Translations under genes and position numbers: made by a program
Shown here: positions 1 through 60,918 of the stretch, in pieces
Position numbering within the stretch: position 1 is the stretch's first letter
Layout: every line of letters starts with the position of its first letter
Assembly (NCBI GenBank): GCA_017444895.1
Contig: JAFSVR010000017.1
Span: 1 to 60,918, forward strand
Direction of reading: 5' to 3'
DNA: 60,918 bases
From: Clostridia bacterium
GTDB lineage: Bacteria > Bacillota > Clostridia > Christensenellales > UBA1242
The notes under the pieces: model-generated
What the model was told of the DNA's origin: nothing
The model's input: only the letters and a program-made list of their open reading frames with translations
Databases searched by the model: none

Positions 1-318
1 CTTTTCAAAGCAGGGAAATTGCCAAACAAGATAGAAGGCACTATCGTTAATGGCAAGAACTTGCCACTCAAATTGCTCACAATTAGGATAATTAGTGAGG
101 AAGATAAGTCTGATTTGCCAGAATATAAAGAGAAGGCGGCAGGATATATAACAACACCTAACTATATCCGACTTGGATATAGGCACTATGTTCTTGAGAG
201 TCAGCGTCTTGCCAGAACTGTTAGGGCTGATGTCATTGAAAGCATAGAGTTTGAGCAACAACAGGCTGAAGAAAGAGCAGAAAAGAGAAGAATGATTGAA
301 AGAGCAAGAGAAAGATAA
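1..318 (+). CDS. hypothetical protein, C-terminal fragment (frame open to left window edge)
   Basis: Frame of ORF 19..318 has no stop back to base 1; charged tail AEERAEKRRMIERARER; terminator follows. No family recognised. Confidence 0.4.
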   Translation, partial: LFKAGKLPNKIEGTIVNGKNLPLKLLTIRIISEEDKSDLPEYKEKAAGYITTPNYIRLGYRHYVLESQRLARTVRADVIESIEFEQQQAEERAEKRRMIERARER

Positions 319-326
319 AATTAAAA

Positions 327-352
327 CCGCTCCAAATTGGAGTGGTTTTTTA
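327..352 (+). terminator. rho-independent terminator
   Basis: CCGCTCCA-aat-TGGAGTGG stem (one G.U) followed by TTTTTTATTTT. Confidence 0.7.
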
Positions 353-373
353 TTTTCTTGAATTATATATTAG

Positions 374-402
374 TTGCGAAAAGTTAAAAATTTTAGTATA
401 AT
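374..402 (+). promoter_or_regulatory. sigma-A-type promoter
   Basis: TTGCGA (374-379), 17-nt spacer, TATAAT (397-402); next ATG at 412, no Shine-Dalgarno between. Confidence 0.55.
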
Positions 403-411
403 CTTAACTAG

Positions 412-1341
412 ATGAGTAGGAACATAAACAACATAAAAATGCTAACCGCTGTTGAAACCATTTTGGGCAGTGGAGTGTATAACTTTAGAAAACATATTGA
501 CGGTATCAAAACAAAGCGCAACATTGCATACGCTCAGACGCCTAATAAATATGAGTTTTTTGATGTTCATTTTCCTGCTGATGCAAATTGCATATATAAC
601 GCTGAAAAAAATAGAAAAAAAACCTATCCTATGATTCTATATTTTCATGGTGGCGGATGGGCAAGCTATTCCAAAGTTCTTTTCACAACTCTTTCAAGAC
701 GCCTTGCAAAAATGGGTTTCGTTGTTTTTTGCGCAAACTATTCTTTGGCTCCAAAGTTTAAGATGGGGAAAATGGTTGATGACGCTTGCTTGGCTCTTGA
801 TATGGCTAAGAAAATTGCAAGCAATTTTGGGGCAGATGCAAAACAGGTTATATTTGCTGGTGATTCAGCAGGGGCGCATTTAAGTTGTGAGTTGTTTTCA
901 AGAATAAGCGCAAAAAAGAGCTATAAAAATGAAGTTAAAGCGCTTGTTTTGTTCTATGGCGTTTATGACCTTAACACCGTTGTTTTCAGCGGTTTTCCAA
1001 ACATAAAAACCCTTGTTGATGCTTCAATTGAGGGCGGGAGCAAAAACAAACCCGAACTGGATAAGTTTTCACCAATAAGCAACGACTTATCTAAATTCCC
1101 ACCTTGTTTTTTGGCTAGCGGAGAAATAGACAAACTCCATGAAGGGCAGTCTAAATTGTTTGCAGATGCACTTAAAAAGAATAAGGTTAAAGTGGTAACT
1201 AAATTTTTCGGCCCAGAAGAAAAAAGGGCAATGCATGCCTTTATGACATTTGATGGGCTATATACAAATGTTGAAACCCTCAAAGCGCTTGAAGATTTTG
1301 TCCGCAATGATTTGCTTATTGTGGAGGAGAATTCAAAATGA
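412..1341 (+). CDS. alpha/beta hydrolase, hormone-sensitive-lipase-type esterase/lipase
   Basis: HGGGW oxyanion-hole motif and GDSAGAH nucleophile elbow; 309 aa. Confidence 0.8.
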   Translation: MSRNINNIKMLTAVETILGSGVYNFRKHIDGIKTKRNIAYAQTPNKYEFFDVHFPADANCIYNAEKNRKKTYPMILYFHGGGWASYSKVLFTTLSRRLAKMGFVVFCANYSLAPKFKMGKMVDDACLALDMAKKIASNFGADAKQVIFAGDSAGAHLSCELFSRISAKKSYKNEVKALVLFYGVYDLNTVVFSGFPNIKTLVDASIEGGSKNKPELDKFSPISNDLSKFPPCFLASGEIDKLHEGQSKLFADALKKNKVKVVTKFFGPEEKRAMHAFMTFDGLYTNVETLKALEDFVRNDLLIVEENSK

Positions 1342-1817
1342 TATATGTTGGCATGCTAATTGCTATTGTTTGTGTTGTGGTTGATCAATTAACCAAGTTG
1401 TGGCTATATGGCAAGAGTTTGAGTTTGATTGGGGATTTTCTTTGGATTCAAACGGCGTTTAATGAGGGGGCGGCGTTTGGAAGCCTTAACGGAGCAAGGT
1501 GGTTCTTCATTGTTCTTGCTGTTCCGGTTATTGCCTTGCTTATATATTTCCTTATAAGCAAAAAAATAGGCAACAGCAAACTCCTTGCAACAAGTATAGG
1601 GTTAATAATTGGCGGAACAATTGGCAACGTTATTGACCGCCTTTTCCTTGCAGGAGTAAGGGATTTTATATATTTCAAATCCATTAACTTTGCCATTTTT
1701 AATTTTGCGGATGCATTTATTTGTGTTGGAACGGCGCTTCTTATTGTTTATATCCTGTTCGTTTGGAAGCCAAAATCAACAACAAAAGAAGACAGTGGTG
1801 GGGGTGATAAACAATGA
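1338..1817 (+). CDS. lspA: lipoprotein signal peptidase (signal peptidase II)
   Basis: Multi-TM 159-aa protein with NEGAAFG and FNFADAFI motifs typical of LspA; ATGA overlap with upstream gene. Confidence 0.85.
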   Translation: MIYVGMLIAIVCVVVDQLTKLWLYGKSLSLIGDFLWIQTAFNEGAAFGSLNGARWFFIVLAVPVIALLIYFLISKKIGNSKLLATSIGLIIGGTIGNVIDRLFLAGVRDFIYFKSINFAIFNFADAFICVGTALLIVYILFVWKPKSTTKEDSGGGDKQ

Positions 1818-2746
1818 CAGATATTAAGCAGACGCTGATTGTTGAAACTCCTGAAAAGGCCAGGTTAGACACTTATCTTCAATCCAACCTTGATGGGTGG
1901 ACACGTTCACAAATCAAGAAACAAATTGATGATGAAAGGGTTTTGGTTAACGGAAAAGTTTGCAAAGCAGGGAAATCTCTTAAAGCGGGGGATATCATTG
2001 AACTAGACCTTGTTGCCGGCGCAGAACTTGACAATATTGAACCGGAGAATATCCCACTGAATATTGTTTATGAAGATGCGGATTTTGCAGTTATAAACAA
2101 GCCTCAGGGAATGGTTGTTCATCCAGCGGTTGGCAACTATAATCACACTTTGGTTAACGCTATTTTATATCATTTCAAAGAGGTAAGTTCAAACGGCGAG
2201 AGTTTCCGTCCAGGCATTGTTCACAGAATAGATAAAGACACCTCGGGCCTTATAGTTATTGCTAAAAACAACGAAGCGCATTTAAGCCTTGCCGAGCAGA
2301 TTGCTGTTCATAGTTGCCATAGAAGATATATTGCGCTGTGTGAGGGCGAGTTTAAGGATTATGAGGGCGACATTATTTTGCCACTTGGGCGAGATAAACG
2401 AGATTATAAAAAGTTCACGGTAGACAGCGCCGGAAAATACGCCGAAACACACTATAAGGTTGAAAAAATATATAATGGATATTCGTTGGTGCGCTTTCAA
2501 TTAAAAACAGGGCGAACGCACCAAATAAGGGTTCATTGCAAGGCGATTGGGCACCCGATAGTTGGCGACTTAACTTATGGCTACGCCAAGCAAAAATTTA
2601 ACCTTAATGGGCAGTTGCTTCATGCGTATGAACTTGAACTAACGCACCCAAGAACAGGGCAAAGAATGACGTTTTCTTGCCCAATTCCACAATATTTCAG
2701 CGATATTCTTTCAAAGTTAAAACTAAAATGGAAAAACAATTTATAA
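1814..2746 (+). CDS. rluD: RluA-family 23S rRNA pseudouridine synthase (RluD-like)
   Basis: N-terminal S4-like segment, catalytic motif HRIDKDTSGL, conserved lspA-rluD pairing. Confidence 0.85.
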   Translation: MTDIKQTLIVETPEKARLDTYLQSNLDGWTRSQIKKQIDDERVLVNGKVCKAGKSLKAGDIIELDLVAGAELDNIEPENIPLNIVYEDADFAVINKPQGMVVHPAVGNYNHTLVNAILYHFKEVSSNGESFRPGIVHRIDKDTSGLIVIAKNNEAHLSLAEQIAVHSCHRRYIALCEGEFKDYEGDIILPLGRDKRDYKKFTVDSAGKYAETHYKVEKIYNGYSLVRFQLKTGRTHQIRVHCKAIGHPIVGDLTYGYAKQKFNLNGQLLHAYELELTHPRTGQRMTFSCPIPQYFSDILSKLKLKWKNNL

Positions 2747-2759
2747 GGTAAAAGGAGAA

Positions 2760-3158
2760 ATGAAAATGGAAAAAAAGAAAAAAGATTTGATGTATAATAT
2801 TTTCTATATTGGAATCTATGTTGCTTTTGCTTTGGCATCAATTTTTGTTCTGGTTTTTGAGTTCACAACACTTGAGTTTTCTATTATAACAGCATTGGTG
2901 CTTTATGTTATTGCGTTTGGATTTTTAACCGTTGCTGAATGTCTTGGAGTTATTGAACTTAAAAAGAAATTGAAATCAGAAGCCAATGCACAAGACAAAA
3001 TTGAAAAGAGCGAAGATGGGGATGTTTTGCCGGAAGATGTGAAAACCCACGCTGAGGCAATGGAAGAGATTAAAACCAAAATCAATTGGGGATATGTTAA
3101 AGTTGTTTTGAGCGCGCTTGTTTGTGTTTTTGCCTTTGTTGTTTTAGTTCTTTTTTAG
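2760..3158 (+). CDS. hypothetical membrane protein
   Basis: SD AAGGAG upstream; hydrophobic segments at both ends with a charged K/E-rich centre; no family recognised. Confidence 0.5.
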   Translation: MKMEKKKKDLMYNIFYIGIYVAFALASIFVLVFEFTTLEFSIITALVLYVIAFGFLTVAECLGVIELKKKLKSEANAQDKIEKSEDGDVLPEDVKTHAEAMEEIKTKINWGYVKVVLSALVCVFAFVVLVLF

Positions 3159-3190
3159 GCAAAATATGATAAATTTGACATCGCCAAAAC

Positions 3191-3219
3191 TTGACTATTA
3201 AATAATCTTGATATATACT
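3191..3219 (+). promoter_or_regulatory. sigma-A-type promoter upstream of tig
   Basis: TTGACT (3191-3196), 17 nt, TATACT (3214-3219); a second TTGACA lies at 3175-3180. Confidence 0.5.
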
Positions 3220-3244
3220 ACTTTCGTATAAAAAGGAGAAAAAA

Positions 3245-4531
3245 ATGAAATATACAGTTGGAGAAAAGAAGAATAACGAAATCATCGTTGAGTTCACCCT
3301 TGATGAGAAAGAGTGGGAAGCCGAAGTTGAACAGGCATACCAAAAGAATAAGGGCAAATATAAAAAGGAAGGTTTCAGACAAGGCAAAGTTCCAAGAAAA
3401 GTGCTTGAACAAACCTATGGTGAATATCTTTTCTATGAAGATGCATTCAATGATTGTTGCGCAACCTATTATTCGCAAATGCTTGCAAAAGAGCCAGCAA
3501 TTTATCCTGTTGACTACCCAGAAGTTGACATCAAAAAGATTTCAAACAAGGGCGTTGTTTTCACCGCCAAAATAACGGTTATGCCAGAAGTTACCCTTGG
3601 GCAGTATAAGGGATTAACAATCAAGAAAGAGAAACAAACAGTTTCAGCAGATGAGGTTAAAGCCGAACTAGACAGAATGCTTGAAAGACAAGCAAGATAT
3701 GAAGAGGTTAAAGATCGCCCAGCAAAACTTGGAGATCTTATCAACCTTGATTATAGCGGTAGTGTTGATGGTAAAAAGTTTGATGGCGGAACAGCAAAAG
3801 ACCAAGAACTTGAACTTGGAAGCCATAGCTTTATTGATGGCTTTGAAGATCAAATGGTTGGCATGAAGATAGGTGAGGAGAAAGACATTAATGTAACTTT
3901 CCCAGAGAATTATCATTCAACAGAACTTGCTGGCAAGAAAGCCGTTTTTGCTGTTAAGCTCCTTGCAATTCGTGAGAAGCATCTGCCAGAACTTGATGAT
4001 AATTTTGCAAAAGACGTAAGCGAGTTTGAAACTCTTTCAGCCCTTAAAGCAGACATCAAGAAAAAGAAACTTGAAGAAAAAGAGAAACAAGCAAGCATTG
4101 ATGCTGAAAACAAGCTTGTTGAAGAGATTGTAAGTCAAACCAAGGTTGATATTCCAAAATGTATGATCAACAACCAGCTTGATAATTTTGTTGAAGATAT
4201 TAAACAACGTCTTGCATATCAAGGCTTGAAGTTTGAGGACTACCTCAAATACACTGGCCAAACACTTGAAGACTATAAGAAAACAAGAGAGGCTGAGGCG
4301 GAGAAGAGCGTTAGAACTTCACTGACACTTTCAAAGATCATAGAAACTGAAAAAATCACTGCTGAAGAGAAAGATATTGATGCAAAACTTCAAGAGATTG
4401 CTGATTACACTCACAAAACTCTTGAAGAGGTTAAAAAGACAATGGTTGGCAACCAATCAGAGTTCATAACCAATAATGTTTTAACCGAAAAACTCATGGC
4501 AACTCTTAAGAATTTGAACACCATTGAATAA
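3245..4531 (+). CDS. tig: trigger factor
   Basis: 428 aa, ribosome-binding signature GFRQGKVP, FKBP-like middle; precedes clpP-clpX as in most bacteria. Confidence 0.95.
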   Translation: MKYTVGEKKNNEIIVEFTLDEKEWEAEVEQAYQKNKGKYKKEGFRQGKVPRKVLEQTYGEYLFYEDAFNDCCATYYSQMLAKEPAIYPVDYPEVDIKKISNKGVVFTAKITVMPEVTLGQYKGLTIKKEKQTVSADEVKAELDRMLERQARYEEVKDRPAKLGDLINLDYSGSVDGKKFDGGTAKDQELELGSHSFIDGFEDQMVGMKIGEEKDINVTFPENYHSTELAGKKAVFAVKLLAIREKHLPELDDNFAKDVSEFETLSALKADIKKKKLEEKEKQASIDAENKLVEEIVSQTKVDIPKCMINNQLDNFVEDIKQRLAYQGLKFEDYLKYTGQTLEDYKKTREAEAEKSVRTSLTLSKIIETEKITAEEKDIDAKLQEIADYTHKTLEEVKKTMVGNQSEFITNNVLTEKLMATLKNLNTIE

Positions 4532-4568
4532 TTAAGAGCTGACTTGCCTAAACTTTAAGGAGAATAAT

Positions 4569-5168
4569 ATGGAAAAAGAAAAAAATGTTTTAGTTCCAAT
4601 GGTAATTGAACAAACAAACCGAGGTGAAAGGTCATATGATATCTATTCAAGGCTTCTTGAAGATAGAATCATCTTCCTTTCAGACGAAATAACAGATGCA
4701 ACAGCAAACCTTGTTGTTGCGCAACTTATTTATCTTGAAGGCAAAGACCCAGATAAAGATATAATGATGTATATCAATAGCCCAGGCGGAAGTGTTGTTG
4801 CCGGCATGGCAATCTATGACACAATGAACTATATAAAATGTGATGTTTGCACAACCTGTGTTGGTATGGCAGCAAGCATGGCAGCAGTTTTGCTTTCAAG
4901 CGGGGCAAAAGGAAAACGTTGTGCGCTTCCAAATAGTGAAATTATGATTCACCAACCACTTGGCGGTGCTCAAGGCCAAGCAAGCGATATTGCAATTCAT
5001 GCTGACCACATCTTAAAAACAAAGAAAAAACTTAACAAGATCCTTGCAGATAATTGCGGACAAGATCTTGCAACCATTGAAAAGGACACCGATAGAGATA
5101 ACTTTATGACGGCACAAGAGGCTCTGAAATATGGGCTTGTAGATAAAATCTACGACCACCGCAAGTAA
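4569..5168 (+). CDS. clpP: ATP-dependent Clp protease proteolytic subunit
   Basis: GMAASMAA (active Ser) and MIHQPLGG (His) motifs; 199 aa. Confidence 0.95.
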
Positions 5169-5257
5169 AAACTTCAAAACTGTTATTTTTTGGTTGTGCA
5201 CTCATTTAAGAGATTTCACAATTTCAAAGTTCTTAACGACGTTAAATTACGCAAAAT

Positions 5258-5313
5258 AGTGCAGAATTTGGCGGGAAAAACCCAACAATTTTGCACTTTC
5301 ATTTTTAATTTTT
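5258..5313 (+). terminator. long imperfect hairpin plus T-rich tract between clpP and clpX (terminator/attenuator candidate)
   Basis: AGTGCAGAATT (5258-5268) pairs with AATTTTGCACT (5287-5297, one G.U), inner GGG-aaaaa-CCC; followed by TTCATTTTTAATTTTT. Confidence 0.45.
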
Positions 5314-5334
5314 AACTTTATCATGGGGGATTTT

Positions 5335-6660
5335 ATGGACGACAACAAAACCACACCTGAAAAGAAAAGTGATGCTTGTTCTTTTTGTGGACGAACCAGA
5401 AAAGAAGTAAGCAGGATGATAGAAAACCCTAATGGCACAGTCACCATTTGTGAGGATTGTGTTGAGATTTGCAAGGCAATTTTGAAGGCTGAGGAGAAAA
5501 ACCGAAATAAAGACAAGGAACTTGACCTCCCAAAGCCGGAGCAGATTAAAGGAATTTTGGATAAATATATTGTTGGGCAAGAAGAAGCCAAAAAAGTTCT
5601 TGCTGTCAGCGTTTATAACCACTATAAGCGAATTAATTATGTTATAAAAAACAAGGCCAAGAAACAAAAACTTGATGATATAGAGCTTGAAAAGAGCAAT
5701 GTTTTAATGCTTGGTCCAACTGGGTGCGGTAAAACCCTAATCGCAAGAACACTGGCGAAAATTCTTGATGTTCCTTTTGCAACGGCAGATGCAACAACGC
5801 TAACCGAGGCTGGATATGTTGGTGAAGATGTTGAGAATATTTTGCTGAAACTCATTCAGGCGGCAGATTATGATATTGAACGCGCAGAGAGGGGCATCGT
5901 TTATATTGATGAGATAGATAAAATTGCCCGCAAGAGCGAAAATGTGAGCATAACTCGTGATGTTTCAGGAGAAGGCGTGCAACAAAGTCTTTTGAAGATT
6001 TTGGAGGGCACCATTGCCAATGTTCCACCGCAAGGCGGGCGAAAGCATCCAAATCAAGAGTGCTTGCAGATAGACACAACCAACATTTTGTTCATTTGTG
6101 GCGGGGCGTTTGTTGGGCTTGAAAAGATAATTGAAAAGCGTGTTAGTTCGTCTGGGCTTGGCTTTGGTGGAAAAGTACAAACAAAGCAAGAACTTGAAAG
6201 TGGAGAACTTTTGAAACAAGTTGAACCACACGATCTTATTAAGTTTGGCCTAATTCCTGAACTTATTGGGCGAATTCCTGTTATGGTATCGCTTGAGAAC
6301 CTTGATGAAAACGCATTAAAACAAATTTTAACAAAACCTAAAAATGCATTAACAAAACAGTATATTAAGATGTTTAATATTGACAATGTTTTGCTTGAGT
6401 TTGACGAATCGGCCATTTCCGCTTTTGCAAGCAAGGCAATTAAGCTCAGCACTGGGGCAAGGGGCCTAAGGAGCATACTAGAAGAAACTATGCTTCCGCT
6501 GATGTATAAGGTTCCAAGCGATCCAACCATTGCAAAAATAATTGTTAAGGCTGAAGATAATGGGAAAATCACAACCGAATTCGTTTCAAGAGAGATTAGT
6601 GCAAAGCCAGATCAAGAAGAAACTGTTGAATCTGGGGATGCGGGCGAGAATATAGCATAA
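5335..6660 (+). CDS. clpX: ATP-dependent Clp protease ATP-binding subunit ClpX
   Basis: Zinc ribbon CSFCGR..CEDC, Walker [14 protein letters not shown] loop. ORF opens at 5323; ATG 5335 follows GGGGGA. Confidence 0.95.
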
Positions 6661-6674
6661 AATAAAAATCTTAA

Positions 6675-6701
6675 AACAACCTTATTTCAGGTTGTTTTTT
6701 T
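6675..6701 (+). terminator. rho-independent terminator of clpX
   Basis: AACAACCT-tatttc-AGGTTGTT followed by T-run. Confidence 0.75.
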
Positions 6702-6784
6702 GTGTAAATTATTTGGAAAAAGTGCAAAATTATAATACAATAAAAGATGGAAGGCTTTTGGCATTTTTTGAAAAGGGGATAATA

Positions 6785-7588
6785 ATGAAAACTCAAGAAT
6801 TAGCAAAGAAAATAAGAGAAGATTGCTTAATCGCAACTAACATGGCAAAGTCTAGCCATATCGGTTCAATGCTTTCCATTGCCGATTTGGTTGCGGTTTT
6901 ATATGGCGAGATATTAAGGCGCAACAAAAATGACGCCGTTCCTTTTTATGACAAGTTCATTTTAAGCAAAGGTCATGCGGGGTGCGCTGTTTTTAGTGCG
7001 CTTGCAGAACTTGGAATCGTTGATAAAAAGGAATTGCTTGAAACTTATTTTCAAAACGGAAGTAAATTTTCCGGCCACGTTTCATCTCATAATATTCCAG
7101 GCGTTGAGCTTTCAACCGGAACCCTTGGCCATGGAATTTGTGTTGCTGATGGTCTGGCGCTTGCAAGAAAACTGGATCAAAGTGATTCAAGGGTTTTCAC
7201 AATTGTTGGAGATGGCGAACTTAATGAGGGCTCCGTTTGGGAAGCAGTTATGTTTGCAGCAAGCCAAAAACTGGATAACTTGACGATAATTGTTGATAAA
7301 AACAACTATCAGCTTATGGGGAAAACGCAAGACATTTCTCCTGCTGATAATTTGGATGAGCGGTTTAGTGCTTTTGGTTGTGAAACAATGGTTATTGATG
7401 GACACAACCACGATGAAATTAAAAAAGCACTCACACATAAACCAAATGGCAAACCACTGGTTGTTATTGCAAACACAATCAAAGGCAAGGGCGTTTCGTT
7501 TATGGAGAATAACAATTCATATCATGGCAAAACGGTAAGTGATGAACTTCTTCCTCAGGCGCTCAAGGAAGTTAGGGAGGCAAAGTAG
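6785..7588 (+). CDS. transketolase, N-terminal (thiamine-PP binding) subunit
   Basis: SKGHAG and GDGELNEG motifs; split-transketolase size. ATG 6785 follows AAGGGG; the ORF extension from 6692 lacks an SD. Confidence 0.85.
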   Translation: MKTQELAKKIREDCLIATNMAKSSHIGSMLSIADLVAVLYGEILRRNKNDAVPFYDKFILSKGHAGCAVFSALAELGIVDKKELLETYFQNGSKFSGHVSSHNIPGVELSTGTLGHGICVADGLALARKLDQSDSRVFTIVGDGELNEGSVWEAVMFAASQKLDNLTIIVDKNNYQLMGKTQDISPADNLDERFSAFGCETMVIDGHNHDEIKKALTHKPNGKPLVVIANTIKGKGVSFMENNNSYHGKTVSDELLPQALKEVREAK

Positions 7589-8536
7589 ATGAGAAATCTT
7601 GTTGTTAATATGCTAATTGAAAAGGCAAAAAAAGATAAAAACCTTATTGTTTTAACTGGTGATTTGGGGGCGGGCGCATTGGAGCCTTTTGCCGAAAAAT
7701 TTCCAAAACAATTCATAAATTGTGGAATTGCCGAACAAAACATGATTGGTGTTGCAACAGGCCTTGCTTTTTCTGGTAAACAGGTTATTGTTTATTCAAT
7801 TGCGCCATTTGTATCCTTCAGAGTTCTTGAATTTTTGAGGGACTTGGTTTGCTATCATAATGCAAATGTTAAGATTCTTGCCGTTGGCTCTGGCCTTGCA
7901 TATGGTGGGCTGGGTTATACCCATAGGGCAACTGAGGATTTTGCCTGCATCCGAGCCATTGGTGGCCTCAATATCTATAATCCAGCAACTGTTAAAGAGT
8001 GCGCAATGGTAACAGATATGATGCTTAAAAGTAAAAAAGCATGCTATCTTTGCCTTAACAAAGCAGGCGTTGAAAAAGAGATAGATGTTAAAATTGATAA
8101 CAAAAACGAAACGGTTAAGGTTGATTATAAACCAGACCTCATTTCAAAAGTTAAAGATGGGGATGAGGCCGTTATTGTTTCAACGGGAACAATTTTAAGA
8201 GAAGCGATGATTGCCCAAAAAGTTCTTGAAAAAAGTGGAATTAATGTTGGCGTTTATAGTATGCCAATTCTTGGGCCAATCAATGAAAATAAGATTGTTG
8301 AAATACTTGATAAATACAAATATGTTTACACACTTGAAGAATATTCTGAAGATGGTGGACTTGGCTCCGTTTTTGCAGAATTAATTGTAAAACACGAAAA
8401 AAGCGTTAAATTTTGTAAGTTTGCTTCAAAAATTGCAAATTTTTCAGCAGTTGGAAACCAGGCATATCTTAGAAGAGTTAACCAAATTGATGCGCAAGCA
8501 GTTGTAAACAGAATTAAAAAAGATTTGGCGAGGTAG
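7589..8536 (+). CDS. transketolase, C-terminal (pyrimidine-binding) subunit
   Basis: Adjacent to the N-terminal subunit (stop then ATG), CGIAEQNMIGVA motif typical of the Pyr domain. Confidence 0.85.
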   Translation: MRNLVVNMLIEKAKKDKNLIVLTGDLGAGALEPFAEKFPKQFINCGIAEQNMIGVATGLAFSGKQVIVYSIAPFVSFRVLEFLRDLVCYHNANVKILAVGSGLAYGGLGYTHRATEDFACIRAIGGLNIYNPATVKECAMVTDMMLKSKKACYLCLNKAGVEKEIDVKIDNKNETVKVDYKPDLISKVKDGDEAVIVSTGTILREAMIAQKVLEKSGINVGVYSMPILGPINENKIVEILDKYKYVYTLEEYSEDGGLGSVFAELIVKHEKSVKFCKFASKIANFSAVGNQAYLRRVNQIDAQAVVNRIKKDLAR

Positions 8537-8541
8537 AATAA

Positions 8542-9135
8542 ATGCAACTAAAAAATGTTAAGTTTGAGAAGTCGTTATCAAGTTTTGCTCAGTTTAGTGG
8601 TGATGATTTGCCAGAAGTTGCGGTTGTTGGGAGGAGTAATGTCGGCAAGTCTAGTTTCATTAATATGCTTGCAAACAACAATAAGTTAGCAAAAACTTCA
8701 TCTGAGCCTGGGCGAACACGTCTTATCAATCTTTTCAATGTTAATGGTGAGTTTAGGCTTGTTGATTTGCCGGGCTATGGTTATGCAAAGGCAACAACAG
8801 AGGAGCAGAATAAATGGGCAAAAATGATTGAAGAATATTTAAGCCAATCAGCCAATCTTAAGGCCTGTGTTTTACTTGTTGATATTCGCCACGCTCCAAC
8901 ACAGAAAGATGTTCAGATGCTTAACTATTTGGTGTTTTATAATATTCCTGTTTTGATTGTTGCAACTAAACTTGATAAAATAAAATCTAGTGAAAAGCGG
9001 AAATGTGTTAGCATTATTGCAAGCTCTCTTAAAACCGGAATTGATAATGTTATATGCGTCAGCAACGATTCTGGAAAAGGAAGAGATGAAATAGTTGACA
9101 AAATTTTGCAGGTTGCAAAAACTGCAAATTTGTGA
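8542..9135 (+). CDS. engB: ribosome biogenesis GTP-binding protein YsxC/EngB
   Basis: G1 GRSNVGKSS, DLPGYGYA, TKLDK motifs; 197 aa. Confidence 0.9.
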   Translation: MQLKNVKFEKSLSSFAQFSGDDLPEVAVVGRSNVGKSSFINMLANNNKLAKTSSEPGRTRLINLFNVNGEFRLVDLPGYGYAKATTEEQNKWAKMIEEYLSQSANLKACVLLVDIRHAPTQKDVQMLNYLVFYNIPVLIVATKLDKIKSSEKRKCVSIIASSLKTGIDNVICVSNDSGKGRDEIVDKILQVAKTANL

Positions 9136-9181
9136 TAATTTTGCGCAAAAAACTGCTAAAAACTGATGTTTAAGGAGAAAA

Positions 9182-9886
9182 ATGATGAAAATTTGGGCAC
9201 TTTCTGATCCTCATTTGAGTTTTGGAAGCGATAAACCGATGGATGTCTTTGGCGGAAATTGGGAAAATTACGTTCAAAAAATTGAAAAAAACTGGAAGAA
9301 GCGTGTTAAGAAAGATGACATTGTTTTGGTTGCTGGGGATATCAGCTGGGCCTTAAAACTTGAAAACGCAACTCCAGACCTTAATTTCTTGGGTGGTCTT
9401 CCAGGAACAAAGATTTTAATCAAAGGCAACCATGAACTTTGGTGGAATTCCATTTCAAAGGTAAGAAAGATTTTGCCTGAGGGAGTGATTGCTCTTCAAA
9501 ACGATAGCGTAAAAATTGGTAAATTTATTTTTTGCGGAACGCGAGGATGGGCTATTGAAGAAATTAATAAGCCATACACGGCTGAAGATAAAAAGATTCT
9601 TGATAGAGAAATAATCCGATTAGGGCTCACTCTTGATGATATGGAAAAACAGCGCAATGATGGGGATGTTGTTATTTGTCTTATGCATTTTCCGCCATTT
9701 AATTCAAGATTTGAGGATAGCCCCTTCACAAAACTTTTTGAGGAGCATCAAGTTGATGCTGTTGTGTATGGCCACCTTCACGGCAATTCAAGCGCAACCT
9801 TAGCACTCCTAAAGCACGGAATTAAATACTATTTAACTTCAACTGATCAGGTTGGGCACGATCCAGTTTTAATCTGCAAAAGTTAA
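9182..9886 (+). CDS. calcineurin-like metallophosphoesterase (predicted phosphohydrolase)
   Basis: SDPH, GDISW, GNHE and GHLHG metal-binding motifs. Confidence 0.7.
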   Translation: MMKIWALSDPHLSFGSDKPMDVFGGNWENYVQKIEKNWKKRVKKDDIVLVAGDISWALKLENATPDLNFLGGLPGTKILIKGNHELWWNSISKVRKILPEGVIALQNDSVKIGKFIFCGTRGWAIEEINKPYTAEDKKILDREIIRLGLTLDDMEKQRNDGDVVICLMHFPPFNSRFEDSPFTKLFEEHQVDAVVYGHLHGNSSATLALLKHGIKYYLTSTDQVGHDPVLICKS

Positions 9887-9947
9887 TTTATCCTTGATTA
9901 AACTGAAAAAAGCGATATAATATAAGAGAAAACATACAGGAGAGTTT

Positions 9948-11276
9948 ATGGCAAAACTACCACTTGTTGCTATTGTTGGCAGGCCAAATGTTGGCAAGAG
10001 CACATTATTCAATAGAATTGCTGGCAGAAGAATCAGCATTGTTCAAGACGAGCCCGGAGTAACAAGGGATCGTATTTTTGCTGAAGCAGAATGGAGCGGA
10101 AAAAACTTTTCTGTTGTTGATACTGGTGGAATTGATTTAACGGCAAATGATGAAATTGGCAAACATATTTTGATCCAAGCAGAAATTGCTGTTGAGATGA
10201 GTGATGTTGTTGTTTTTGTTGTTGATGGCAAAGATGGCCTAACCAGTAGTGACACAGACGTTGCCAACAAACTTAGAAAAAGCAAAAAACCAATTATTCT
10301 TGCAGTGAATAAGCTGGATAATTATAGCACCGAACTTGTTTACGATTTCTATTCTTTGGGCTTTAAGCAGGTGGTTCCAATTTCAAGCACACAGGGCAAA
10401 GGAGTTGGAGATTTGCTTGACGCTGTTGTTGAATCTTTTCCAAAAACGCAAAATGATGAGGTTGATGATTCCCTCAAAATTGCAATTGTTGGAAAGCCAA
10501 ATGCCGGGAAAAGTAGCATAATCAACAGGCTTTTGGGCGAGAATAGGGTTATTGTTAGTTCTGTTGCGGGAACAACGAGAGATGCTGTTGATGTTCCTTT
10601 CAACTATAACAAGCAAAAATACACACTGATTGACACTGCAGGAATGAGGAGAAAATCTAAAATTGAAGATGAGAGCATTGAAAAATACAGTATCTTCAGA
10701 ACAATAGACAGCATAAGAAGGGCTGATGTTTGCGTTTTGGTTGTTGATTCTAGCGAAGAGCTCAGCGAGCAAGATGTTAAGATTGCAGGGCTAATTAAGG
10801 AAGAAGAAAAGCCAATCGTTGTTGTTATGAATAAGTGGGATTTGATTGAAAAAGATACCAGCACAATGAACAAGTTTAATGAAAAGTTGCTTTGTGATTT
10901 GGCTTTCATGAGCTATTTTAAGTCTGTTTATCTTTCTGCGTTAACCGGAAAAAGGATGGAGAAACTTATGCAGGCGGTTTGTGAGGTGTATGCAAACACT
11001 AACCGAAAGATAACAACCGGAACTCTTAATGACCTTATTCAAGATGCAATGATTTCTTCGGCTCCGCCTAGCAAAAATGGCAAAAGGCTTAAAATATATT
11101 ACGCAACTCAAACAGGAGTGCAACCACCTCAATTCACCTTGTTTGTTAACGATAATAAATGCTTAACAGATAACTACGTTCGCTATCTTGAAAACTGCAT
11201 CCGCAAGTCTGTGGATTTTTCAGGAACGCCAATAAAAATCTTTGTTAAAGCCAAAAGAGAGGAGGATATAAAGTGA
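9948..11276 (+). CDS. der: ribosome-associated GTPase Der/EngA
   Basis: Two tandem GTPase domains (GRPNVGKST and GKPNAGKSS) plus KH-like C-terminus. Confidence 0.95.
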   Translation: MAKLPLVAIVGRPNVGKSTLFNRIAGRRISIVQDEPGVTRDRIFAEAEWSGKNFSVVDTGGIDLTANDEIGKHILIQAEIAVEMSDVVVFVVDGKDGLTSSDTDVANKLRKSKKPIILAVNKLDNYSTELVYDFYSLGFKQVVPISSTQGKGVGDLLDAVVESFPKTQNDEVDDSLKIAIVGKPNAGKSSIINRLLGENRVIVSSVAGTTRDAVDVPFNYNKQKYTLIDTAGMRRKSKIEDESIEKYSIFRTIDSIRRADVCVLVVDSSEELSEQDVKIAGLIKEEEKPIVVVMNKWDLIEKDTSTMNKFNEKLLCDLAFMSYFKSVYLSALTGKRMEKLMQAVCEVYANTNRKITTGTLNDLIQDAMISSAPPSKNGKRLKIYYATQTGVQPPQFTLFVNDNKCLTDNYVRYLENCIRKSVDFSGTPIKIFVKAKREEDIK

Positions 11277-11926
11277 TTTGGTGGCATATTGTTTTAGTGG
11301 CTCTTTGCTCATACTTAATTGGCAATATTTCTATTGCAAGAATCATAAGCAAGCGTAAGCATGCCGACGTAACAAAACTTGGAAGCGGAAACCCGGGAAG
11401 CACTAATATGCTCCGCAACTTTGGTTTCAAAATTGGTTTTTTGAACTTTCTTCTTGACGTTTTGAAAGGGGTTGTTCCAACGCTAATAACATACATTATT
11501 TTTGGAAGTAAGGTTATGCTGTATATCGCTGGTGTTTCAGCCATCTTAGGCCATATATATCCAGTGTTTTTCAAGTTCAAAGGCGGAAAGGGGATTGCTT
11601 CCATGCTTGGAGTTTTCCTTGTTGCCAATCCAATCGTAACTGTAATTGTAATTTTGATTGCGGCTTGTTCATGGCTTTGCTTTGAATATGGTTCTGTTGC
11701 AAGTTTCTTGTGTGTTACGGCGCTCACAGTTATTGAGGGCATAAACGCAAAGAACCTTCCAATGCCAGACCAAAATATTGTTTGCATATTGCTCTTTGCA
11801 ATTTTCTGCTTCACGTGGTGGGCGCATAGGGGAAATATTAATCGCTTATTGGTTGGTAAGGAGAGCAAAGTAAGCTTGATTAAATCAACTAAAAAGAAAT
11901 TAAAAATCAGTAAAAAGGAAGATTAA
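11273..11926 (+). CDS. plsY: glycerol-3-phosphate acyltransferase PlsY
   Basis: GSGNPGSTN motif, multi-TM, GTG start overlapping the der stop; conserved der-plsY pairing. Confidence 0.9.
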   Translation: MIWWHIVLVALCSYLIGNISIARIISKRKHADVTKLGSGNPGSTNMLRNFGFKIGFLNFLLDVLKGVVPTLITYIIFGSKVMLYIAGVSAILGHIYPVFFKFKGGKGIASMLGVFLVANPIVTVIVILIAACSWLCFEYGSVASFLCVTALTVIEGINAKNLPMPDQNIVCILLFAIFCFTWWAHRGNINRLLVGKESKVSLIKSTKKKLKISKKED

Positions 11927-11927
11927 A

Positions 11928-12395
11928 ATGAAAAATAACGGAAGCGTTATAGAAATCATAATGGCAACCCTTGGATATATTGAGGGTGTTATTTTGTGTC
12001 TTTCGTTAGTTTTTTTGCCTTTGGGAATCTATGTGATTGCTGGCGCCAATTATTTTATGATGTGCACCAAGTTGAACGATAATGAGATTATGGCGGTGGC
12101 GGGGCATATTAAGGCCTATTCTATCTTTTTCAGCATAGTTTTGTTCCCAATTGGGCTTCTTAGTTTGGCAATTGTTCCGCTTTGCAGGAGCAATAAGGTT
12201 TCGGTTGAAGATGCACCAATGGAAGGTTTTGTTCAAACAGAAGAACAAAAATCAAGCGAACCAACAGAGCCACAATTTCAACGTGTTGTTTCTGAGGAAG
12301 AGCTTGAAAAATTTGAGCAACTTAAAAAGTATAGGGAACAGGGTTTGATAACCGAGGAGGAGTTTAGTCGAGCGAAGGAGGAGTTGTTTGGGTAA
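11928..12395 (+). CDS. membrane protein with C-terminal SHOCT-like domain
   Basis: Hydrophobic N-terminal half; C-terminal LKKYREQGLITEEEFSRAKEELFG resembles the SHOCT short oligomerisation motif. Confidence 0.6.
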   Translation: MKNNGSVIEIIMATLGYIEGVILCLSLVFLPLGIYVIAGANYFMMCTKLNDNEIMAVAGHIKAYSIFFSIVLFPIGLLSLAIVPLCRSNKVSVEDAPMEGFVQTEEQKSSEPTEPQFQRVVSEEELEKFEQLKKYREQGLITEEEFSRAKEELFG

Positions 12396-12415
12396 AACTT
12401 CCAAATTTAGCGAAT

Positions 12416-12492
12416 AAGAAACAAAACAGCGAGTCTCGCATGCTTGGCAGTACAAAGAGTACAGCCTGCGCAAGACTCGCTCTTGTTTTCTT
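12416..12492. other. ~77-nt imperfect hairpin flanked by 15-nt direct repeats (candidate structured RNA / small element)
   Basis: AAGAAACAAAACAGCGAGTCT pairs with AGACTCGCTCTTGTTTTCTT (9 perfect bp core), inner GGCAGTAC-aaaga-GTACAGCC; flanked by TTCCAAATTTAGCGA (12399-12413) and TTCTAAATTTAGCGA (12527-12541). Confidence 0.4.
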
Positions 12493-12555
12493 GCTTCTTC
12501 ATCAAAGTTTGTAAGTTTTGCAAACGTTCTAAATTTAGCGACTCGAACAGAAATT

Positions 12556-12596
12556 AAAAAAGTCCGAACCAATCTGGTATCGGGCTTTTTATTTTT
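12556..12596. terminator. bidirectional rho-independent terminator between convergent genes
   Basis: A-run, stem GTCCGAACC/GGTATCGGGC (one bulge), then TTTTTATTTTT; serves the + strand gene and rpsU on the - strand. Confidence 0.65.
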
Positions 12597-12628
12597 GCTC
12601 TATCTTATCAAAATTTGGAAGCTTATTA

Positions 12629-12808
12629 TTAACCTTTACGGTTTCTTTTCTGGGCTGCTTCAGATTTCTTTTTGCGCTTTACGCTTGGGCTAACATAGCA
12701 TTCTTTCTTTCTGATATCGCCAATAATGCCATCTTTTTGGCATTTGCGCTTAAACCTTTTAATTGCACTTTCAAGGTTTTCGTTTTGTCCAACAACGACT
12801 GTGCTCAT
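12629..12808 (-). CDS. rpsU: 30S ribosomal protein S21
   Basis: [28 protein letters not shown]... basic 59-aa S21; ATG 12808 follows GGGGTGA. The ORF extension to 12871 is not needed. Confidence 0.9.
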
Positions 12809-12880
12809 CTTTATCACCCCGCTTGTTTTTTCTTTCTGACTTATGTTAACACTTATCCGTTCCAATGTCAAGGCAAAATG

Positions 12881-13231
12881 TTAATTAAGTTGAAAATTTT
12901 TTTGCCAAAATATTTTCCTTAATTTTTTGATATCGCTTAGAAATATCCAAAATATAGCGTTCTTTCTGGGTTTCGTTAAGATCGCCGAAATGTTTTTTGT
13001 CAATAAGTTCGCCAATTGGGGAAGAAGTGTCTGGGTTTTTCTCAAGCATTTTTCAACTTTTTTGTATAGCGGGTCATCTTCAATCTTGATGTTTGTTGCA
13101 ATTAGGGCATATTGGTGAAGAGAAAGCCCGGCACTCTTGGTTGTTTTTTCTTGCTCATTATAGTTTTGGGAAATGGTTTTAAGTCTATTTTTTGCTTTTT
13201 GAACAAGAATTTTGAATTCAGATTTACTCAT
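12881..13231 (-). CDS. hypothetical protein with apparent frameshift in an A5 run
   Basis: SD GGAG + ATG 13231. After ...PLYKKVEK the frame gives an implausible W/F/basic tail. The neighbouring frame (13049 down to 12885) reads MLEKNPDTSSPIGELIDKKHFGDLNETQKERYILDISKRYQKIKENILAKKFST. Confidence 0.45.
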   Translation of the reverse strand: MSKSEFKILVQKAKNRLKTISQNYNEQEKTTKSAGLSLHQYALIATNIKIEDDPLYKKVEKCLRKTQTLLPQLANLLTKNISAILTKPRKNAIFWIFLSDIKKLRKIFWQKNFQLN

Positions 13232-13384
13232 TTTGTTTGCTCCTATGCCAAATCAGTTTAGCATAGTTGGCCATTTTGTTTGTCCTCAATGCCAAAACAA
13301 GTCAAAAGAAAACACCAATTTTGGTTTTTATCTTTTATTTGACATATTTTGCTTAAAATTTCAATAGTTACTGGTCAGTTATTG

Positions 13385-13413
13385 TTGCATATTTTGTCAG
13401 TTTTTGATAAAAT
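13385..13413 (+). promoter_or_regulatory. sigma-A-type promoter with extended -10 upstream of pcrA
   Basis: TTGCAT (13385-13390), 17 nt, TGaTAAAAT (-10 at 13408-13413). Confidence 0.5.
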
Positions 13414-13427
13414 ATATTTGTAATTTT

Positions 13428-15680
13428 ATGTCAACGATTCTAGACAATCTTAATGAAGAACAACGGTTGCCCGCTCTTGAAACTGAGGGGGCTGTTTTGG
13501 TTACCGCTGGAGCAGGGAGCGGAAAAACAAGGATGCTCACGCACCGCATTGCGCACCTTATTTGTGACCTTAACGTCAGCCCATACAATATTCTTGCAAT
13601 AACGTTCACAAACAAAGCCGCAGGCGAAATGAAAGCAAGACTGGAAAAAATGATTGGCTCGGTTGACGGAATGTGGGTTTGCACGTTCCATGCAATGTGC
13701 TCTAAGATTTTGCGTATTCATGCTGATAGGCTGGGCTACACAAAGAATTTCACAATCTATGGTGATGTTGAAAGGGAAAGGCTGATTAAAAGACTTCTTG
13801 CGGAAAACAATTTTGAAATTACGGTTGATACCGCTTGTTTCCATATCTCAAACGCAAAGAATCATTTGGTTGCGCCAGAAGACTATGATGATTTTATTGG
13901 CTACGTAAAAAACAAAGACCAAATTTGCGCAACTTATAGTGCGTATGAAAAGGAAATGCAGAGGGTTAATGCCCTTGATTTTGATGATTTGCTAACAAAA
14001 ACATACGAGCTTTTAACAAAAAACCCAGATGTTTGCGAGTTTTATCAAGACAAATTCAAATATATTCACGTTGATGAATTTCAAGACACCAACGAAGCCC
14101 AATATAAATTGGTTAAAATTCTTGCTGGGAAACACGGCAATGTTTTGGCGGTTGGCGATGAGGATCAGTGCATCTATTCTTGGCGAGGGGCAGAGCCATC
14201 AAACGTTGTGGATTTTACCAAGGATTTTGCGGGTTGCAAGGTATTCAAACTTGAACAAAACTATCGCTCAACAAAAAAGATTATTGAGCGTGCAAACACT
14301 CTTATTAAACGCAATTCAAACAGGCTAGACAAAAACCTTTGGACAAACAATAGCGAAGGAACAAGAGTTGAGGAATATTCTGGATATAATGACCTTGAAG
14401 AAGCCGAATATGTTGCAAGCACAATCAAAGAACTTGTGAGTTATGGCGAATATAATTATAACGACTTTGCAATCCTAATGCGCGTTAACGCTCTTTCAAG
14501 AGTGCTTGAAGAAAAACTCATAACTTATGGAATTCCATATAAGATTTATGGCGGTTTTAAGTTCTTTGAAAGAAAAGAGGTTAAAGATGTTATAAGCTAT
14601 TTGCGCCTTATAGATAACCCCAAAGATGATGATGCATTTATGCGCGTTCTTGCTTTCCCTAAAAAGGGAATAGGCGAGGTTACCATAAACAGCATAAGAG
14701 AAATTGCCGTTGAAAACAATATCTCAATGTTTGAAGTTATGCAAAATGGTTTTGGGCTGAGCGATGGGCTGATTCGCAAGTTGGCGCAAGTTAAAGATTT
14801 ATTCGAGCAACTTACGCCATTGCAAAACAGTATGAGCCTAACAGATTTTGTTAATAATGTTATAACTATGGCGGGCATCAAAGAAGCAATTGGCAAAGAA
14901 ACAGAAGAAGATGTTAACCGGGCTTTGAACGTTGATGAATTTGCAAATTCTGTTAAGGAGTTTGATGAATCAAATGAATCGGCAACACTTGAAGATTTCT
15001 TGCAAAGCATAACGCTTATGCGAGATATAGATACGCTTGAAGATGAAGCAAACTTTGCATCATTAATGACGGTCCACTCAGCAAAAGGCCTTGAATTTAA
15101 GGCTGTTTTCATTGTTGGCTTGGTTGAAGGCCTATTTCCTTTGTCACGTGCCATCATGGCGTCCGATCCAAACGAACTTGAAGAAGAACGCAGGCTTATG
15201 TATGTTGCAATAACAAGGGCAAAAGAAAGGTTATATTTAACTTACCCAAGAATCCGTTTTGATTATAAAACAAAACAAAATCAATATTGCTCACCATCAA
15301 GATTCCTTAAAGAAAGCACGGTTAGCTATATTGATGAACTTGATTCTTCGCCGGCTGCGCGTTCTCGTTTGGCTCTAAGCGAAATGAGACAAGGCGCAGA
15401 AAAACGCCAATCATTTGCTGGCCAAAGAGCAAATATTTTGGTTGCGAGGGATGAAGATGATGAAATCCCAACAAAACCAATACAACCACACGGCGGGGCA
15501 CTTGACAAATACAAATTAAGCGACTTTAAGCGCGGAACAAAAGTAAGTCATCCTCATTTTGGTGAGGGCGAAGTTATTGTTGAAGTAACCGATTTTTCAG
15601 GGGCTTACGTAACTATAAGATTTGAAAGCGTTGGCATCAAAACGCTGTCGCTTAAATACGCCGATTTAACAATATTATAA
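13428..15680 (+). CDS. pcrA: ATP-dependent DNA helicase PcrA (UvrD family)
   Basis: Walker A AGAGSGKT, DEFQDTN, SF1 helicase motifs; followed by ligA as in Bacillota. ORF opens at 13404; ATG 13428 gives the usual N-terminus. Confidence 0.9.
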   Translation: MSTILDNLNEEQRLPALETEGAVLVTAGAGSGKTRMLTHRIAHLICDLNVSPYNILAITFTNKAAGEMKARLEKMIGSVDGMWVCTFHAMCSKILRIHADRLGYTKNFTIYGDVERERLIKRLLAENNFEITVDTACFHISNAKNHLVAPEDYDDFIGYVKNKDQICATYSAYEKEMQRVNALDFDDLLTKTYELLTKNPDVCEFYQDKFKYIHVDEFQDTNEAQYKLVKILAGKHGNVLAVGDEDQCIYSWRGAEPSNVVDFTKDFAGCKVFKLEQNYRSTKKIIERANTLIKRNSNRLDKNLWTNNSEGTRVEEYSGYNDLEEAEYVASTIKELVSYGEYNYNDFAILMRVNALSRVLEEKLITYGIPYKIYGGFKFFERKEVKDVISYLRLIDNPKDDDAFMRVLAFPKKGIGEVTINSIREIAVENNISMFEVMQNGFGLSDGLIRKLAQVKDLFEQLTPLQNSMSLTDFVNNVITMAGIKEAIGKETEEDVNRALNVDEFANSVKEFDESNESATLEDFLQSITLMRDIDTLEDEANFASLMTVHSAKGLEFKAVFIVGLVEGLFPLSRAIMASDPNELEEERRLMYVAITRAKERLYLTYPRIRFDYKTKQNQYCSPSRFLKESTVSYIDELDSSPAARSRLALSEMRQGAEKRQSFAGQRANILVARDEDDEIPTKPIQPHGGALDKYKLSDFKRGTKVSHPHFGEGEVIVEVTDFSGAYVTIRFESVGIKTLSLKYADLTIL

Positions 15681-15694
15681 AGGAGATTTTCAAA

Positions 15695-17653
15695 ATGGAT
15701 AGCGAACTTAAAGAAATGCAAAAACTGGTTGAAGATATCAATCGATATAGCTATGCGTATTACACCCTAGATGATCCAATCATCAGCGATAAGGAGTGGG
15801 ATGCTCTATATAACAAACTTCTTGCACTTGAAGCAAAAACTGGTGTTGTTATGCCAAATTCTCCTTCAAAGCGAGTTGGCGGGGAGCCTCTAGACAAATT
15901 CAAAAAAGTTATGCATACCCACAAGATATATAGCCTAGACAAAGCGCAGTCTTTTGGTGAGATGGAAGATTGGGAACAGAGAAATCAAAAAATAACGCAA
16001 TTCAAACCAATTTATAGCGTGGAATATAAATACGATGGCTTAAACCTCAGTTTGCTATATAAAAATGGCGAATTGGTCCTTGCTTCAACACGAGGCAATG
16101 GAATAATTGGCGAAGACGTAACTAGTCAAGTCAAAACCATAAGAACAGTTCCTTTAACTATCAAATACACCGGTGAAGTTGAGGTTCAAGGCGAAGCGGT
16201 TATGCGTATCAGTGAGCTAAACAAATATAACAAAACGGCAGATGAGCCTCTTAAAAATGCACGCAATGCCGCAGCGGGAGCAATCAGGAACTTAGATCCA
16301 AAAGAAACTGCAAAGAGAAAACTGGATTTTGTTGCATATAACATTAACTATATTGAAACGCCGGAAATCATTAAAACCCAGCAAGATATCCATGATTTTC
16401 TTGTTAAAAACCAATTCTTTGTTGGAGATTATTTCAAAATTGCAGTTGGAATTGATGAAGTTAAATCTCTAATCAGCATTGTTGGGCAAACACGCAATTC
16501 CCTTGATATCTTGATTGATGGAATGGTTGTTAAGGTAAACTCAATGCAGATTCGTGAAGAACTCGGATCAACCGAAAAGTTCCCAAGGGCTTCTGTTGCT
16601 TTCAAGTTTGAGGCGGAAGAGGTCAGCACAATCCTTAATGACGTAACTTGGCAGGTTGGAAGGACAGGAAAGATAACCCCTGTTGCTGAACTTGAACCGG
16701 TTGAACTTGCTGGCGTAACCATAAGGCGCGCAACAATGAATAACTATAACGACATTTTGCGCAAAAAGGTTAAGATTAACAGCAGGGTTTTTATAAGGCG
16801 TAGCAACGAGGTCATCCCAGAGATTTTGGGGCTTGCTGAGGAATATGATAATAGCGTTGAAATCAAACAGCCAACAAAATGCCCGGTTTGTGGGGCGCCA
16901 CTTGTTGAAACTGATGCAGATATATATTGTCCAAACCACAATGGGTGCAAAAAGCAAATTATTGAAAGACTAACACACTATGCAAGCCGAGATGCAATGA
17001 ACATTGTTGGGCTTTCAAGAAAAACCATTGAAGCGTTACACGAAAAATATAACGTCACTCATTTCAGCGATCTTTATAAGATAACTCCTGAACAAATCAG
17101 GGATATTGAAGGGTTCAAGGATAAGAAAACAGACAATTTCTTTGCAGGGCTTGATAATAGCAAGCACCCAAGCCTTTCAGCGTTTATTTATGCGCTTGGG
17201 ATAGACAACATTGGCAAAAAAACAGCCAAACAACTTGCCAGCAGGTTCAAAACTTTGGAAGCTTTGAAATCTGCTTCAAAAGAAACGCTTGTTGAACTTA
17301 ATGATATTGCCGACTTAACCGCTTCATATATCTGCCACTTCTTCAGTGATGAAAATATGCTCAAAGAAATAGAGAGCCTTAAAGAAATAGGGGTTGAAGT
17401 TGCAAGCGCAGATGAAAGCGCCCTCAGTCAAAAACTTGCAGGCTTAAAATTCGTTTTAACTGGAACGCTTCCGCACCTATCACGCAACGAGGCCACCAAG
17501 ATAATTGAAGAAAACGGCGGAGAAGTGATGAGTAGCGTCAGCAAGGCAACAAACTATGTTGTTGTTGGGGAAGATGCCGGAAGCAAACTTGAAAAAGCAA
17601 GAAAACTTGGGATTAGCACAATAAGCGAAGATGAACTTCTTGCAATGGTTTAA
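15695..17653 (+). CDS. ligA: NAD-dependent DNA ligase
   Basis: Adenylation motif KYDG, four-Cys zinc finger (CPVCG..CPN..C), HhH region and C-terminal BRCT (FVLTGTL). Confidence 0.95.
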   Translation: MDSELKEMQKLVEDINRYSYAYYTLDDPIISDKEWDALYNKLLALEAKTGVVMPNSPSKRVGGEPLDKFKKVMHTHKIYSLDKAQSFGEMEDWEQRNQKITQFKPIYSVEYKYDGLNLSLLYKNGELVLASTRGNGIIGEDVTSQVKTIRTVPLTIKYTGEVEVQGEAVMRISELNKYNKTADEPLKNARNAAAGAIRNLDPKETAKRKLDFVAYNINYIETPEIIKTQQDIHDFLVKNQFFVGDYFKIAVGIDEVKSLISIVGQTRNSLDILIDGMVVKVNSMQIREELGSTEKFPRASVAFKFEAEEVSTILNDVTWQVGRTGKITPVAELEPVELAGVTIRRATMNNYNDILRKKVKINSRVFIRRSNEVIPEILGLAEEYDNSVEIKQPTKCPVCGAPLVETDADIYCPNHNGCKKQIIERLTHYASRDAMNIVGLSRKTIEALHEKYNVTHFSDLYKITPEQIRDIEGFKDKKTDNFFAGLDNSKHPSLSAFIYALGIDNIGKKTAKQLASRFKTLEALKSASKETLVELNDIADLTASYICHFFSDENMLKEIESLKEIGVEVASADESALSQKLAGLKFVLTGTLPHLSRNEATKIIEENGGEVMSSVSKATNYVVVGEDAGSKLEKARKLGISTISEDELLAMV

Positions 17654-17660
17654 TCTAATA

Positions 17661-17697
17661 AAAAAACCACCTGCAAAAGCGGGTGGTGTTTTTTTAT
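17661..17697. terminator. bidirectional rho-independent terminator (ligA / rpoZ)
   Basis: AAAAAA-CCACCTGC-aaaa-GCGGGTGG-TGTTTTTTT. Confidence 0.75.
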
Positions 17698-17700
17698 TAT

Positions 17701-17910
17701 TTATTTACGGCTGGATTTAACGATTGTGTATTTGCCGTCATAGAACTCTTGGCTTGCGACTTCAAGAGGTTTGATTCTCATGTTTTCTTTGAAAAACTCT
17801 GGTTTTTCAAGCAAAAGTTCTTTTGCGCGCTTTGTTACAACCGTGCAGAGTGCATAACGGCTTTCAGCCATTTCAATAATCTTTTCAATTGGTGGATCAA
17901 TCATTGCCAT
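17701..17910 (-). CDS. rpoZ: DNA-directed RNA polymerase subunit omega
   Basis: 69 aa, ...ESRYALCTVVTKRAKEL... typical RpoZ core; SD AAGGAG upstream. Confidence 0.85.
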   Translation of the reverse strand: MAMIDPPIEKIIEMAESRYALCTVVTKRAKELLLEKPEFFKENMRIKPLEVASQEFYDGKYTIVKSSRK

Positions 17911-18004
17911 AAAAACATTATCTCCTTAAAACAAAACCATTATACCACAACACTAGGGGTGAAAATCAAGTATTTTGAAAATTTTTTTATTTTTTTTAAT
18001 CATT

Positions 18005-18032
18005 TTGATTGTGGGGAATTTTGTTGTATAAT
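18005..18032 (+). promoter_or_regulatory. sigma-A-type promoter upstream of priA
   Basis: TTGATT (18005-18010), 16 nt, TATAAT (18027-18032). Confidence 0.45.
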
Positions 18033-18050
18033 CCATATAGGAGAAAAATT

Positions 18051-20252
18051 GTGTTTGCAAGTGTTATAGTTGATATTGCTTCAAGCCAGGTTGATAAGGT
18101 CTTTGACTATATCATCCCAGATGGCTTAACCATATCTCGGGGCAACAGGGTTATGGTTCCTTTTGGCAAGCGAGAAATTGAAGGAATTGTTATCAGCGTT
18201 AATGAAACAACACGTGTTGATAGCGCAAAACTTAAAACTATTTCACATAAACTTGAAGATATTCCAGTTATCAGCGAAGAGCAATTCAAGGTTGCCTCGT
18301 TTCTGAAAGAGGAATATAACATTGGGCTTGCAGACAGTTTTAGGCTCTTTTTGCCAAGTGAGATGCGTTTAGGTAAAGTTAAGGATTTGGTGGCGGTGTG
18401 TCTCACCATTGATGATGAAAGTAAAGCAAAAGAATATCTTTCAAAACTTAAAGCCAATGCAACTCAACAACAGGGGGCAATATATGCCGTTTTGGAAGAG
18501 GGGAAAGTGTTGCAATCAAAACTTGCAAAAAGATTTGGCCAAAGCGCTCTTTCAAAACTGAAAAAAGAGGGCGTTTTGGTTGAAAAACCAGAAGTGGTTT
18601 TGAGAAGCCCATATAAAGGCGTGAAGATTCTTGATAAGAATATAACATTAACCCCAACACAAAAAATGGTTATTGAAAGACTAACTAGCGAGAGCGGTGT
18701 TTTTCTGCTTCATGGGGTTACGGGTAGCGGAAAAACCGAGGTTTATATGAATGTCATAAAAGACAAAATAAGCAACGGAAAAACAGCCATAATGCTAGTT
18801 CCGGAGATATCCCTAACGCCACAGGTTCTTGGAAATTTTAGAGCAAGGTTTGGCGAAAGTGTTGCAATTTTGCATAGTGGGCTTTCTGCTGGCGAGCGCT
18901 TTGATGAGTGGAAGAGAATTTTGTTTGGCGAAGCAAAGATTGTTGTTGGGGCAAGGTCTGCCATATTTGCGCCAGTTAAGAACCTTGGCGTTATCATCAT
19001 TGATGAAGAACATGATGGCTCATATGTTTCAGAATCAAACCCAAGATACAATACCATTGAAATTGCTCAATTCAGGGCTCAAAGCGAGGGCGCAACCTTG
19101 GTTCTTGGAAGCGCAACACCAAGCCTTGAAAGTTATCACAAGGCAATGACGGGCGAATATAAACTGCTTGAAATGAAAGAGAGGGTTAATGCTAAAGCTT
19201 TGCCACCTCTTAAAATTGTTGATATGTCACGCGAAATGCGAGAGGGCAACAGCGGTGTTTTTTCAAGAGATTTAACCAGCGCTCTTGAAAGAACAATTGA
19301 AAGTGGAAACCAGGCTATGCTGTTTATCAACCGCAGAGGCTACGCTTCGTTTTTGATGTGCAAAGAGTGTGGTTGGGTTGCCAAATGTAAGGATTGCGAT
19401 GTCAGCCTTGTTTACCACCGTGCTGAAAACGCACTTAAATGCCATTATTGTGGAAATAGATATAAGGTTTTTGATGTTTGCCCAAATTGTGGGAGCAAAA
19501 GCATCAAACAGGGGTTGCTTGGAACACAAAAAGTTCAACAAGAACTTGAGGAGCTTTTTCCAAATGTTAAGATTCTGCGTATGGATAACGACACCACGCA
19601 AACAAAAGATGGCCACCTTAAAATCTTAAACGAGTTTAGGGAGGGAAAGGCTCAAATTTTGGTTGGAACTCAAATGATAGCAAAGGGTCATGATTTTCCG
19701 GGCGTAACGCTGGTTGGGATCATTGATGCAGATGTGAGTTTACATCAATCAACCTATAAGGCTTGCGAACGCACTTTTCAACTTATAACCCAGGTTGCGG
19801 GGCGTGCTGGAAGGGCAGATAAGTCTGGCGAAATCATCTTGCAGACTTATGCACCACGGCATTATATCTATAACATGGCTTCGCACTATGATTATCCAAT
19901 GTTCTATAAAAAGGAATCCAATGCCAGAGAGGTTACGGCCTTTCCGCCATTTGCAACTATTTTTAGGATACTCGTTAGTGGAGAAAACGAAGAAGAGGTT
20001 AGAGAAAAAACAAAAGATATTTATACCGAGATAACAGACTATCAAAAGGACAATAAAGAGAATTTTGTTTATCTCGGGGTGATGAAATCGCCAATAGGGC
20101 GAATTCAAAACAAATTCAGATATCAAATTTTAATGCGTGTTAAACCAAACGGAGAAAAGGCCATAAAGAAATTTTTGTTTGAAACACTAGACAAAAACAA
20201 ATCGCAAAATGTTATCAGTTTCATTGAAATAAACCCACAAAATTTGAGTTAG
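18051..20252 (+). CDS. priA: primosomal protein N' (replication restart helicase PriA)
   Basis: Walker A GVTGSGKT, DEEHD, Cys-rich zinc region CKECG..CKDC..CHYCG..CPNCG. GTG 18051 follows AGGAGA (ORF opens at 18009). Confidence 0.9.
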   Translation: MFASVIVDIASSQVDKVFDYIIPDGLTISRGNRVMVPFGKREIEGIVISVNETTRVDSAKLKTISHKLEDIPVISEEQFKVASFLKEEYNIGLADSFRLFLPSEMRLGKVKDLVAVCLTIDDESKAKEYLSKLKANATQQQGAIYAVLEEGKVLQSKLAKRFGQSALSKLKKEGVLVEKPEVVLRSPYKGVKILDKNITLTPTQKMVIERLTSESGVFLLHGVTGSGKTEVYMNVIKDKISNGKTAIMLVPEISLTPQVLGNFRARFGESVAILHSGLSAGERFDEWKRILFGEAKIVVGARSAIFAPVKNLGVIIIDEEHDGSYVSESNPRYNTIEIAQFRAQSEGATLVLGSATPSLESYHKAMTGEYKLLEMKERVNAKALPPLKIVDMSREMREGNSGVFSRDLTSALERTIESGNQAMLFINRRGYASFLMCKECGWVAKCKDCDVSLVYHRAENALKCHYCGNRYKVFDVCPNCGSKSIKQGLLGTQKVQQELEELFPNVKILRMDNDTTQTKDGHLKILNEFREGKAQILVGTQMIAKGHDFPGVTLVGIIDADVSLHQSTYKACERTFQLITQVAGRAGRADKSGEIILQTYAPRHYIYNMASHYDYPMFYKKESNAREVTAFPPFATIFRILVSGENEEEVREKTKDIYTEITDYQKDNKENFVYLGVMKSPIGRIQNKFRYQILMRVKPNGEKAIKKFLFETLDKNKSQNVISFIEINPQNLS

Positions 20253-20255
20253 CTA

Positions 20256-20284
20256 TTGAATATTTAGTTCATTTGCTATATAAT
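20256..20284 (+). promoter_or_regulatory. sigma-A-type promoter upstream of def
   Basis: TTGAAT (20256-20261), 17 nt, TATAAT (20279-20284). Confidence 0.55.
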
Positions 20285-20315
20285 ACAATATGTTTTATAA
20301 TATTAAGGAGAGAAA

Positions 20316-20786
20316 ATGGCAGTAAGAAGAATATTAACTTATCCAAAAGATGAAGAGATTTTAAGAAAGGTCAGCAAACCAGTAACGGCTTTTGATGACC
20401 ATCTTTTTGAACTGCTTTCTGACCTTAATGAAACAATGATTTTTTATAAAGGTGCAGGGCTTTCGGCAATTCAGGTTGGCGTTATGAAAAGGGTGTGCGT
20501 TGTTAACACAGGCAAGCGCTTACTAGAATTTGTCAATCCAGTTATAACCAAACAAAGCGGGGTTAATAAGATAAAAGAAGAGGGCTGTTTAAGTTTGCCA
20601 AATATTTGGGATGAAGTTAAGCGCCCAAACAAGGTTACCGTTGAATTTGACGACCGCAACGGCAATCATAAAACCGAAGAGTTTATTGGATATGAAGCCA
20701 AGGCAATTTGCCATGAGTGTGACCATCTTGATGGTATTTTATTCATAGACAGGGTTAAGCAGCAAAACAAAAATAGAACGAGATAA
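20316..20786 (+). CDS. def: peptide deformylase
   Basis: GAGLSAIQVG, EGCLS and HECDHLDG metal-binding motifs. Confidence 0.9.
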   Translation: MAVRRILTYPKDEEILRKVSKPVTAFDDHLFELLSDLNETMIFYKGAGLSAIQVGVMKRVCVVNTGKRLLEFVNPVITKQSGVNKIKEEGCLSLPNIWDEVKRPNKVTVEFDDRNGNHKTEEFIGYEAKAICHECDHLDGILFIDRVKQQNKNRTR

Positions 20787-20800
20787 ACAACGAGGGAAAT

Positions 20801-21754
20801 ATGAAAATAGTTTTTTTAGGTTCGCCAGAGTTCGCAATTGAAAGTTTGAAGGCAATACTAGAAAGCAAGCATGAGGTTTTGGCGGTTGTAACCCAGCCAG
20901 ACAGCGAGGCAGATAGAGGGCATAAACTTAAACCATGTCCTGTTATAGTTTTTGCAGAGAAAAACGGTTTGAAGGTTTATTGCTTTGATAAGATTTCAAG
21001 AGATGGGGTTGGAGAACTCAAAGCCCTTAAACCAGACATAATGGTAACCTGTGCGTATGGGCAAATATTAAGCCAAGAAGTCATTGATATTCCAAAGTTT
21101 GGCATCATCAATGTTCACGGCTCGCTCCTTCCAAAATACAGAGGCGCAGCTCCAATTCAATCTTGCATAATAAATGGCGAAACTGAAACAGGAATCACCA
21201 TTATGCAAACCGAGGCCGGCCTTGATAGTGGGGATATTTTGAATTTTGAGTCAACACCAATTTATGACGGCGAAACAGCCGGCGAACTCAGCGAAAGGCT
21301 CTCAGTTATTGGTGCAAGATTGCTTATCAAAACTCTTGACCAGTTTGAAACAGGAACTGTCAGCAGAACAAAACAACATCATAATGAGGCAACTTTCACA
21401 ACAAAGATAACCAAAGTTGGCGCAACAATAAACTTCAACAAAACCGCAACACAGATAGTCAACCTTATTCGTGGGTGCAATCCAAACCCAGTTGCTAGAG
21501 CAGTTCTAGACAATGATCAAATCAAAGTGTATAACGCAACAGAAAGAAAGGATATTGTTGTTCCAGAGGGGGCGGTTGCAGGTGAAATAATTGCCCCAAC
21601 AAGTGCAAAAAATGGTGTGTTTGTTGCTTGTGGTTTTGGCGTTATTGAACTTTTGCGTGTTCAGTTCCCAAATGGCAAAGAGTGTGACGCAAAGAGTTTG
21701 GTGGCGGGCAGAAAACTCACCGAAGGAATGACTTTTAAGGAGTTTGCAAAATAA
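20801..21754 (+). CDS. fmt: methionyl-tRNA formyltransferase
   Basis: Formyltransferase N-domain (NVHGSLLPKYRGAAPIQ) plus C-terminal domain; def-fmt pairing. Confidence 0.9.
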   Translation: MKIVFLGSPEFAIESLKAILESKHEVLAVVTQPDSEADRGHKLKPCPVIVFAEKNGLKVYCFDKISRDGVGELKALKPDIMVTCAYGQILSQEVIDIPKFGIINVHGSLLPKYRGAAPIQSCIINGETETGITIMQTEAGLDSGDILNFESTPIYDGETAGELSERLSVIGARLLIKTLDQFETGTVSRTKQHHNEATFTTKITKVGATINFNKTATQIVNLIRGCNPNPVARAVLDNDQIKVYNATERKDIVVPEGAVAGEIIAPTSAKNGVFVACGFGVIELLRVQFPNGKECDAKSLVAGRKLTEGMTFKEFAK

Positions 21755-21757
21755 ATA

Positions 21758-22798
21758 ATGAAAATCATTCAAGATTTAACCATTGATGAAATTGCAACCG
21801 AACTTGAGCCCCTGAACCTTAAAAAATATAGGCTGGGGCAGATTTTTGAGTGGATAAATAATTACAAAGACTTTGATGAAATGCTTAACCTTCCTGCAGA
21901 TTTAAGGGAAGAGCTTAAAAAGCGTTATATTTGCAAGCCTGTTGAAATTTTGAAAGAATTTAAGAGCCAAGACGGAACGATCAAGTTCCTTTATAAACTC
22001 AGCGATGGCGAACTCATTGAAGGTGTTTTGATGAAATATAAATATGGCAACACGCTCTGTGTTTCAACCCAAGTTGGGTGCAGAATGGGTTGTTCTTTTT
22101 GTGCCTCGGGAATTGACGGCTTAATTAGAAATCTTTCTGCCGGAGAAATTTTGGGGCAGGTTCTTTGTGTTAATAGCCATCTTGGTGGAACAATTGCGGA
22201 TAGAAAAGTAACCAACATTGTTTTGATGGGAAGCGGAGAGCCTCTTGACAACTATGATAACGTTGTTAAGTTTATCAAACTCGTTTCGGCACCAAACGGT
22301 ATCAATATAAGCCAACGCAATATTTCTCTTTCAACCAGTGGGCTTGCTGACAAGATAAAAAAACTGACTGATGAAAACCTTGGAATAACGCTGACTATCA
22401 GCCTTCATGCAACTGAAGACGAAACCCGCAAGAAACTGATGAAAGTTGCTAATGCTTATCCGCTTGAAGAACTTATGAGCGCTGTTAGATACTATTATGA
22501 AAAAACGCACCGCAGAGTTGTTTTTGAATACATTATGCTTCCAGAAAACACAAAACATGAGGATGCCTTAAGACTCCATGCGTTAACCCGTGGCATTGCT
22601 TGCCATGTTAACCTTATTCCTGTTAACGCAGGAGGAAGCTCAAAAATCAAGCCTCTTTCAAAGGAAAAAGAAACAAGGTTTTGGAAGGCTCTTCATGACG
22701 AGGGCGTTTCTGCAACAACTCGAAGAACACTCGGCGCAGACATTGAAGGCGCTTGCGGACAACTTAGGCGTAGAGTAATTAAGGACGGATTAAAGTAG
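21758..22798 (+). CDS. rlmN: 23S rRNA/tRNA (adenine-C2)-methyltransferase RlmN (radical SAM)
   Basis: CRMGCSFCASG radical-SAM cluster motif, C-terminal GACGQL; usual position after fmt. Confidence 0.9.
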   Translation: MKIIQDLTIDEIATELEPLNLKKYRLGQIFEWINNYKDFDEMLNLPADLREELKKRYICKPVEILKEFKSQDGTIKFLYKLSDGELIEGVLMKYKYGNTLCVSTQVGCRMGCSFCASGIDGLIRNLSAGEILGQVLCVNSHLGGTIADRKVTNIVLMGSGEPLDNYDNVVKFIKLVSAPNGINISQRNISLSTSGLADKIKKLTDENLGITLTISLHATEDETRKKLMKVANAYPLEELMSAVRYYYEKTHRRVVFEYIMLPENTKHEDALRLHALTRGIACHVNLIPVNAGGSSKIKPLSKEKETRFWKALHDEGVSATTRRTLGADIEGACGQLRRRVIKDGLK

Positions 22799-23703
22799 TG
22801 CAGGGAAAAGTTATAAACTTTGTTAGTGGCAAGGCAATGGTCAAGACCGCAAAGGGAAATGTGCTTTGCGAAATCCGCGGGAAGATTAAGCAGGGGCAAA
22901 ATGGCATTGTTGTTGGTGATGATGTTGAGTTTGATGAAAACCTAGAAGTCATAACAATGGTTAACGAGCGAAGGAATGTTCTTGTTCGTCCACGTGTTGC
23001 TAATATTGATCAAATGCTCATTTGTCTTTCAACTCAGCCACCAGCCGACTTGATTTTGGTTGATAAACTCATAATGATTTGCAATCAAAACAAGATTGAA
23101 CCAATCATCTGCATAACAAAAAGTGATTTGCAAGACGTTGCTTATGCAAAAAACATATCAAGGCAGTATGGTCCGCTCGGTGTTAAGATATTAACGTGCA
23201 GTTCTAAAACTGGCGAAGGAATCCAAGAGGTTGAGGCGGTTTTAGAACATAAGGTTACGGCGTTTGCAGGGCAATCTGGCGTTGGGAAGTCTGCACTAAT
23301 CAACACAATAGATGGAAGCAACACCCTTAAAACACAAGAATTAACGAAAAATAGATTAAGGGGTAAAAACACAACAACGTCATGCTCCATTTTTGAAGTT
23401 AAAGGGGCATTAATTGTTGACACACCAGGTTTTTGTGTGGCAAACTTAAAAGAGGAAAATGCAGAAGACTTCTTGATGCTCTATACAGACATATACTCTT
23501 TTGCAGATGGTTGCAGGTATAAGTCGTGCAATCATATTGATAAAACGGAAGACGAGTGCGCAGTTGTTCGTGCGCTAAGTGAAGGAAAACTTGCAAAAGA
23601 GCGTTTTGATAGATTCTATAAAATCTATTCACGCCTTTCAGGCAAGCGTAAGGTATATGATAAGAAGCCTAAAAGGAAGGGGGATAACAAATGTTCAAGA
23701 TAA
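22798..23703 (+). CDS. rsgA: ribosome small-subunit-dependent GTPase A
   Basis: Circularly permuted GTPase: TKSDL then GQSGVGKSALIN; C-terminal Cys/His zinc motif (CRYKSCNH..C). GTG start overlaps the rlmN stop. Confidence 0.85.
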   Translation: MQGKVINFVSGKAMVKTAKGNVLCEIRGKIKQGQNGIVVGDDVEFDENLEVITMVNERRNVLVRPRVANIDQMLICLSTQPPADLILVDKLIMICNQNKIEPIICITKSDLQDVAYAKNISRQYGPLGVKILTCSSKTGEGIQEVEAVLEHKVTAFAGQSGVGKSALINTIDGSNTLKTQELTKNRLRGKNTTTSCSIFEVKGALIVDTPGFCVANLKEENAEDFLMLYTDIYSFADGCRYKSCNHIDKTEDECAVVRALSEGKLAKERFDRFYKIYSRLSGKRKVYDKKPKRKGDNKCSR

Positions 23704-24374
23704 TAAGAATTGCGCCATCAATTATTGCAACAAATTGGCAGGATAGAGAAGAACTGAGCAAAACACTCAGGGTTCTTGAAAAGGCTGGGTGCCAAATTCT
23801 GCACCTTGATGTTATGGATGGGAAGTTCGTCAAGAACAAAACGTTCAACGAAGAACTTGTTGACTATGTTAAAGGGCAAACAACAATGCTCCTTGATGTT
23901 CACCTTATGGTTCAAAATCCAGATAGCGAGGTGGATAAATATATAAAGGCAGGCGCAGATATTCTAACCGTTCACTATGAAAACACCAAAGACTTGCCAA
24001 GGGTTCTTGAAAGAATAAAGTCTAAGAACGTTCTTGCTGGCGTTGCAATCAATCCAAAAACTCCAGCAATCAAACTTAAAGACATTCTTCAGGCAAACCT
24101 TGTTGACGTTGTTAATGTTATGGGTGTTGAGCCTGGTGCGTGCGGGCAAACCTTCATTCCTGGCAGTGCTGAAAAAATTGCAGAGGTAAGGGAGATGAGC
24201 CGAAATGTTTTCATTGAAATTGATGGGGGCGTTAATATTAAAAATGCCAAGGTTTTAAGAAAACTTGGAACAAATATATTGGTTAGTGGGAATACCATAT
24301 TTTCAAGCAAAAACATACGTAAAACTGTCCGTGCCCTTAAAGGCAAGTTGCTTTTTAGAGAAGGAGATTTATAA
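23691..24374 (+). CDS. rpe: ribulose-phosphate 3-epimerase
   Basis: IAPSIIA, HLDVMDG, HLMV motifs; follows rsgA as in Bacillota. Confidence 0.9.
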   Translation: MFKIIRIAPSIIATNWQDREELSKTLRVLEKAGCQILHLDVMDGKFVKNKTFNEELVDYVKGQTTMLLDVHLMVQNPDSEVDKYIKAGADILTVHYENTKDLPRVLERIKSKNVLAGVAINPKTPAIKLKDILQANLVDVVNVMGVEPGACGQTFIPGSAEKIAEVREMSRNVFIEIDGGVNIKNAKVLRKLGTNILVSGNTIFSSKNIRKTVRALKGKLLFREGDL

Positions 24375-24386
24375 ATCACAAGTTAG

Positions 24387-24407
24387 CGCCCTAGTGGGCG
24401 TTTTTTT
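24387..24407 (+). terminator. rho-independent terminator after rpe
   Basis: CGCCC-tagt-GGGCG followed by TTTTTTT. Confidence 0.6.
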
Positions 24408-24412
24408 AATGC

Positions 24413-24442
24413 TTGACAATTTTCGTGTTTATCGGATAAAAT
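24413..24442 (+). promoter_or_regulatory. sigma-A-type promoter
   Basis: TTGACA (24413-24418), 18 nt, TAAAAT (24437-24442); ATG at 24451, no SD. Confidence 0.55.
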
Positions 24443-24450
24443 AATATTAT

Positions 24451-25362
24451 ATGAAGATTAGCCATTGTTACATAATTTTCAATGAAAAGGCGGGGAAAAA
24501 CAAGGCGGGAGATGTTGCCTTAAAACTTGCTGATGAAATTGAAAAACAAATTAGCGTTAAGAGCAGTTTGCTTCAAACTTCTTCAAAAGAACAAGATGAA
24601 AGCGCTGTTAAGGTTATAAAAAACAGCCAAGAAACTTTGGTTGTTGTTTTGGGCGGGGATGGAACAGTAAGTTCAATTATCCGTTCTTTGGCTGGGGCAA
24701 ATAAAATTGTTCCACTTGCCATTTATCCTTGCGGGACGGCAAACGACTTTGCGTCAAGCCTTAATATTAAGAAAAGCATTAAAGCGTATGTTAAAATGCT
24801 CAAAGAAAGCGAGCCTACCATGATAGATGTTGCCAGGGTTAATGAAAAGAACTATGCAATCAACGCTGTTGGCTCGGGGAATTTTTCTAACGGGGTTACG
24901 GTTTATAACGCCAAGGCAAAGAAATTTCTTGGCATATTCGGTTATTATTTCAAGTGTGTTAAAGATTTCTTCAAGATGAAGGAGTGTAATATAGTATACA
25001 AAACAGAAAGTGAGGAGTTTTCTGCAAACACGCTTATGTATTATATCCTCAACTCTAAGCAGGCTGGTGGTTTCAAAAAGCTCAACACTAACGCCAGCAT
25101 AACAGACGGGAAGTGGGATTTGATTGTTGTTAAGAAATGTGGTTTTTTTGCTTGTCTTGGCGTATTTTGCTCAATTTTGAGCGGAAAAGCGGAGAAGAAT
25201 AGGAATATCATTGTTAAGCGAATTGAAAAGCTCTCAGCAACTGGTGGGGAAACTCACGAGAAATTTTATAGGTGCGACATAGATGGAAATGCGGGCCCTG
25301 AGGGTGAACTTGATGTTGTTGTTTTGAAACAGCATTTTCCAATTATTGCGAATATAAAGTAG
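24451..25362 (+). CDS. diacylglycerol/lipid kinase family protein (YegS/DagK-like)
   Basis: GGDGT motif in VVLGGDGTVSS, CGTANDF; ~300 aa. Confidence 0.75.
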   Translation: MKISHCYIIFNEKAGKNKAGDVALKLADEIEKQISVKSSLLQTSSKEQDESAVKVIKNSQETLVVVLGGDGTVSSIIRSLAGANKIVPLAIYPCGTANDFASSLNIKKSIKAYVKMLKESEPTMIDVARVNEKNYAINAVGSGNFSNGVTVYNAKAKKFLGIFGYYFKCVKDFFKMKECNIVYKTESEEFSANTLMYYILNSKQAGGFKKLNTNASITDGKWDLIVVKKCGFFACLGVFCSILSGKAEKNRNIIVKRIEKLSATGGETHEKFYRCDIDGNAGPEGELDVVVLKQHFPIIANIK

Positions 25363-25462
25363 TAAAAAATTAAAGAAAATGCTTTTTGGGCTATTATTGT
25401 TTGGAAATCTTAAGAATTTTTAGTATATTATAAAAGACTAAAGCAAGGAGAAAATTATATTT

Positions 25463-26029
25463 ATGAACGAACAAGTTGAAGAAATTTTTATGAATATGGA
25501 GATTGGCTTTGAAAAGCAAATGGAGCATTTCAAGGGTGAGCTTAATAATGTCAGGGCGGGAAGGGCAAACCCACACGTTCTTGATAAAATCATGGTTGAT
25601 TATTATGGTGCACCAACCCCAATTGTTCATATCGCAAACATCAGCGTTCAAGACGCAAGGGTTTTGGTTATTGCCCCTTGGGATACCAGCCTTGTTAAGG
25701 CTATTTCAAAAGAAATAATGGCAAGCGATATTGGCATAACCCCAAGCGATGATGGAAGAGTTATTCGTTTGGCCTTCCCTCAACTGACTGAGGAAAGAAG
25801 AAAGGAGCTTGTTAAACAAACAAGAAAACTTCTTGAAGACAGCAAGGTTATTTGCCGAAATGTAAGGCGTGATGCAATGGAAGAAATCAAAAAGCTGAAA
25901 AAAGATAGCGTCATAACCGAAGATGAACAAGCATCTTATGAAAAAGATATTCAAAAGAAGCTTGATCAAGCAACAGATGAACTAGATAAACTTATGCAAG
26001 CAAAAGAAGTTGAGATTATGCAAGTTTAG
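25463..26029 (+). CDS. frr: ribosome recycling factor
   Basis: LNNVRAGRANPHVLD... and ...LTEERRKELVK motifs; 188 aa; followed by uppS-cdsA. Confidence 0.95.
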   Translation: MNEQVEEIFMNMEIGFEKQMEHFKGELNNVRAGRANPHVLDKIMVDYYGAPTPIVHIANISVQDARVLVIAPWDTSLVKAISKEIMASDIGITPSDDGRVIRLAFPQLTEERRKELVKQTRKLLEDSKVICRNVRRDAMEEIKKLKKDSVITEDEQASYEKDIQKKLDQATDELDKLMQAKEVEIMQV

Positions 26030-26066
26030 CTTGTTTTTGTGTATAATTTAAGGGGACAATAAGATA

Positions 26067-26795
26067 ATGGGCATTTTCAGTATTTTCAAAAAGAAAAGTG
26101 CAAAGATTGACATGGAGCATCTCCCAAACCATCTTGCTTTTATTATGGACGGAAATAGGCGTTGGGCAAGGTCAAGAGGCCTTCCAACACTGCTAGGGCA
26201 CAGGGAAGGTGTTGAAGCCCTCAAAAGAGTTGTCAGGCGTGCAAAAGAATTGGGGATAAAAAATCTTTCGTTCTATTGCTTTTCAACAGAAAATTTCAAA
26301 AGAAGCGATGAAGAGGTTAAATATCTTTTCGACCTTTTCAGAGATGTTTATAACTATGTTGATGATATAGTTAAGTCTGGTTATAGAGTTCATGTTTGCG
26401 GAGATAGAGAAATGATTCGTCCAGACGCCCTCAAAAACCTTGAAGCGGTTGAAGAGAAAACAAGCAAGGGCGAAAACGGCAATATATATCTTCTTATTGC
26501 ATATGGTGGCAGACATGATATTATCAGGGCAACCCAACAGATTGTCAAAGACAAGGTTGATCCAGATTCCATAACCGAAGAAAGTTTCAAACAATATCTT
26601 TCAACCAAAGATATGCCAGATGTTGATATGATTGTGAGAACTAGCGGTGAAAACAGAATAAGCGGGTTCTTGCTATACAATATGGCATATGCTGAATTGT
26701 ATTTTGTAAACAAACACTGGCCATCATTTGAAGCCAGTGATGTTGATAACTGCGTGCGTGAGTTTCAACGCAGAAACCGAAGATTTGGAGGCTAA
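26067..26795 (+). CDS. uppS: isoprenyl transferase (undecaprenyl diphosphate synthase)
   Basis: HLAFIMDGNRRWA and ERRFGG-like C-terminus (NRRFGG). Confidence 0.95.
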   Translation: MGIFSIFKKKSAKIDMEHLPNHLAFIMDGNRRWARSRGLPTLLGHREGVEALKRVVRRAKELGIKNLSFYCFSTENFKRSDEEVKYLFDLFRDVYNYVDDIVKSGYRVHVCGDREMIRPDALKNLEAVEEKTSKGENGNIYLLIAYGGRHDIIRATQQIVKDKVDPDSITEESFKQYLSTKDMPDVDMIVRTSGENRISGFLLYNMAYAELYFVNKHWPSFEASDVDNCVREFQRRNRRFGG

Positions 26796-26798
26796 TAA

Positions 26799-27692
26799 GT
26801 GCTAAAAAGAACTTTAACAAGTTTTGTTATCCTGCTTTTAACGGCGGGGTGTGTTGCGCTAAAACTCGTTAGCGCATACTTTTTTGATGCATTTGTTTTT
26901 GTTTTGATATATGCAAGTGTGATTGAAATGTGCTTTGCTTTTAAGGTGGCGGGAAAACATTTTTTCAAACTGCCATTGTTGTTGCTTCCAATCGTTGCAT
27001 TCTTGTCATTCAAATTCACAAACAATCCGTTTGTTTATATTCTTGCTGGGTGGCTGGCTTTGGCTATATATTCTGTAATATTTGAGCTGATTATCAACAG
27101 CAAACTTAGGAATAGAACAACTCCAACAACATTTGATGAAGAAAATGAAAGGCGCTTTGGAATAACAAAAACAACGTTGTTTATTTGTGCATATCCTGTG
27201 AGTATATTGTCTTTGCTTTTTGGACTTAATGCCTTGGAGCAAAACCTTTCATTTATCGCAATAATCTTGACATTTGCTGTTGCAATGATGACAGATGTTT
27301 TTGCATATTGTTTTGGCGTTATGCTTGGCAAGAATTCAACCCACAAACTTGCCCCAGAAATTTCACCAAAGAAGAGCATTGTTGGCTCAGTGTTTGGAGT
27401 TGTTGGGGGGCTTATTGTTGGCGGGCTAGGCTTCTTGTTCTTCTATCATTTGGGTTGGCTAGGCGGGCTTGGAACAAACCTAGCAGTTGCCATTGCGGTT
27501 ATGGCAATAATTGGCGTCATCGGAAGCCTTGCAACCCAAGTTGGCGATCTTTTTGCCAGCGCCTTCAAAAGAAAGATTGGCATAAAAGATTTTGGCAATA
27601 TTTTTCCAGGCCATGGGGGATTCATGGATAGGCTAGATGGCCTTATGTTCGCCGGTGCCGTTGTTTATCTTTGTTTTGCAATTCTTGTTTAA
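26799..27692 (+). CDS. cdsA: phosphatidate cytidylyltransferase
   Basis: Multi-TM; C-terminal signature SAFKRKIGIKDFGNIFPGHGGFMDRLD. Confidence 0.85.
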   Translation: MLKRTLTSFVILLLTAGCVALKLVSAYFFDAFVFVLIYASVIEMCFAFKVAGKHFFKLPLLLLPIVAFLSFKFTNNPFVYILAGWLALAIYSVIFELIINSKLRNRTTPTTFDEENERRFGITKTTLFICAYPVSILSLLFGLNALEQNLSFIAIILTFAVAMMTDVFAYCFGVMLGKNSTHKLAPEISPKKSIVGSVFGVVGGLIVGGLGFLFFYHLGWLGGLGTNLAVAIAVMAIIGVIGSLATQVGDLFASAFKRKIGIKDFGNIFPGHGGFMDRLDGLMFAGAVVYLCFAILV

Positions 27693-27709
27693 TAATTAAG
27701 GAGATAATT

Positions 27710-28981
27710 ATGCTTTCAACAATTCTATATATCATAGTTGCTATCATTATTCTGTTAGTTTTAATCACTGTTCATGAGTTTGGGCATTATTCAGCCGGAA
27801 AACTTTTGGGTTTCAAGATTAATGAGTTTTCAATAGGCTTTGGGAAAGCCATATATAAGAAAACCAAGAAAAACGGAGAGGTTTTTTCAATAAGGCTTCT
27901 TCCTCTTGGTGGATATTGTGCTTTTGAGGGGGAAGATGAAGATAACCCCTCACCAGATGCTTTTAATAACCAAAAGCCATGGAAAAGGTTGATTGTAACG
28001 CTTTCTGGTGTTCTTTTCAACTTCCTATTTGCAATCATAATGAGCGCCATTTTTTTGATGGTGAGCGGGTATGCTGTTCCAAAGGTGTATACGGTTGCTC
28101 CTGGCAACACACGCCTTGAAGTTAATGACATTATCAGAGGTGTGAACGGCAAAAACCTTGAGATTTATAGGCATCTTAATGATGAAATCGCACGCTTCAA
28201 AGAGGGCGAAACATATACCTTAACCATTGAAAGAGATGGCAAAATTATTGATATTGAATATTCAAATGAAAAATATGGTGCATTCTATTATGTTGGCAAC
28301 TTTGCTGGAATCAAGGATGATATTTATGATGTTGGTGGAAATGCCATCAGCGAAGAAGATTTTGCATTGCTAATCAGGGGGCTTGCTGTTGAAACAGACG
28401 CAGAGGGCAAGGCGCAATTGCTTTCAACTGTGCCAATGGGCAAATTCTTCTATAAAGATGCCAATGGGAATCTTGTTGATTATGGCTCAGATGATGCTGA
28501 TAAAAAACTAATTGAACTTGCAAATATCAGCCTTGCAACTGAAGGCGTTGGTGCGGGGATCGTTTATACTAGCCTTGCGCAGAACTATGGATTCTTTGAA
28601 TCTCTTGTTAAGGCTTGGCCATTTGCGTTCTATATTTGCTCAGTTATCCTTTCAGCGCTTGCAGGAATCTTTACTGGCGCAACGGGGCTCAAAGACCTTG
28701 GGGGAACGGTTACGGCGATTGGCCAAATGGCTCAAATCAGCGCCATGGGCTTCACACAATTTTTAATGCTTTTCCCATTGCTTTCGCTCAACCTTGCCAT
28801 TTTCAACGTTTTGCCAATTCCGGCGCTTGATGGGGCAAGGGCCGTGTTCATCTTGATAGAGATGATATTTAGGAAACCTGTTCCAAGAAAAATTGAGGGA
28901 TATATCCACACGGTTGGCTTGATTCTACTTCTCGCTCTCGTTTTATTCCTTGATATTTACCACATATTTTTTGTGAAGTAA
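27710..28981 (+). CDS. rseP: RIP zinc metalloprotease RseP/RasP (site-2 protease, M50)
   Basis: HEFGHY, internal PDZ-like segment, NVLPIPALDG. ATG 27710 follows AAGGAG (ORF opens at 27671). Confidence 0.85.
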   Translation: MLSTILYIIVAIIILLVLITVHEFGHYSAGKLLGFKINEFSIGFGKAIYKKTKKNGEVFSIRLLPLGGYCAFEGEDEDNPSPDAFNNQKPWKRLIVTLSGVLFNFLFAIIMSAIFLMVSGYAVPKVYTVAPGNTRLEVNDIIRGVNGKNLEIYRHLNDEIARFKEGETYTLTIERDGKIIDIEYSNEKYGAFYYVGNFAGIKDDIYDVGGNAISEEDFALLIRGLAVETDAEGKAQLLSTVPMGKFFYKDANGNLVDYGSDDADKKLIELANISLATEGVGAGIVYTSLAQNYGFFESLVKAWPFAFYICSVILSALAGIFTGATGLKDLGGTVTAIGQMAQISAMGFTQFLMLFPLLSLNLAIFNVLPIPALDGARAVFILIEMIFRKPVPRKIEGYIHTVGLILLLALVLFLDIYHIFFVK

Positions 28982-29018
28982 AAATTCCAAAATAATAGCA
29001 TAACAAAAGAAGGACAAT

Positions 29019-30629
29019 ATGGAAATTGATGCGATAACACAATCACTTAACGAATACACAAACGGCGAGTTTGATTTTGCCTTGCGTTCAGCAAGCCTAA
29101 GCGGGGAAACTTGCACGCTTGAAATAACATATAAAGATGGGTCAATTTTAAGGAAAGAAAAGCGTCAGGAATTGACGCTTTTTGCCTTGAAACAGCTTCC
29201 AGCCGGATTTGTTTATAACATCAAATTTGTTAAGAATTTTATAACCAGTGAAGTTGTTGAGGACGCCGTAAAAAGCATAATTGCCCATGAGTTTCCAGCG
29301 CTTGTTTATTCCTATGGTTCATTTGATGAAGAAAATGGACATTTAGTTGTCATCAATATCAATTCTCAACTTAGTGAATACGCTAAGAACAAAAATGTTG
29401 AAAGCGTAATCGCTGAAAAACTTAAAGAACGATTTTTAAGTGATTTTGTTGTTAAGTGTGATCTTAGCGATGAGGTTGGGAAAATTGAAGAAACTGAAGA
29501 AGAGTTTTTTGTTGAGTCAACCATTGTTAAACACGAAATAGATGTTGATGAAGTTAATGCATTGTGTGGTGAAAAGATAATGCAAAAGCCAATTTATATT
29601 CGTGATGCGCTTGCCAAAGTTGGCGAAGATGTCGTGGTTTGTGGGAAAATAAAATTCCTTAAAAGCGACAAAATCAAATCAAAAAAAGATAAAAAAGAAG
29701 ATGTGATAGAACAGCCGGAGCAAGCAGACACTTCACAAGACGGGGAAGAAGCACCAGTTCCATACGAAAAAAAATACTATAAGTTCAGTGTTGAAGATTT
29801 TTCTGGCGAAATTAAATGCATATACTTTTCAACAAAGACCACAATCGCTGGTGCAGAAAAACTTGCTGATGGAAGCGAGGTTGTTTTAAGCGGGGTTGTT
29901 GAAGAGGATAAGTTTGCAGGTGGTGTTTGTATCAAAACAAAAAATATCAGTCTCTGCATCTTGCCAAAGAATTTTAAGGAACCAGTTGTTTGGAAAACTG
30001 AGCCAGAACATTATAGGTGTTGCTTTCCAGAACCATATGTTGATGAAAAACAAGTTGATTTGTTCAGTGTTTTAAGCGGAAATCTTGATGACGTTGCTCC
30101 ATATTTGAAAGACCATGATGTTGTTGTTTTTGACCTTGAAACAACGGGGCTATCTGCCATAGACTGCAAGATAATTGAAATTGGTGCAGTAAAAATTCAC
30201 AACGGCAAAATAATTGAGAAGTTTGAAACGTTTGTTAATCCGAAAGAACATATTGCAGATGACAGCACACTCATTCATGGAATAACTGATGATGATGTTA
30301 AAGATGCACCAGTTTATGAAGATGCGCTTGCTGATTTTTATAAGTTCACACGCAATTCAACACTGGTTGCATATAATATTGCATTTGATTATAGTTTCAT
30401 TAGCACTTATGGAACAAAAGCAGGATACAACTTTGATAATCCGCAAATTGATGCCTTAAAACTTGCAACAAAAAACGTTAAGGGGGTCAAAAACTATAAA
30501 CTTAAAACAATAGCTGATAGCCTTGGGGTTCTCCTGGACAACGCACATAGGGCGGTATATGATGCAATTGCAACTGCTGAGGTGTTTATCAAACTTGCCA
30601 AATACATTGATGAAAATGGCAAAGTTTAG
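29019..30629 (+). CDS. PolC-like N-terminal/OB-fold protein fused to a DEDDh 3'-5' exonuclease; no PHP or polymerase domains
   Basis: Exo motifs VVVFDLETTGLS, LVAYNIAFDYSF, HRAVYDAIATAEVF. Preceding OB-like segment (VVVCGKIKF...GEIKCIYFS...VVLSGVVEE...). Lies between rseP and rimP, where polC normally sits. Confidence 0.6.
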   Translation: MEIDAITQSLNEYTNGEFDFALRSASLSGETCTLEITYKDGSILRKEKRQELTLFALKQLPAGFVYNIKFVKNFITSEVVEDAVKSIIAHEFPALVYSYGSFDEENGHLVVININSQLSEYAKNKNVESVIAEKLKERFLSDFVVKCDLSDEVGKIEETEEEFFVESTIVKHEIDVDEVNALCGEKIMQKPIYIRDALAKVGEDVVVCGKIKFLKSDKIKSKKDKKEDVIEQPEQADTSQDGEEAPVPYEKKYYKFSVEDFSGEIKCIYFSTKTTIAGAEKLADGSEVVLSGVVEEDKFAGGVCIKTKNISLCILPKNFKEPVVWKTEPEHYRCCFPEPYVDEKQVDLFSVLSGNLDDVAPYLKDHDVVVFDLETTGLSAIDCKIIEIGAVKIHNGKIIEKFETFVNPKEHIADDSTLIHGITDDDVKDAPVYEDALADFYKFTRNSTLVAYNIAFDYSFISTYGTKAGYNFDNPQIDALKLATKNVKGVKNYKLKTIADSLGVLLDNAHRAVYDAIATAEVFIKLAKYIDENGKV

Positions 30630-30680
30630 AACTTTTTAGGCAAAAAATGGCAATAAGTTTATATATTTTTATATAAATAC

Positions 30681-30709
30681 TTGCAATTTGGAAATATTTG
30701 TTTTATACT
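30681..30709 (+). promoter_or_regulatory. sigma-A-type promoter of the rimP-nusA-infB operon
   Basis: TTGCAA (30681-30686), 17 nt, TATACT (30704-30709). Confidence 0.65.
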
Positions 30710-30729
30710 TTAAGCAGAATTATGCTTAA

Positions 30730-30761
30730 CTAGGAGTGGCGCAGGCCACTCCTAGGTTTTT
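30730..30761 (+). terminator. intrinsic terminator/attenuator in the rimP-nusA leader
   Basis: Perfect 11-bp stem CTAGGAGTGGC-gcag-GCCACTCCTAG followed by GTTTTT. It lies between the promoter and the rimP SD/ATG (30775). Confidence 0.6.
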
Positions 30762-30774
30762 GAAAGGGGGCAAA

Positions 30775-31236
30775 ATGCAGAAAAATGTAACACAAAAGGT
30801 TCAAGAATTCATCGAACCAATTGTAAACAAACTTGGCTATGACATCGTTGAAGTTGAGTTTGGAAAGAAGCAAAACGGAATGAACTTAACCGTTTATATC
30901 GATAAAAAGGGCGGGGTTAGTCTTGATGATTGTGTTGCCGTTCACGAAGCGATTGATGCTCCCCTTGATGAACTTGATCCAACAAGCGGCGAGGGATATA
31001 TTCTTAATGTTTCAAGCCCAGGATTAGATAGGCCAATCAAAACCGATGCAGACTTAAATCGCAACCTTGGGGAAATTCTTGAAGCAACAACGTTTGTTAA
31101 AATTGGTGCAAAAAAGAATTTCGTTGGGAAGCTGGAAAAGTTTGATGATGAAAGCATAACTCTTATGGGTGAAGATAAGACCTATGAACTTAAACGTGAA
31201 CAAATTGCAAAACTCTGCAAATATATTGAGTTTTAA
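30775..31236 (+). CDS. rimP: ribosome maturation factor RimP
   Basis: LGYDIVEVEF..., SSPGLDRPIK motif. ATG 30775 follows AAAGGGGG (ORF opens at 30736 inside the leader hairpin). Confidence 0.9.
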   Translation: MQKNVTQKVQEFIEPIVNKLGYDIVEVEFGKKQNGMNLTVYIDKKGGVSLDDCVAVHEAIDAPLDELDPTSGEGYILNVSSPGLDRPIKTDADLNRNLGEILEATTFVKIGAKKNFVGKLEKFDDESITLMGEDKTYELKREQIAKLCKYIEF

Positions 31237-31262
31237 GAAAAAAATTTAACGAGGAGAAAGAA

Positions 31263-32390
31263 ATGGTAAGTAAAGATTTTTTCGATGCATTAGAAGCTCT
31301 TGAAGAGCAAAAGGGAATAAAAAAGGAGTTTTTCATTGAAACACTGGAATCAGCATTAGTTGCCGCTTATAAAAAGAATTTTGGCGAAGCAAGAAAGGTT
31401 GAGGTTAAACTCAACCCAGAAAAAGCAACAATCAAGGTTTATGCTTATAGGGTTGTTTGCGAAGAGGTTAGTGATCCAGATTGTGAAATCAGCCTTGAAG
31501 ACGCTCAAAAAATAAAAAAGAGTGCAAAGATTGGCGATTCAATCAGCGAGGAGATAACCCCAAAAGATTTTGGACGTATTGCCGCAGGAACCGCAAAACA
31601 AGTTATTGTTCAAAAGCTCAGAGAGGCTGAAAGAAGCCTTGCTTTTGGCGAACTTGAAAGCAAGGTTGACACCATAATGACAGGAACGGTAAGGCGTGTT
31701 GACGCAGACACTGTTTATGTTGAACTCAGCGGAACGACCATTGAGGGCGTTATGATGGGCTCTGACCAAATTCCAAATGAAAAATATGAAGTTGGCGCAA
31801 GAATTAAGGTTTATGTTAAGAAACTCAGAGAAACAATCCACGGCGTTCAGGCAATCATTTCTCGTTCAACACCAAATTTTGTAAGGCGTCTTTTTGAGAG
31901 CGAAGTTCCAGAAATTGCTTCTGGCGTTGTTGAAATCAAGAACATTGTTCGTGAAGCAGGATATAGAACAAAACTTTCAATTTCATCAAACGATGCTAAT
32001 GTTGACCCTCTTGGCGCATGTGTTGGAAACAGAGGCGTAAGAGTTAACAGCATTGTAAGCGAACTAGGCGGAGAAAAAGTTGATATTATCATTTGGTCAG
32101 ACGATCCATTTGAATATATTGCACGTGCGCTTAGCCCAGCAAAGGTAATCAGCGTTGAAATTGATGAGGTTTTGAAGGCAAGCAAGGTTGTTGTTCCAGA
32201 CGATAAGCTATCTCTTGCAATCGGTAAGAGCGGACAAAACGTTAGGCTTGCAGCAAAACTTACTGGTTGGAAGATAGACGTTAAGAGCGAAAGCGCTTCA
32301 AAGAAGCAAGAAGACGTAGATACAGGCAACTTCAACGTTGAAACAGACGCTGATGATGCAGATTCACTTTTCACAAACCTTGATGAATAA
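31263..32390 (+). CDS. nusA: transcription termination/antitermination factor NusA
   Basis: N-terminal NusA domain, S1 (GTVRRVDADTVYVEL), two KH (GACVGNRGVRV; AIGKSGQNVRLA). Confidence 0.95.
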   Translation: MVSKDFFDALEALEEQKGIKKEFFIETLESALVAAYKKNFGEARKVEVKLNPEKATIKVYAYRVVCEEVSDPDCEISLEDAQKIKKSAKIGDSISEEITPKDFGRIAAGTAKQVIVQKLREAERSLAFGELESKVDTIMTGTVRRVDADTVYVELSGTTIEGVMMGSDQIPNEKYEVGARIKVYVKKLRETIHGVQAIISRSTPNFVRRLFESEVPEIASGVVEIKNIVREAGYRTKLSISSNDANVDPLGACVGNRGVRVNSIVSELGGEKVDIIIWSDDPFEYIARALSPAKVISVEIDEVLKASKVVVPDDKLSLAIGKSGQNVRLAAKLTGWKIDVKSESASKKQEDVDTGNFNVETDADDADSLFTNLDE

Positions 32391-32399
32391 GGAGCAAAT

Positions 32400-32666
32400 A
32401 TGGTTGGAACAAAAAAAGAGCCACAAAGAACTTGCATTGCTTGCAGAGAAATGAAAGATAAAAAAGATCTCATAAGAATTGTTAAGAACCCTGATGGCGT
32501 TTCAGTTGATAGAACTGGGAAGGCTAGTGGGAGAGGTGCATATATCTGTAATAGTGTTGAATGTTTGAATAAATGCGTCAAATCTAGGGCGCTTAACCGA
32601 GCATTCAAAGAAAATGTTCCAAACGAAGTTTATGAAAAATTAAAGGAAGAATTTAATGCAGAATAA
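32400..32666 (+). CDS. ylxR: YlxR/RnpM family RNA-binding protein (DUF448)
   Basis: RTCIACRE..K.DLIRIV...GRGAYIC signature; conserved nusA-ylxR-ylxQ-infB order. Confidence 0.85.
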   Translation: MVGTKKEPQRTCIACREMKDKKDLIRIVKNPDGVSVDRTGKASGRGAYICNSVECLNKCVKSRALNRAFKENVPNEVYEKLKEEFNAE

Positions 32667-32952
32667 AATAAAAACCTATATTGGTTTTGCCATAAAGAGT
32701 GGAGAATTTGCCTTGGGTGTTGATAATATTCTAAAAGCGCGCAAGGTTGCCATAATCCTTGTTGATGAGGTGTTGGGCGAGAATTCTTGCAGAAAACTAT
32801 ATAATAAGTTTGATGGCTCAATCATACGCAAAGTGGCAAACTTAACCGATATAACAAATGGTGCAATGGCCTTTGCCATAACGAACAAAGAGTTGGCATC
32901 TGCTTGCAATAAAATTTTGTCTGGAGAAGATGGAGGAAATATAGTTGAGTAA
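32656..32952 (+). CDS. ylxQ: L7Ae-family RNA-binding protein YlxQ
   Basis: ~98 aa, IGFAIKSGEFALG... L7Ae-like N-terminus; position between ylxR and infB. Confidence 0.75.
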   Translation: MQNKIKTYIGFAIKSGEFALGVDNILKARKVAIILVDEVLGENSCRKLYNKFDGSIIRKVANLTDITNGAMAFAITNKELASACNKILSGEDGGNIVE

Positions 32953-35410
32953 TAATGAAAACAAAGATAAGATGAGCCTTGAAGCAATCAAAAGCGTTCA
33001 AGAACAGTTGAAATCAAATGCGATTTCATCTCTTTTGTTGAACATAAAAAAGGCAAAAACCACAGTTGAGAAGTATGTTTCTGCCATAAGACAAAAACAA
33101 ACGCAACTAAGGGCTGCTGAACTTGAAAAAGAGGCACAACTCAAAAAGCAAGCCCAAGATGAACAAAAGCTTCAAGAAGAGAAAAAAGTAAAGGCTAAAA
33201 AGGCCGAAGAAACTGCGCAAGCCCCTGAAAAACCAGCATCTTTTAAGGGGCAACATTCAAATGCGACAAAAACGCGTGTGTTTGATGACCAAAGAAGACC
33301 AGGCGGAAGTTTTGCACAAAATGGTCAAAGACAAAACGGCACAAATAGGCCTTTTGACAAGAATGCAAGGTTTAATAAAGACGGGCAAAAGCCATTTGGG
33401 CCAAGACCATCTGGAACGGGCGCTAAGAATAGGCCTGTTGAAACCTATGACGCTTCAACATTAATCAAAAAAGACATTAAGGCTTCTGCACCAAAGAAAA
33501 AGACGTTTGATCACGGCGAAGACAAAAAGGCAATGAACAAAAAAGCCCTTGTTATGCGCGGATATGTTGAAGATGAAAGCCTTGTTGATGATGGCTATGT
33601 TGCTGGCGGGAAGAGGCGTTCTAAGAAAACGAAAGAAACCCAAACAGTAATTGCCCCAAGGATTGACCACGCAGTTATAACAACAGACAACTTAACGGTT
33701 AAGCTCCTTGCTGAAAAAACAGGACGTTCGGTTGCTGAAATCATGAGCAAATTCTTGATGCTTGGCATGAACGTTAATATCAACTCATCAATAGATTTTG
33801 ATAGTGCAGAACTGATCTGTACCGAACTTGGTGTTACTCTTGAAAAGAAACATGAGCTCACATTTGAAGAGCAGATGGCTGAGCAACACAAAGCCGAAAA
33901 TGAGAAGGATGAAAACATGGTAAAACGCCCACCAGTCATTACGGTTATGGGCCACGTTGACCATGGTAAAACCAGCCTTCTTGACTATATCCGAAAAACC
34001 AACATAACAAGCGGAGAGGCTGGCGGAATAACCCAGCACATCGGAGCTTACACAATTTCTGTTAGCGGCCAAACAATAACTTTCATAGACACTCCGGGCC
34101 ACGCAGCATTTACTGCCATGAGGAAACGCGGGGCAAACTTAACAGATATTGCAATTTTGGTTGTTGCTGCTGATGATGGTGTTATGCCTCAAACAATAGA
34201 AGCAATCAAACATATTAAAGAAGCAAAAGTTCCTATGATTGTTGCAATCAATAAGATTGACACACCAACAGCCAATGTTGAAAAAATCAAGCAACAACTC
34301 ACGGAACATGACGTTGTTCCAGAAGAATGGGGCGGAGATGCAATTATGCTTCCAATTTCGGCTAAAACCGGAGAGGGAATCGATAAATTGCTTGAAATGC
34401 TCTTGTTTGTAAGTGATTATCAAGAACTCAAGGCAAACCCTAACAGACCGGCTAGCGGTTCAATCATTGAAGCAAAACTAGATAAGGGTATGGGTAGCGT
34501 TGCAACCGTTTTGGTTCAAAATGGAACTTTGCATGTTGGCGACTATGTTTTGGTTGGAACATGCTCAGGAAAGGTTAGAGCAATGACCAACGATAAGGGT
34601 AAGCAAATCAAAGAAGCAGGCCCTTCAATCCCTGTTTCAATTCTTGGACTCACGGGCGTTCCAAATGCTGGCGACTCACTATATGTTGTTGATGAAAAAC
34701 TCAGCAAACAAGTTATTGCCGAAAGAATTGAAAAAGAGCGTATGGGACTTATCAAAAAGGCAGATTTATCAGTTGATTCTTTGATGAACAAGATAACTGA
34801 AAGCAACTTTAAGGACTATAATGTTATCATCAAGGGAGATGTTGCGGGAACGGTTGAAGCGCTTAAATACACTCTTAGTGATGTTGCAAATGATGAAGTT
34901 AAAGTAAGATGCATTCATGGTGGCGTTGGTGCTATCAATGAAAACGATGTTATGCTTGCTCAGGCATCACACGCCGTTATCATTGGGTTCAACGTTAAGC
35001 CAGATTTCAAGGCGAAACTTTTGGCTGAAAAATATAAAGTTGACATCAAGTTCTATAAGATAATTTACGAGGCGATTGAGTTCGTAACCAAAGAAATTGA
35101 AAAACTCAAAACTCCAAAATATCAAGAAGTTGTTTCAGGCCATGCCGAAGTGAGGCAATTATTTAAGGCAAGCAAGGTTGGAATTATTGCGGGCTCTCAT
35201 ATGCTTGACGGAAAGATCACAAAGACAAGCAAAGCAAGAATTCTCAGAAAGGATGCCATTATATTTGATGGGGCAGTTAACAGCCTTCAAAGAGAGAAAA
35301 ATGAAGTTAAAGAAGTTCTTGCCGGATTTGATTTTGGCGTTACATTTGAAAACTTTACTGACCTTCAAGTTGGTGACATCATTGAAGCATATAGCCTAGA
35401 AAGAATTTAA
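32945..35410 (+). CDS. infB: translation initiation factor IF-2
   Basis: G-domain [24 protein letters not shown]-rich N-terminal region. TTG 32945 lies 8 nt after GGAGG (alternative ATG 32972). Confidence 0.95.
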
Positions 35411-35421
35411 GGAGAAAAACA

Positions 35422-35781
35422 ATGCCAAATAATGTTAGAATGGCAAAAATTAATAGCGAAATTCAAAGGTCGCTTTCGGGGATAATAAGTGAACTTAACA
35501 ACCCAGAACTAGAAAATGTTATAATTTCAGTTCAGCGTGTTGAAACAAGCAACGATCTTTATGTTTCAAAAGTTTATATCGGCATTTTGGGCAACACCCA
35601 GTTTCAAGATAGAATAATGGCAATTCTTAACAATGCAAAGGGCTTCATTAGAAAGGAGCTTGCGCATAAGGTTATCTTGCGAATTGTTCCAGATTTGGTT
35701 TTCATTCTTGACGATTCGCTTGAATACAGCCAAAATATCAACAGGCTGATAAAACAAATAAATGAGGGAAAAGATGAATAA
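35422..35781 (+). CDS. rbfA: ribosome-binding factor A
   Basis: RMAKINSEIQRSLSGII..., 119 aa, follows infB. Confidence 0.9.
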   Translation: MPNNVRMAKINSEIQRSLSGIISELNNPELENVIISVQRVETSNDLYVSKVYIGILGNTQFQDRIMAILNNAKGFIRKELAHKVILRIVPDLVFILDDSLEYSQNINRLIKQINEGKDE

Positions 35782-36715
35782 AGTTATTGAAGAAATTTTA
35801 AGTGCAAGCAAGATAACCATATTCTCGCATATCAAAACTGATGGCGATGCAGTGGGTTCGTCCCTTGCACTTTTTGAATTCTGCAAAAATCATGGGAAAG
35901 AAGTTTGTGTTGCAATTGATAGTGAAATGCCCAATCATTTGCTGTTTATGAGCAACATTGGCAATATAAATAATAACGTTTTTTTCAAAGGCGATTTGGC
36001 AATCGTTGTTGACTGCATAGATGCTGACAGGGTTGGAAGAAATAAGTTTAAGTTCAAAAACTATAAAAAAATTATTAATATTGACCATCATGCCGGAAAT
36101 GCAATGTTTGGTGCTCTAAATTACGTTAAGGAAGCATATTCAAGCGCATGTGAAGTCGTTTATGATTTGTTTGATGAAAACGGCATAGAATTGTCTCCGG
36201 TTATGGCCGAAGACCTTTTTACGGGGCTGCTTACAGACACTGGCAACTTGTTTTATAACTCGGCAACCCCAGCAACATTTGCAAAAGCGGGTAAACTTCT
36301 TGAAATAAGCCAAAAAAATCTTGAGTATTTCACTCGCAATTTGTTTTCAGATGTTTCAATGAATATTTTTGAATTGAAAAAGATGGTGTATAACACCATT
36401 GAGTTCTATGATAACAAGCGAATTGCACTAATCAAAATAAGCAATGCAGATTTGGCAAAATGTGGCGTTAACATGATAGACACCAAATCAGTTCTTGAAA
36501 TTGCAACCAGCATCAAAGAGGTTATGGTTGTTATTGAAATAACCGAGGGAGAGCCAGAAACCTGCTATGTTTCTTTAAGAAGCAAAGGCGACATTGATTG
36601 TTCAGTTTTTGCTGAAAAATTTGGCGGTGGCGGGCATATGCATGCTTCTGGTTGCCGAATTTATGACACCCTTGAGAATGCATCTAAAAAAGTTTTAGAG
36701 GTTGTTAAGATTTAA
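35774..36715 (+). CDS. nrnA: DHH/DHHA1 phosphoesterase (NrnA-like oligoribonuclease / pAp phosphatase)
   Basis: H.KTDGDAVGS, IDHH and GGGGH motifs. ATG 35774 follows GAGGGA (ORF opens at 35762). Confidence 0.8.
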   Translation: MNKVIEEILSASKITIFSHIKTDGDAVGSSLALFEFCKNHGKEVCVAIDSEMPNHLLFMSNIGNINNNVFFKGDLAIVVDCIDADRVGRNKFKFKNYKKIINIDHHAGNAMFGALNYVKEAYSSACEVVYDLFDENGIELSPVMAEDLFTGLLTDTGNLFYNSATPATFAKAGKLLEISQKNLEYFTRNLFSDVSMNIFELKKMVYNTIEFYDNKRIALIKISNADLAKCGVNMIDTKSVLEIATSIKEVMVVIEITEGEPETCYVSLRSKGDIDCSVFAEKFGGGGHMHASGCRIYDTLENASKKVLEVVKI

Positions 36716-37566
36716 TGGTTGGCATTTTTAATATAAACAAAGGAAAGGGTGTGAACAGTTCAAGCGTTGTTGCCAAGATAAAACACCTAACAAAAGAAAA
36801 AGTTGGGCATCTTGGGACCCTTGATCCAATGGCAACCGGCGTTTTGCTTGTTGCTGTTGGCAAAGCAACTAGATTGTTTGACCTGTTTCTTGAAAAAAAC
36901 AAAGAATACGTTTTTTCTGCAAAATTTGGCGTGGAAACCGACACGCTTGATGCCGATGGGCAAATAGTTGAAACAAACAATAAAATTCCAAACAGGGCAG
37001 AAATTGAAGCAATTTTGCCAAGTTTTGTTGGCAAGCAACTTCAAGTTCCACCGCAATATAGTGCAAAGAAGGTAAATGGCAAAAGGGCATATGACTTAGC
37101 AAGAAAAGGCGAGAGTGTTAACCTTGCGCCAAAAGAAATTGAAGTTGTCAGTCTTGAACTTTTATCTTTTGGAAATGACGAAGCATCTTTCAAGATGAGC
37201 TGTTCAGCGGGAACATATGTCAGAAGCGTTGTGAGGGATATAGCACACACGCTTAAAACTTTGGCAACAACAACAGAGATAAACCGAACAAAAGCAGGTA
37301 AATTTGCCTTAGAAGATAGCAAGAGTTTGGATGAAATATTAACAAACCCTGAAAAGAATATCATTTCCCTGCACGACGTTCTTGAGGGGCTCAATACGGT
37401 TCAACTTAATGAGGCGCAAACCGGTGATTTGCTTTGCGGAAAGGTTGTTAAAGTTGATGGCAATAAATCAGCCCAAAATATTGTCATTTTAACCCCAAAA
37501 GATGAAATTTATGGGATTGCAGATATAGACAATGGAAGAATTAAAGTTAAGGCGTTTTTGCTTTAG
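36715..37566 (+). CDS. truB: tRNA pseudouridine(55) synthase
   Basis: HLGTLDPMATGVL catalytic motif; TAATG overlap with nrnA. Confidence 0.9.
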   Translation: MVGIFNINKGKGVNSSSVVAKIKHLTKEKVGHLGTLDPMATGVLLVAVGKATRLFDLFLEKNKEYVFSAKFGVETDTLDADGQIVETNNKIPNRAEIEAILPSFVGKQLQVPPQYSAKKVNGKRAYDLARKGESVNLAPKEIEVVSLELLSFGNDEASFKMSCSAGTYVRSVVRDIAHTLKTLATTTEINRTKAGKFALEDSKSLDEILTNPEKNIISLHDVLEGLNTVQLNEAQTGDLLCGKVVKVDGNKSAQNIVILTPKDEIYGIADIDNGRIKVKAFLL

Positions 37567-37578
37567 AAGGAGAAAAAG

Positions 37579-38424
37579 ATGATTGAGTTTGGCCCAGCAG
37601 GCAGATGCGAGCTTATGGATGAGCAGGGTATAGACATTATGAAAGTTCCTGCGTTTTTGAATAAACTTGGCCTTAAAACTTTTGAATATCCATTAACGCA
37701 TGGCATTAATCTTCATAGAGATAAAGCCAGGGAGATCGGGGAAGAATTCAAAAAATATGGTATAAGCCTCAGTGTTCACGCTCCATATTTTATCAACCTC
37801 GCAACCCCAGAAGATGAAAAGGCGGAAAAAAGTTTTGGCTATATCATTTCTTCAATAGGGATAATGCGTGCAATGGGTGCAGACAGATTGGTTTTCCATC
37901 CGGGTAGCCTTACCAAACAATCAAGGGACGTTGCTTTTGCAAACACCAAGAATCGTATGAGGGAATTGGTTGATTTGTTAAATAGTCAGGGCCTGCTTGA
38001 AGGCATCTATCTTTGCCCAGAAACAATGGGTAAACACGGCCAAATTGGAACGGTAAGCGAGGTTGTGGAACTTTGCACGCTTGACGAGCATATTATTCCG
38101 ACGCTTGATTTTGGGCACATAAACGCGTTTACGCTTGGGTCAATTAAAACCAGCGCAGACTATGAGAACATCTTAAACCAATTCAAAAACAGGCTTGGTG
38201 AGCGTGGAAATCTTATCCATGCGCATTTTTCAAGAATAAGGTTTGGAGAAAAGGGAGAAATTTGCCATCTTAATTTTGACACAGAAGAAGATTTTGGACC
38301 TGATTATGTTGAACTTATTAAGGCATTAAAAAAGTGCGGAACAGATGGGCGAATTATATGCGAATCGCACGGACACCAAACGGAAGACAGCAAAACAATG
38401 AGCGATGAGTATTTCAAGCAATAG
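37579..38424 (+). CDS. xylose isomerase-like TIM-barrel protein (AP endonuclease family 2 / endonuclease IV-like)
   Basis: 281 aa with HAPYFINLA, VFHPGS, LCPE, DFGH and AHFS metal-ligand-like motifs resembling Nfo. Confidence 0.6.
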   Translation: MIEFGPAGRCELMDEQGIDIMKVPAFLNKLGLKTFEYPLTHGINLHRDKAREIGEEFKKYGISLSVHAPYFINLATPEDEKAEKSFGYIISSIGIMRAMGADRLVFHPGSLTKQSRDVAFANTKNRMRELVDLLNSQGLLEGIYLCPETMGKHGQIGTVSEVVELCTLDEHIIPTLDFGHINAFTLGSIKTSADYENILNQFKNRLGERGNLIHAHFSRIRFGEKGEICHLNFDTEEDFGPDYVELIKALKKCGTDGRIICESHGHQTEDSKTMSDEYFKQ

Positions 38425-38462
38425 AAAGACAATGTTTTTGATGAGAAATTGAAGAAAAACAC

Positions 38463-38491
38463 TTTTCAAAAACTTATTCATATGTTATACT
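38463..38491 (+). promoter_or_regulatory. sigma-A-type promoter with extended -10 upstream of efp
   Basis: TTTTCA (38463-38468), 17 nt, TGtTATACT (-10 at 38486-38491). Confidence 0.5.
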
Positions 38492-38522
38492 AACATAGTA
38501 AAATTAAACTTTTGGAGGATTT

Positions 38523-39080
38523 ATGATAACAGCAGGCGATTTAAGAAAGGGCGTAACCTTTGAAATGGAGGGCAAAATCTACATTGTTGTTGACTTTTTG
38601 CACGTTAAGCCAGGAAAAGGCGCAGCATTCGTTAGAACTAAACTTAAAAATATCGTAACAGGTCAGGTTATTGAAAGAACTTTCAACCCAGTTGAAAAAC
38701 TTGAAAAAGCGCATATTGATCGCAAGGAAATGACATATCTCTATAATGATTCTGGGCTTTACTACTTTATGGACAACGAAACATACGAGCAAGTTCCACT
38801 TAATCAAGACCAAGTTGAAGATGCATTGCAGTATATAACTGAGAATATGCCAGCAACTGTTCAGTTCTATAAAGGCGAAGCGTTCAGTGTTGAACCACCA
38901 AACTTTGTTGAACTGACAATTGTTGAATGTGAACCAGGTATCCAAGGTGATACTAGCAAGGCAGGTAACAAACCAGCAACTCTTGAAACCGGGCTTGTAA
39001 TTCAGGTTCCACTTTTTGTTAACAATGGTGAAAAAATCAGGGTTGACACAAGAACTGGAACATATATGAGCCGTGTTTAA
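38523..39080 (+). CDS. efp: elongation factor P
   Basis: [15 protein letters not shown] loop, 185 aa. Confidence 0.95.
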
Positions 39081-39095
39081 TAGTTAACCAAACAG

Positions 39096-39125
39096 CACTC
39101 TAACTTATAGTTGGGGTGTTTTTTC
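39096..39125 (+). terminator. rho-independent terminator after efp
   Basis: CACTCTAACT-tat-AGTTGGGGTG (G.U pairs) followed by TTTTTT. Confidence 0.65.
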
Positions 39126-39154
39126 TTGTGAAAATTGCTTTTCTGTGTTATACT
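39126..39154 (+). promoter_or_regulatory. sigma-A-type promoter with extended -10 upstream of tdk
   Basis: TTGTGA (39126-39131), 17 nt, TGtTATACT (-10 at 39149-39154). Confidence 0.5.
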
Positions 39155-39172
39155 TAATTACGAGGGAAACTT

Positions 39173-39748
39173 ATGAAAAATTTATATTTCAAATGTGGAA
39201 CAATGGGGAGCAGTAAGAGCGCTCAGGCTCTTATGACGGCATTTAATTATCGCCAAAAGGGCCACAATGTGTTGCTTGCAAAACCAAGCATAGACACTCG
39301 TGACGGCAAAGATATCATTTCATCTCGCATAGGGCTATCCGCTGAGTGTTTGGTGTTTGATAGAGCGCAAAACCTTGTTCAGTTTGTTCAAGATAATGGC
39401 GGAGCAGATGTTGTTATAATTGATGAAGCGCAATTCTGCACAAAACAGCAAATTGACGAACTCAAACAATTAACCTTAAAAGATATTGTGGTTATTTGTT
39501 ATGGCCTCAAAACCAACTTCAAAAGCGAACTTTTTGAGGGAAGTAAACGCCTTTTGGAAATTGCTGAAGATGTTCAAGAATTTGGTGCTGTTTGTCGTTG
39601 TGGAAATAGAGCAACGCTAAACGCACGAGTTGTTGATGGGCTGGTTGTAACAACTGGTGAGGAAATTCAAATTGGTGGAGATGAAAAATACGAGGCAATG
39701 TGCTATGAATGCTATCAAAAATACCAGCACGAAAAAATAGAAGACTAA
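39173..39748 (+). CDS. tdk: thymidine kinase
   Basis: P-loop GTMGSSKS, IIDEAQF, C-terminal zinc ligands CRCG...CYEC. Confidence 0.9.
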   Translation: MKNLYFKCGTMGSSKSAQALMTAFNYRQKGHNVLLAKPSIDTRDGKDIISSRIGLSAECLVFDRAQNLVQFVQDNGGADVVIIDEAQFCTKQQIDELKQLTLKDIVVICYGLKTNFKSELFEGSKRLLEIAEDVQEFGAVCRCGNRATLNARVVDGLVVTTGEEIQIGGDEKYEAMCYECYQKYQHEKIED

Positions 39749-39760
39749 ATAAAAAAATTA

Positions 39761-39782
39761 AGGGGCATTTGCCTCTTTTTTT
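39761..39782 (+). terminator. rho-independent terminator after tdk
   Basis: AGGGGC-attt-GCCTCT followed by TTTTTTT. Confidence 0.55.
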
Positions 39783-39880
39783 GTTGCTTGCAAAAATTGA
39801 CAAAATTTGCATGGGGTTTTTAAGCAAAGTTATTCAATAATTTGCCACAATCAGCATAGTTTTAAGGGAGGAGAATGGAA

Positions 39881-40798
39881 ATGCTTTCACGCCTTTTGCC
39901 ACCAAACATATATGAGGCCGTTTCAAGTGCGTTTAATCTGCAGAATGTATATGAATTACGCTTGCGCGAAAACAAGCCCCTTGCAATCAATTTTGGCGGA
40001 AAAATGTATTTTGTTAAGAATATTAAAACCTCACAAAATATCATTTGCTCTTCAAAAGACATAGAGTATGTTTTGCTGTCTGCCAGCGAAAATTCTTTGT
40101 ATGCGGTTAATAACCAGATATGTCAAGGGTTTTTAACGTGTGATGGTGGAATCAGGATTGGAGTTGCAGGCGAGCATATCTTAACAAGCAGTGGCGAAAC
40201 CAAAACCATAAAAAACATTTCAAGCATTAACATTCGTATTCCACACGAAATCAAAAATTGCGCCCACACAGCTTTAACTTTTATTGCAAATGGTGGAATC
40301 AAAAGTGCTTTAATTCTTGCTCCGCCGGGCGCAGGGAAGACTACATTTTTGCGAGATTTAGCAAACTCGATTGGCCAAATGAGCAAGGTGGTTAACATTC
40401 TCATTTGTGATGAGCGTTATGAAATTGCCAATAGTGCCAATGGTAAGATCTCGCTTGGGGTTGGACAAACAGCAGACGTAATTAGTGGAGCAACAAAAAA
40501 ATACGTTTTTGAGCAAGGAATACGAACGCTTAAACCAGATTTGATTATCTGTGATGAAATAATGAACGAAGAAGATGCCTGCGCCATAATTAAGGCCATA
40601 CGAAGTGGTGTGAGCGTTATCGCAACGGCACACTCTGGCAGTATTGTTGATGCAAAAAGCAGAAGCGATTTGAAAATGCTATTGGATCAAAAGGCCTTTG
40701 AAAGGATAATTGTTCTTTCTTCTAGAAACGGGCCTGGAACATATGAGGCAATATACAATGCAAGCTTAGAAATAGTCTATAAAAGTGGAGAGTTTTAA
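39881..40798 (+). CDS. spoIIIAA: stage III sporulation protein AA (ATPase)
   Basis: Walker A PPGAGKTTFLRD, Walker B LIICDEI; first gene of an 8-gene spoIIIA-type cluster. ATG 39881 lies 7 nt after GGGAGGAG (ORF opens at 39875). Confidence 0.85.
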   Translation: MLSRLLPPNIYEAVSSAFNLQNVYELRLRENKPLAINFGGKMYFVKNIKTSQNIICSSKDIEYVLLSASENSLYAVNNQICQGFLTCDGGIRIGVAGEHILTSSGETKTIKNISSINIRIPHEIKNCAHTALTFIANGGIKSALILAPPGAGKTTFLRDLANSIGQMSKVVNILICDERYEIANSANGKISLGVGQTADVISGATKKYVFEQGIRTLKPDLIICDEIMNEEDACAIIKAIRSGVSVIATAHSGSIVDAKSRSDLKMLLDQKAFERIIVLSSRNGPGTYEAIYNASLEIVYKSGEF

Positions 40799-41277
40799 TG
40801 GTTGTTTTGTGTGGTGCAATTGTCTTTTTATGTGGCTATATTGGATACCTTTTTTCAAGCAGATTGAAAGACCACGCAGAATATTTCAAAGAAATGGTCA
40901 ATTTGTGTAGCAAATTATCATTAAATTTATCGTTTTTGCAGAATAAACTGCCCGTTGTTCTTGAAACCTCAATAACAAATCATAAAGGCGACTATGCAAA
41001 AACCATATCAAGTTTTTGTGAAAAACTTAATACTGGGGTGAATTGTGGGGTGTTTTTACCGGAATACATAACAGATAATGAAAGAAAAACCATTGAAACG
41101 TTTTTGCACGGGCTAGGAAAAAATGATGCAGAAACAGAGCAGCAAAACGTTTGCAACTATAAGGCTGTTTTTCAAAATTGCTTTGAGCAAGCAAACACAA
41201 AATACGCAAAAAATGGCAGGTCGATAATAAAGATTTCTGGGTGTGTTGGGCTGGCAATTGCAATACTGATATTTTAG
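40798..41277 (+). CDS. spoIIIAB: stage III sporulation protein AB
   Basis: 159 aa, TM at each end with a helical cytoplasmic core; position and size match SpoIIIAB. Confidence 0.75.
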   Translation: MVVLCGAIVFLCGYIGYLFSSRLKDHAEYFKEMVNLCSKLSLNLSFLQNKLPVVLETSITNHKGDYAKTISSFCEKLNTGVNCGVFLPEYITDNERKTIETFLHGLGKNDAETEQQNVCNYKAVFQNCFEQANTKYAKNGRSIIKISGCVGLAIAILIF

Positions 41278-41286
41278 GGGAAATAT

Positions 41287-41484
41287 ATGAGCGTAGACAT
41301 TTTGTTTAAGATTGGTGCGATAGGGATTTTAACGGCGGTTATCTCACAAATTTTAAGTCATAACGGGAAAAGTGAAATCGCAACTCTTGCAACTCTTGCT
41401 GGGCTGGTTATTGTTTTGGTTATGGTTCTTTCAATGATTAGTGAACTATTTTCAACAATAAAATCTCTATTTATGCTCTATTAG
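41287..41484 (+). CDS. spoIIIAC: stage III sporulation protein AC
   Basis: 65-aa two-TM protein (ILFKIGAIGILTAVISQIL...), typical SpoIIIAC. Confidence 0.85.
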   Translation: MSVDILFKIGAIGILTAVISQILSHNGKSEIATLATLAGLVIVLVMVLSMISELFSTIKSLFMLY

Positions 41485-41490
41485 GGAACG

Positions 41491-41874
41491 ATGATATATA
41501 AAGTTATTGGAACAGCATTAGTCACAATAATATTGAGTCTGTCGCTCAAAAAAAATATGCCAGAAATATCTGCACTGATAAATTTGAGCGGTGGGTTAAT
41601 TATAAGCTTACTTGCAATTAACAGTGCAAAAGATGTTATAGACAATTTTTTCAACTTCAGCACAAATCTTAAAGTGGGTTCATCAATCATCGTGCCTGCC
41701 TTAAAGGTGTTGGGGATTGGTTATTTAACTGAGTTCTGTTCAAGCCTTGCAAGCGACACTGGAAACAATTTTTTAAGCGATAAAATTATTCTTGCAGGGA
41801 AGATTGTAATTTTGGGTTTTAGCATTTCAAGCATTAAGAATTTGCTTGTTATGGTGTTAAATTTAATACAATGA
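41491..41874 (+). CDS. spoIIIAD: stage III sporulation protein AD
   Basis: 127-aa polytopic membrane protein, paralogous in style to AC; conserved order. Confidence 0.85.
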   Translation: MIYKVIGTALVTIILSLSLKKNMPEISALINLSGGLIISLLAINSAKDVIDNFFNFSTNLKVGSSIIVPALKVLGIGYLTEFCSSLASDTGNNFLSDKIILAGKIVILGFSISSIKNLLVMVLNLIQ

Positions 41875-43121
41875 AAAGTGCAAAAAATAAATTAATTATT
41901 AAAAATAATAGCAAAATATTAAAACAATGTGTTAAATTTGCAATATTATTGCTTGCCATTGTGGTGGTTTTTGCAGTATTAAACCAATCAGAACAGGTTG
42001 CTTGTTTTGCTGAAAATGAAGCCTATGTAAGTGATGAAGAGATTGAAAAACAGTTTGGAGTTGAAACAAATGCGCAAGTTGAGGAATTAGATTTTTCTAA
42101 ACTGGATAGTGAACTTGATGTTATTGGTGATGATATTGGTGTGTTTCAATCGCGCTCTTTCAAAGAGTATGTTTATAGTGTTATAAATGGTGATATTGTT
42201 GCAGATTTTGGCTCGATTTTTAGTGCTGTAAAAGAGGGGGCTGTTTCATCTTTTAAGGGGGTAATTGCATCTTTTAGTGCCGTTGTCGTTCTTGCAATTC
42301 TATTCTCCCTTTATAATTCTTTTGCGCCGACTGGCAAGGTTAGCAATGTGATTAAAATTATGTTTGCATCATCAATTGCAATAGTTCTTTTGCTCGTCAG
42401 TAAAGGGGTGGTTGAAAAGGCTAGTCAAGCAATGAAATCAATGCAAAATCAAATGAATATTATTTTTCCTATTTTGATTGGTTTAATTAATGTTGCTGGT
42501 GCGGGCTTGTCTGTAAAAATGTTTCAACCCAGCATGTTGTTTCTAAGCTCTGTTATATCCAATGTGTTTTCATATTTTTTAATGCCATTGTTCTTGATTA
42601 CTGTTGGCTTCACGGTTGTTGAATCGCTTTCAACTGAGAATAACTTTTTTAAGTTTTCTCGCTTCACAAAAAGTTTGTTTAAGTGGACGATTGGTGTGGT
42701 GTTTGGGGTGTTTATGTCGGTGCTTACCATTGGTGGAATAACGAGTGGGGCGAGTGCGGGGGTGAGTGTTAAGGCAACAAAGTATGCCCTTAAAAACTAT
42801 ATACCGTATCTTGGTGGGTATGTTAGTGATGGTTTTGAGTTGTCACGGGCTTCGGCAATATTGATTAAAAACTCCGTAGGTTTCTCTTCGCTGATGTTGT
42901 TGCTTGCAACAATAATATCTCCGATAGTGTCAATTGGTGTGTTCTCGCTAGCATTAAACCTGATTTCATCAATATGTAAACCTATTATTAATGATTCACA
43001 AAATAGTTTAATTCAAAACTTTGCTGATGCTTTCAAGATGCTTACGGCAATTGTTGTTGGCGTTGCCGTTATGTATTTTTATATGCTCAGCTTGGTTGTC
43101 AGCACTGTGAACATTGTGTAA
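41871..43121 (+). CDS. spoIIIAE: stage III sporulation protein AE
   Basis: 416 aa, signal/TM, acidic extracytoplasmic linker, then ~7 TM; conserved order. Confidence 0.85.
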   Translation: MKSAKNKLIIKNNSKILKQCVKFAILLLAIVVVFAVLNQSEQVACFAENEAYVSDEEIEKQFGVETNAQVEELDFSKLDSELDVIGDDIGVFQSRSFKEYVYSVINGDIVADFGSIFSAVKEGAVSSFKGVIASFSAVVVLAILFSLYNSFAPTGKVSNVIKIMFASSIAIVLLLVSKGVVEKASQAMKSMQNQMNIIFPILIGLINVAGAGLSVKMFQPSMLFLSSVISNVFSYFLMPLFLITVGFTVVESLSTENNFFKFSRFTKSLFKWTIGVVFGVFMSVLTIGGITSGASAGVSVKATKYALKNYIPYLGGYVSDGFELSRASAILIKNSVGFSSLMLLLATIISPIVSIGVFSLALNLISSICKPIINDSQNSLIQNFADAFKMLTAIVVGVAVMYFYMLSLVVSTVNIV

Positions 43122-43133
43122 AGATGGTGGAAA

Positions 43134-43298
43134 ATGGTTGAGTTGTTTTCAATAATTATATCTGTTGTGTTTGTTGACTCCGTTGTTTCTATTGTTTTAC
43201 CAAGTGGAAAAATGAAGACAATGGTTAAATCGGTTATAAATATTTTGTGTTTAACTGTTATTGTTGAGGCGTTTTTTAACTTGCTGGGCGTTTTGTAA
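43134..43298 (+). CDS. spoIIIAF: truncated stage III sporulation protein AF (two-TM stub, 54 aa)
   Basis: ORF below the track cutoff: MVELFSIIISVVFVDSVVSIVLPSGKMKTMVKSVINILCLTVIVEAFFNLLGVL. It resembles the SpoIIIAF N-terminus (..LLPSSSMQKYAKMV.. in B. subtilis, from memory), and its position between AE and AG fits. Confidence 0.5.
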   Translation: MVELFSIIISVVFVDSVVSIVLPSGKMKTMVKSVINILCLTVIVEAFFNLLGVL

Positions 43299-43361
43299 AA
43301 AGTGCAAAATTTAATATAAAAATATCAAAATTGCACTAAAAATTATTTGAGCAAATAAAAA

Positions 43362-43955
43362 TTGCGTTTTTTGAGGGGGTTGAGTGCGTTGGATGCTGAG
43401 GGTAAATTGGGCAAAGAAAAGGAAAAGCATTTCAAATTTTTATCATTTTTGAAAAATAATAAATTGATAAAAATAACAAAAAACAAGAAGGCGTATGTTG
43501 CAATCGTATGCCTGCTTTCATTAATTGTCTTTGCAATCTTCTTTAGTTCAGTTGGCTCGAAAAAAGCGAATAACAACACTGTTGAGCAACCTTCTTCATC
43601 AACCGTTGATTTTGTTTCCGAAACCGAAGCAAGACTAAAAACCATTTTGTCTTCCGTCAAAGGTATAAGTGATGTTAATGTCTATATTTCAGTTAGTTCA
43701 ACCCCAATTTTTTGTTATGCAACAGACACGACTTCTCAAAATGGTTCTAATCAGGAAACCAGCAACATAGTGTTTAGTAAAAGTGGAACATCAACAACGC
43801 CTGTTTTAGTTAAGACGATATATCCTGAGATCAAGGGTGTGTTGATTGTTGCAAAGGGTGCTGGTGAAGCAAAAGTCAAATTAATGCTGTGTGATTGTTT
43901 GAGTTCGGTTCTAAACGTGCCAGCATCTTGCATACAAATTTTAGAGGGGAAATAA
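43362..43955 (+). CDS. spoIIIAG: stage III sporulation protein AG
   Basis: N-terminal TM, then ETEARLKTILSSVKGISDVNVYISV...PEIKGVLIVAKGAG...VLNVPASCIQIL, typical of the SpoIIIAG ring-forming domain. The true start is uncertain (TTG 43362, or TTG 43389 after GAGGGGG). Confidence 0.75.
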   Translation: MRFLRGLSALDAEGKLGKEKEKHFKFLSFLKNNKLIKITKNKKAYVAIVCLLSLIVFAIFFSSVGSKKANNNTVEQPSSSTVDFVSETEARLKTILSSVKGISDVNVYISVSSTPIFCYATDTTSQNGSNQETSNIVFSKSGTSTTPVLVKTIYPEIKGVLIVAKGAGEAKVKLMLCDCLSSVLNVPASCIQILEGK

Positions 43956-43989
43956 AATGAAATTGGTGTTTTTCAAGGAGGGTAAAGGA

Positions 43990-44472
43990 ATGCTTAGCAA
44001 AAAGAAAAAAATTTTTATTATTGTTGGAATGGCAATTTTGTTGATTGTTACTGGTTACTTAAATGTTACGCTTAATCAAACAGCATCAAAAACAAACACG
44101 GGCACGGTTTCTGAATTAACCAGTTCTGATTTTTTTGCAACTTATAGAGAGGACCGAACATTAACAAGAAATCTTGAGCTTGAATATTTAGATGCAATAA
44201 TAACAAGCACGTCTTCATCTGCCGACTATGTTGCAACTGCAACAAGCAAAAAACTTGCTCTTGTTGCTCAAATGGATAAAGAACTTGTTTTGGAAGGCCT
44301 TATTGCCGCTTCTGGCTTTGATGACGCAATTGTAACGGCATCTGGAGAGAATCTTAATGTCATGGTAAAAACCGCCGGACTAACAAGCAGTGATGCTGCA
44401 AAAATTCTATCAATTATCGTCGATGAAACCAGCACGCCGGCAACCAATGTAAAAATAATTCCTGTTGCGTAA
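43990..44472 (+). CDS. spoIIIAH: stage III sporulation protein AH
   Basis: N-terminal TM, FFATYREDRTLTRNLELEYL motif typical of SpoIIIAH. ATG 43990 follows GGAGGG (ORF opens at 43957). Confidence 0.7.
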   Translation: MLSKKKKIFIIVGMAILLIVTGYLNVTLNQTASKTNTGTVSELTSSDFFATYREDRTLTRNLELEYLDAIITSTSSSADYVATATSKKLALVAQMDKELVLEGLIAASGFDDAIVTASGENLNVMVKTAGLTSSDAAKILSIIVDETSTPATNVKIIPVA

Positions 44473-44482
44473 GATATAAAAT

Positions 44483-44505
44483 GGGGCAGAAAAGCCCTTT
44501 TTTAT
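44483..44505 (+). terminator. weak rho-independent terminator after spoIIIAH
   Basis: GGGGC-agaaaa-GCCCT followed by TTTTTTATTTTT. Confidence 0.45.
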
Positions 44506-44530
44506 TTTTAATAATTTAATTAAATTATTA

Positions 44531-44559
44531 TTGCAAAAAATATTGTTGTGTGGTATAAT
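44531..44559 (+). promoter_or_regulatory. sigma-A-type promoter with extended -10
   Basis: TTGCAA (44531-44536), 17 nt, TGgTATAAT (-10 at 44554-44559). Confidence 0.6.
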
Positions 44560-44588
44560 TCAATTGGAAATCATATTTGGAGGGTATT

Positions 44589-44975
44589 ATGGCAGCAGAG
44601 AGAAGCAGAAGAGTTTATGAGGCAGACGAGGGCAAGCTTAGCTATAAGCGCAATGTTGTTTTGTCTATTGTTAATTTGGCAACTCAAGAAATTAATGGCA
44701 TTGCCGGGCTGAGCGTTGAAGGCGTTGGCACTCTTAAGAAAATGTTTGATAAGAATTGCCATAAGGGCGTTATAATTGAGTTTGTTGAGAATTCAGTTTA
44801 TGTTGACGTTTATGTTAACGTTATGTTTGGATATTCGGTTAAAGACGTTGCCTTCAGAGTTCAGGAAAATGTTAAGAGTAGCATAGAGTCTATGACAGAC
44901 TTTAAGGTTGAAGCAATTAACGTTCATGTTATGGGCGTTGTGTTCAATGCAAATGAAGAAATCGCGGTTATGTAG
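44589..44975 (+). CDS. Asp23/Gls24 family envelope stress protein
   Basis: GKLSYKRNVVLSIVNLATQEINGIAGL... typical Asp23 N-terminus; same position as yqhY after spoIIIA in B. subtilis. ATG 44589 follows GGAGGG. Confidence 0.8.
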   Translation: MAAERSRRVYEADEGKLSYKRNVVLSIVNLATQEINGIAGLSVEGVGTLKKMFDKNCHKGVIIEFVENSVYVDVYVNVMFGYSVKDVAFRVQENVKSSIESMTDFKVEAINVHVMGVVFNANEEIAVM

Positions 44976-45011
44976 TCTGTTAATCACAGAAACGTAACAT
45001 ATGAGGAGAAG

Positions 45012-45908
45012 ATGGCACAAAAACTAACATTTAAGCAACAAATGATTTATACTTGTGCAGGGAGTTCGCTGCTTGTTTTGCCACTTGTTGTTTTGGGAAT
45101 CATTGGAATTATTCCATTGGTTCCTTTTGTTATTATTTTGGCAGTTGTTTTGGGCGTAACAGCGCTAATTATCTTTGCACTTATAAAGAGACGCAAAAAA
45201 GAAATTCAGCTTGCTCTTAAAGCAAAACAAGAACAAGAGGAATTGAGAATTAAGCGCCTTCTTCAACTATACGAAATTATGGGGCTTGAAGTTCAGTATA
45301 ACGAGGATGGATCCATAAAAGACGTCTTTGAACTTCTTAATTTGAAGAATTTATATAACGAGAAAGGGGAAAGAATTTTAACAATCTATGAACTTTTGGA
45401 TATCTTGCCAACATTCAATAAAGATTGTGTTGAATTGCCAAGCATAGTTGTCATTAAGAATATTGTTAAAAGTTTCGCGCGCGGAATTGCTGAACCTCTC
45501 GTTTTAACATATAAGAGTAAAACAGCTAAGAAAGAAGTGGCACCACAAGAAAAACCAAAGGACCAAAAACCAAAAGTTAAGGTTGAAAAGAAGCCTAATA
45601 GTAAACCATTAAAAAGAAAAGAGATCAAAGACAAGGGCGGTTCTAGCAAGAATGGGGCTTATAAATCCAAATTTGTTAATGTAGATAATTCGTCTAGTCT
45701 AGGAAAACTTATTGGGCAAACATATACAGCATCAAAAAGTGTTGCTCCATCAAAAGAGGGGCCAAAGGCCCAACAACCTTTCTCTTCTAGCAAGAAGCCA
45801 TCTATCAAAACGGGTCCTGGAGAACAGAACGTATTGGCTGATGAAGCACAGCATAGTTTTGACACTGCCAATGTTTCCGTGGATACTATGGGAATAATGG
45901 AAAAATAG
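45012..45908 (+). CDS. hypothetical membrane-anchored protein with K/P/S-rich tail
   Basis: SD GAGGAG; two N-terminal TM segments, coiled K/E/Q stretch, low-complexity KPK-rich C-terminal half. No family recognised. Confidence 0.5.
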   Translation: MAQKLTFKQQMIYTCAGSSLLVLPLVVLGIIGIIPLVPFVIILAVVLGVTALIIFALIKRRKKEIQLALKAKQEQEELRIKRLLQLYEIMGLEVQYNEDGSIKDVFELLNLKNLYNEKGERILTIYELLDILPTFNKDCVELPSIVVIKNIVKSFARGIAEPLVLTYKSKTAKKEVAPQEKPKDQKPKVKVEKKPNSKPLKRKEIKDKGGSSKNGAYKSKFVNVDNSSSLGKLIGQTYTASKSVAPSKEGPKAQQPFSSSKKPSIKTGPGEQNVLADEAQHSFDTANVSVDTMGIMEK

Positions 45909-45919
45909 CGGAGGATTAT

Positions 45920-46327
45920 ATGGGAAGAAAACAAGCAAGAGATAGATCATTCAAACTCATTTTTGAATATATCTTCACAAAGGAAATTGATGATGAACTT
46001 ATGGAGGAATACATAAGTGAATCAGATGTTTCCGGAGAAGAGCAATATATTCGTGATGTTTATTTTGGGGTTGCAAACAAATTTGAATATCTTTCAGAGA
46101 AGATAGAAAAACTTGCAATAGGTTTTTCTTTCCACCGGATTTTTAAGGTTGATTTGGCAATTTTATTGCTTGCAAGTTATGAGATTGAGTTTATGCCCAA
46201 AATACCTTTTAAGGTTAGTGTTAACGAGGCGTGTGAACTTGCAAAACTATATTCAACAGAAAAGAGTGTGGGGTTCATTAATGGAATCTTGGCTAAAATG
46301 AAAGAGGGAAATGATGCAGGACATTAA
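45920..46327 (+). CDS. nusB: transcription antitermination factor NusB
   Basis: MGRKQARDRSFKLIFEY... and NEACELAKLYSTEKSVGFINGILAK typical NusB motifs. Confidence 0.9.
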   Translation: MGRKQARDRSFKLIFEYIFTKEIDDELMEEYISESDVSGEEQYIRDVYFGVANKFEYLSEKIEKLAIGFSFHRIFKVDLAILLLASYEIEFMPKIPFKVSVNEACELAKLYSTEKSVGFINGILAKMKEGNDAGH

Positions 46328-47492
46328 ACTAACCGTTTCTCAACTTAATACTTATCTTAAAAATATCATTGATGCCGAGGTTCTGCTTTCAAACGTAAGC
46401 GTGTATGGAGAGGTTACTAACTATAAACTTTCACATAATAACGCATATTTTGAGATTAAAGATGAAAGTGCGCAGCTTTCGTGCATTGAGTTTGGGGCGC
46501 AGTCTGATATTAAAAATGGTGACTATATCGTGGTTACCGGCAGGCCAAATTACCATGTTAAGCTAGGTCGTTTAAGTTTTGTTGTGAACCATATAGAGCC
46601 GTATGGCATTGGTGCTCTGTATCAAAAGTTTTTGGAACTGAAAGATAAGCTTGAAAAAGAAGGCTTGTTTGATGAAAAGTTTAAGCAACCTCTTCCTAAG
46701 TATGCAAAAACCATTGGCGTTGTTTCCAGTGAAACGGGCGCAGTAATCCATGATATAATTAACGTTGCAAGAAAGAACAATCCGTTCACCAACATTTTGC
46801 TTTATCCGGTTAAGGTTCAGGGTGAGGGCGCAACGGAAGAAATTGTTAAGGGCATAAAATATCTTAACACCTTGCCAGTTGTTGATGTTATTATTGTTGC
46901 TCGCGGTGGCGGATCTTTTGAAGACTTGGCTCCATTTAATACCGAGGAAGTTGCAAGGGCGGTTTTTGAAAGCGAGAAACCAATTGTTTCAGCAATTGGC
47001 CACGAAACGGATTTTAGCTTATGTGATTTTGCCTCAGACCTCAGGGTTCCAACGCCATCAGTTGCCAGTGAGGTTTGTGTGTTTAATTACTATGACGAGG
47101 TTGCAAGAATCAACGAACTCATGGATAGTGTTGAATATAAGGTTGAGAATATTATAAGCAAAGATAAAAACCAAATGGTTTCAACCTTAAATAACATATA
47201 TAATCGAACAACAAATATAATGAGCGAGTGTAAATTAAAGATAACGAACCTTGCAAATGCAAATTATGTCCGTATAAAAGAGCTATATAACAGCCAAGAC
47301 AAGCGTCTGCTTGCGCTTTCAACGGCCATTGAAAAACTGAATCCGCTTGCCGTTTTAAGGGCTGGATATAGCAAAACATATATCGGAGAAAAAAGCCTTA
47401 AAACGATAAAAGATGCAAGGGTTGGAGATACAGTTATAACTTATCTTGATGATGGAAAAATTGAGAGTAATATAACGAAAATAGGAGAATAG
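46311..47492 (+). CDS. xseA: exodeoxyribonuclease VII large subunit
   Basis: N-terminal OB (VSQLNTYLKNII...VYGEVTNYK), ARGGGS.EDL motif; followed by xseB. ATG 46314 is an equally good start. Confidence 0.9.
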   Translation: MMQDIKLTVSQLNTYLKNIIDAEVLLSNVSVYGEVTNYKLSHNNAYFEIKDESAQLSCIEFGAQSDIKNGDYIVVTGRPNYHVKLGRLSFVVNHIEPYGIGALYQKFLELKDKLEKEGLFDEKFKQPLPKYAKTIGVVSSETGAVIHDIINVARKNNPFTNILLYPVKVQGEGATEEIVKGIKYLNTLPVVDVIIVARGGGSFEDLAPFNTEEVARAVFESEKPIVSAIGHETDFSLCDFASDLRVPTPSVASEVCVFNYYDEVARINELMDSVEYKVENIISKDKNQMVSTLNNIYNRTTNIMSECKLKITNLANANYVRIKELYNSQDKRLLALSTAIEKLNPLAVLRAGYSKTYIGEKSLKTIKDARVGDTVITYLDDGKIESNITKIGE

Positions 47493-47496
47493 AACT

Positions 47497-47703
47497 ATGA
47501 ATTATGAAGAAGCAATAAACGAACTTGAAAAGATTGAAAAAGAACTTGCAAATGGTGATGTTAAAATTGATGAAGCGGTTAAACTTTTTGAGAAGAGTGT
47601 TGAACTATCAAAGTTGTGTTTTGAAAACTTAAAACAAACAGAAGGCAAAATCACAATGCTCAAAAAAGAACTTGATAAAATGGTTGAAGTTCCACTTGGC
47701 TAA
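47497..47703 (+). CDS. xseB: exodeoxyribonuclease VII small subunit
   Basis: 68 aa, YEEAINELEKIEKEL...LFEKSVELSKLC typical XseB. Confidence 0.9.
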   Translation: MNYEEAINELEKIEKELANGDVKIDEAVKLFEKSVELSKLCFENLKQTEGKITMLKKELDKMVEVPLG

Positions 47704-47753
47704 TATTTTTGAAACCAAATAGTTGGTTTAAGGCATACTTTTTTTATAAAAAC

Positions 47754-47785
47754 AAAAACTACTTTCAATGCGGAGTAGTTTTTTT
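47754..47785 (+). terminator. terminator-like hairpin abutting the spoIVB start codon
   Basis: Perfect 10-bp stem AAAAACTACT / AGTAGTTTTT, 10-nt loop containing GCGG of the GGAG SD; the T-run ends at the ATG (47786). Confidence 0.5.
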
Positions 47786-48913
47786 ATGCAACACAATAAA
47801 AACCTTTTGAAAAAAACAATGGCTATTTTCCTTGCACTATGTGTAAGCTTTTTCTGTGTTGTAAAATGTCCAAATAGTTCTGATTCAGCGCTTGCACAGG
47901 CTTCACCAATTAAAAGCATTATTGAATGGCTGTTTTCTGGGCAAAGAGACGCTACTGATTCTCAAATACAAACTGCGCCAATGCCAGAGGTGTATGTTGG
48001 TGGGGTGCCACTTGGTTTTGTTTTGAATTGTGATGGTGTTGTTGTGGTGGCGGTTGGAGAGGTTGTTTCACCAAACGGAACACGCAGCCCTGGCCAAGAG
48101 GCCGGAATTGTTGCTGGCGATATTGTGTATTCAATCTGTGATAAGATTGTCACATCAGCAGGTGTCATTGAAAACTTAATTAATCATGGGAAAAATGCTG
48201 GGCGAGAACTAGATGTTACCATAAAAAGGGCAGGTGCAACGATAAACACTAAAATATCCCCTTGCTTTGATATTTCTTCCGGGAAATATAAACTGGGGCT
48301 TTGGATACGTGACGATGCTGCGGGTGTTGGAACATTAACATATATTCGGGTTGACAATGGTCGTTTTGGGGCGCTTGGGCATCCGGTTTGTGACATAGAC
48401 ACTGGTTCGTTATTGCCAATTTCTAGCGGGCAAATTTACGCTTGCAATATCTTGGGTGCAACAAGAGGTGAACGGGGAAAACCGGGTGAACTTAAGGGCT
48501 TGTTTTTGCACAACGGTGTTAAAATTGGAACCCTTGATAACAACAATAATTATGGGGTTTTTGGAACGTTTGATTATGGTGAATATCCAAACCAATTAGA
48601 AAAAATGCCAACAGCATCAAAAAACGAAATCAAGCTTGGCAAGGCTGTTTTAAGATGTACAACAAATGGCACAAAGCCAAACGACTATGAGGTTGAAATT
48701 ATTAAAAAGGGCGGAATAATAGATAACAAAAATAATATGGTTATAAGAATTATAGATGAAAAGTTACTTTCTGAAACTGGCGGAATTGTTCAAGGGATGA
48801 GTGGAAGCCCTGTAATTCAAAATGGCAAATTGATTGGGGCGGTAACCCATGTTTTCGTTAGTGACCCAACTAAGGGCTTTGCCACTTTTATTGAAAATAT
48901 GCTTGAAGGGTAG
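47786..48913 (+). CDS. spoIVB: SpoIVB peptidase (S55), sporulation signalling protease
   Basis: N-terminal TM, PDZ-like GIVAGDIV, GTLT, catalytic-serine context GMSGSPV; immediately upstream of spo0A as in endospore formers. Confidence 0.85.
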   Translation: MQHNKNLLKKTMAIFLALCVSFFCVVKCPNSSDSALAQASPIKSIIEWLFSGQRDATDSQIQTAPMPEVYVGGVPLGFVLNCDGVVVVAVGEVVSPNGTRSPGQEAGIVAGDIVYSICDKIVTSAGVIENLINHGKNAGRELDVTIKRAGATINTKISPCFDISSGKYKLGLWIRDDAAGVGTLTYIRVDNGRFGALGHPVCDIDTGSLLPISSGQIYACNILGATRGERGKPGELKGLFLHNGVKIGTLDNNNNYGVFGTFDYGEYPNQLEKMPTASKNEIKLGKAVLRCTTNGTKPNDYEVEIIKKGGIIDNKNNMVIRIIDEKLLSETGGIVQGMSGSPVIQNGKLIGAVTHVFVSDPTKGFATFIENMLEG

Positions 48914-48924
48914 GCGTTTGTCAT

Positions 48925-48960
48925 ATTTTTGAATATTTTTGTTCAAAAATATTCAAAAAT
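48925..48960. repeat. 36-bp perfect palindrome (17-bp arms, 2-nt centre); possible spoIVB terminator or operator
   Basis: ATTTTTGAATATTTTTG-tt-CAAAAATATTCAAAAAT, followed by GTTTT. Confidence 0.6.
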
Positions 48961-48962
48961 GT

Positions 48963-48991
48963 TTTACAACAAAAATTTTATGTGATAAAAT
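48963..48991 (+). promoter_or_regulatory. sigma-A-type promoter with extended -10 upstream of spo0A
   Basis: TTTACA (48963-48968), 17 nt, TGaTAAAAT (-10 at 48986-48991). Confidence 0.5.
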
Positions 48992-49009
48992 GGTTTCAGG
49001 GTGGAAGAA

Positions 49010-49729
49010 ATGGAACTACATATGATAGCATTGAGCAATAGGTTTGATATGGGATCTATGGCGTCAAATTATAACTTTAATGGTGATAATTTTGTTCTAA
49101 GGATGGTTGCAACCAACTTTGGTGATTTGCTTAATGGAATAGTTAAGTATTCTCCGCAAGTTGTTATCATAGATGCTGAATATCAGGTGGCATATTGCTC
49201 TTTAAACGATTTGATTGAAATTGTTTCAAAAATTTATAAAAACGACATTGTTATAATTTCAGGCAACGTTAAAAAATCTGAAAACTATTATGTTGTTAAT
49301 CCATTCTTTTGGAAGTCTGAGTTGGTTCGCATTCTTGCCAAAATTGCCAAAAAACTAAAAAGTGGTTCAGGCTCAAAAGGTGCCTATACTCTCCAAGAAA
49401 TAATAACACAAAGACTTCTGAAATATAATCTGCCATCAAATTTGCTAGGCTATAATTATCTTATTAAAGCGATAGAAATATGTTATCACAGGCATTGTTT
49501 CATAAAAAATATAAAAACAGACATATATGATAAGGTTGCAAAAGAATTTGGAGTTTCAGCAGACAATGTTGAAAGGAACATAAGAAATGCTCTTAATGTT
49601 GCAAAACTTGAACACCAGAGAAAGGGGAATAAAAATAACTATCTATTCGGTGAGTTTTGTGAGATAACAAACAAAAGGTTTATTATTGGCGCAACAACGG
49701 AAATTTGTTCAAGTAAGCAAGGTTTTTAA
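49010..49729 (+). CDS. spo0A: Spo0A-family sporulation transcription factor with degenerate receiver domain
   Basis: C-terminal Spo0A-specific domain (LLGYNYLIKAIEICY...VSADNVERNIRNALNVA); position after spoIVB. The receiver lacks DD (IALSN) and the conserved Lys (VVNPF). ATG 49010 follows GGTGGA (ORF opens at 49001). Confidence 0.75.
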   Translation: MELHMIALSNRFDMGSMASNYNFNGDNFVLRMVATNFGDLLNGIVKYSPQVVIIDAEYQVAYCSLNDLIEIVSKIYKNDIVIISGNVKKSENYYVVNPFFWKSELVRILAKIAKKLKSGSGSKGAYTLQEIITQRLLKYNLPSNLLGYNYLIKAIEICYHRHCFIKNIKTDIYDKVAKEFGVSADNVERNIRNALNVAKLEHQRKGNKNNYLFGEFCEITNKRFIIGATTEICSSKQGF

Positions 49730-49750
49730 GATGGTTAAATAGTTGCATCG

Positions 49751-49785
49751 GTTTCTCATATAATTAAATATGAGAAACTTTTTTT
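49751..49785 (+). terminator. rho-independent terminator after spo0A, overlapping the next start codon
   Basis: Perfect 11-bp stem GTTTCTCATAT-aattaa-ATATGAGAAAC followed by TTTTTTT; ATG 49770 lies in the 3' arm. Confidence 0.65.
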
Positions 49786-50396
49786 ATGATCTAAAATTTG
49801 AAATGAAAGAGCATTTTCAAAAAAGTAAAACGATATTTATTATATTATTTATATTTGCGCTTGTTGGGCTAGTTTTGGGGATATTTGCAATACTTTCAGG
49901 AACAAGCTTTTCAGGGGTGTTAAGATATAGCGACAAAAATATCCTAAATTATATTTCGGGTTCAGCAAGCACAGTAAGCATTTTCCTATCAAAGCTCTTT
50001 GAATCAGTAGTTTGTTTCTTGCTAATATATATTTTCTGTTTAAGCAGTGCAACTGCGTTGTTGAGCTATGTGTTTTTTGGATATCAAAACTTTTTGCTTG
50101 CAATAAGTTGCAGTGTGATTATTGATATCTATGGTTTTCCTGGGGTTCTCAATGTTGCTATTTTGATTATTCCAATCAATTTGGCGGTCATTTTTGTTAT
50201 GGCGCTTGCAATCAGTGTTGCCCGAATAAGGGCAATGGAGGCAAAAAAATATAATGAGCCATTAAGCGCTAGTTTCAAGATGAGTGGATTTTATAAAAAA
50301 TACTTAATTGTGTTTTTGCTGATGATTGTTGTATGCTTAATATATTCTTTTATTATGCCACTTCTTTTGAAAAGTTTTTTGCTAATTTTATATTAA
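49770..50396 (+). CDS. SpoIIM-like (DUF95) polytopic membrane protein
   Basis: 208 aa, ~5 TM. The N-terminus MRNFFYDLKFEMKEHFQKSKTIF resembles B. subtilis SpoIIM MRKVSVKDSLKEHVQRHSSIY (from memory). Confidence 0.5.
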   Translation: MRNFFYDLKFEMKEHFQKSKTIFIILFIFALVGLVLGIFAILSGTSFSGVLRYSDKNILNYISGSASTVSIFLSKLFESVVCFLLIYIFCLSSATALLSYVFFGYQNFLLAISCSVIIDIYGFPGVLNVAILIIPINLAVIFVMALAISVARIRAMEAKKYNEPLSASFKMSGFYKKYLIVFLLMIVVCLIYSFIMPLLLKSFLLILY

Positions 50397-50443
50397 CTGA
50401 ATAAAACCCCCAAATAGTAAAATACTAACCATGGGTGATAAAA

Positions 50444-51613
50444 ATGAGAAAATTTACAACTTTTTTAATTGTTTTTGTTCTATTTTGCAGTTTTTTGGTA
50501 TTATCAAATCAATCTAAATTTGTCTGCTATGCACAAGGAGATTCAACTGAACTGAATTTTGCACCAAATAGTAAGGCGTGCTATTTGGTTGAAAGTTCAA
50601 GTGGCAAGGTTCTGTTTTCAAAAAATGAAACAGCGCCTCTTCCTATTGCAAGCATGACAAAAATGATGAGCCTTAAACTTATCTTTGATGCAATTGATAG
50701 TGGGCTTATTAATGAAAACGGTGATGTATATGTAACTGAAAACGCTGCATCGGTTGGTGGATCTTCAGCTTTTCTTGATGGTAAAAAAACATATAAGGTG
50801 GGGGAACTAATAAAGTCGGTTATAATTGCTTCGGCAAATGATAGCACGGTTGCTTTGGCTGAGGCGGTTTCTGGAAGTGAGGCAGTGTTTGTTTCTAAGA
50901 TGAATGAAGAAGCGAAAAAACTGAACCTGGTTGCATCTCATTTTGTAAATTCAACAGGGCTTCCAGCGCCTGAACATTATTCATGTGCAAAGGATTGCGC
51001 AACAATATATATGAGCATTTGTGAAAACCCAATTTATCAAAAATATGCAAAGATCTGGATTGATAAAATTGTTCATCCTGGTGGGCGAGAAACTGGACTT
51101 GTTAACACCAACAGGCTTGTTAAAACTTTCCCTGGGTGTTTTGCAGGAAAAACAGGCTACACTAGCGAGGCAAAATATTGCTTAACCTGTTCAGCAAAGC
51201 GTGGTGACACTCATTTGGTTGCTGTTGTTATTGGCGAGCCAGATAGCAAAACAAGATTTGCCGAATGTGTTGAGTTGTTTAATTATGGCTTTGCCAACTT
51301 TGAAAGTAAACCAATTATAACAGGAACGACAACGTTTAGTGTTGATGTTAAAGGCTCAAGCAAGCAAACAATTTCTGCTAAGCCTGCTCGTGAGTATTTT
51401 GATTTTTGTGAAAAGGGTTCTGCATCAACAAAAACCTACATCGAAAAATACGATAACATAAACGCCCCAATAAGTGCGGGTTCAAAAATTGGCAAAGTGC
51501 TGATAATTGATGCAAATAACGTTGTTGTTGATGAAATTGATTTGATTGCCATTGACGACGCACCAAAACTTACATTAATGGATTGTTTCAAAAAAGCTAT
51601 TTCAAGGTGGTAA
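50444..51613 (+). CDS. D-alanyl-D-alanine carboxypeptidase (S11, PBP5 family)
   Basis: Signal peptide; SxxK ASMTKMM, SxN SANDS, KTG KTGYT. ATG 50444 follows GGGTGA (ORF opens at 50435). Confidence 0.85.
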   Translation: MRKFTTFLIVFVLFCSFLVLSNQSKFVCYAQGDSTELNFAPNSKACYLVESSSGKVLFSKNETAPLPIASMTKMMSLKLIFDAIDSGLINENGDVYVTENAASVGGSSAFLDGKKTYKVGELIKSVIIASANDSTVALAEAVSGSEAVFVSKMNEEAKKLNLVASHFVNSTGLPAPEHYSCAKDCATIYMSICENPIYQKYAKIWIDKIVHPGGRETGLVNTNRLVKTFPGCFAGKTGYTSEAKYCLTCSAKRGDTHLVAVVIGEPDSKTRFAECVELFNYGFANFESKPIITGTTTFSVDVKGSSKQTISAKPAREYFDFCEKGSASTKTYIEKYDNINAPISAGSKIGKVLIIDANNVVVDEIDLIAIDDAPKLTLMDCFKKAISRW

Positions 51614-51618
51614 GAGCC

Positions 51619-51647
51619 AAGCCCTCAAGCAATTTGGGGGCTTTTTT
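51619..51647 (+). terminator. rho-independent terminator
   Basis: AAGCCCTCAA-gcaat-TTGGGGGCTT followed by TTTTT. Confidence 0.7.
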
Positions 51648-51659
51648 CTTGCGTTTTGT

Positions 51660-51689
51660 TTGACACCTTGCCTTTTTTACTTATATAAT
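51660..51689 (+). promoter_or_regulatory. sigma-A-type promoter
   Basis: TTGACA (51660-51665), 18 nt, TATAAT (51684-51689); ATG 51697 lies 7 nt downstream, no SD. Confidence 0.6.
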
Positions 51690-51696
51690 AATGTGT

Positions 51697-52374
51697 ATGT
51701 TAATATCTCTACTATCGTCTAATGCTCCAGTGTGGCAGATTGTTTCTGTTTTGGTTGCATATATAAGCGCGCTTTTAATGGCTCTTTCAATGCATGAATA
51801 TGCTCATGCTTTTGTTGCTTATAAGAATGGGGATTCAACAGCAAAAGCGCAGGGGAGATTAACAATAAAACCATTCAGCCATCTAGATCCAATCGGTTCA
51901 GTTTGTTTGGTTTTGTTTGGCTATGGTTGGGCAAAACCGGTTCCTGTTGATTCAAGAAATTTCGGCAAGCCTAGAAGGGCGGGCTTTTTGGTTGCAATTG
52001 CCGGCGTTTCAATGAATGTGATTTTGGCAATTGTCTGGGCGCTAATTTATGCTTTGCTTATTGCTGTTTTTCCTCAGGTGCTAACCAATACTGGCATTTA
52101 TGGAATAATGCTAAACTACTTTTTATACTACTCTGTTGCTATAAATTTAGTTCTTGCATTTTTCAATATTTTGCCGGTTTATCCACTTGATGGTTTCAGG
52201 GTTGTTGAAACATTTTCAAAGCCTGATAATTCATATGTTATGTTTATGCGTGTTTTTGGTGCATATATCATGCTTGGCCTTATATTGTTTGGCGTGATTG
52301 GGCTATATGTTCAAATTCCGCTTAGTATTGCAGATTGGCTGGTTAATGCTCTGTGTGGGCTGTTTGTGGGGTAG
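51697..52374 (+). CDS. site-2 protease family (M50B) zinc metalloprotease
   Basis: HEYAHA and NILPVYPLDG motifs, polytopic; usual position upstream of scpA in Clostridia. ORF opens at 51691 (MCM...). Confidence 0.75.
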   Translation: MLISLLSSNAPVWQIVSVLVAYISALLMALSMHEYAHAFVAYKNGDSTAKAQGRLTIKPFSHLDPIGSVCLVLFGYGWAKPVPVDSRNFGKPRRAGFLVAIAGVSMNVILAIVWALIYALLIAVFPQVLTNTGIYGIMLNYFLYYSVAINLVLAFFNILPVYPLDGFRVVETFSKPDNSYVMFMRVFGAYIMLGLILFGVIGLYVQIPLSIADWLVNALCGLFVG

Positions 52375-52375
52375 T

Positions 52376-53170
52376 ATGGAAGAAATTGAAATAAAAACAA
52401 CTGAAGAATTGGGTGCTTTAAGCGGTGAGCCGTCTGATTTTGATGCCGAAAGTTTTAAGGTTAGGCTTAACACTTTTGAGGGGCCTCTTGACCTGCTTTT
52501 AGAGCTTATTAAAACATCTAAGATAGACATTTGCGATATTTTTTTGAGTCAAATAACCGAACAATATCTTGAAATTGTAAGCAATATTGGCGAACTTGAT
52601 GTTGAAAAAGCAAGTGAGTTTATTGAGATGGCGTCAACGCTTCTTGAAATAAAATCCCGCAAACTTCTGCCAAAGCCTCCTGTTGAGCTTGAAACGGAAG
52701 ATGAAGATCCCGAACAAAAGCTCATACGCCAAATTGAAGAATATAAACTTTTCAAAGAGGCAAGTGAGAAATTGAGAGCGTTTGAAGACGTAGATAAATT
52801 TTATAAACAGCCTGATCCAAAGGCGGGTGATTTTAGGTATGTTCTGCCTGATGATCTAAGCCTTGACAATCTTATTGATGCCTTTTCAAAGGTTATGTTT
52901 AAGGCCAGCATGAAGGCAGAGGTTCCAAAGGAAAAGAAGATTGTTAAAGATCGTTTCACCGTTGCCCAAAAGATAGGTTATATTAAAGACACATTGCTTA
53001 TCAAAAAAACATTCAGTTTCAAAGAGTTGTTTGAAGAAGACTATTCAAAAAGTGAAATAATAAACACGTTTCTTGCGGTTTTGGAACTGTTAAAAACGCA
53101 AGAAATAACAGTTAAACAAAATAACACTTTTGATGATATTGAAATACACAAGAGGGAAGAGAAGGCATAA
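52376..53170 (+). CDS. scpA: segregation and condensation protein A
   Basis: FEGPLDLLLELIK... kleisin N-terminus. ATG 52376 lies just after the M50 stop; the ORF extension from 52298 overlaps the M50 gene. Confidence 0.9.
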   Translation: MEEIEIKTTEELGALSGEPSDFDAESFKVRLNTFEGPLDLLLELIKTSKIDICDIFLSQITEQYLEIVSNIGELDVEKASEFIEMASTLLEIKSRKLLPKPPVELETEDEDPEQKLIRQIEEYKLFKEASEKLRAFEDVDKFYKQPDPKAGDFRYVLPDDLSLDNLIDAFSKVMFKASMKAEVPKEKKIVKDRFTVAQKIGYIKDTLLIKKTFSFKELFEEDYSKSEIINTFLAVLELLKTQEITVKQNNTFDDIEIHKREEKA

Positions 53171-53174
53171 GAAA

Positions 53175-53966
53175 ATGGAAAAGTTAGGAGAAATTATTGA
53201 AAGCATTTTGTTCATTGCTGGCGAGCCGGTTTTGGTTTCGGATATATCTTCAAAACTTGGGGTTGAAGACAAGGAAATTAAAACTGCCATAAAGAATCTT
53301 AAATCAAAGTTTAATGAGGATAGTGGGCTTGTTTTGCTTGAATTTAATGGCAAGCTTCAGCTTGCAACAAACTCTAAATATGGCGAGGCCGTTTCAATGG
53401 TGCTCAATCCAATAAGGGAAAGAAGCCTTTCAAAAGCAACGCTTGAAACATTGGCGATAATAGCCTATAAACAGCCAATAACGCGCCTTGAAATTGAAGA
53501 GATAAGGGGTGTTGGCTGTGATTATGCAATCAGCATTTTGATGGATCACAATTTGATTGAGGTTGTTGGAAGGAAAGATGCTGTTGGAAGACCGGTTTTG
53601 TTTGGAACAACAGATGATTTCTTAAAGCGTTTTAATATCAGCAATCTTGCAGATCTGCCAGATTATAACGACTTGCTTGAAAAAATAAAAATTGTAAGAA
53701 CAAATGATGATGCGTTATATAATGAGTATGACGTTCCAACTTCAAAAATTGAAAATGATGAAGAGTTGAAACCAAATGAGCAAGAAGATATCAAGCTTCC
53801 GAATGTAAAGCCAATAAAAGAGGTTGCTATCAAGAATGAAAAGCCCCTTGCAGAAAGCACTTTTAATCCTGATAAAAACTATTTTAATGATATCATTAAA
53901 GAGGATGATGAGGATGAGCTTATTTCATCAATAAACAGCCAAGAAAATGACGATGAAATTGTATAA
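53175..53966 (+). CDS. scpB: segregation and condensation protein B (with long acidic C-terminal tail)
   Basis: IIESILFIAGEPV..., LETLAIIAYKQPITR.EIEEIRGV, GRPVLFGTT motifs. ATG 53175 lies after the scpA stop. Confidence 0.9.
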   Translation: MEKLGEIIESILFIAGEPVLVSDISSKLGVEDKEIKTAIKNLKSKFNEDSGLVLLEFNGKLQLATNSKYGEAVSMVLNPIRERSLSKATLETLAIIAYKQPITRLEIEEIRGVGCDYAISILMDHNLIEVVGRKDAVGRPVLFGTTDDFLKRFNISNLADLPDYNDLLEKIKIVRTNDDALYNEYDVPTSKIENDEELKPNEQEDIKLPNVKPIKEVAIKNEKPLAESTFNPDKNYFNDIIKEDDEDELISSINSQENDDEIV

Positions 53967-54003
53967 GGCGTATTAAAACAATAAAATCGCAAACAATAAG
54001 ATT

Positions 54004-54570
54004 ATGAAAATAGTTCTATTAATTATTTTTATAATCTTGTTTTTTGTTATGCTATTAATCTTTCCGTTAAGGCTGCGGTTTGAGGGACACGTTAACATTT
54101 TGGATAGGGTATGCATATATTCAATAAAACTGCTATTTTTCAAGGTGTTAATTGGGCGTTGCACTTTTTCACTTGGGGATGGTTTTAAGATTGAAAACGT
54201 TGCAAACAACTTACCTGAAGACACAAAAATCCATCCTCATCTTGCATCTCTTTACACTGAGGAATTGCTGTCGCATTTGGTTGTTGCGAAACTGAGAATA
54301 TATTTCAATTTTGGCATTGAAGATGATGCTGATAAAACAGCGCTTGTTTGTGGCGGAATGCAGGCTGTTTCAGCGGGTGTTATAGCTTGGGTTCTAAATA
54401 ATAATAGAAATGCAACAATATGTCAGAGCATTGTTCCAAATTTTGAAAATAGTGAGTGTGAAATGACCATGCTTTTAAGCCTGAAAATCAATTTATTATT
54501 AATCATAGTAAGTTATATCAGGTCCAAGAAAATATATAAGAAAAAATATAAAGGAGCTGTTAATGAATAA
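54004..54570 (+). CDS. YtfI-like (DUF2953) sporulation-associated membrane protein
   Basis: N-terminal TM then FPLRLRFEGHVNIL...; sits immediately upstream of ytfJ as ytfI does in Bacillus/Clostridium. No SD seen. Confidence 0.5.
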   Translation: MKIVLLIIFIILFFVMLLIFPLRLRFEGHVNILDRVCIYSIKLLFFKVLIGRCTFSLGDGFKIENVANNLPEDTKIHPHLASLYTEELLSHLVVAKLRIYFNFGIEDDADKTALVCGGMQAVSAGVIAWVLNNNRNATICQSIVPNFENSECEMTMLLSLKINLLLIIVSYIRSKKIYKKKYKGAVNE

Positions 54571-54961
54571 AGATAAAACAAATCCAATAGAAGATGTTGT
54601 TGATAGCGCACTGAAAAACTTAAATCTTATTGCCGATTCTAGCACAATTATTGGAAAACCAATTGCAAATGAAACAGGGGTTGTTATATTGCCTGTTAGC
54701 AAGGTGAGTATGGGGTTTGTTGCTGGTGGTGGTGAATATCCAGCAAAGAAAAGAAAGAAAAAAGATCCGTTTATTGGCGGGAGTGGAGCAGGGATAAGCT
54801 TAATTCCTATGGGCTTTTTAACTATAATTGGTGGCATTCCAAATTTTATAAGAATTGAAAACAGAACAACTTTTGATAAGCTTGGAGATGTGTTGCCCGA
54901 TCTAATTGACAAACTGACAAGCGCAATAAAAAACAATAAGGAAACTGCAAAAAATGAATAA
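54563..54961 (+). CDS. ytfJ: spore protein YtfJ/GerW
   Basis: TIIGKPI....VILPVSKVSMGFVAGGGEY....PFIGGSGAGISLIPMGFL, the characteristic YtfJ signature. Confidence 0.85.
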   Translation: MNKDKTNPIEDVVDSALKNLNLIADSSTIIGKPIANETGVVILPVSKVSMGFVAGGGEYPAKKRKKKDPFIGGSGAGISLIPMGFLTIIGGIPNFIRIENRTTFDKLGDVLPDLIDKLTSAIKNNKETAKNE

Positions 54962-56093
54962 AAATACAAAAATAATGTCATTTTGCATAATTTTGATTGT
55001 AATTTTTGCGTTTTTTACATTTTGTAATTTTGGAACAAAATATAAGACCTATGCCTATCATACTACTGCAAAAAGTGTATGCGTTATGGAGAAAACAACG
55101 GGCAGAATATTATATTCAAAAAATGAAAATGAAGTTTTGCCCATGGCTAGCCTAACAAAAATTATAACAGCCATCGTTGTTATTGAAAACAATGATAACC
55201 TAGAACGTGTGTTTGAGATCCCAAAAGAGGCAACGGGGATTGAGGGGAGTTCTATTTATCTTAAAACTGGTGAAAAATATACGATATTGGAATTGCTTTA
55301 TGGTCTAATGCTGAGAAGTGGGAATGATAGCGCTATTGCCCTTGCAATAGCAACAAGTGGAAGCCTTGAAAAGTTTATGGAGCTTGCAAATAAATTTTGT
55401 ATAGACCATGGTTTATTGTCAACTCGTTTAACTTCTCCGCATGGGCTTGATAATGCAAATCATTACACTTCTGCGGAAAATTTAGCAAAAATTTCGTGTT
55501 ATGCTCTTAAAAATGCGGTTTTTGCAAAAATTGTATCGACACAAATTTATAATGTTCCTGCAAATGAAACACATGAAGCAAGGGTGTTTAAGAACAAAAA
55601 TAGGCTGCTTGGGAAATTTGATGGCGCAACTGGAATTAAAACTGGTTATACAGAAGATGCTGGCAGGTGTTTTGTTGGAAGTGCCAAAAGAAACGGAATG
55701 GAAGTTGTTTGTGTTCTTCTAAATTGCAACCCAATGTTTGAAGATTGTTCTCTAATTTTAGATGAGGTCTTTGATGAATATCACATGACTGAACTTCTCA
55801 GTGAGTATCAAACTGAAAAAATTAAGGTGTCTGGGGCAAGTGTTAGCTATGTTGATGTTGCCTTGCACGGCGGGTTTTCTTATCCGCTAAAAGCAACTGA
55901 AATGTCTGATATCCATATGCAAAAAAGCCTTCCTGATAGAATTGATGCGCCAATATGTGCGAACCAACTAGTTGGGCAATTTGAAATTTATTTCAAAAAT
56001 GATTTGATTTTTTCTCAAAATTTCTATACTATTAAAGGCGTAAGTTCTAATGCGTTTTCTGCCAGTCTAAAGAAAATTATTGAGGCTTTTTAG
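54954..56093 (+). CDS. D-alanyl-D-alanine carboxypeptidase (S11, PBP5 family), second copy
   Basis: N-terminal TM; ASLTKII (SxxK), SGNDS (SxN), KTGYT. Confidence 0.85.
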   Translation: MNKNTKIMSFCIILIVIFAFFTFCNFGTKYKTYAYHTTAKSVCVMEKTTGRILYSKNENEVLPMASLTKIITAIVVIENNDNLERVFEIPKEATGIEGSSIYLKTGEKYTILELLYGLMLRSGNDSAIALAIATSGSLEKFMELANKFCIDHGLLSTRLTSPHGLDNANHYTSAENLAKISCYALKNAVFAKIVSTQIYNVPANETHEARVFKNKNRLLGKFDGATGIKTGYTEDAGRCFVGSAKRNGMEVVCVLLNCNPMFEDCSLILDEVFDEYHMTELLSEYQTEKIKVSGASVSYVDVALHGGFSYPLKATEMSDIHMQKSLPDRIDAPICANQLVGQFEIYFKNDLIFSQNFYTIKGVSSNAFSASLKKIIEAF

Positions 56094-56128
56094 GGGCAGA
56101 AATCATAAAAACACGAAGGAATAATAGT

Positions 56129-56833
56129 ATGCGAATTAATAAGTTTTTGTCATCTGCGGGCCTTGGGTCAAGGCGGAAAGTTGAAGCGCTGGTAAATGAG
56201 GGGCGTGTTAAGGTTAATGGTGAGGTTGTTGATAGCCTTGTATTTTCTGTTTTCCCCAAAGACGTTGTTTTTGTTGATGGGAATGAAGTGGCATTGCCTG
56301 CTGAAAATGTTTATGTTATGCTCCATAAGCCAAAGGGCTATATAACAGCTGTTAGTGATGACAGGGGCAGAAAAACTGTTATGGATTTGCTCCCTGAAAA
56401 CTTAAAGCATCTTAAACCTGTTGGCAGGCTAGATTACGATAGCGAGGGTCTTCTTATTTTGACTGATGATGGCGAACTCACGTATGCATTGACGCATCCT
56501 TCACACGAGGTTGGGAAAACCTATCTTGTTAAGGTTGAAGGAGAGATAAAAGAAAGCCAGCTTGCAGTTTTAAGGGCGGGGGTTGTTGTTGAAGGAAAAC
56601 GCCTTGCTAAATGCAAGGTTAAACTTCAAAACTATGATGGACATATTTCAAAACTGGAAATAACTATTTTTGAAGGCAAAAACAGGCAGATTCGTAAAAT
56701 GTTTGAGGCGGTTGGCTTCAAAGTTGTATTCTTAAAGCGAACTCAAATTGGCGAACTTAGGCTCAGCGGTGTTGATAGGGGCAAATATAGACTTCTATCT
56801 GCCATTGAAATTGAATATTTGAAGAGTTTATAG
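56129..56833 (+). CDS. rluB: RsuA/RluB-family pseudouridine synthase
   Basis: S4 domain (MRINKFLSSAGLGSRRK), catalytic GRLDYDSEGL, NRQIRKM. Confidence 0.9.
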   Translation: MRINKFLSSAGLGSRRKVEALVNEGRVKVNGEVVDSLVFSVFPKDVVFVDGNEVALPAENVYVMLHKPKGYITAVSDDRGRKTVMDLLPENLKHLKPVGRLDYDSEGLLILTDDGELTYALTHPSHEVGKTYLVKVEGEIKESQLAVLRAGVVVEGKRLAKCKVKLQNYDGHISKLEITIFEGKNRQIRKMFEAVGFKVVFLKRTQIGELRLSGVDRGKYRLLSAIEIEYLKSL

Positions 56834-56834
56834 C

Positions 56835-58067
56835 ATGAGAGTTATTGTTATTGGTGCTGGGGCAAGTGGGCTTATGGCCAGTGTTCTTCTTGCGAGAAAG
56901 GGGCAAGAAGTGGTTTTGCTTGAAAAAAATGAGCAAATTGGCAAAAAAATCTTAATAACTGGCAAGGGGCGATGCAACGTCACTAACACAGCAACAGGTG
57001 AAGAATTCTTGGATAATGTTGTTAGGGGCAAAAAGTTTTTAATCAGCGCAGAAAGGGCCTTTAATTCAAAAAGCACTATGCATTTTTTTGAAGAACTTGG
57101 TGTTAAACTTAAAGTTGAGCGGGGAAATCGTGTTTTTCCTGAAACTGATAGCGCAAAAACAATAAACAACGCCTTTATAAAAGCCCTTAACGCAAGTGGC
57201 GTTAGGCTGGAACTTAAACAAGAAGTTGAAAAAATTGATAAAATTGGGGCTTGTTTCAAAATTAAAACTAAAACAAATAATTATGACGCAGATGCTGTGG
57301 TCGTTGCGACGGGCGGGCTGAGCTATCCCCTTACGGGTAGCACGGGTGATGGCTATGCTTTTGCCAAAAACTTTGGGCACAAAATTGTTGAAACAAAAAG
57401 TGCACTAAATGGCGTAAAAATAAAGGGTAATGAGTGCAAGGCCCTTGAGGGGCTTAGCCTTAAAAATGTTGTGGTTTCAGCTAAAAATGAAACGGGCAAA
57501 GAAGTTTATAAAAGCGAAATTGGTGAAATGCTTTTCACGTCTGTTGGCATTTCCGGGCCAATTGTTCTTTCAATGAGCAGTTATATTAACAGGGAAGACG
57601 TAAAAATTTGTGAAATAGATTTCAAGCCTGCGTTAAGTCTTGATAAAATAAAGAGCAAGATTGAGACGGGAATTGAGGAAGCGCCAAGAAAAAGTTTGCA
57701 GTCTTTGCTTGCTTCAATGCTCCCAAAAAGACTGATAGAAATAATGGCAAACAGGTTGAGGCTTGACGCAAAAATCCAACTTAACCAACTTTCAAGGCAA
57801 AAAAGAGATGAACTAGCAACTTTGCTCAAGCATTTTTCTCTTGAATATGTTAGGGTTGAAGATGTTGAACAAAGCGTTATAACAAGCGGGGGCGTCTCTC
57901 TTGACGAGGTCAGCCCTAAAGACATGCAGTCTAAAATTATGCCAGGGTTATTCTTTGTTGGTGAAGTTCTTGATGTTGATGCGCTAACTGGTGGTTTTAA
58001 TTTGCAAATTGCTTTCAGCACTGCAAGTGCTTGCGCAAATTCAAAGTTTTTTGAAGGGGGGAAATAG
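56835..58067 (+). CDS. BaiN/RdsA (HI0933-like) family flavoprotein
   Basis: VIVIGAGASGLMAS dinucleotide fold, GKGRCNVTN, C-terminal EVLDVDALTGGFNLQ signature. Confidence 0.8.
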   Translation: MRVIVIGAGASGLMASVLLARKGQEVVLLEKNEQIGKKILITGKGRCNVTNTATGEEFLDNVVRGKKFLISAERAFNSKSTMHFFEELGVKLKVERGNRVFPETDSAKTINNAFIKALNASGVRLELKQEVEKIDKIGACFKIKTKTNNYDADAVVVATGGLSYPLTGSTGDGYAFAKNFGHKIVETKSALNGVKIKGNECKALEGLSLKNVVVSAKNETGKEVYKSEIGEMLFTSVGISGPIVLSMSSYINREDVKICEIDFKPALSLDKIKSKIETGIEEAPRKSLQSLLASMLPKRLIEIMANRLRLDAKIQLNQLSRQKRDELATLLKHFSLEYVRVEDVEQSVITSGGVSLDEVSPKDMQSKIMPGLFFVGEVLDVDALTGGFNLQIAFSTASACANSKFFEGGK

Positions 58068-58661
58068 ATGCTATATATAATCGCAGTTATAGTTTTATTT
58101 TTGCCAATAACAATCTTTTTCCCAACCAAAATAATTGGCAAGAAAAAGCTACCTAAAAGGCCATATATAATCGTCAGCAACCACACCTCAAATTTTGATT
58201 GCATTGTTTTAGACATAAGGCTAGGAAAAAAACTTTATTTTATGGCTAAAAAAGAACTTTTTAAGCCAAAAATAAAAGGCTTTTTCATAAAGCAGCTTGG
58301 TGGATATAAGGTTGACAGGGGTGGTGCAGATTTAGGCGCTATTAAAACCAGTTTTAAGCTTCTTAAAAAGAAGAAAATTCTTGCGATTTTTCCTGAGGGA
58401 ACAAGAAATAAGGCACGGGATATTGATGGGCTACTTAGCGTTCATAATGGCGCTATTGTTATTGCTCAAAAAGCAGATGTTCCTATTGTTCCGGTTGTGA
58501 TTGAGAAACGCCCAAAAATCTTCCGCAGAAACAGGATTGTTATTGGTGATCCAATTTTTCCAAATTGTGAAACACCAAAGCATCCAACCAAAGAAGAAAC
58601 TGATGCAATGACGCATGAAATGGTTTCGGCCATAAATGATCTCAGACAAAATCTGAGATAG
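58068..58661 (+). CDS. plsC: 1-acyl-sn-glycerol-3-phosphate acyltransferase
   Basis: HX4D motif NHTSNFD and FPEGTR. Confidence 0.85.
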   Translation: MLYIIAVIVLFLPITIFFPTKIIGKKKLPKRPYIIVSNHTSNFDCIVLDIRLGKKLYFMAKKELFKPKIKGFFIKQLGGYKVDRGGADLGAIKTSFKLLKKKKILAIFPEGTRNKARDIDGLLSVHNGAIVIAQKADVPIVPVVIEKRPKIFRRNRIVIGDPIFPNCETPKHPTKEETDAMTHEMVSAINDLRQNLR

Positions 58662-58691
58662 TTTTTGTTGAACAATTTTGTTTAATTTTGT

Positions 58692-58721
58692 TTGACATGG
58701 CCAAAATTAAAGTGTTAATAT
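58692..58721 (+). promoter_or_regulatory. sigma-A-type promoter with extended -10
   Basis: TTGACA (58692-58697), 18 nt, TGtTAATAT (-10 at 58716-58721). Confidence 0.5.
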
Positions 58722-58757
58722 GGAGTCAATAGAAAGTTTTACGCATAGGAGGGAAAG

Positions 58758-59816
58758 ATGAGTAAAATTAAAGTTGTTCAAATTGGTTGCGGAAAAATGT
58801 CGAAATACACCATGCGATATGTGCTTGAGAAAGGTGGTGAAATCGTTGGAGCATACGATATCAATCCAAAGGTTATTGGAAAAGATATTTCTAAAATCAT
58901 TGGTTTGAGAAATCCTATTGGAGTTGCTGTTAGCGATGTTAAAACTCTTGATGCAACAATCAAGAAAACAAAGGCTAATGTTGCAATTGTAACAACAATG
59001 AGCCTCATGAGCGATTTGTATGATGTTCTTATGATTTGCGCTAAAAATGGTATCAATGCAATAACAACTTGCGAAGAGGCGTTCTATCCATGGAACAGCA
59101 GCGAGAAATTAACAAAAGCTATTGATAAAGTTGCAAAAGAGCATAATTGCACAATCGCAGGAAGCGGATACCAAGATGTTTATTGGGGCAACCTTATCAC
59201 AACCATTTGTGGCTCAACGCATAAAATAACAAAGATTAAAGGCAAGAGCAGTTATAACGTTGAAGATTATGGTATTGCACTTGCAGAGGTTCATGGCGCA
59301 GGCTTAACTCTTAAAGAGTTTGATAAGCAAATTGCTGCTGCTGATAACATTTCTGATGAGGAAAGAAATGCACTTATCAAAAAAGGCGAATTCTTGCCAA
59401 GCTATATGTGGAACGTTAATGGCTGGCTTGCAAGCCAACTTGGGCTCCATGTTACAAGGCAAACCCAGAAATGTGTTCCACAAACATATAAAACAGATCT
59501 TAAATCTTCAACCCTTGGCCTCACAATTCCAAAGGGCAATGCAACTGGTATGAGCGCAGTTGTAACAACAACCACAAAAGAGGGCATTGTTATTGAAAGT
59601 GAGTGCATCGGAAAGGTTTATGGACCAGATGAGTTTGATTGCAATGAGTGGACTGTTTATGGCGAACCAGACACAACAGTTGTTGTCAATCGCCCTGCAA
59701 CAGTTGAACTTACTTGTGCAACAATCGTTAACCGTTTGCCAGATGTAATTAAAGCCCCAGCAGGCTACTATACAACTGAGAAAATGGAGCGCTCACACTT
59801 CCATATTCAATTCTAA
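58758..59816 (+). CDS. NAD(P)-dependent oxidoreductase, DapB-like / 2,4-diaminopentanoate (amine) dehydrogenase family
   Basis: N-terminal Rossmann KVVQIGCGKMS; size and layout recall the Ord/native amine dehydrogenase family. Assignment is from memory only. Confidence 0.45.
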   Translation: MSKIKVVQIGCGKMSKYTMRYVLEKGGEIVGAYDINPKVIGKDISKIIGLRNPIGVAVSDVKTLDATIKKTKANVAIVTTMSLMSDLYDVLMICAKNGINAITTCEEAFYPWNSSEKLTKAIDKVAKEHNCTIAGSGYQDVYWGNLITTICGSTHKITKIKGKSSYNVEDYGIALAEVHGAGLTLKEFDKQIAAADNISDEERNALIKKGEFLPSYMWNVNGWLASQLGLHVTRQTQKCVPQTYKTDLKSSTLGLTIPKGNATGMSAVVTTTTKEGIVIESECIGKVYGPDEFDCNEWTVYGEPDTTVVVNRPATVELTCATIVNRLPDVIKAPAGYYTTEKMERSHFHIQF

Positions 59817-59850
59817 TTTGCCATAATTAGAATATCGTAAAACGAAAGAT

Positions 59851-59917
59851 GAACCCAACCAAAGCATACGTACAATCAGTACGCTAGTTTTGGTCTCGGG
59901 TTCTTTTTCTTTTTTTA
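59851..59917 (+). terminator. long compound hairpin terminator
   Basis: GAACCCAACCAAA...TTTGGTCTCGGGTTC outer stem, inner CGTAC-aatca-GTACG, followed by TTTTTCTTTTTTT. Confidence 0.65.
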
Positions 59918-59919
59918 TA

Positions 59920-59948
59920 TTGACAGGTTGTTATCCTCATGTTAGAAT
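59920..59948 (+). promoter_or_regulatory. sigma-A-type promoter with extended -10
   Basis: TTGACA (59920-59925), 17 nt, TGtTAGAAT (-10 at 59943-59948). Confidence 0.65.
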
Positions 59949-59977
59949 GAAGAAAAAGAAATGTGTGGTGGCAGATA

Positions 59978-60208
59978 ATGGTTATAGACGAAGATAAGAT
60001 GGTTGATGAAGAAATAGCATTTATGCTGGCAGATTGGGAGATGAAACAGGCTCGCAAACAAATTGGTAAAGAGCAATATTTGCCACAAAATAGCATGCCA
60101 CCTCAAAAAGATGAAAGCAATAATAATAACGAGAAAAAGCACGCAATAAACCTTTTCGCCCGAGAAGAAATTATAAGGAATTTGGAAGATATTGAACGCA
60201 TGCGATAG
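59978..60208 (+). CDS. small acidic hypothetical protein
   Basis: ATG 59978 lies 6 nt after GGTGG (ORF opens at GTG 59963); 76 aa, D/E-rich ends, N-rich centre. No family recognised. Confidence 0.4.
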   Translation: MVIDEDKMVDEEIAFMLADWEMKQARKQIGKEQYLPQNSMPPQKDESNNNNEKKHAINLFAREEIIRNLEDIERMR

Positions 60209-60218
60209 GGCGCAAAGA

Positions 60219-60247
60219 TTGACATACAGTCGTATTTGTGGTAGCAT
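60219..60247 (+). promoter_or_regulatory. sigma-A-type promoter with extended -10
   Basis: TTGACA (60219-60224), 17 nt, TGgTAGCAT (-10 at 60242-60247). Confidence 0.55.
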
Positions 60248-60282
60248 GGTATCAGTTAAACGCCAAGAAGGGGTTGAGATGT

Positions 60283-60918
60283 ATGGACTTAGAACATATT
60301 GAAGAGTATATTAAGAGATTTGTTAGATTTTACGATATCAATGAACATGAATACAGGGACCAACTGGAAGGGAATATTTTAGGAATTATCCATATTGACA
60401 AAGACGTTTTGTCTTTGGTTGACATCGACGGTATTAATCTTGGGATGCTTGCGTGTGACTATGGCTTAGACAAGGTAGTGGAATTATCTTTGGATGATGA
60501 AAAGGCCAGCCTTCAACAAGATTGTTATGGCATGAATATAGGTATGCATGCAGCAATTAATCAGCTGGAAGATTTAACCCTTAAAGCGTTAGAAAATGTT
60601 GAAGCTAGCTTGCAACAAGATGTTTACGGGATGAATATTGGCATGCATGCAGCTTGCAATGGGCTTGAAAAAGCTGTTATTAAATCTTTGGATAACGAAA
60701 AGGCAAGTTTGCAACAAGATCGATATGGCGACAATATTGGAATGTTCTCTGCAATATACAAAATGGAAAAAGCTGTTCTTAAAGCACTAGATAACAAAGA
60801 AGCCAGTGTTCAGCAAAATGATAAGGGTGAGAATATTGGTATTCTTGCTGGTAGAAATGGTATGCCCAAAGCGGTTAAAAAGGCTTTGTATAATACCTTT
60901 GCAAGAAAGCAAGTATCA
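60283..60918 (+). CDS. ankyrin-repeat protein (partial, runs off right edge)
   Basis: Not in the ORF track because there is no stop. My translation from ATG 60283 gives 212 codons without a stop: MDLEHIEEYIKRF... then five 33-aa repeats of the form D.YG.NIGMHAA..GLEKAV.K.LDN..ASLQQ. Confidence 0.7.
   Translation, partial: MDLEHIEEYIKRFVRFYDINEHEYRDQLEGNILGIIHIDKDVLSLVDIDGINLGMLACDYGLDKVVELSLDDEKASLQQDCYGMNIGMHAAINQLEDLTLKALENVEASLQQDVYGMNIGMHAACNGLEKAVIKSLDNEKASLQQDRYGDNIGMFSAIYKMEKAVLKALDNKEASVQQNDKGENIGILAGRNGMPKAVKKALYNTFARKQVS
60421..60918 (+). repeat. 99-bp (33-codon) coding tandem repeats (ankyrin units)
   Basis: Recurring GCAAGTTTGCAACAAGAT...GGCATGAATATTGGCATGCATGCAGC blocks with a 99-nt period. 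Confidence 0.7.

Follow-up and report, generated by a model that had tools for sequence, protein, structure and literature searches.

Gene organization at the polC position

The window analysed here, a stretch of 60,918 nucleotides from a Clostridia bacterium (contig JAFSVR010000017.1), contains the gene order frr-uppS-cdsA-rseP-X-rimP-nusA-ylxR-ylxQ-infB-rbfA, in agreement with a preliminary description of this DNA, and the 536-aa open reading frame that the description had placed at X was recovered at the same coordinates (29019..30629, + strand). This is a complete coding sequence, whose product comprises an N-terminal domain (NTD), an OB fold, a linker with a clamp-binding-like motif, and a DEDDh exonuclease. 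The gene starts with ATG 38 nt after the rseP stop codon, and, as read from the sequence, a Shine-Dalgarno-like AAGGA (29010..29014, + strand) is located 4 nt 5' of the start codon. It had also been claimed that the protein occupies the position of PolC, and this was supported by the arrangement rseP/ispG - X - rimP leader hairpin - rimP-nusA-infB, in which the window gene, like polC, is found 3' of rseP/ispG/proS and 5' of rimP-nusA-infB. The short gene is located immediately 5' of rimP-nusA-infB in about 58 species genomes, the same place at which PolC-bearing genomes encode the full-length PolC, and it occupies this slot in well over 100 species-level genomes.

The region downstream of the gene contains a stem-loop of the rimP leader (CTAGGAGTGGcgcaGGCCACTCCTAG) followed by a T-run (30730..30762, + strand), a terminator-like match. 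The hairpin was found 3' of the short gene in many loci of the family and also 3' of full-length polC in Planococcus and Oscillospiraceae, and compensatory changes were seen at 8 of its 12 pairs among sequences that had been selected as hairpins. With Rfam, it gave only a sub-threshold match to an unrelated sRNA, tsr24 (21 bits, gathering score 50). Judging from this shared placement, the stem-loop marks the 3' end that the polC slot had ancestrally. The rimP promoter had been proposed to begin about 50 nt past the stop codon; a promoter-like hexamer pair, TTGCAA-17-TATACT, is indeed present upstream of rimP and 52 nt after the stop (30681..30709, + strand), but it is weak, with 9 of 12 consensus positions, and such pairs are no commoner than in shuffled sequences.

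The genes of the window are strongly co-oriented, all being located on one strand, as is typical of PolC-bearing Bacillota; at most, this is a weak hint at a persisting PolC-type replicase. AT/GC skew was dropped as a proxy for the presence of PolC, for the location of all window genes on one strand is a confounder. The atypical AT skew of Firmicutes has been put down to selection and gene orientation, not to PolC itself.

The exonuclease domain

The C-terminal part of the protein (aa 367-533; 30117..30617, + strand) is a DEDDh 3'-5' exonuclease of the PolC type, on the basis of PF00929, PolC models, and PDB entries 2p1j and 9qpc. The three DEDDh motifs that had been read by eye were all found as quoted (VVVFDLETTGLS at aa 369-380, LVAYNIAFDYSF, and HRAVYDAIATAEVF), and the five catalytic residues (D372, E374, D457, H510, and D515) do not vary among the 115 sequences compared. 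Because this invariance is maintained although the housekeeping proteins of the carriers are only about 50-60% identical, the exonuclease is probably under purifying selection as an active enzyme. The window protein passed the cutoffs of PF00929 RNase_T (aa 369-523, E 8.7e-37, 127.6 bits with a cutoff of 24) and of TIGR00573, the NCBIfam dnaq subfamily domain (112.7 bits with a cutoff of 71.5). The top NCBIfam models were two PolC models, to which the exonuclease region alone aligns (for NF001688, with 1445 profile positions, aa 362-533 to positions 419-591, E 3.3e-49), and the curated PolC cutoffs were not reached, the scores for NF001688 and TIGR01405 being 167.4 vs 873 bits and 152.4 vs 1043 bits. 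The best sequence matches in the PDB were likewise PolC exonuclease domains (2p1j, 4e-28; 9qpc, 9e-26), and the identity between the window exonuclease and PolC exonuclease domains was 36-46%. In the AF2 model, pLDDT of the domain is mostly 92-97, and Foldseek superimposed it on DnaQ, epsilon, and PolC exonuclease structures with TM-scores (normalised to target) of 0.8-0.87 and an rmsd of about 2 A.

The OB fold and the N-terminal domain

The OB fold (aa 177-314; 29547..29960, + strand) is homologous to the OB domain of PolC, as indicated by hhalign, PF01336, and Foldseek. A PolC-type OB fold had been suspected from the residue pattern, and the OB profile of the family indeed aligned with PolC residues 248-349 (hhalign 97.3%, E 2.4e-11), whereas no match was obtained by hhalign with the C-terminal part of PolC as a control. 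PF01336 matched in 56 of 57 family members. The top Foldseek match was 9qpc_A, with 414 aligned columns compared with about 170 for exonuclease-only matches; 9QPC is the PolC structure with a resolved OB fold. The fold is interrupted by a low-complexity insertion rich in Lys, Glu, and Asp (aa 226-245; 29694..29753, + strand), which is predicted to be disordered (pLDDT <50), varies in length, has an identity of 0.16, and is missing from PolC, which shows a gap there when aligned by hhalign.

The NTD (aa 1-155; 29019..29483, + strand), delimited by AF2 and hhalign, consists of two alpha/beta subdomains (approximately aa 1-75 and 76-155), and in the AF2 model, with pLDDT of 81-94, this alpha/beta unit is repeated twice. 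An acidic and poorly conserved linker (aa 156-176; 29484..29546, + strand), with a pairwise identity of 0.20 and pLDDT <50 at aa 155-166, separates the NTD from the OB fold. The earlier assignment of the N-terminus to the NTD of PolC held as a colinear homology, but of moderate strength, and the homology of the OB fold and the exonuclease is stronger. The NTD profile aligned with the PolC NTD (aa 21-153 to PolC 26-169; hhalign 74.9%, E 2.6e-5) and picked the same region from full-length PolC, whereas reversed controls gave E values of about 0.2; PF11490 (PolC N-terminus II) was detected in 3 of 57 members, with a best E value of 4.7e-4. None of the experimental PolC structures resolves the NTD. 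Homology to the PolC-specific NTD is moderately supported by sequence comparison, and the window protein has the PolC succession of an NTD and then an OB fold, with the NTD part at this moderate level. The NTD of PolC is thought to contact the clamp loader, and attachment to the replisome is the sole role that has been proposed for it; the OB fold of PolC binds single-stranded DNA.

Absence of the PHP and polymerase domains from the protein

As had been noted, there is no PHP segment between the OB fold and the exonuclease: neither the window protein nor any of 57 homologs gave a match to PF02811, the PolC PHP-N segment (HxH...DHG..Q.FP...YG.E) is absent, and a linker of about 50 aa replaces it in the family. 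Nothing follows the exonuclease either, since the protein ends about 10 residues past the last exonuclease helix. The Pol3 domain (PF07733) gave no match in the window protein or the 57 homologs. Across 58 loci of the family, a PolC C-terminal HMM had no match, no polymerase gene was found within 10 kb, and a DNA pattern for the PolC catalytic motifs was found in none, compared with 18 of 18 complete PolC loci. The exonuclease is therefore encoded apart from any polymerase domain, as is an epsilon-type subunit. None of the best 150 matches to the N-terminal region among 1.84 billion representative proteins exceeded 566 aa, and the scores in this search were 45 bits or more for family members but at most 27.6 bits for true PolCs. 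Nothing in these searches points to a recent PolC paralog or to an adjacent partner gene.

These results bear on the possibility, named in the preliminary description as the residue of a split or relocated polC, that PolC has been split, so that a PHP and polymerase protein, with or without its own NTD and OB fold, is encoded elsewhere and forms a non-covalent PolC-like holoenzyme, in which the short protein proofreads for a PolC-type polymerase. PolCs lacking the exonuclease do exist, confined to Clostridia and Negativicutes (PMC3919608), and 7 of 122 PolCs in a random sample were of this kind. However, the exonuclease-less PolCs that are known or were sampled retain the NTD and the OB fold, and therefore have the reciprocal architecture instead of being the complementary half. 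The co-orientation of the window genes would also fit a PolC-bearing genome. In a random sample of PolCs with a visible upstream flank, 57 of 73 were located directly behind ispG, proS, or rseP, and the 16 outside this slot, a few of them from unclassified Clostridia MAGs, are about the number that a second-locus hypothesis predicts; these 16, however, have ordinary lineage-specific reasons for their location and resemble ordinary PolCs of Clostridiaceae or Lachnospiraceae most closely. Furthermore, because the exonuclease of PolC is inserted between strands 3 and 4 of the PHP domain, a simple fission cannot give NTD-OB-Exo together with an intact PHP domain. The lack of a polymerase gene near the 58 loci and of a PolC close to the family among the best 150 N-terminal matches also argues against a split, and so does a C-terminus without a split-intein signature. 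We consider this explanation unlikely, but well short of negligible. A split intein as such was ruled out, because the C-termini of the family extend only 3-15 residues of variable sequence beyond the exonuclease, with no intein-like extension.

A clamp-binding-like motif in the linker

The linker between the OB fold and the exonuclease (aa 315-366; 29961..30116, + strand), which stands in place of the N-terminal PHP segment of PolC, is conserved. In an alignment of 57 sequences, C313, E321, Y332, P337, and Q345 of this region are invariant, and P316, E328, E338, and L348 are nearly so. It contains the sequence QVDLF (aa 345-349; 30051..30065, + strand; translation verified), a candidate beta-clamp-binding motif of the QL[S/D]LF or QxxLF type, in which Q345 is present in 57 and L348 in 55 of the 57 aligned sequences. 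Every one of the 57 aligned homologs carries the pattern Q-x-x-[LFMI]-[FLM] in the linker, as do 52 of 58 divergent genome representatives, at a distance of 19-25 (mostly 22-23) residues upstream of exonuclease motif I, whereas none of 16 PolCs has it at the corresponding site. Conversely, a terminal Q[LMI][ST][LIF][FL] was found in 15 of the 16 PolCs and in none of 115 family proteins. The pLDDT of the linker is 86-94 and falls to 71-75 around QVDLF; this lower model confidence is consistent with a flexible linear motif.

Experiments have defined a clamp-binding consensus whose critical positions are 1, 4, and 5 (PMC12309361), and the candidate motif agrees with it. At position 2, where the consensus has L, the family usually has V, D, A, or T, and a G, which weakens clamp binding in E. 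coli (PMC12309361), is found at position 3 in some members; two subclades lack the Q of the motif. These patterns suggest that the family may have exchanged the C-terminal clamp motif of PolC (QLSLF) for an internal candidate of the QxxLF type at a fixed position, which would be new. The preliminary description had offered a stand-alone proofreader or clamp-interacting accessory as one option, and this option gains specific, though sequence-based, support because a clamp-binding-like motif particular to the family is present.

The same observations can be weighed against a role in trimming RNA 3' ends, such as those of rRNA, tRNA, or nanoRNA. Such a role is suggested by the source name "3'-5' exoribonuclease", by the presence of RNase T and oligoribonuclease in the DEDDh superfamily together with a weaker match of the window protein to an Rv2179c-like exoribonuclease model, and by neighbours with functions in ribosome maturation and translation (rimP, nusA, infB, rbfA, and an nrnA-like gene). 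This neighbourhood, however, carries no functional signal, because it was inherited from polC and is identical in PolC-bearing genomes, and a clamp-binding-like motif would serve no purpose in RNA processing. The best matches in both sequence and structure are DNA proofreading domains, and an RNA substrate seems highly improbable.

Distribution and origin of the family

The architecture is common to about 530 clusters at 50% identity and more than 120 clusters at 90% identity, with lengths of approximately 490-600 aa and conservation over the full length at 37-62% identity; the survey of relatives found the architecture of the 536-aa protein conserved in hundreds of lineages. In a random sample, the short family accounted for about 10% of PolC-lineage exonuclease genes among species-level genomes. 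The carriers are gut Clostridia, mostly uncultured, of a large and deep group that includes Christensenellales-like lineages such as CAG-552/Pumilibacteraceae, and a cultured isolate, Anaerocaecibacter muris. In a comparison of 158 exonuclease domains, about 99 of them from PolCs, the family was monophyletic, showing a single deep origin.

Considered alone, a 536-aa gene in the polC slot could be an artefact or a decaying pseudogene, with the polymerase part of polC lost through misassembly, a frameshift, or a recent deletion; only this a priori oddity favours it. The same architecture and length recur in all of these clusters, in independent assemblies from many hosts and in the cultured isolate, the catalytic residues and linker motifs are invariant, and the conserved rimP leader is located immediately 3' of the stop codon. 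This explanation is refuted by the conservation data and is practically out of the question.

Source databases name the family proteins 'ribonuclease H-like domain-containing protein' or "3'-5' exoribonuclease", and the curated models that they pass are generic only (RNase_T and RNase_H-superfamily models of Pfam, and the dnaq subfamily domain of NCBIfam). A literature search found no paper on the family. Surveys of polymerases discard fragments without a polymerase active site (PMC3919608), and it is because of this practice and the generic labels of annotation pipelines that the family has gone unnoticed even though it is common. Three observations had been named in advance as speaking against a PolC derivative, namely an N-terminus unlike that of PolC, a misassembly or deletion, and an already annotated family, and none of them was encountered.

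Comparison with known systems

The family shares with PolC of Bacillota (B. subtilis, E. faecium; PDB 9QPC, 3F2B) the chromosomal slot and the order of NTD (at a moderate level), OB fold, and DEDDh exonuclease. In contrast to PolC, with about 1450 aa, its members have about 520 aa. Neither the PHP domain nor the palm/thumb/fingers core is present in them, and the HhH motif and the QLSLF at the C-terminus are also missing; their OB fold contains a disordered insert, and a linker of their own carries the internal QxxLF. Like the family members, the E. coli epsilon subunit (DnaQ) is a DEDDh exonuclease with a gene of its own; epsilon has a clamp motif beside the nuclease (QTSMAF, PMC12309361), and the family a candidate one. 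However, the family is derived from polC and not from the proteobacterial dnaQ, which makes its origin independent, its candidate motif is located N-terminal to the nuclease instead of C-terminal, and it has no C-terminal alpha-binding tail but has an extra OB fold and the PolC NTD. The exonuclease-less PolCs of Clostridia and Negativicutes (for example those of Acidaminococcus, approximately 1190-1210 aa; Timinskas et al. 2014), which come from the same phylogenetic neighbourhood, indicate that in lineages of the Clostridia type (PolC + DnaE1) the exonuclease and polymerase modules of PolC can uncouple, although these proteins, consisting of NTD, OB, PHP, Pol3, and HhH, are still polymerases. 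The DEDDh domain has also been reused outside PolC, as in PRK06807 / PRK08517, DinG-DnaQ, Cas2-DEDDh, and the Bacteroidetes Exo-DnaE1 fusions; only in the family is it preceded by the PolC NTD and OB fold, and the others are not in the polC slot. The scores of the window protein with the PRK06807 and PRK08517 models (141 vs 335 and 137.5 vs 247 bits) are far under the cutoffs.

A proposed role as a proofreading subunit

The claim that a PolC derivative retaining the NTD, the OB fold, and the exonuclease occupies the ancestral polC position is supported by the homology, the slot, and the shared hairpin. We consider it probable, with moderate confidence, that the protein is a clamp-tethered proofreading subunit that evolved from polC and acts in trans. 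Two deletions in polC, one internal and one C-terminal, would have taken out the whole PHP domain and the polymerase. The truncation would also have cost the clamp motif, which forms the last five residues of PolC, and a new motif of the QxxLF type may have arisen in the flexible linker preceding the exonuclease. Through this motif, the protein could dock on the beta sliding clamp, and possibly through the NTD on the clamp loader, while the OB fold might hold the template or single-stranded DNA and the exonuclease would remove mismatched 3' ends from a separately encoded replicative polymerase, in trans and in an epsilon-like manner. The polymerase that it serves would most likely be DnaE1. 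Clamp binding, association with the replisome, a DNA and not an RNA substrate, proofreading in trans, and the partner polymerase are what we infer from the features described above.

Several reports are relevant to this proposal. The DnaQ domain of PolC is able to proofread in trans for DnaE in B. subtilis (PMC12926913). Clostridial DnaE1 shows the hallmarks of a replicase that is self-sufficient, a putative epsilon-binding surface is conserved in it, and there are Clostridia with DnaE1 only (PMC3919608). The accessible part of a 2026 NAR survey lists nine DnaE1-only Firmicutes, and Christensenella minuta appears not to be among those listed there. On the other hand, an additional proofreader of the DnaQ type is not obviously needed, because an active PHP proofreader is normally part of clostridial DnaE1 (PMC12926913, PMC3919608).

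The PHP proofreading already available in clostridial DnaE1 could also be taken in favour of a function off the replisome, as a clamp-associated 3'-5' DNA exonuclease of repair or recombination (mismatch repair, end processing, or fork restart; compare ExoI, ExoX, and the DinG-associated exonuclease), for which the polC slot would be a relic. Many clamp-binding proteins are repair factors (PMC12309361), and ExoI-like enzymes, which were present among the Foldseek matches, also combine an OB fold with a DEDDh nuclease. Nevertheless, the closest relatives of the exonuclease are the proofreading domains of PolC and not ExoI, ExoX, or DinG, the gene is apparently single copy and located in a core housekeeping locus, and an NTD specific to PolC, with its proposed role in replisome attachment, has been kept across a very deep clade. 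A repair or recombination enzyme is in our view distinctly unlikely.

The proposal of a clamp-tethered proofreading subunit can be extended to the whole group of carriers: this deep clade of gut Clostridia may have lost the PolC polymerase and may replicate by DnaE1 alone, polC having been converted in place into an epsilon-like clamp-binding proofreader. We put forward this extension tentatively, giving it a chance just short of even.

Significance

PolC is regarded as the defining and essential replicase of Bacillota, and PolC-targeting antibiotics are in clinical development. The family described here is a conserved PolC-derived protein that current annotation does not recognise, and it looks like a stand-alone proofreading subunit and not a broken gene. 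The natural reduction of polC to NTD, OB, and Exo amounts to a ready-made experiment on which functions of PolC are dispensable and which are kept, and those kept appear to be proofreading and tethering to the replisome. How PolC and DnaE1 divide their tasks in Clostridia is a question posed by Timinskas et al. 2014, and with Anaerocaecibacter muris CLA-AA-M11 as a cultured carrier, the hypothesis is directly testable. The presence or absence of PolC in abundant gut commensals bears on the impact of PolC-targeting antibiotics on the microbiome; if the PolC polymerase has been lost, abundant commensals would lack the target of such antibiotics, for example ibezapolstat. If our reading of the clamp motif is true, a clamp-tethered proofreader that is comparable to epsilon and encoded by a gene of its own has originated independently in the family, and, with the loss of the PolC polymerase, the division of labour between alpha and epsilon of E. 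coli would have been re-invented independently from a PolC ancestor.

Domain architecture of the short gene

At 29019-30629 on the + strand, the window carries a 536-aa ORF that starts with ATG, is preceded by an AAGGA ribosome-binding site and begins 38 nt after the rseP stop. Its last third (aa 367-533) matched Pfam RNase_T with an E-value of 8.7e-37, and its top NCBIfam models were both PolC models, which aligned through their exonuclease insert (profile positions 419-591 of 1445) with a score of 167 bits, far below the cutoff of 873. The closest solved structures were the PolC exonuclease domains 2p1j and 9qpc. The protein is a bona fide member of the DEDDh/DnaQ superfamily, and the assignment of its exonuclease to the PolC type, which the preliminary description had made by eye, is established. 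The five DEDDh catalytic residues were invariant in 115 of 115 sequences of the family of polymerase-less PolC relatives to which it belongs, and since this invariance extends across a deep clade, selection maintains the enzyme as an active PolC-type proofreading nuclease.

In an AlphaFold2 model computed from 57 homologs (mean pLDDT 87.7), a pair of small alpha/beta units (aa 1-72 and 77-150) and a low-confidence acidic linker precede an OB barrel (aa 177-314), which contains a disordered insert (aa 226-245) and is followed by a confident, mostly non-helical linker (aa 315-365) and the DnaQ fold. When the model was compared with the PDB by Foldseek, full-length Enterococcus faecium PolC (9qpc_A) ranked first with 414 aligned columns, as opposed to ~170 for exonuclease-only matches. 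The OB domain is resolved in 9QPC and the N-terminal domain (NTD) in no PolC structure (PMC12592400); therefore, this result supports the OB fold and the exonuclease and is silent on the NTD. With the exonuclease cut from both profiles, the family OB profile aligned by hhalign with the PolC OB fold (PolC residues 248-349) at 97.3% probability and an E-value of 2.4e-11, no match was obtained with the C-terminal 850 residues of PolC, and the Pfam OB model matched 56 of 57 family members. The identification as the PolC OB fold is thus established, as had been proposed. For the NTD, a profile of this region alone (115 sequences) aligned colinearly with the PolC NTD (aa 21-153 to PolC 26-169; 74.9% probability, E 2.6e-5; reversed-sequence controls gave E ~0.2), the same region was chosen from the whole 1481-residue PolC profile, and Pfam PF11490, "PolC N-terminus II", was matched by 3 family members. 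The suggestion that the protein begins with a PolC NTD accordingly stands as probable, a grade below the other two domains. The OB insert (29694-29753) is of low complexity, rich in Lys, Glu and Asp and very variable in length among homologs, whereas PolC OB domains are without it.

What the protein lacks was also as first described. No PHP or Pol3 signal was found in it or in any of the 57 homologs, the profile alignment shows a 50-residue linker where PolC has its N-terminal PHP segment (HxH...DHG..Q.FP...YG.E), and the chain ends ~10 residues past the last exonuclease helix. Because PHP strands 3 and 4 flank the inserted exonuclease in PolC, this architecture requires two deletions, one internal and one C-terminal, and not a single truncation. 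A linker "FPEP", which hhalign aligned weakly with the PolC PHP motif "Q.FPEA", may be a vestige of the latter.

Extent of the family

In a search of 5.8 billion proteins, over 120 clusters (90% identity) were matched. They were without exception from uncultured Clostridia, of 505-590 aa and covered over their full length with 37-62% identity; they are named in the databases only as "ribonuclease H-like domain-containing protein" or "3'-5' exoribonuclease". When a profile of the N-terminal 355 residues was run exhaustively with HMMER, 529 representatives at 50% identity were obtained, 409 of them below 1e-10, and the best 150 of the 529 were all of at most 566 aa. In the calibration of this profile, genuine PolCs scored at most 27.6 bits and 58 of 58 genome-representative family members at least 45 bits, a gap which indicates that its matches are family members and not PolCs. 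Within species-representative genomes, the short gene was present at 58 of the 80 loci listed first, and a family-specific DNA pattern matched at least 120 loci. Of 120 exonuclease motif-I matches sampled at random, 87 were PolCs, 9-10 belonged to the family and 23 were DEDDh nucleases of other kinds, so that the family makes up about 10% of PolC-lineage exonuclease genes in this sample. Recurrence of the short form on this scale argues against a misassembly or deletion in the present contig, which had been considered initially; the family is a conserved one and no accident. With one close relative excepted, the Frr and NusA proteins of carriers were 49-59% and 49-62% identical to those of the window, a divergence about equal to that of Lachnospiraceae or Bacilli, which makes the clade a deep one.

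One of the carriers is a cultured isolate, Anaerocaecibacter muris CLA-AA-M11, which GTDB-Tk placed in family CAG-552 (proposed family Pumilibacteraceae) and which has the order frr-uppS-cdsA-dxr-rseP-ispG-[499 aa]-rimP. Some metagenome-assembled genomes (MAGs) bear implausible labels, among them family-gene contigs L001 (Thermoanaerobacterales), L002 (Spirochaetales), L006 (Lachnospiraceae) and L084 (Bifidobacteriales) and PolC loci L328, L351 and L368 (Bacteroidales/Muribaculaceae), probably due to binning contamination or loose label transfer. The label "Christensenella sp." is borne by family-bearing MAGs and by the PolC-bearing locus L223 alike.

The polC slot

The gene order in the window is frr, uppS, cdsA, rseP, the short gene, rimP, nusA, ylxR, ylxQ, infB, rbfA and an nrnA-like gene. 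At almost every family locus whose flanks were visible, the short gene was immediately followed by rimP-nusA-ylxR-(ylxQ)-infB-rbfA and preceded by frr-uppS-cdsA-(dxr)-rseP-(ispG). In Planococcus, Planomicrobium and one Oscillospiraceae MAG, this position is taken by polC of full length (1435-1441 aa), an arrangement that bears out the earlier proposal that the short gene sits in the ancestral polC slot. Of 153 random PolC genes, 73 had a visible upstream flank; 57 of these were directly behind ispG, proS or rseP and 16 were not. Full PolC was found behind ispG in MAGs that bear the names Christensenella sp. UBA7703 and Ca. Limiplasma, so the ancestral arrangement persists in these named neighbour lineages. 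When neighbour-joining trees were computed from the exonuclease domain, with no bootstrap, the family formed a single clade with no PolC inside, and with Bacilli as the root it nested among clostridial PolCs, a placement that is indicative only.

The 3' boundary of the slot is preserved as well, since the same hairpin follows both forms of the gene. In the window, a stem-loop (GGAGTGG...CCACTCC) with a T-run lies in the rimP leader at 30730-30762 (+). Many family loci (among L001-L057) have it behind the short gene, and Planococcus and Oscillospiraceae have it behind polC of full length. The sequence of its 5' arm is conserved (consensus GAGAGYGG...CCRCTCTC, then a T-run); further examples are at ~13250-13290 in L069, L072 and L075, ~13280-13360 in L070 and ~7340-7375 in L146. 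Compensatory changes were seen in 8 of 12 pairs among sequences chosen for being hairpins, and an Rfam search gave only a sub-threshold match to an unrelated sRNA. The element probably serves the rimP-nusA-infB operon as an attenuator or terminator of ancestral origin. The mechanical ORF call for rimP (30736-31236, +) uses a GTG at 30736 inside this hairpin; a start at ATG 30776 (MQKNVTQK...), with AAAGGGGG just before it, is more plausible. The slot can break on its 3' side: in two related MAGs, ~7.7 kb is inserted between the short gene and rimP (L018, 11036-18691; L030, 4991-12661), carrying a gene for a ~1170-aa protein with a signal/lipoprotein-like N-terminus.

A candidate clamp-binding motif

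The consensus for clamp binding in bacteria is QL[S/D]LF or, in a looser form, QxxLF, where positions 1, 4 and 5 are critical; in PolC the motif QLSLF forms the last five residues, and epsilon, the E. coli proofreading subunit, carries a weak motif of its own, QTSMAF (PMC12309361). A Q[LMI][ST][LIF][FL] motif was found at or a few residues from the C-terminus in 15 of 16 PolCs, the exception being cut by a contig end, and in 0 of 115 family proteins near the C-terminus. The OB-exonuclease linker of the window protein contains instead QVDLF (Q345-x-D-L-F-S; 30051-30065, +), whose Q345 is invariant and whose leucine is nearly so in the 57 homologs. In 52 of 58 much more divergent genome representatives, Q-x-x-[LFMI]-[FLM] (QADLF, QTDMF, QASLF, QAGFF, QDNFL and others) occurs 19-25, mostly 22-23, residues upstream of exonuclease motif I, and in 0 of 16 PolCs at this site. 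The remaining 6, in two subclades, have only an xxx[LV]F version. Loss of the motif glutamine was noted at L017, L036 and L043 and at L048, L052, L054 and L057 (VTDLF, ETTLF, VKSVF, ANTVF), where only the hydrophobic last two positions are kept upstream of DxETTG, a state that recalls the degenerate xxxLF motifs described for DnaE3. Model confidence falls to 71-75 at the motif between confident flanks, as expected of an exposed linear motif. Judged by sequence, a clamp-binding-like motif relocated from the C-terminus to the linker appears to be a new element of the family.

Upstream of it, aa 313-338 (29955-30032) are modelled as non-helical with high confidence and contain invariant (C313, E321, Y332, P337) or nearly invariant (P316, E328, E338) residues, which suggests a possible second interaction surface.

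Proposed function and fate of the PolC polymerase

Taken together, the invariant catalytic site, the PolC NTD, the OB fold that binds ssDNA and the new candidate clamp motif speak for a proofreader that is tethered to the replisome and works in trans, functionally like epsilon. The NTD may contact the clamp loader, as has been proposed for that of PolC, the OB fold would bind ssDNA and the linker motif would dock on the clamp. Of the two roles first suggested, stand-alone proofreader or clamp/tau-interacting accessory, both are retained in this proposal, the linker motif adding to the second; binding to the clamp, association with the replisome, specificity for DNA and the choice of partner polymerase are what we infer for the protein. 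It has been reported that the DnaQ domain of B. subtilis PolC can complement DnaE proofreading in trans (PMC12926913). In Clostridia, DnaE1 carries a canonical clamp motif, its PHP site is intact and a putative epsilon-binding surface is conserved on it, for which reason Timinskas et al. asked whether this enzyme is the main replicase there, and some Clostridia have only DnaE1 (PMC3919608); a 2026 survey lists nine DnaE1-only Firmicutes.

It is quite possible, if tentative, that carrier genomes have lost the PolC polymerase. With no ORF longer than 821 aa, the window encodes neither polC nor dnaE within these 61 kb, and it is otherwise an ordinary Bacillota chromosomal segment, as indicated by pcrA, ligA, priA, der, clpX, tig and spoIIIAE. 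The spoIIIAE homolog (41871-43121, +; 148.8 bits, below the model cutoff of 247) suggests that the organism has or once had an endospore programme. All plausible genes of at least 150 aa (window 1-60918) are on the + strand, GC skew is positive in 30 of 30 2-kb bins and AT skew mostly so; the window is a purine-rich leading-strand segment, fully co-oriented over an unusual length. Such segments are typical of PolC-bearing Bacillota, which makes this co-orientation curious if the lineage has lost the PolC polymerase and, together with the essentiality of PolC in model Bacillota, argues indirectly for a separate PolC-type partner elsewhere in the genome. However, we consider such a partner unlikely: the exhaustive search recovered no PolC with an N-terminal region near that of the family, no polymerase gene lay within 10 kb at 58 family loci, and in-place deletion of a single syntenic copy is the simpler history. 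Furthermore, known and sampled PolCs without exonuclease retain NTD and OB fold, being a reciprocal form and not a complementary half. Here such PolCs, defined by absence of exonuclease motif I, were 7 of 122 random PolC genes (L324, L332, L335, L342, L375, L377, L380), in agreement with the 6% reported in 2014; 7 of 7 keep the N-terminal region, and all hosts are Clostridia-type (Acutalibacteraceae, Oscillospiraceae, Syntrophomonadaceae, Clostridiaceae).

The family protein has its N-terminal modules and locus in common with PolC, but not the polymerase, the PHP domain, the C-terminal clamp motif or a score above the model cutoff. With epsilon (proteobacterial dnaQ) it shares only the superfamily fold, the architecture being different, and the mode of work proposed here is that of an epsilon-type subunit. 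In keeping with the initial impression, no description of this architecture was found in two systematic surveys of C-family polymerases or by targeted full-text searches; the 2026 survey was conservative in its assignment of stand-alone DnaQ homologs. The family is thus one overlooked by annotation that is common in gut metagenomes, and its cultured carrier makes it experimentally testable.

What the first reader, a model, noticed from the sequence alone, without database searches (positions are those of the whole stretch)
49010..49729. Spo0A with an intact DNA-binding domain but a receiver domain lacking the acidic pocket and the conserved lysine
Seen: the C-terminal half is unmistakably the Spo0A-specific effector domain (LLGYNYLIKAIEICY...IYDKVAKEFGVSADNVERNIRNALNVA, versus B. 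subtilis from memory IKGYLYLREAISMVY...[27 protein letters not shown]). The gene sits right after spoIVB, the canonical spo0A position. The N-terminal half aligns without gaps to a CheY-like receiver. However, beta1 ends IALSN instead of VADDN (Asp-Asp replaced by Leu-Ser), and the beta5 lysine is Asn (YYVVNPFF versus YFILKPF). Only the phospho-acceptor position (VVIIDAEY versus LVLDIIMP) and the beta4 Ser/Thr (IISGN) remain. Established: the acidic pair coordinates Mg2+ and, with the lysine, is required for phosphotransfer in receiver domains. Spo0A receivers are normally very conserved. Inference: this Spo0A is probably not activated by a conventional phosphorelay or kinase. It could be a pseudo-receiver controlled by abundance, partner binding or another modification, in a genome that still carries spoIIIA, spoIVB, spoIIM-like and ytfJ.
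Basis: partly seen in the sequence, partly recalled or inferred. Interest (0 to 1): 0.7.

Follow-up and report, generated by a model that had tools for sequence, protein, structure and literature searches.

The report
Spo0A with a dead receiver domain
In an uncultured, probably small-genome gut Clostridia lineage that still carries sporulation genes, the master sporulation regulator Spo0A keeps its DNA-binding domain but has a receiver domain that almost certainly cannot be phosphorylated, and sister lineages have deleted that domain, so sporulation entry here is probably not controlled by the textbook phospho-switch.

Summary
The ORF at 49010-49729 (239 aa) lies directly after spoIVB. Its C-terminal half is a confident Spo0A_C domain by Pfam, PDB sequence search and Foldseek.

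The N-terminal half gives no Response_reg hit even at E<=10. Profile and fold comparisons still mark it as a remote, eroded receiver.
- The acidic pair is Leu8-Ser9.
- The beta5 Lys is Asn97.
- Asp55 and Ser84 remain.

This is a lineage trait rather than a one-off. All 21 other proteins of the divergent group examined share the losses. Every one whose locus was fetched occupies the canonical spoIVB-spo0A position, in uncultured gut, rumen and groundwater MAGs on contigs up to about 1 Mb. Three sister lineages carry only a 122-164 aa Spo0A_C at that position, and one has no spo0A there.

A nearly invariant palindrome of 10-bp-phased TTCAAAA units abuts the spo0A -35 box in the closest relatives.

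Best reading: this is the orthologous Spo0A working without phosphorylation, with the pseudo-receiver kept for dimerisation or partner binding and control shifted to expression.

Two points could not be tested: a second canonical spo0A or kinases elsewhere in the genome, and actual phosphorylation. Verdict: new variant of a known kind.

The parts
47768..48913 (+). spoIVB, the conserved upstream neighbour of spo0A
   Evidence: TIGR02860 at 335 bits (cutoff 305) and Pfam Peptidase_S55 at E 9e-78. The same adjacency is seen in L001-L007, L021, L022, L055, L057 and L059-L061.
48925..48960 (.). Perfect 17+17 bp palindrome ATTTTTGAATATTTTTG-TT-CAAAAATATTCAAAAAT. It is built from TTTTTG/CAAAAA (TTCAAAA) units phased at 10 bp. 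Candidate operator or upstream promoter element of spo0A.
   Evidence: The arms are 100% complementary. The element is nearly invariant upstream of spo0A in L001-L007 and L055, although the proteins are only 34-36% identical and the flanking DNA is not conserved. The promoter-proximal tandem TTCAAA(A) pair is also present in L021, L060 and L061. It is the only strict tandem TTCAAAA pair in the 61-kb window.
48963..48991 (+). Sigma-A-type promoter-like site: TTTACA, 17-nt spacer, TAAAAT, with a TG extension
   Evidence: Consensus scan gives 10 of 12 matches with TG present. The extended -10 (TGTGMTAMWAT) is conserved in L001, L005 and L007 and recurs upstream of spo0A in L022; L006 differs at one base (TATGATAATAT).
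49010..49729 (+). spo0A orthologue, 239 aa plus stop
49010..49360 (+). Degenerate receiver-like N-domain (residues 1-117). Predicted elements: beta1 2-8, extra strand 19-23, beta2 26-34, alpha2 37-47, beta3 51-55, alpha3 65-75, beta4 79-83, beta5 93-96, alpha5 98-117. There is no alpha1 and no alpha4.
   Evidence: No PF00072 hit. hhalign against canonical Spo0A receivers gives 84% probability, E 7e-6. AlphaFold2 pLDDT is 84-88. Foldseek matches receiver domains at TM 0.5-0.63.
49031..49036 (+). Codons Leu8-Ser9 at the position of the Mg2+-binding Asp-Asp pair
   Evidence: Alignments. Ser9 is invariant in subclade A.
49172..49174 (+). Codon Asp55, the retained phospho-acceptor position
   Evidence: Invariant in the subclade-A proteins aligned, and conserved in at least 90% of the rows.
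49259..49261 (+). Codon Ser84, the beta4 Ser/Thr position
   Evidence: This position varies in relatives (T, T, S, A, S, K).
49298..49300 (+). Codon Asn97 at the position of the beta5 Lys (followed by Pro98)
   Evidence: Subclade-A relatives have N, D or S here; only the P0018 lineage has a Lys near this position, depending on the alignment.
49391..49726 (+). Spo0A_C DNA-binding/effector domain (residues 128-239). The recognition helix lies at about 49559-49624 (residues 184-205, ...DNVERNIRNALNVAK...).
   Evidence: Pfam Spo0A_C. PDB hits 1fc3 and 1lq1. E188, R189 and R192 are invariant.
49750..49779 (+). 12-bp hairpin followed by a T-run. Likely the spo0A terminator; its 3' arm contains the ATG (49770) of the next gene.
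   Evidence: Terminator scan. RNA fold gives -13.8 kcal/mol, z = -3.7.
49770..50396 (+). Membrane protein, weakly SpoIIM-like; the conserved downstream neighbour
   Evidence: TIGR02831 at 34 bits (cutoff 100). A syntenic ~207-aa gene is present in L006, L007, L021, L055-L057, L059 and L061, and a 180-aa gene occupies the same position in L060.

Best explanation
This gene is the orthologous spo0A of an uncultured Clostridia lineage with low G+C and probably a small genome. Three parts of the explanation carry different weight.

Shown:
- The C-terminal domain is an intact Spo0A DNA-binding/effector domain.
- The N-terminal domain descends from the Spo0A receiver. It has lost the two Mg2+-binding aspartates and the beta5 lysine, and its predicted fold lacks helices alpha1 and alpha4.

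Inferred from established receiver-domain biochemistry:
- A histidine kinase or Spo0B-type phosphotransferase cannot phosphorylate it efficiently, because both the catalytic pocket and the alpha1 docking helix are gone.
- The protein therefore acts as a phosphorylation-independent transcription factor.

Inferred from purifying selection and from motifs conserved within the clade (Ser9-x-Arg/Lys11, Asp55, Trp101-Lys102, Arg107):
- The pseudo-receiver is kept as a structural module. It may drive dimerisation, bind a partner, or tune the DNA-binding domain.

Speculative:
- The on/off decision has moved to how much Spo0A is made.
- The conserved 10-bp-phased TTCAAAA palindrome abutting the -35 box of a sigma-A-type promoter may mediate this, possibly as diverged 0A boxes giving positive autoregulation.
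For: Orthology. The gene follows spoIVB in the order nusB-xseA-xseB-(recN)-spoIVB-spo0A-spoIIM-like-dac-M50-scpAB-ytfJ. This order holds in the window and in every relative fetched.

Intact effector domain. See; E188, R189 and R192 are invariant.

Dead pocket.
- The substitutions are DD to LS and K to N.
- There is no PF00072 hit at E<=10.
- 33 of 33 aligned proteins hit Spo0A_C but only 11 of 33 hit Response_reg, which equals the number of non-clade sequences.
- Precomputed Pfam lists only PF08769 for all 17 clade proteins.
- alpha1 and alpha4 are absent in two AlphaFold2 runs, one of which used only clade sequences.

Still a receiver homologue. hhalign gives 84% probability, a canonical receiver HMM matches, and Foldseek finds receiver domains.

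Not a decaying remnant. dN/dS for L001 against L006 is 0.25 in the N-domain and 0.08 in the C-domain.

The receiver is dispensable in this lineage.
- L055 has a 122-aa Spo0A_C alone behind the same palindrome and promoter.
- L060 and L061 carry 164-aa and 159-aa versions.

Literature. The isolated Spo0A DNA-binding domain binds legitimate targets without phosphorylation (PMC3485338). The field regards Asp phosphorylation of Spo0A as the universal trigger of sporulation (PMC11210211).

Genome size. Relatives sit on contigs of 0.9-1.06 Mb. The small-genome gut family UBA1242 has been reported to keep sporulation genes unexpectedly (PMC12306168).
Against: - Asp55 is invariant in the subclade-A proteins aligned and conserved in at least 90% of all aligned sequences. 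That is unexpected if it is never modified.
- A conserved Lys102, five residues after the canonical position, and Arg/Lys11 could conceivably rebuild a pocket.
- The rest of the genome could not be searched for kinases, Spo0F/Spo0B or a second spo0A.
- The region corresponding to the sigma-A-activating segment of B. subtilis Spo0A (recalled from memory) is poorly conserved or deleted in some relatives, so the protein could be a weakened regulator.
- Synonymous sites are near saturation, so dN/dS is only rough.
- There is no evidence that these organisms actually sporulate.
Confidence: 0.6

Rival explanations
1. Relic on the way out. The lineage is losing Spo0A-controlled sporulation. The gene is a decaying or repurposed remnant, and its N-domain erosion reflects relaxed selection, not a new control mode.
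For: - Sister lineages have truncated the gene (L055, L060, L061) or lack it at this locus (L056).
- The N-domain evolves about three times faster than the C-domain.
- The whole protein scores far below the TIGR02875 cutoff.
- The segment after the recognition helix is variable or deleted in relatives.
- Small genomes usually lose sporulation (statement in PMC12306168).
Against: - The ORFs are intact in every relative.
- dN/dS is below 1 in both domains.
- The recognition-helix residues are invariant.
- The promoter element is nearly invariant across deep divergence.
- spoIIIAA-AH, spoIVB, ytfJ and the dac genes are intact around the gene, in genomes with little room for dead genes.
Confidence: 0.17
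2. Cryptic phospho-switch. Asp55 is still phosphorylated, through a remodelled pocket (Ser9, Arg/Lys11, Lys102) or a non-canonical donor or kinase, and phosphorylation still gates activity.
For: - Asp55 is invariant across the full-length subclade-A proteins aligned, and Ser9, [R/K]11 and the W101-K102 motif are co-conserved in subclade A.
- A Ser/Thr remains at beta4 in the window protein.
Against: - There is no acidic ligand for Mg2+ at either beta1 position in any clade member.
- The canonical Lys is lost, and the alpha1 docking helix and alpha4 are missing.
- Versions without a receiver exist behind the same promoter in sister lineages.
- In other receivers, loss of the acidic pair drastically reduces phosphorylation (established knowledge from CheY and PhoB mutants).
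Confidence: 0.13
3. Paralogue. A canonical, phosphorylatable spo0A exists elsewhere in the genome, and this copy is an accessory regulator.
For: - Stand-alone and tandem Spo0A_C proteins are common in the databases.
- A canonical-receiver Spo0A with the same NVERNIRN recognition helix (P0165) exists in short contigs from gut-type samples.
- The window is only 61 kb of the genome.
Against: - The gene occupies the ancestral spoIVB-spo0A slot in all relatives.
- Relatives appear to have genomes of about 1 Mb.
- P0165 sits in a different context, comEC-spo0A-smpB, in an unidentified organism.
Confidence: 0.08

Closest known systems
Canonical Spo0A (B. subtilis, C. difficile; NCBIfam TIGR02875; PDB 1lq1 and 1fc3 for the C-domain)
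   Same: - Spo0A_C effector domain with the invariant E-R-x-x-R of the recognition helix.
- Gene located directly downstream of spoIVB.
- Two-domain layout with a linker.
- Repeats upstream of its own promoter that recall autoregulatory 0A boxes.
   Different: - The receiver lacks the Asp-Asp pair, the Lys, and helices alpha1 and alpha4.
- It fails PF00072 and scores 45.7 against a 200-bit cutoff on TIGR02875.
- The upstream repeats are TTCAAAA rather than TTCGACA (TGTCGAA).
- The segment after the recognition helix is divergent.
Phosphorylation-independent ('atypical') response regulators that keep the Asp, such as actinomycete GlnR; also HP1043, ChxR, NblR and JadR1 (recalled from memory; GlnR is called atypical in PMC3087709)
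   Same: - A receiver-like domain with a degenerate phosphorylation pocket is fused to a DNA-binding domain.
- In these proteins the receiver serves as a constitutive dimerisation or regulatory module.
   Different: - Those proteins have OmpR/PhoB- or NarL-type effector domains, not Spo0A_C.
- They keep the full (beta-alpha)5 fold.
- None is a master regulator of sporulation.
Aspartate-less receiver (ALR) domains (PMC4395418)
   Same: A receiver-derived domain that has left phosphotransfer signalling.
   Different: ALRs are defined by loss of the phospho-Asp. Here the Asp is the one pocket residue that is kept across the clade, while the metal ligands and the Lys are lost.
Engineered constitutive Spo0A forms: the isolated Spo0A DNA-binding domain and the sad67 deletion (DNA-binding domain behaviour cited in PMC3485338; sad67 from memory)
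   Same: They show that Spo0A_C can bind targets and act without phosphorylation once the inhibitory receiver contacts are removed. The natural 122-164 aa versions in L055, L060 and L061 are their natural counterparts.
   Different: Those are laboratory constructs in B. subtilis. The window protein keeps a conserved, selected N-domain.

Membership tests
Spo0A (sporulation transcription factor, NCBIfam TIGR02875 equivalog) | Spo0A_C DNA-binding/effector domain | tested here: met
   PF08769 at 56 bits (cutoff 25). PDB hits 1fc3 and 1lq1 by sequence and by fold, TM 0.74-0.85.
Spo0A (sporulation transcription factor, NCBIfam TIGR02875 equivalog) | Whole-protein score at or above the curated equivalog cutoff (200 bits) | tested here: not met
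   45.7 bits.
Spo0A (sporulation transcription factor, NCBIfam TIGR02875 equivalog) | N-terminal receiver with a complete phospho-acceptor pocket (Asp-Asp, Asp, Thr/Ser, Lys) | tested here: not met
   The pocket positions read Leu8-Ser9, Asp55, Ser84 and Asn97. There is no PF00072 hit.
Spo0A (sporulation transcription factor, NCBIfam TIGR02875 equivalog) | Conserved genomic position downstream of spoIVB (evidence of orthology) | tested here: met
Spo0A (sporulation transcription factor, NCBIfam TIGR02875 equivalog) | Activated by Asp phosphorylation and required for entry into sporulation | not testable with these tools
   Needs biochemistry and genetics. The organism is uncultured.
CheY-like receiver domain (Pfam PF00072 Response_reg) | Match to the family HMM | tested here: not met
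   No hit at E<=10. Response_reg hits number 11 of 33, equal to the number of non-clade sequences, so apparently none of the 22 clade members (precomputed).
CheY-like receiver domain (Pfam PF00072 Response_reg) | (beta-alpha)5 doubly wound fold | tested here: inconclusive
   The AlphaFold2 models keep beta1-beta5 and alpha2, alpha3 and alpha5 but lack alpha1 and alpha4. Foldseek hits receiver domains at TM 0.5-0.63, and small GTPases score similarly. hhalign against Spo0A receivers gives 84% probability.
Aspartate-less receiver (ALR) domains | Absence of the phospho-acceptor Asp | tested here: not met
   Asp55 is present, invariant in the subclade-A alignments and conserved in at least 90% of aligned sequences.
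Phosphorylation-independent atypical response regulators | Degenerate pocket incompatible with Mg2+-dependent phosphotransfer | tested here: met
   Both metal ligands and the Lys are replaced.
Phosphorylation-independent atypical response regulators | Activity shown to be independent of phosphorylation | not testable with these tools
   There is only indirect support: orthologues without a receiver sit behind the same promoter.

The most novel reading that the evidence does not exclude
A whole lineage of uncultured Clostridia with genomes of about 1 Mb may run endospore formation without the Spo0A phospho-switch. In this reading the receiver pocket is destroyed (this window and the 21 other clade proteins examined) or the receiver is deleted (L055, L060, L061). 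The decision is then taken by a rewired autoregulatory circuit, in which the phosphorylation-independent Spo0A binds diverged, 10-bp-phased 0A-like boxes (TTCAAAA) at its own sigma-A promoter.
Probability: 0.35. Interest if true: 0.85.

Novelty: new variant of a known kind. Interest (0 to 1): 0.66.

Why it matters
A recent review states that all endospore formers start sporulation by phosphorylating a conserved Asp in the highly conserved regulator Spo0A (PMC11210211). Much of the field's effort goes into finding the kinases and phosphorelays that do this.

A lineage that keeps the sporulation machinery in a tiny genome, while its Spo0A cannot plausibly be phosphorylated or has no receiver at all, would be a natural counter-example. 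It would point to a minimal way of triggering sporulation, through expression level, autoregulation or partner binding.

It also matters for annotation. These proteins fall below the Spo0A equivalog cutoff and are named 'hypothetical' or 'Spo0A C-terminal domain-containing'. Genome-based predictions of spore formation in gut MAGs may therefore miscall this group.

Tried and rejected
- **Classic 0A boxes.** There is only one exact TGTCGAA in the window, at 58798, fewer than the chance expectation of 5.5 and not near spo0A. This gives no support for canonical boxes.
- **Regulon hunt with the palindrome.** I scanned metagenome contigs with TTTTTGAATATTTTTGNNCAAAA and got 32 loci. Only L049 (the same contig as L005) carries spo0A. 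L040 has a full palindrome in an unrelated context (RhuM, Nudix, sulfatase). The rest are partial chance matches. In the window the strict tandem TTCAAAA pair occurs only at spo0A. No regulon could be inferred.
- **The palindrome as an RNA terminator of spoIVB.** It folds at -16 kcal/mol. However, relatives carry uncompensated arm mismatches, and L021, L060 and L061 have only the tandem half. A DNA-level element is therefore favoured, though a terminator role is not excluded.
- **The N-domain as a small GTPase.** The top Foldseek hits of the domain-only model include Rab5, FeoB and Ras. E-values are weak, there is no P-loop motif in the sequence, and sequence profiles point to Spo0A receivers. 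Rejected.
- **Taxon assignment through SpoIVB homologues.** The best non-self hits are 57% identical or less, and the few that carry a source name are called only 'Clostridia bacterium' or 'bacterium'. Assignment to family UBA1242 (PMC12306168) remains a guess.
- **Searching for a second spo0A or kinases.** This was not possible.
- **First genome scan.** The scan with the 9-sequence alignment failed for lack of a conserved stretch and was repeated with 6 sequences.
- **Rfam on the window.** No matches.
- **Literature.** No paper was found that describes Spo0A with a degenerate or absent receiver.
Full report
**1. What is at the coordinates**

The + strand ORF runs from 49001 (GTG) or 49010 (ATG) to 49729. 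The database copy of the protein and its nearest relatives start MEL..., so ATG 49010 is the start and the product is 239 aa. All residue numbers below refer to this 239-aa protein.

The window has 37.7% G+C and nearly all its genes lie on the + strand. The gene immediately upstream, 47768-48913, is SpoIVB (TIGR02860, 335 bits against a cutoff of 305). Further upstream lie nusB and xseA/xseB (by synteny with the Pfam-annotated relatives), an Asp23-family gene (likewise by synteny), and a spoIIIAA-AH operon confirmed by Pfam. Downstream lie a weakly SpoIIM-like membrane protein (34 bits against a cutoff of 100) and ytfJ. By synteny with the relatives, a D-Ala-D-Ala carboxypeptidase, an M50 peptidase, scpA/scpB and a second carboxypeptidase also lie downstream.

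**2. The C-terminal half is Spo0A_C**

- Pfam Spo0A_C matches residues 132-225 at E 3.4e-15.
- phmmer against the PDB finds only the Spo0A C-domains 1fc3 and 1lq1.
- An AlphaFold2 model (mean pLDDT 87.9) superposes on 1lq1/1fc3 with TM 0.74-0.85 relative to the target.
- In alignments with canonical Spo0As, E188, R189 and R192 of the recognition helix (NVERNIRN against RVERAIRH) are invariant.

**3. The N-terminal half is an eroded receiver**

Pfam gives no Response_reg hit even at E<=10. The whole protein reaches 45.7 bits on the Spo0A equivalog TIGR02875, whose cutoff is 200. The PDB sequence search finds no receiver.

Homology to the Spo0A receiver is still detectable.
- hhalign of 22 clade N-domains against canonical Spo0A receivers gives 84% probability and E 7e-6. 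It aligns residues 13-88 with B. subtilis 14-90.
- A canonical-receiver HMM aligns residues 13-56 and places Asp55 on the phospho-acceptor position.

- The Asp-Asp pair aligns with Leu8-Ser9.
- The phospho-acceptor Asp aligns with Asp55.
- The beta4 Thr aligns with Ser84.
- The beta5 Lys aligns with Asn97, followed by the usual Pro.

The claim of a gap-free alignment is not. About 8-10 residues corresponding to helix alpha4 are missing between beta4 and beta5.

Two AlphaFold2 runs agree on the topology. One used only seven subclade-A sequences (pLDDT 83.8, pTM 0.81). The elements are beta1 2-8, a loop and extra strand at 9-25 where alpha1 should be, beta2 26-34, alpha2, beta3 51-55, alpha3, beta4 79-83, beta5 93-96 and alpha5 98-117.

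Foldseek links the domain to receiver domains (DesR, VicR, MtrA, AraT) at TM 0.5-0.63. In the domain-only search it links equally weakly to small GTPases. I discount the GTPase matches because there is no P-loop and the sequence profiles point to Spo0A.

**4. This is a lineage trait at the orthologous locus**

A full HMMER scan of 1.8 billion representative proteins and two word-index searches recovered a set of full-length relatives with only 16-38% identity. In the alignments all of them lack the acidic pair and nearly all lack the Lys, and 21 of the 22, window included, keep the Asp; P0023 has Glu at that column with Asp next to it.
- Subclade A is the window plus P0002-P0007 and P0018.
- Subclade B is P0026 plus P0153-P0164.

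Of 33 aligned proteins, all hit Spo0A_C but only 11 hit Response_reg, which equals the number of non-clade sequences. Precomputed Pfam lists only PF08769 for the clade.

The relatives whose loci were read sit in the same gene order. Subclade B even shows argR-recN-spoIVB-spo0A.

The sources are uncultured:
- 'Clostridiales' and 'Clostridia' MAGs from human gut and goat rumen;
- a groundwater 'Tenericutes HGW-4' MAG, and one MAG whose name is truncated in the output and appears to read Spirochaetales.

Several sit on contigs of 0.6-1.06 Mb, which suggests genomes of about 1 Mb. One paper reports that the gut family UBA1242 (Christensenellales), with genomes under 1 Mb, unexpectedly keeps sporulation genes (PMC12306168). 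That may be this group, but I could not verify it. The best non-self SpoIVB hits are 57% identical or less, and the few that carry a source name are called only 'Clostridia bacterium' or 'bacterium'.

**5. Selection**

For the closest usable pair (L001 and L006), dN/dS is 0.25 in the N-domain and 0.08 in the C-domain. dS exceeds 1, so these values are rough.

Within subclade A the invariant N-domain residues are Ser9, Pro49, Asp55, Ile80, Arg107 and Leu109. Motifs conserved in most members are Ser9-x-[R/K]11, GDLLN and W101-K102-x-G-x-x-R107. The domain is therefore constrained, but not for phosphotransfer chemistry.

**6. The receiver is dispensable in sister lineages**

I followed the closest SpoIVB homologues to their loci.
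- L055 encodes a 122-aa Spo0A_C with no N-domain at the spo0A position. It lies 94 bp after spoIVB, behind the same palindrome and promoter as the window.
- L060 and L061 encode 164-aa and 159-aa Spo0A_C proteins at that position.
- L057 and L059 encode further degenerate full-length forms.
- L056 has no spo0A between spoIVB and the spoIIM-like gene.

PMC3485338 summarises that the isolated Spo0A DNA-binding domain binds genuine targets without phosphorylation. These natural truncations fit a lineage in which Spo0A activity no longer depends on a receiver switch.

**7. A conserved element at the promoter (found in passing)**

Window 48925-48960 is a perfect 17+17 bp palindrome, ATTTTTGAATATTTTTG-TT-CAAAAATATTCAAAAAT. 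It abuts a sigma-A-like promoter: TTTACA, 17 nt, TAAAAT, with a TG extension.

The element is nearly invariant upstream of spo0A in L001-L007 and L055, although the proteins are only about 35% identical and the flanks are not conserved. It is built from TTTTTG/CAAAAA units spaced 10 bp apart.

The promoter-proximal tandem TTCAAA(A) pair recurs in L021, L060 and L061. Related 10-bp-phased units (TTTTGTAAAA, TTTTGAAAA) occur in L022 and L057-L059.

The unit resembles the reverse 0A box TTCGACA at 5 of 7 positions. However, two of the three base-specifically contacted positions (G2, C4, G5; PMC3485338) differ. C. difficile and B. subtilis spo0A are autoregulated through 0A boxes (PMC3485338). Autoregulation through diverged boxes is therefore attractive here but unproven. 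Phased A-tracts or an UP element is the main rival.

No regulon could be derived.

**8. Mechanism and rivals**

Best explanation (confidence about 0.6): this is the orthologous Spo0A acting without phosphorylation. The pseudo-receiver is kept as a dimerisation, partner-binding or tuning module, and control has shifted to expression.

Rivals:
- a relic in a lineage that is losing sporulation (0.17);
- a cryptic phospho-switch using Asp55 with a rebuilt pocket (0.13);
- a paralogue of an unseen canonical spo0A (0.08).

The invariance of Asp55 is the main unexplained point. A structural salt bridge, as I recall for GlnR-type atypical regulators, is one possibility.

**9. Comparison with known systems and novelty**

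The protein works like the phosphorylation-independent 'atypical' response regulators. It is not an aspartate-less receiver (PMC4395418), because the Asp is kept. It is an orthologue of Spo0A by effector domain and locus, but it fails the family's receiver and score criteria.

Five literature searches found no description of Spo0A with a degenerate or missing receiver. A 2024 review states that all endospore formers activate Spo0A by Asp phosphorylation (PMC11210211).

I rate this as a new variant of a known kind, with interest 0.66. It would surprise a sporulation specialist and can be tested directly. It rests on MAG sequence only, and two things remain unchecked: the rest of the genome, and whether these organisms sporulate.

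Noticed in passing
window 48925-48960 (also L001-L004 ~9906, L005 6262, L006 9907, L007 9915, L055 5114): A perfect 36-bp palindrome of 10-bp-phased TTTTTG/CAAAAA (TTCAAAA) units lies directly upstream of the spo0A -35 box. It is nearly invariant across orthologues that are only ~35% identical in protein. It may be a diverged autoregulatory 0A-box array or a phased A-tract/UP element.
   Followed up: partly
L055 5198-5566; L060 4211-4705; L061 4225-4704; L056 5134-5166: Sister lineages carry a Spo0A_C of only 122-164 aa, without a receiver, at the spoIVB-adjacent position. One lineage has no spo0A there at all, while spoIVB and the spoIIM-like gene remain.
   Followed up: partly
window 49750-49779: A 12-bp hairpin (-13.8 kcal/mol, z = -3.7) followed by a T-run lies after spo0A. 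Its 3' arm contains the start codon (49770) of the spoIIM-like gene. It is a likely terminator that could also mask translation initiation of the next gene.
   Followed up: partly
window 47703-47768: recN lies between xseB and spoIVB in most relatives (L001, L021, L022, L056-L061). It is absent from that position in the window and in L055.
   Followed up: no
proteins P0006, P0008-P0013, P0016, P0017, P0022 and others: Many database proteins consist of 2-5 tandem Spo0A_C domains with no receiver, and many others are stand-alone Spo0A_C of 110-170 aa. Their genomic contexts (apart from P0014, which is the L055 protein) and their functions were not examined.
   Followed up: no
proteins P0042, P0122, P0151: Other, unrelated Spo0A proteins have partly degenerate receivers. 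P0042 lacks the phospho-acceptor Asp (VVVCPAIMPGG), and P0122 lacks the Lys and one Asp. Receiver erosion in Spo0A may have happened several times.
   Followed up: no
window 1-60918: Almost all of the ~64 genes are on the + strand, and 12881-13231 is the main exception. Rfam found no RNA family at gathering thresholds in the whole 61 kb. No histidine kinase or other response regulator was evident among the ORFs, but most were identified only by eye from their N-termini.
   Followed up: partly
L062 2927-3658, L063 152-883: P0165 is a canonical-receiver Spo0A that carries the clade-type NVERNIRN recognition helix. It sits between comEC and smpB, not after spoIVB, on short contigs, one of them from the same study (the ERZ286534xx-ERZ286538xx assemblies) as L057. 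It could be an outgroup or a second copy in a related genome.
   Followed up: partly
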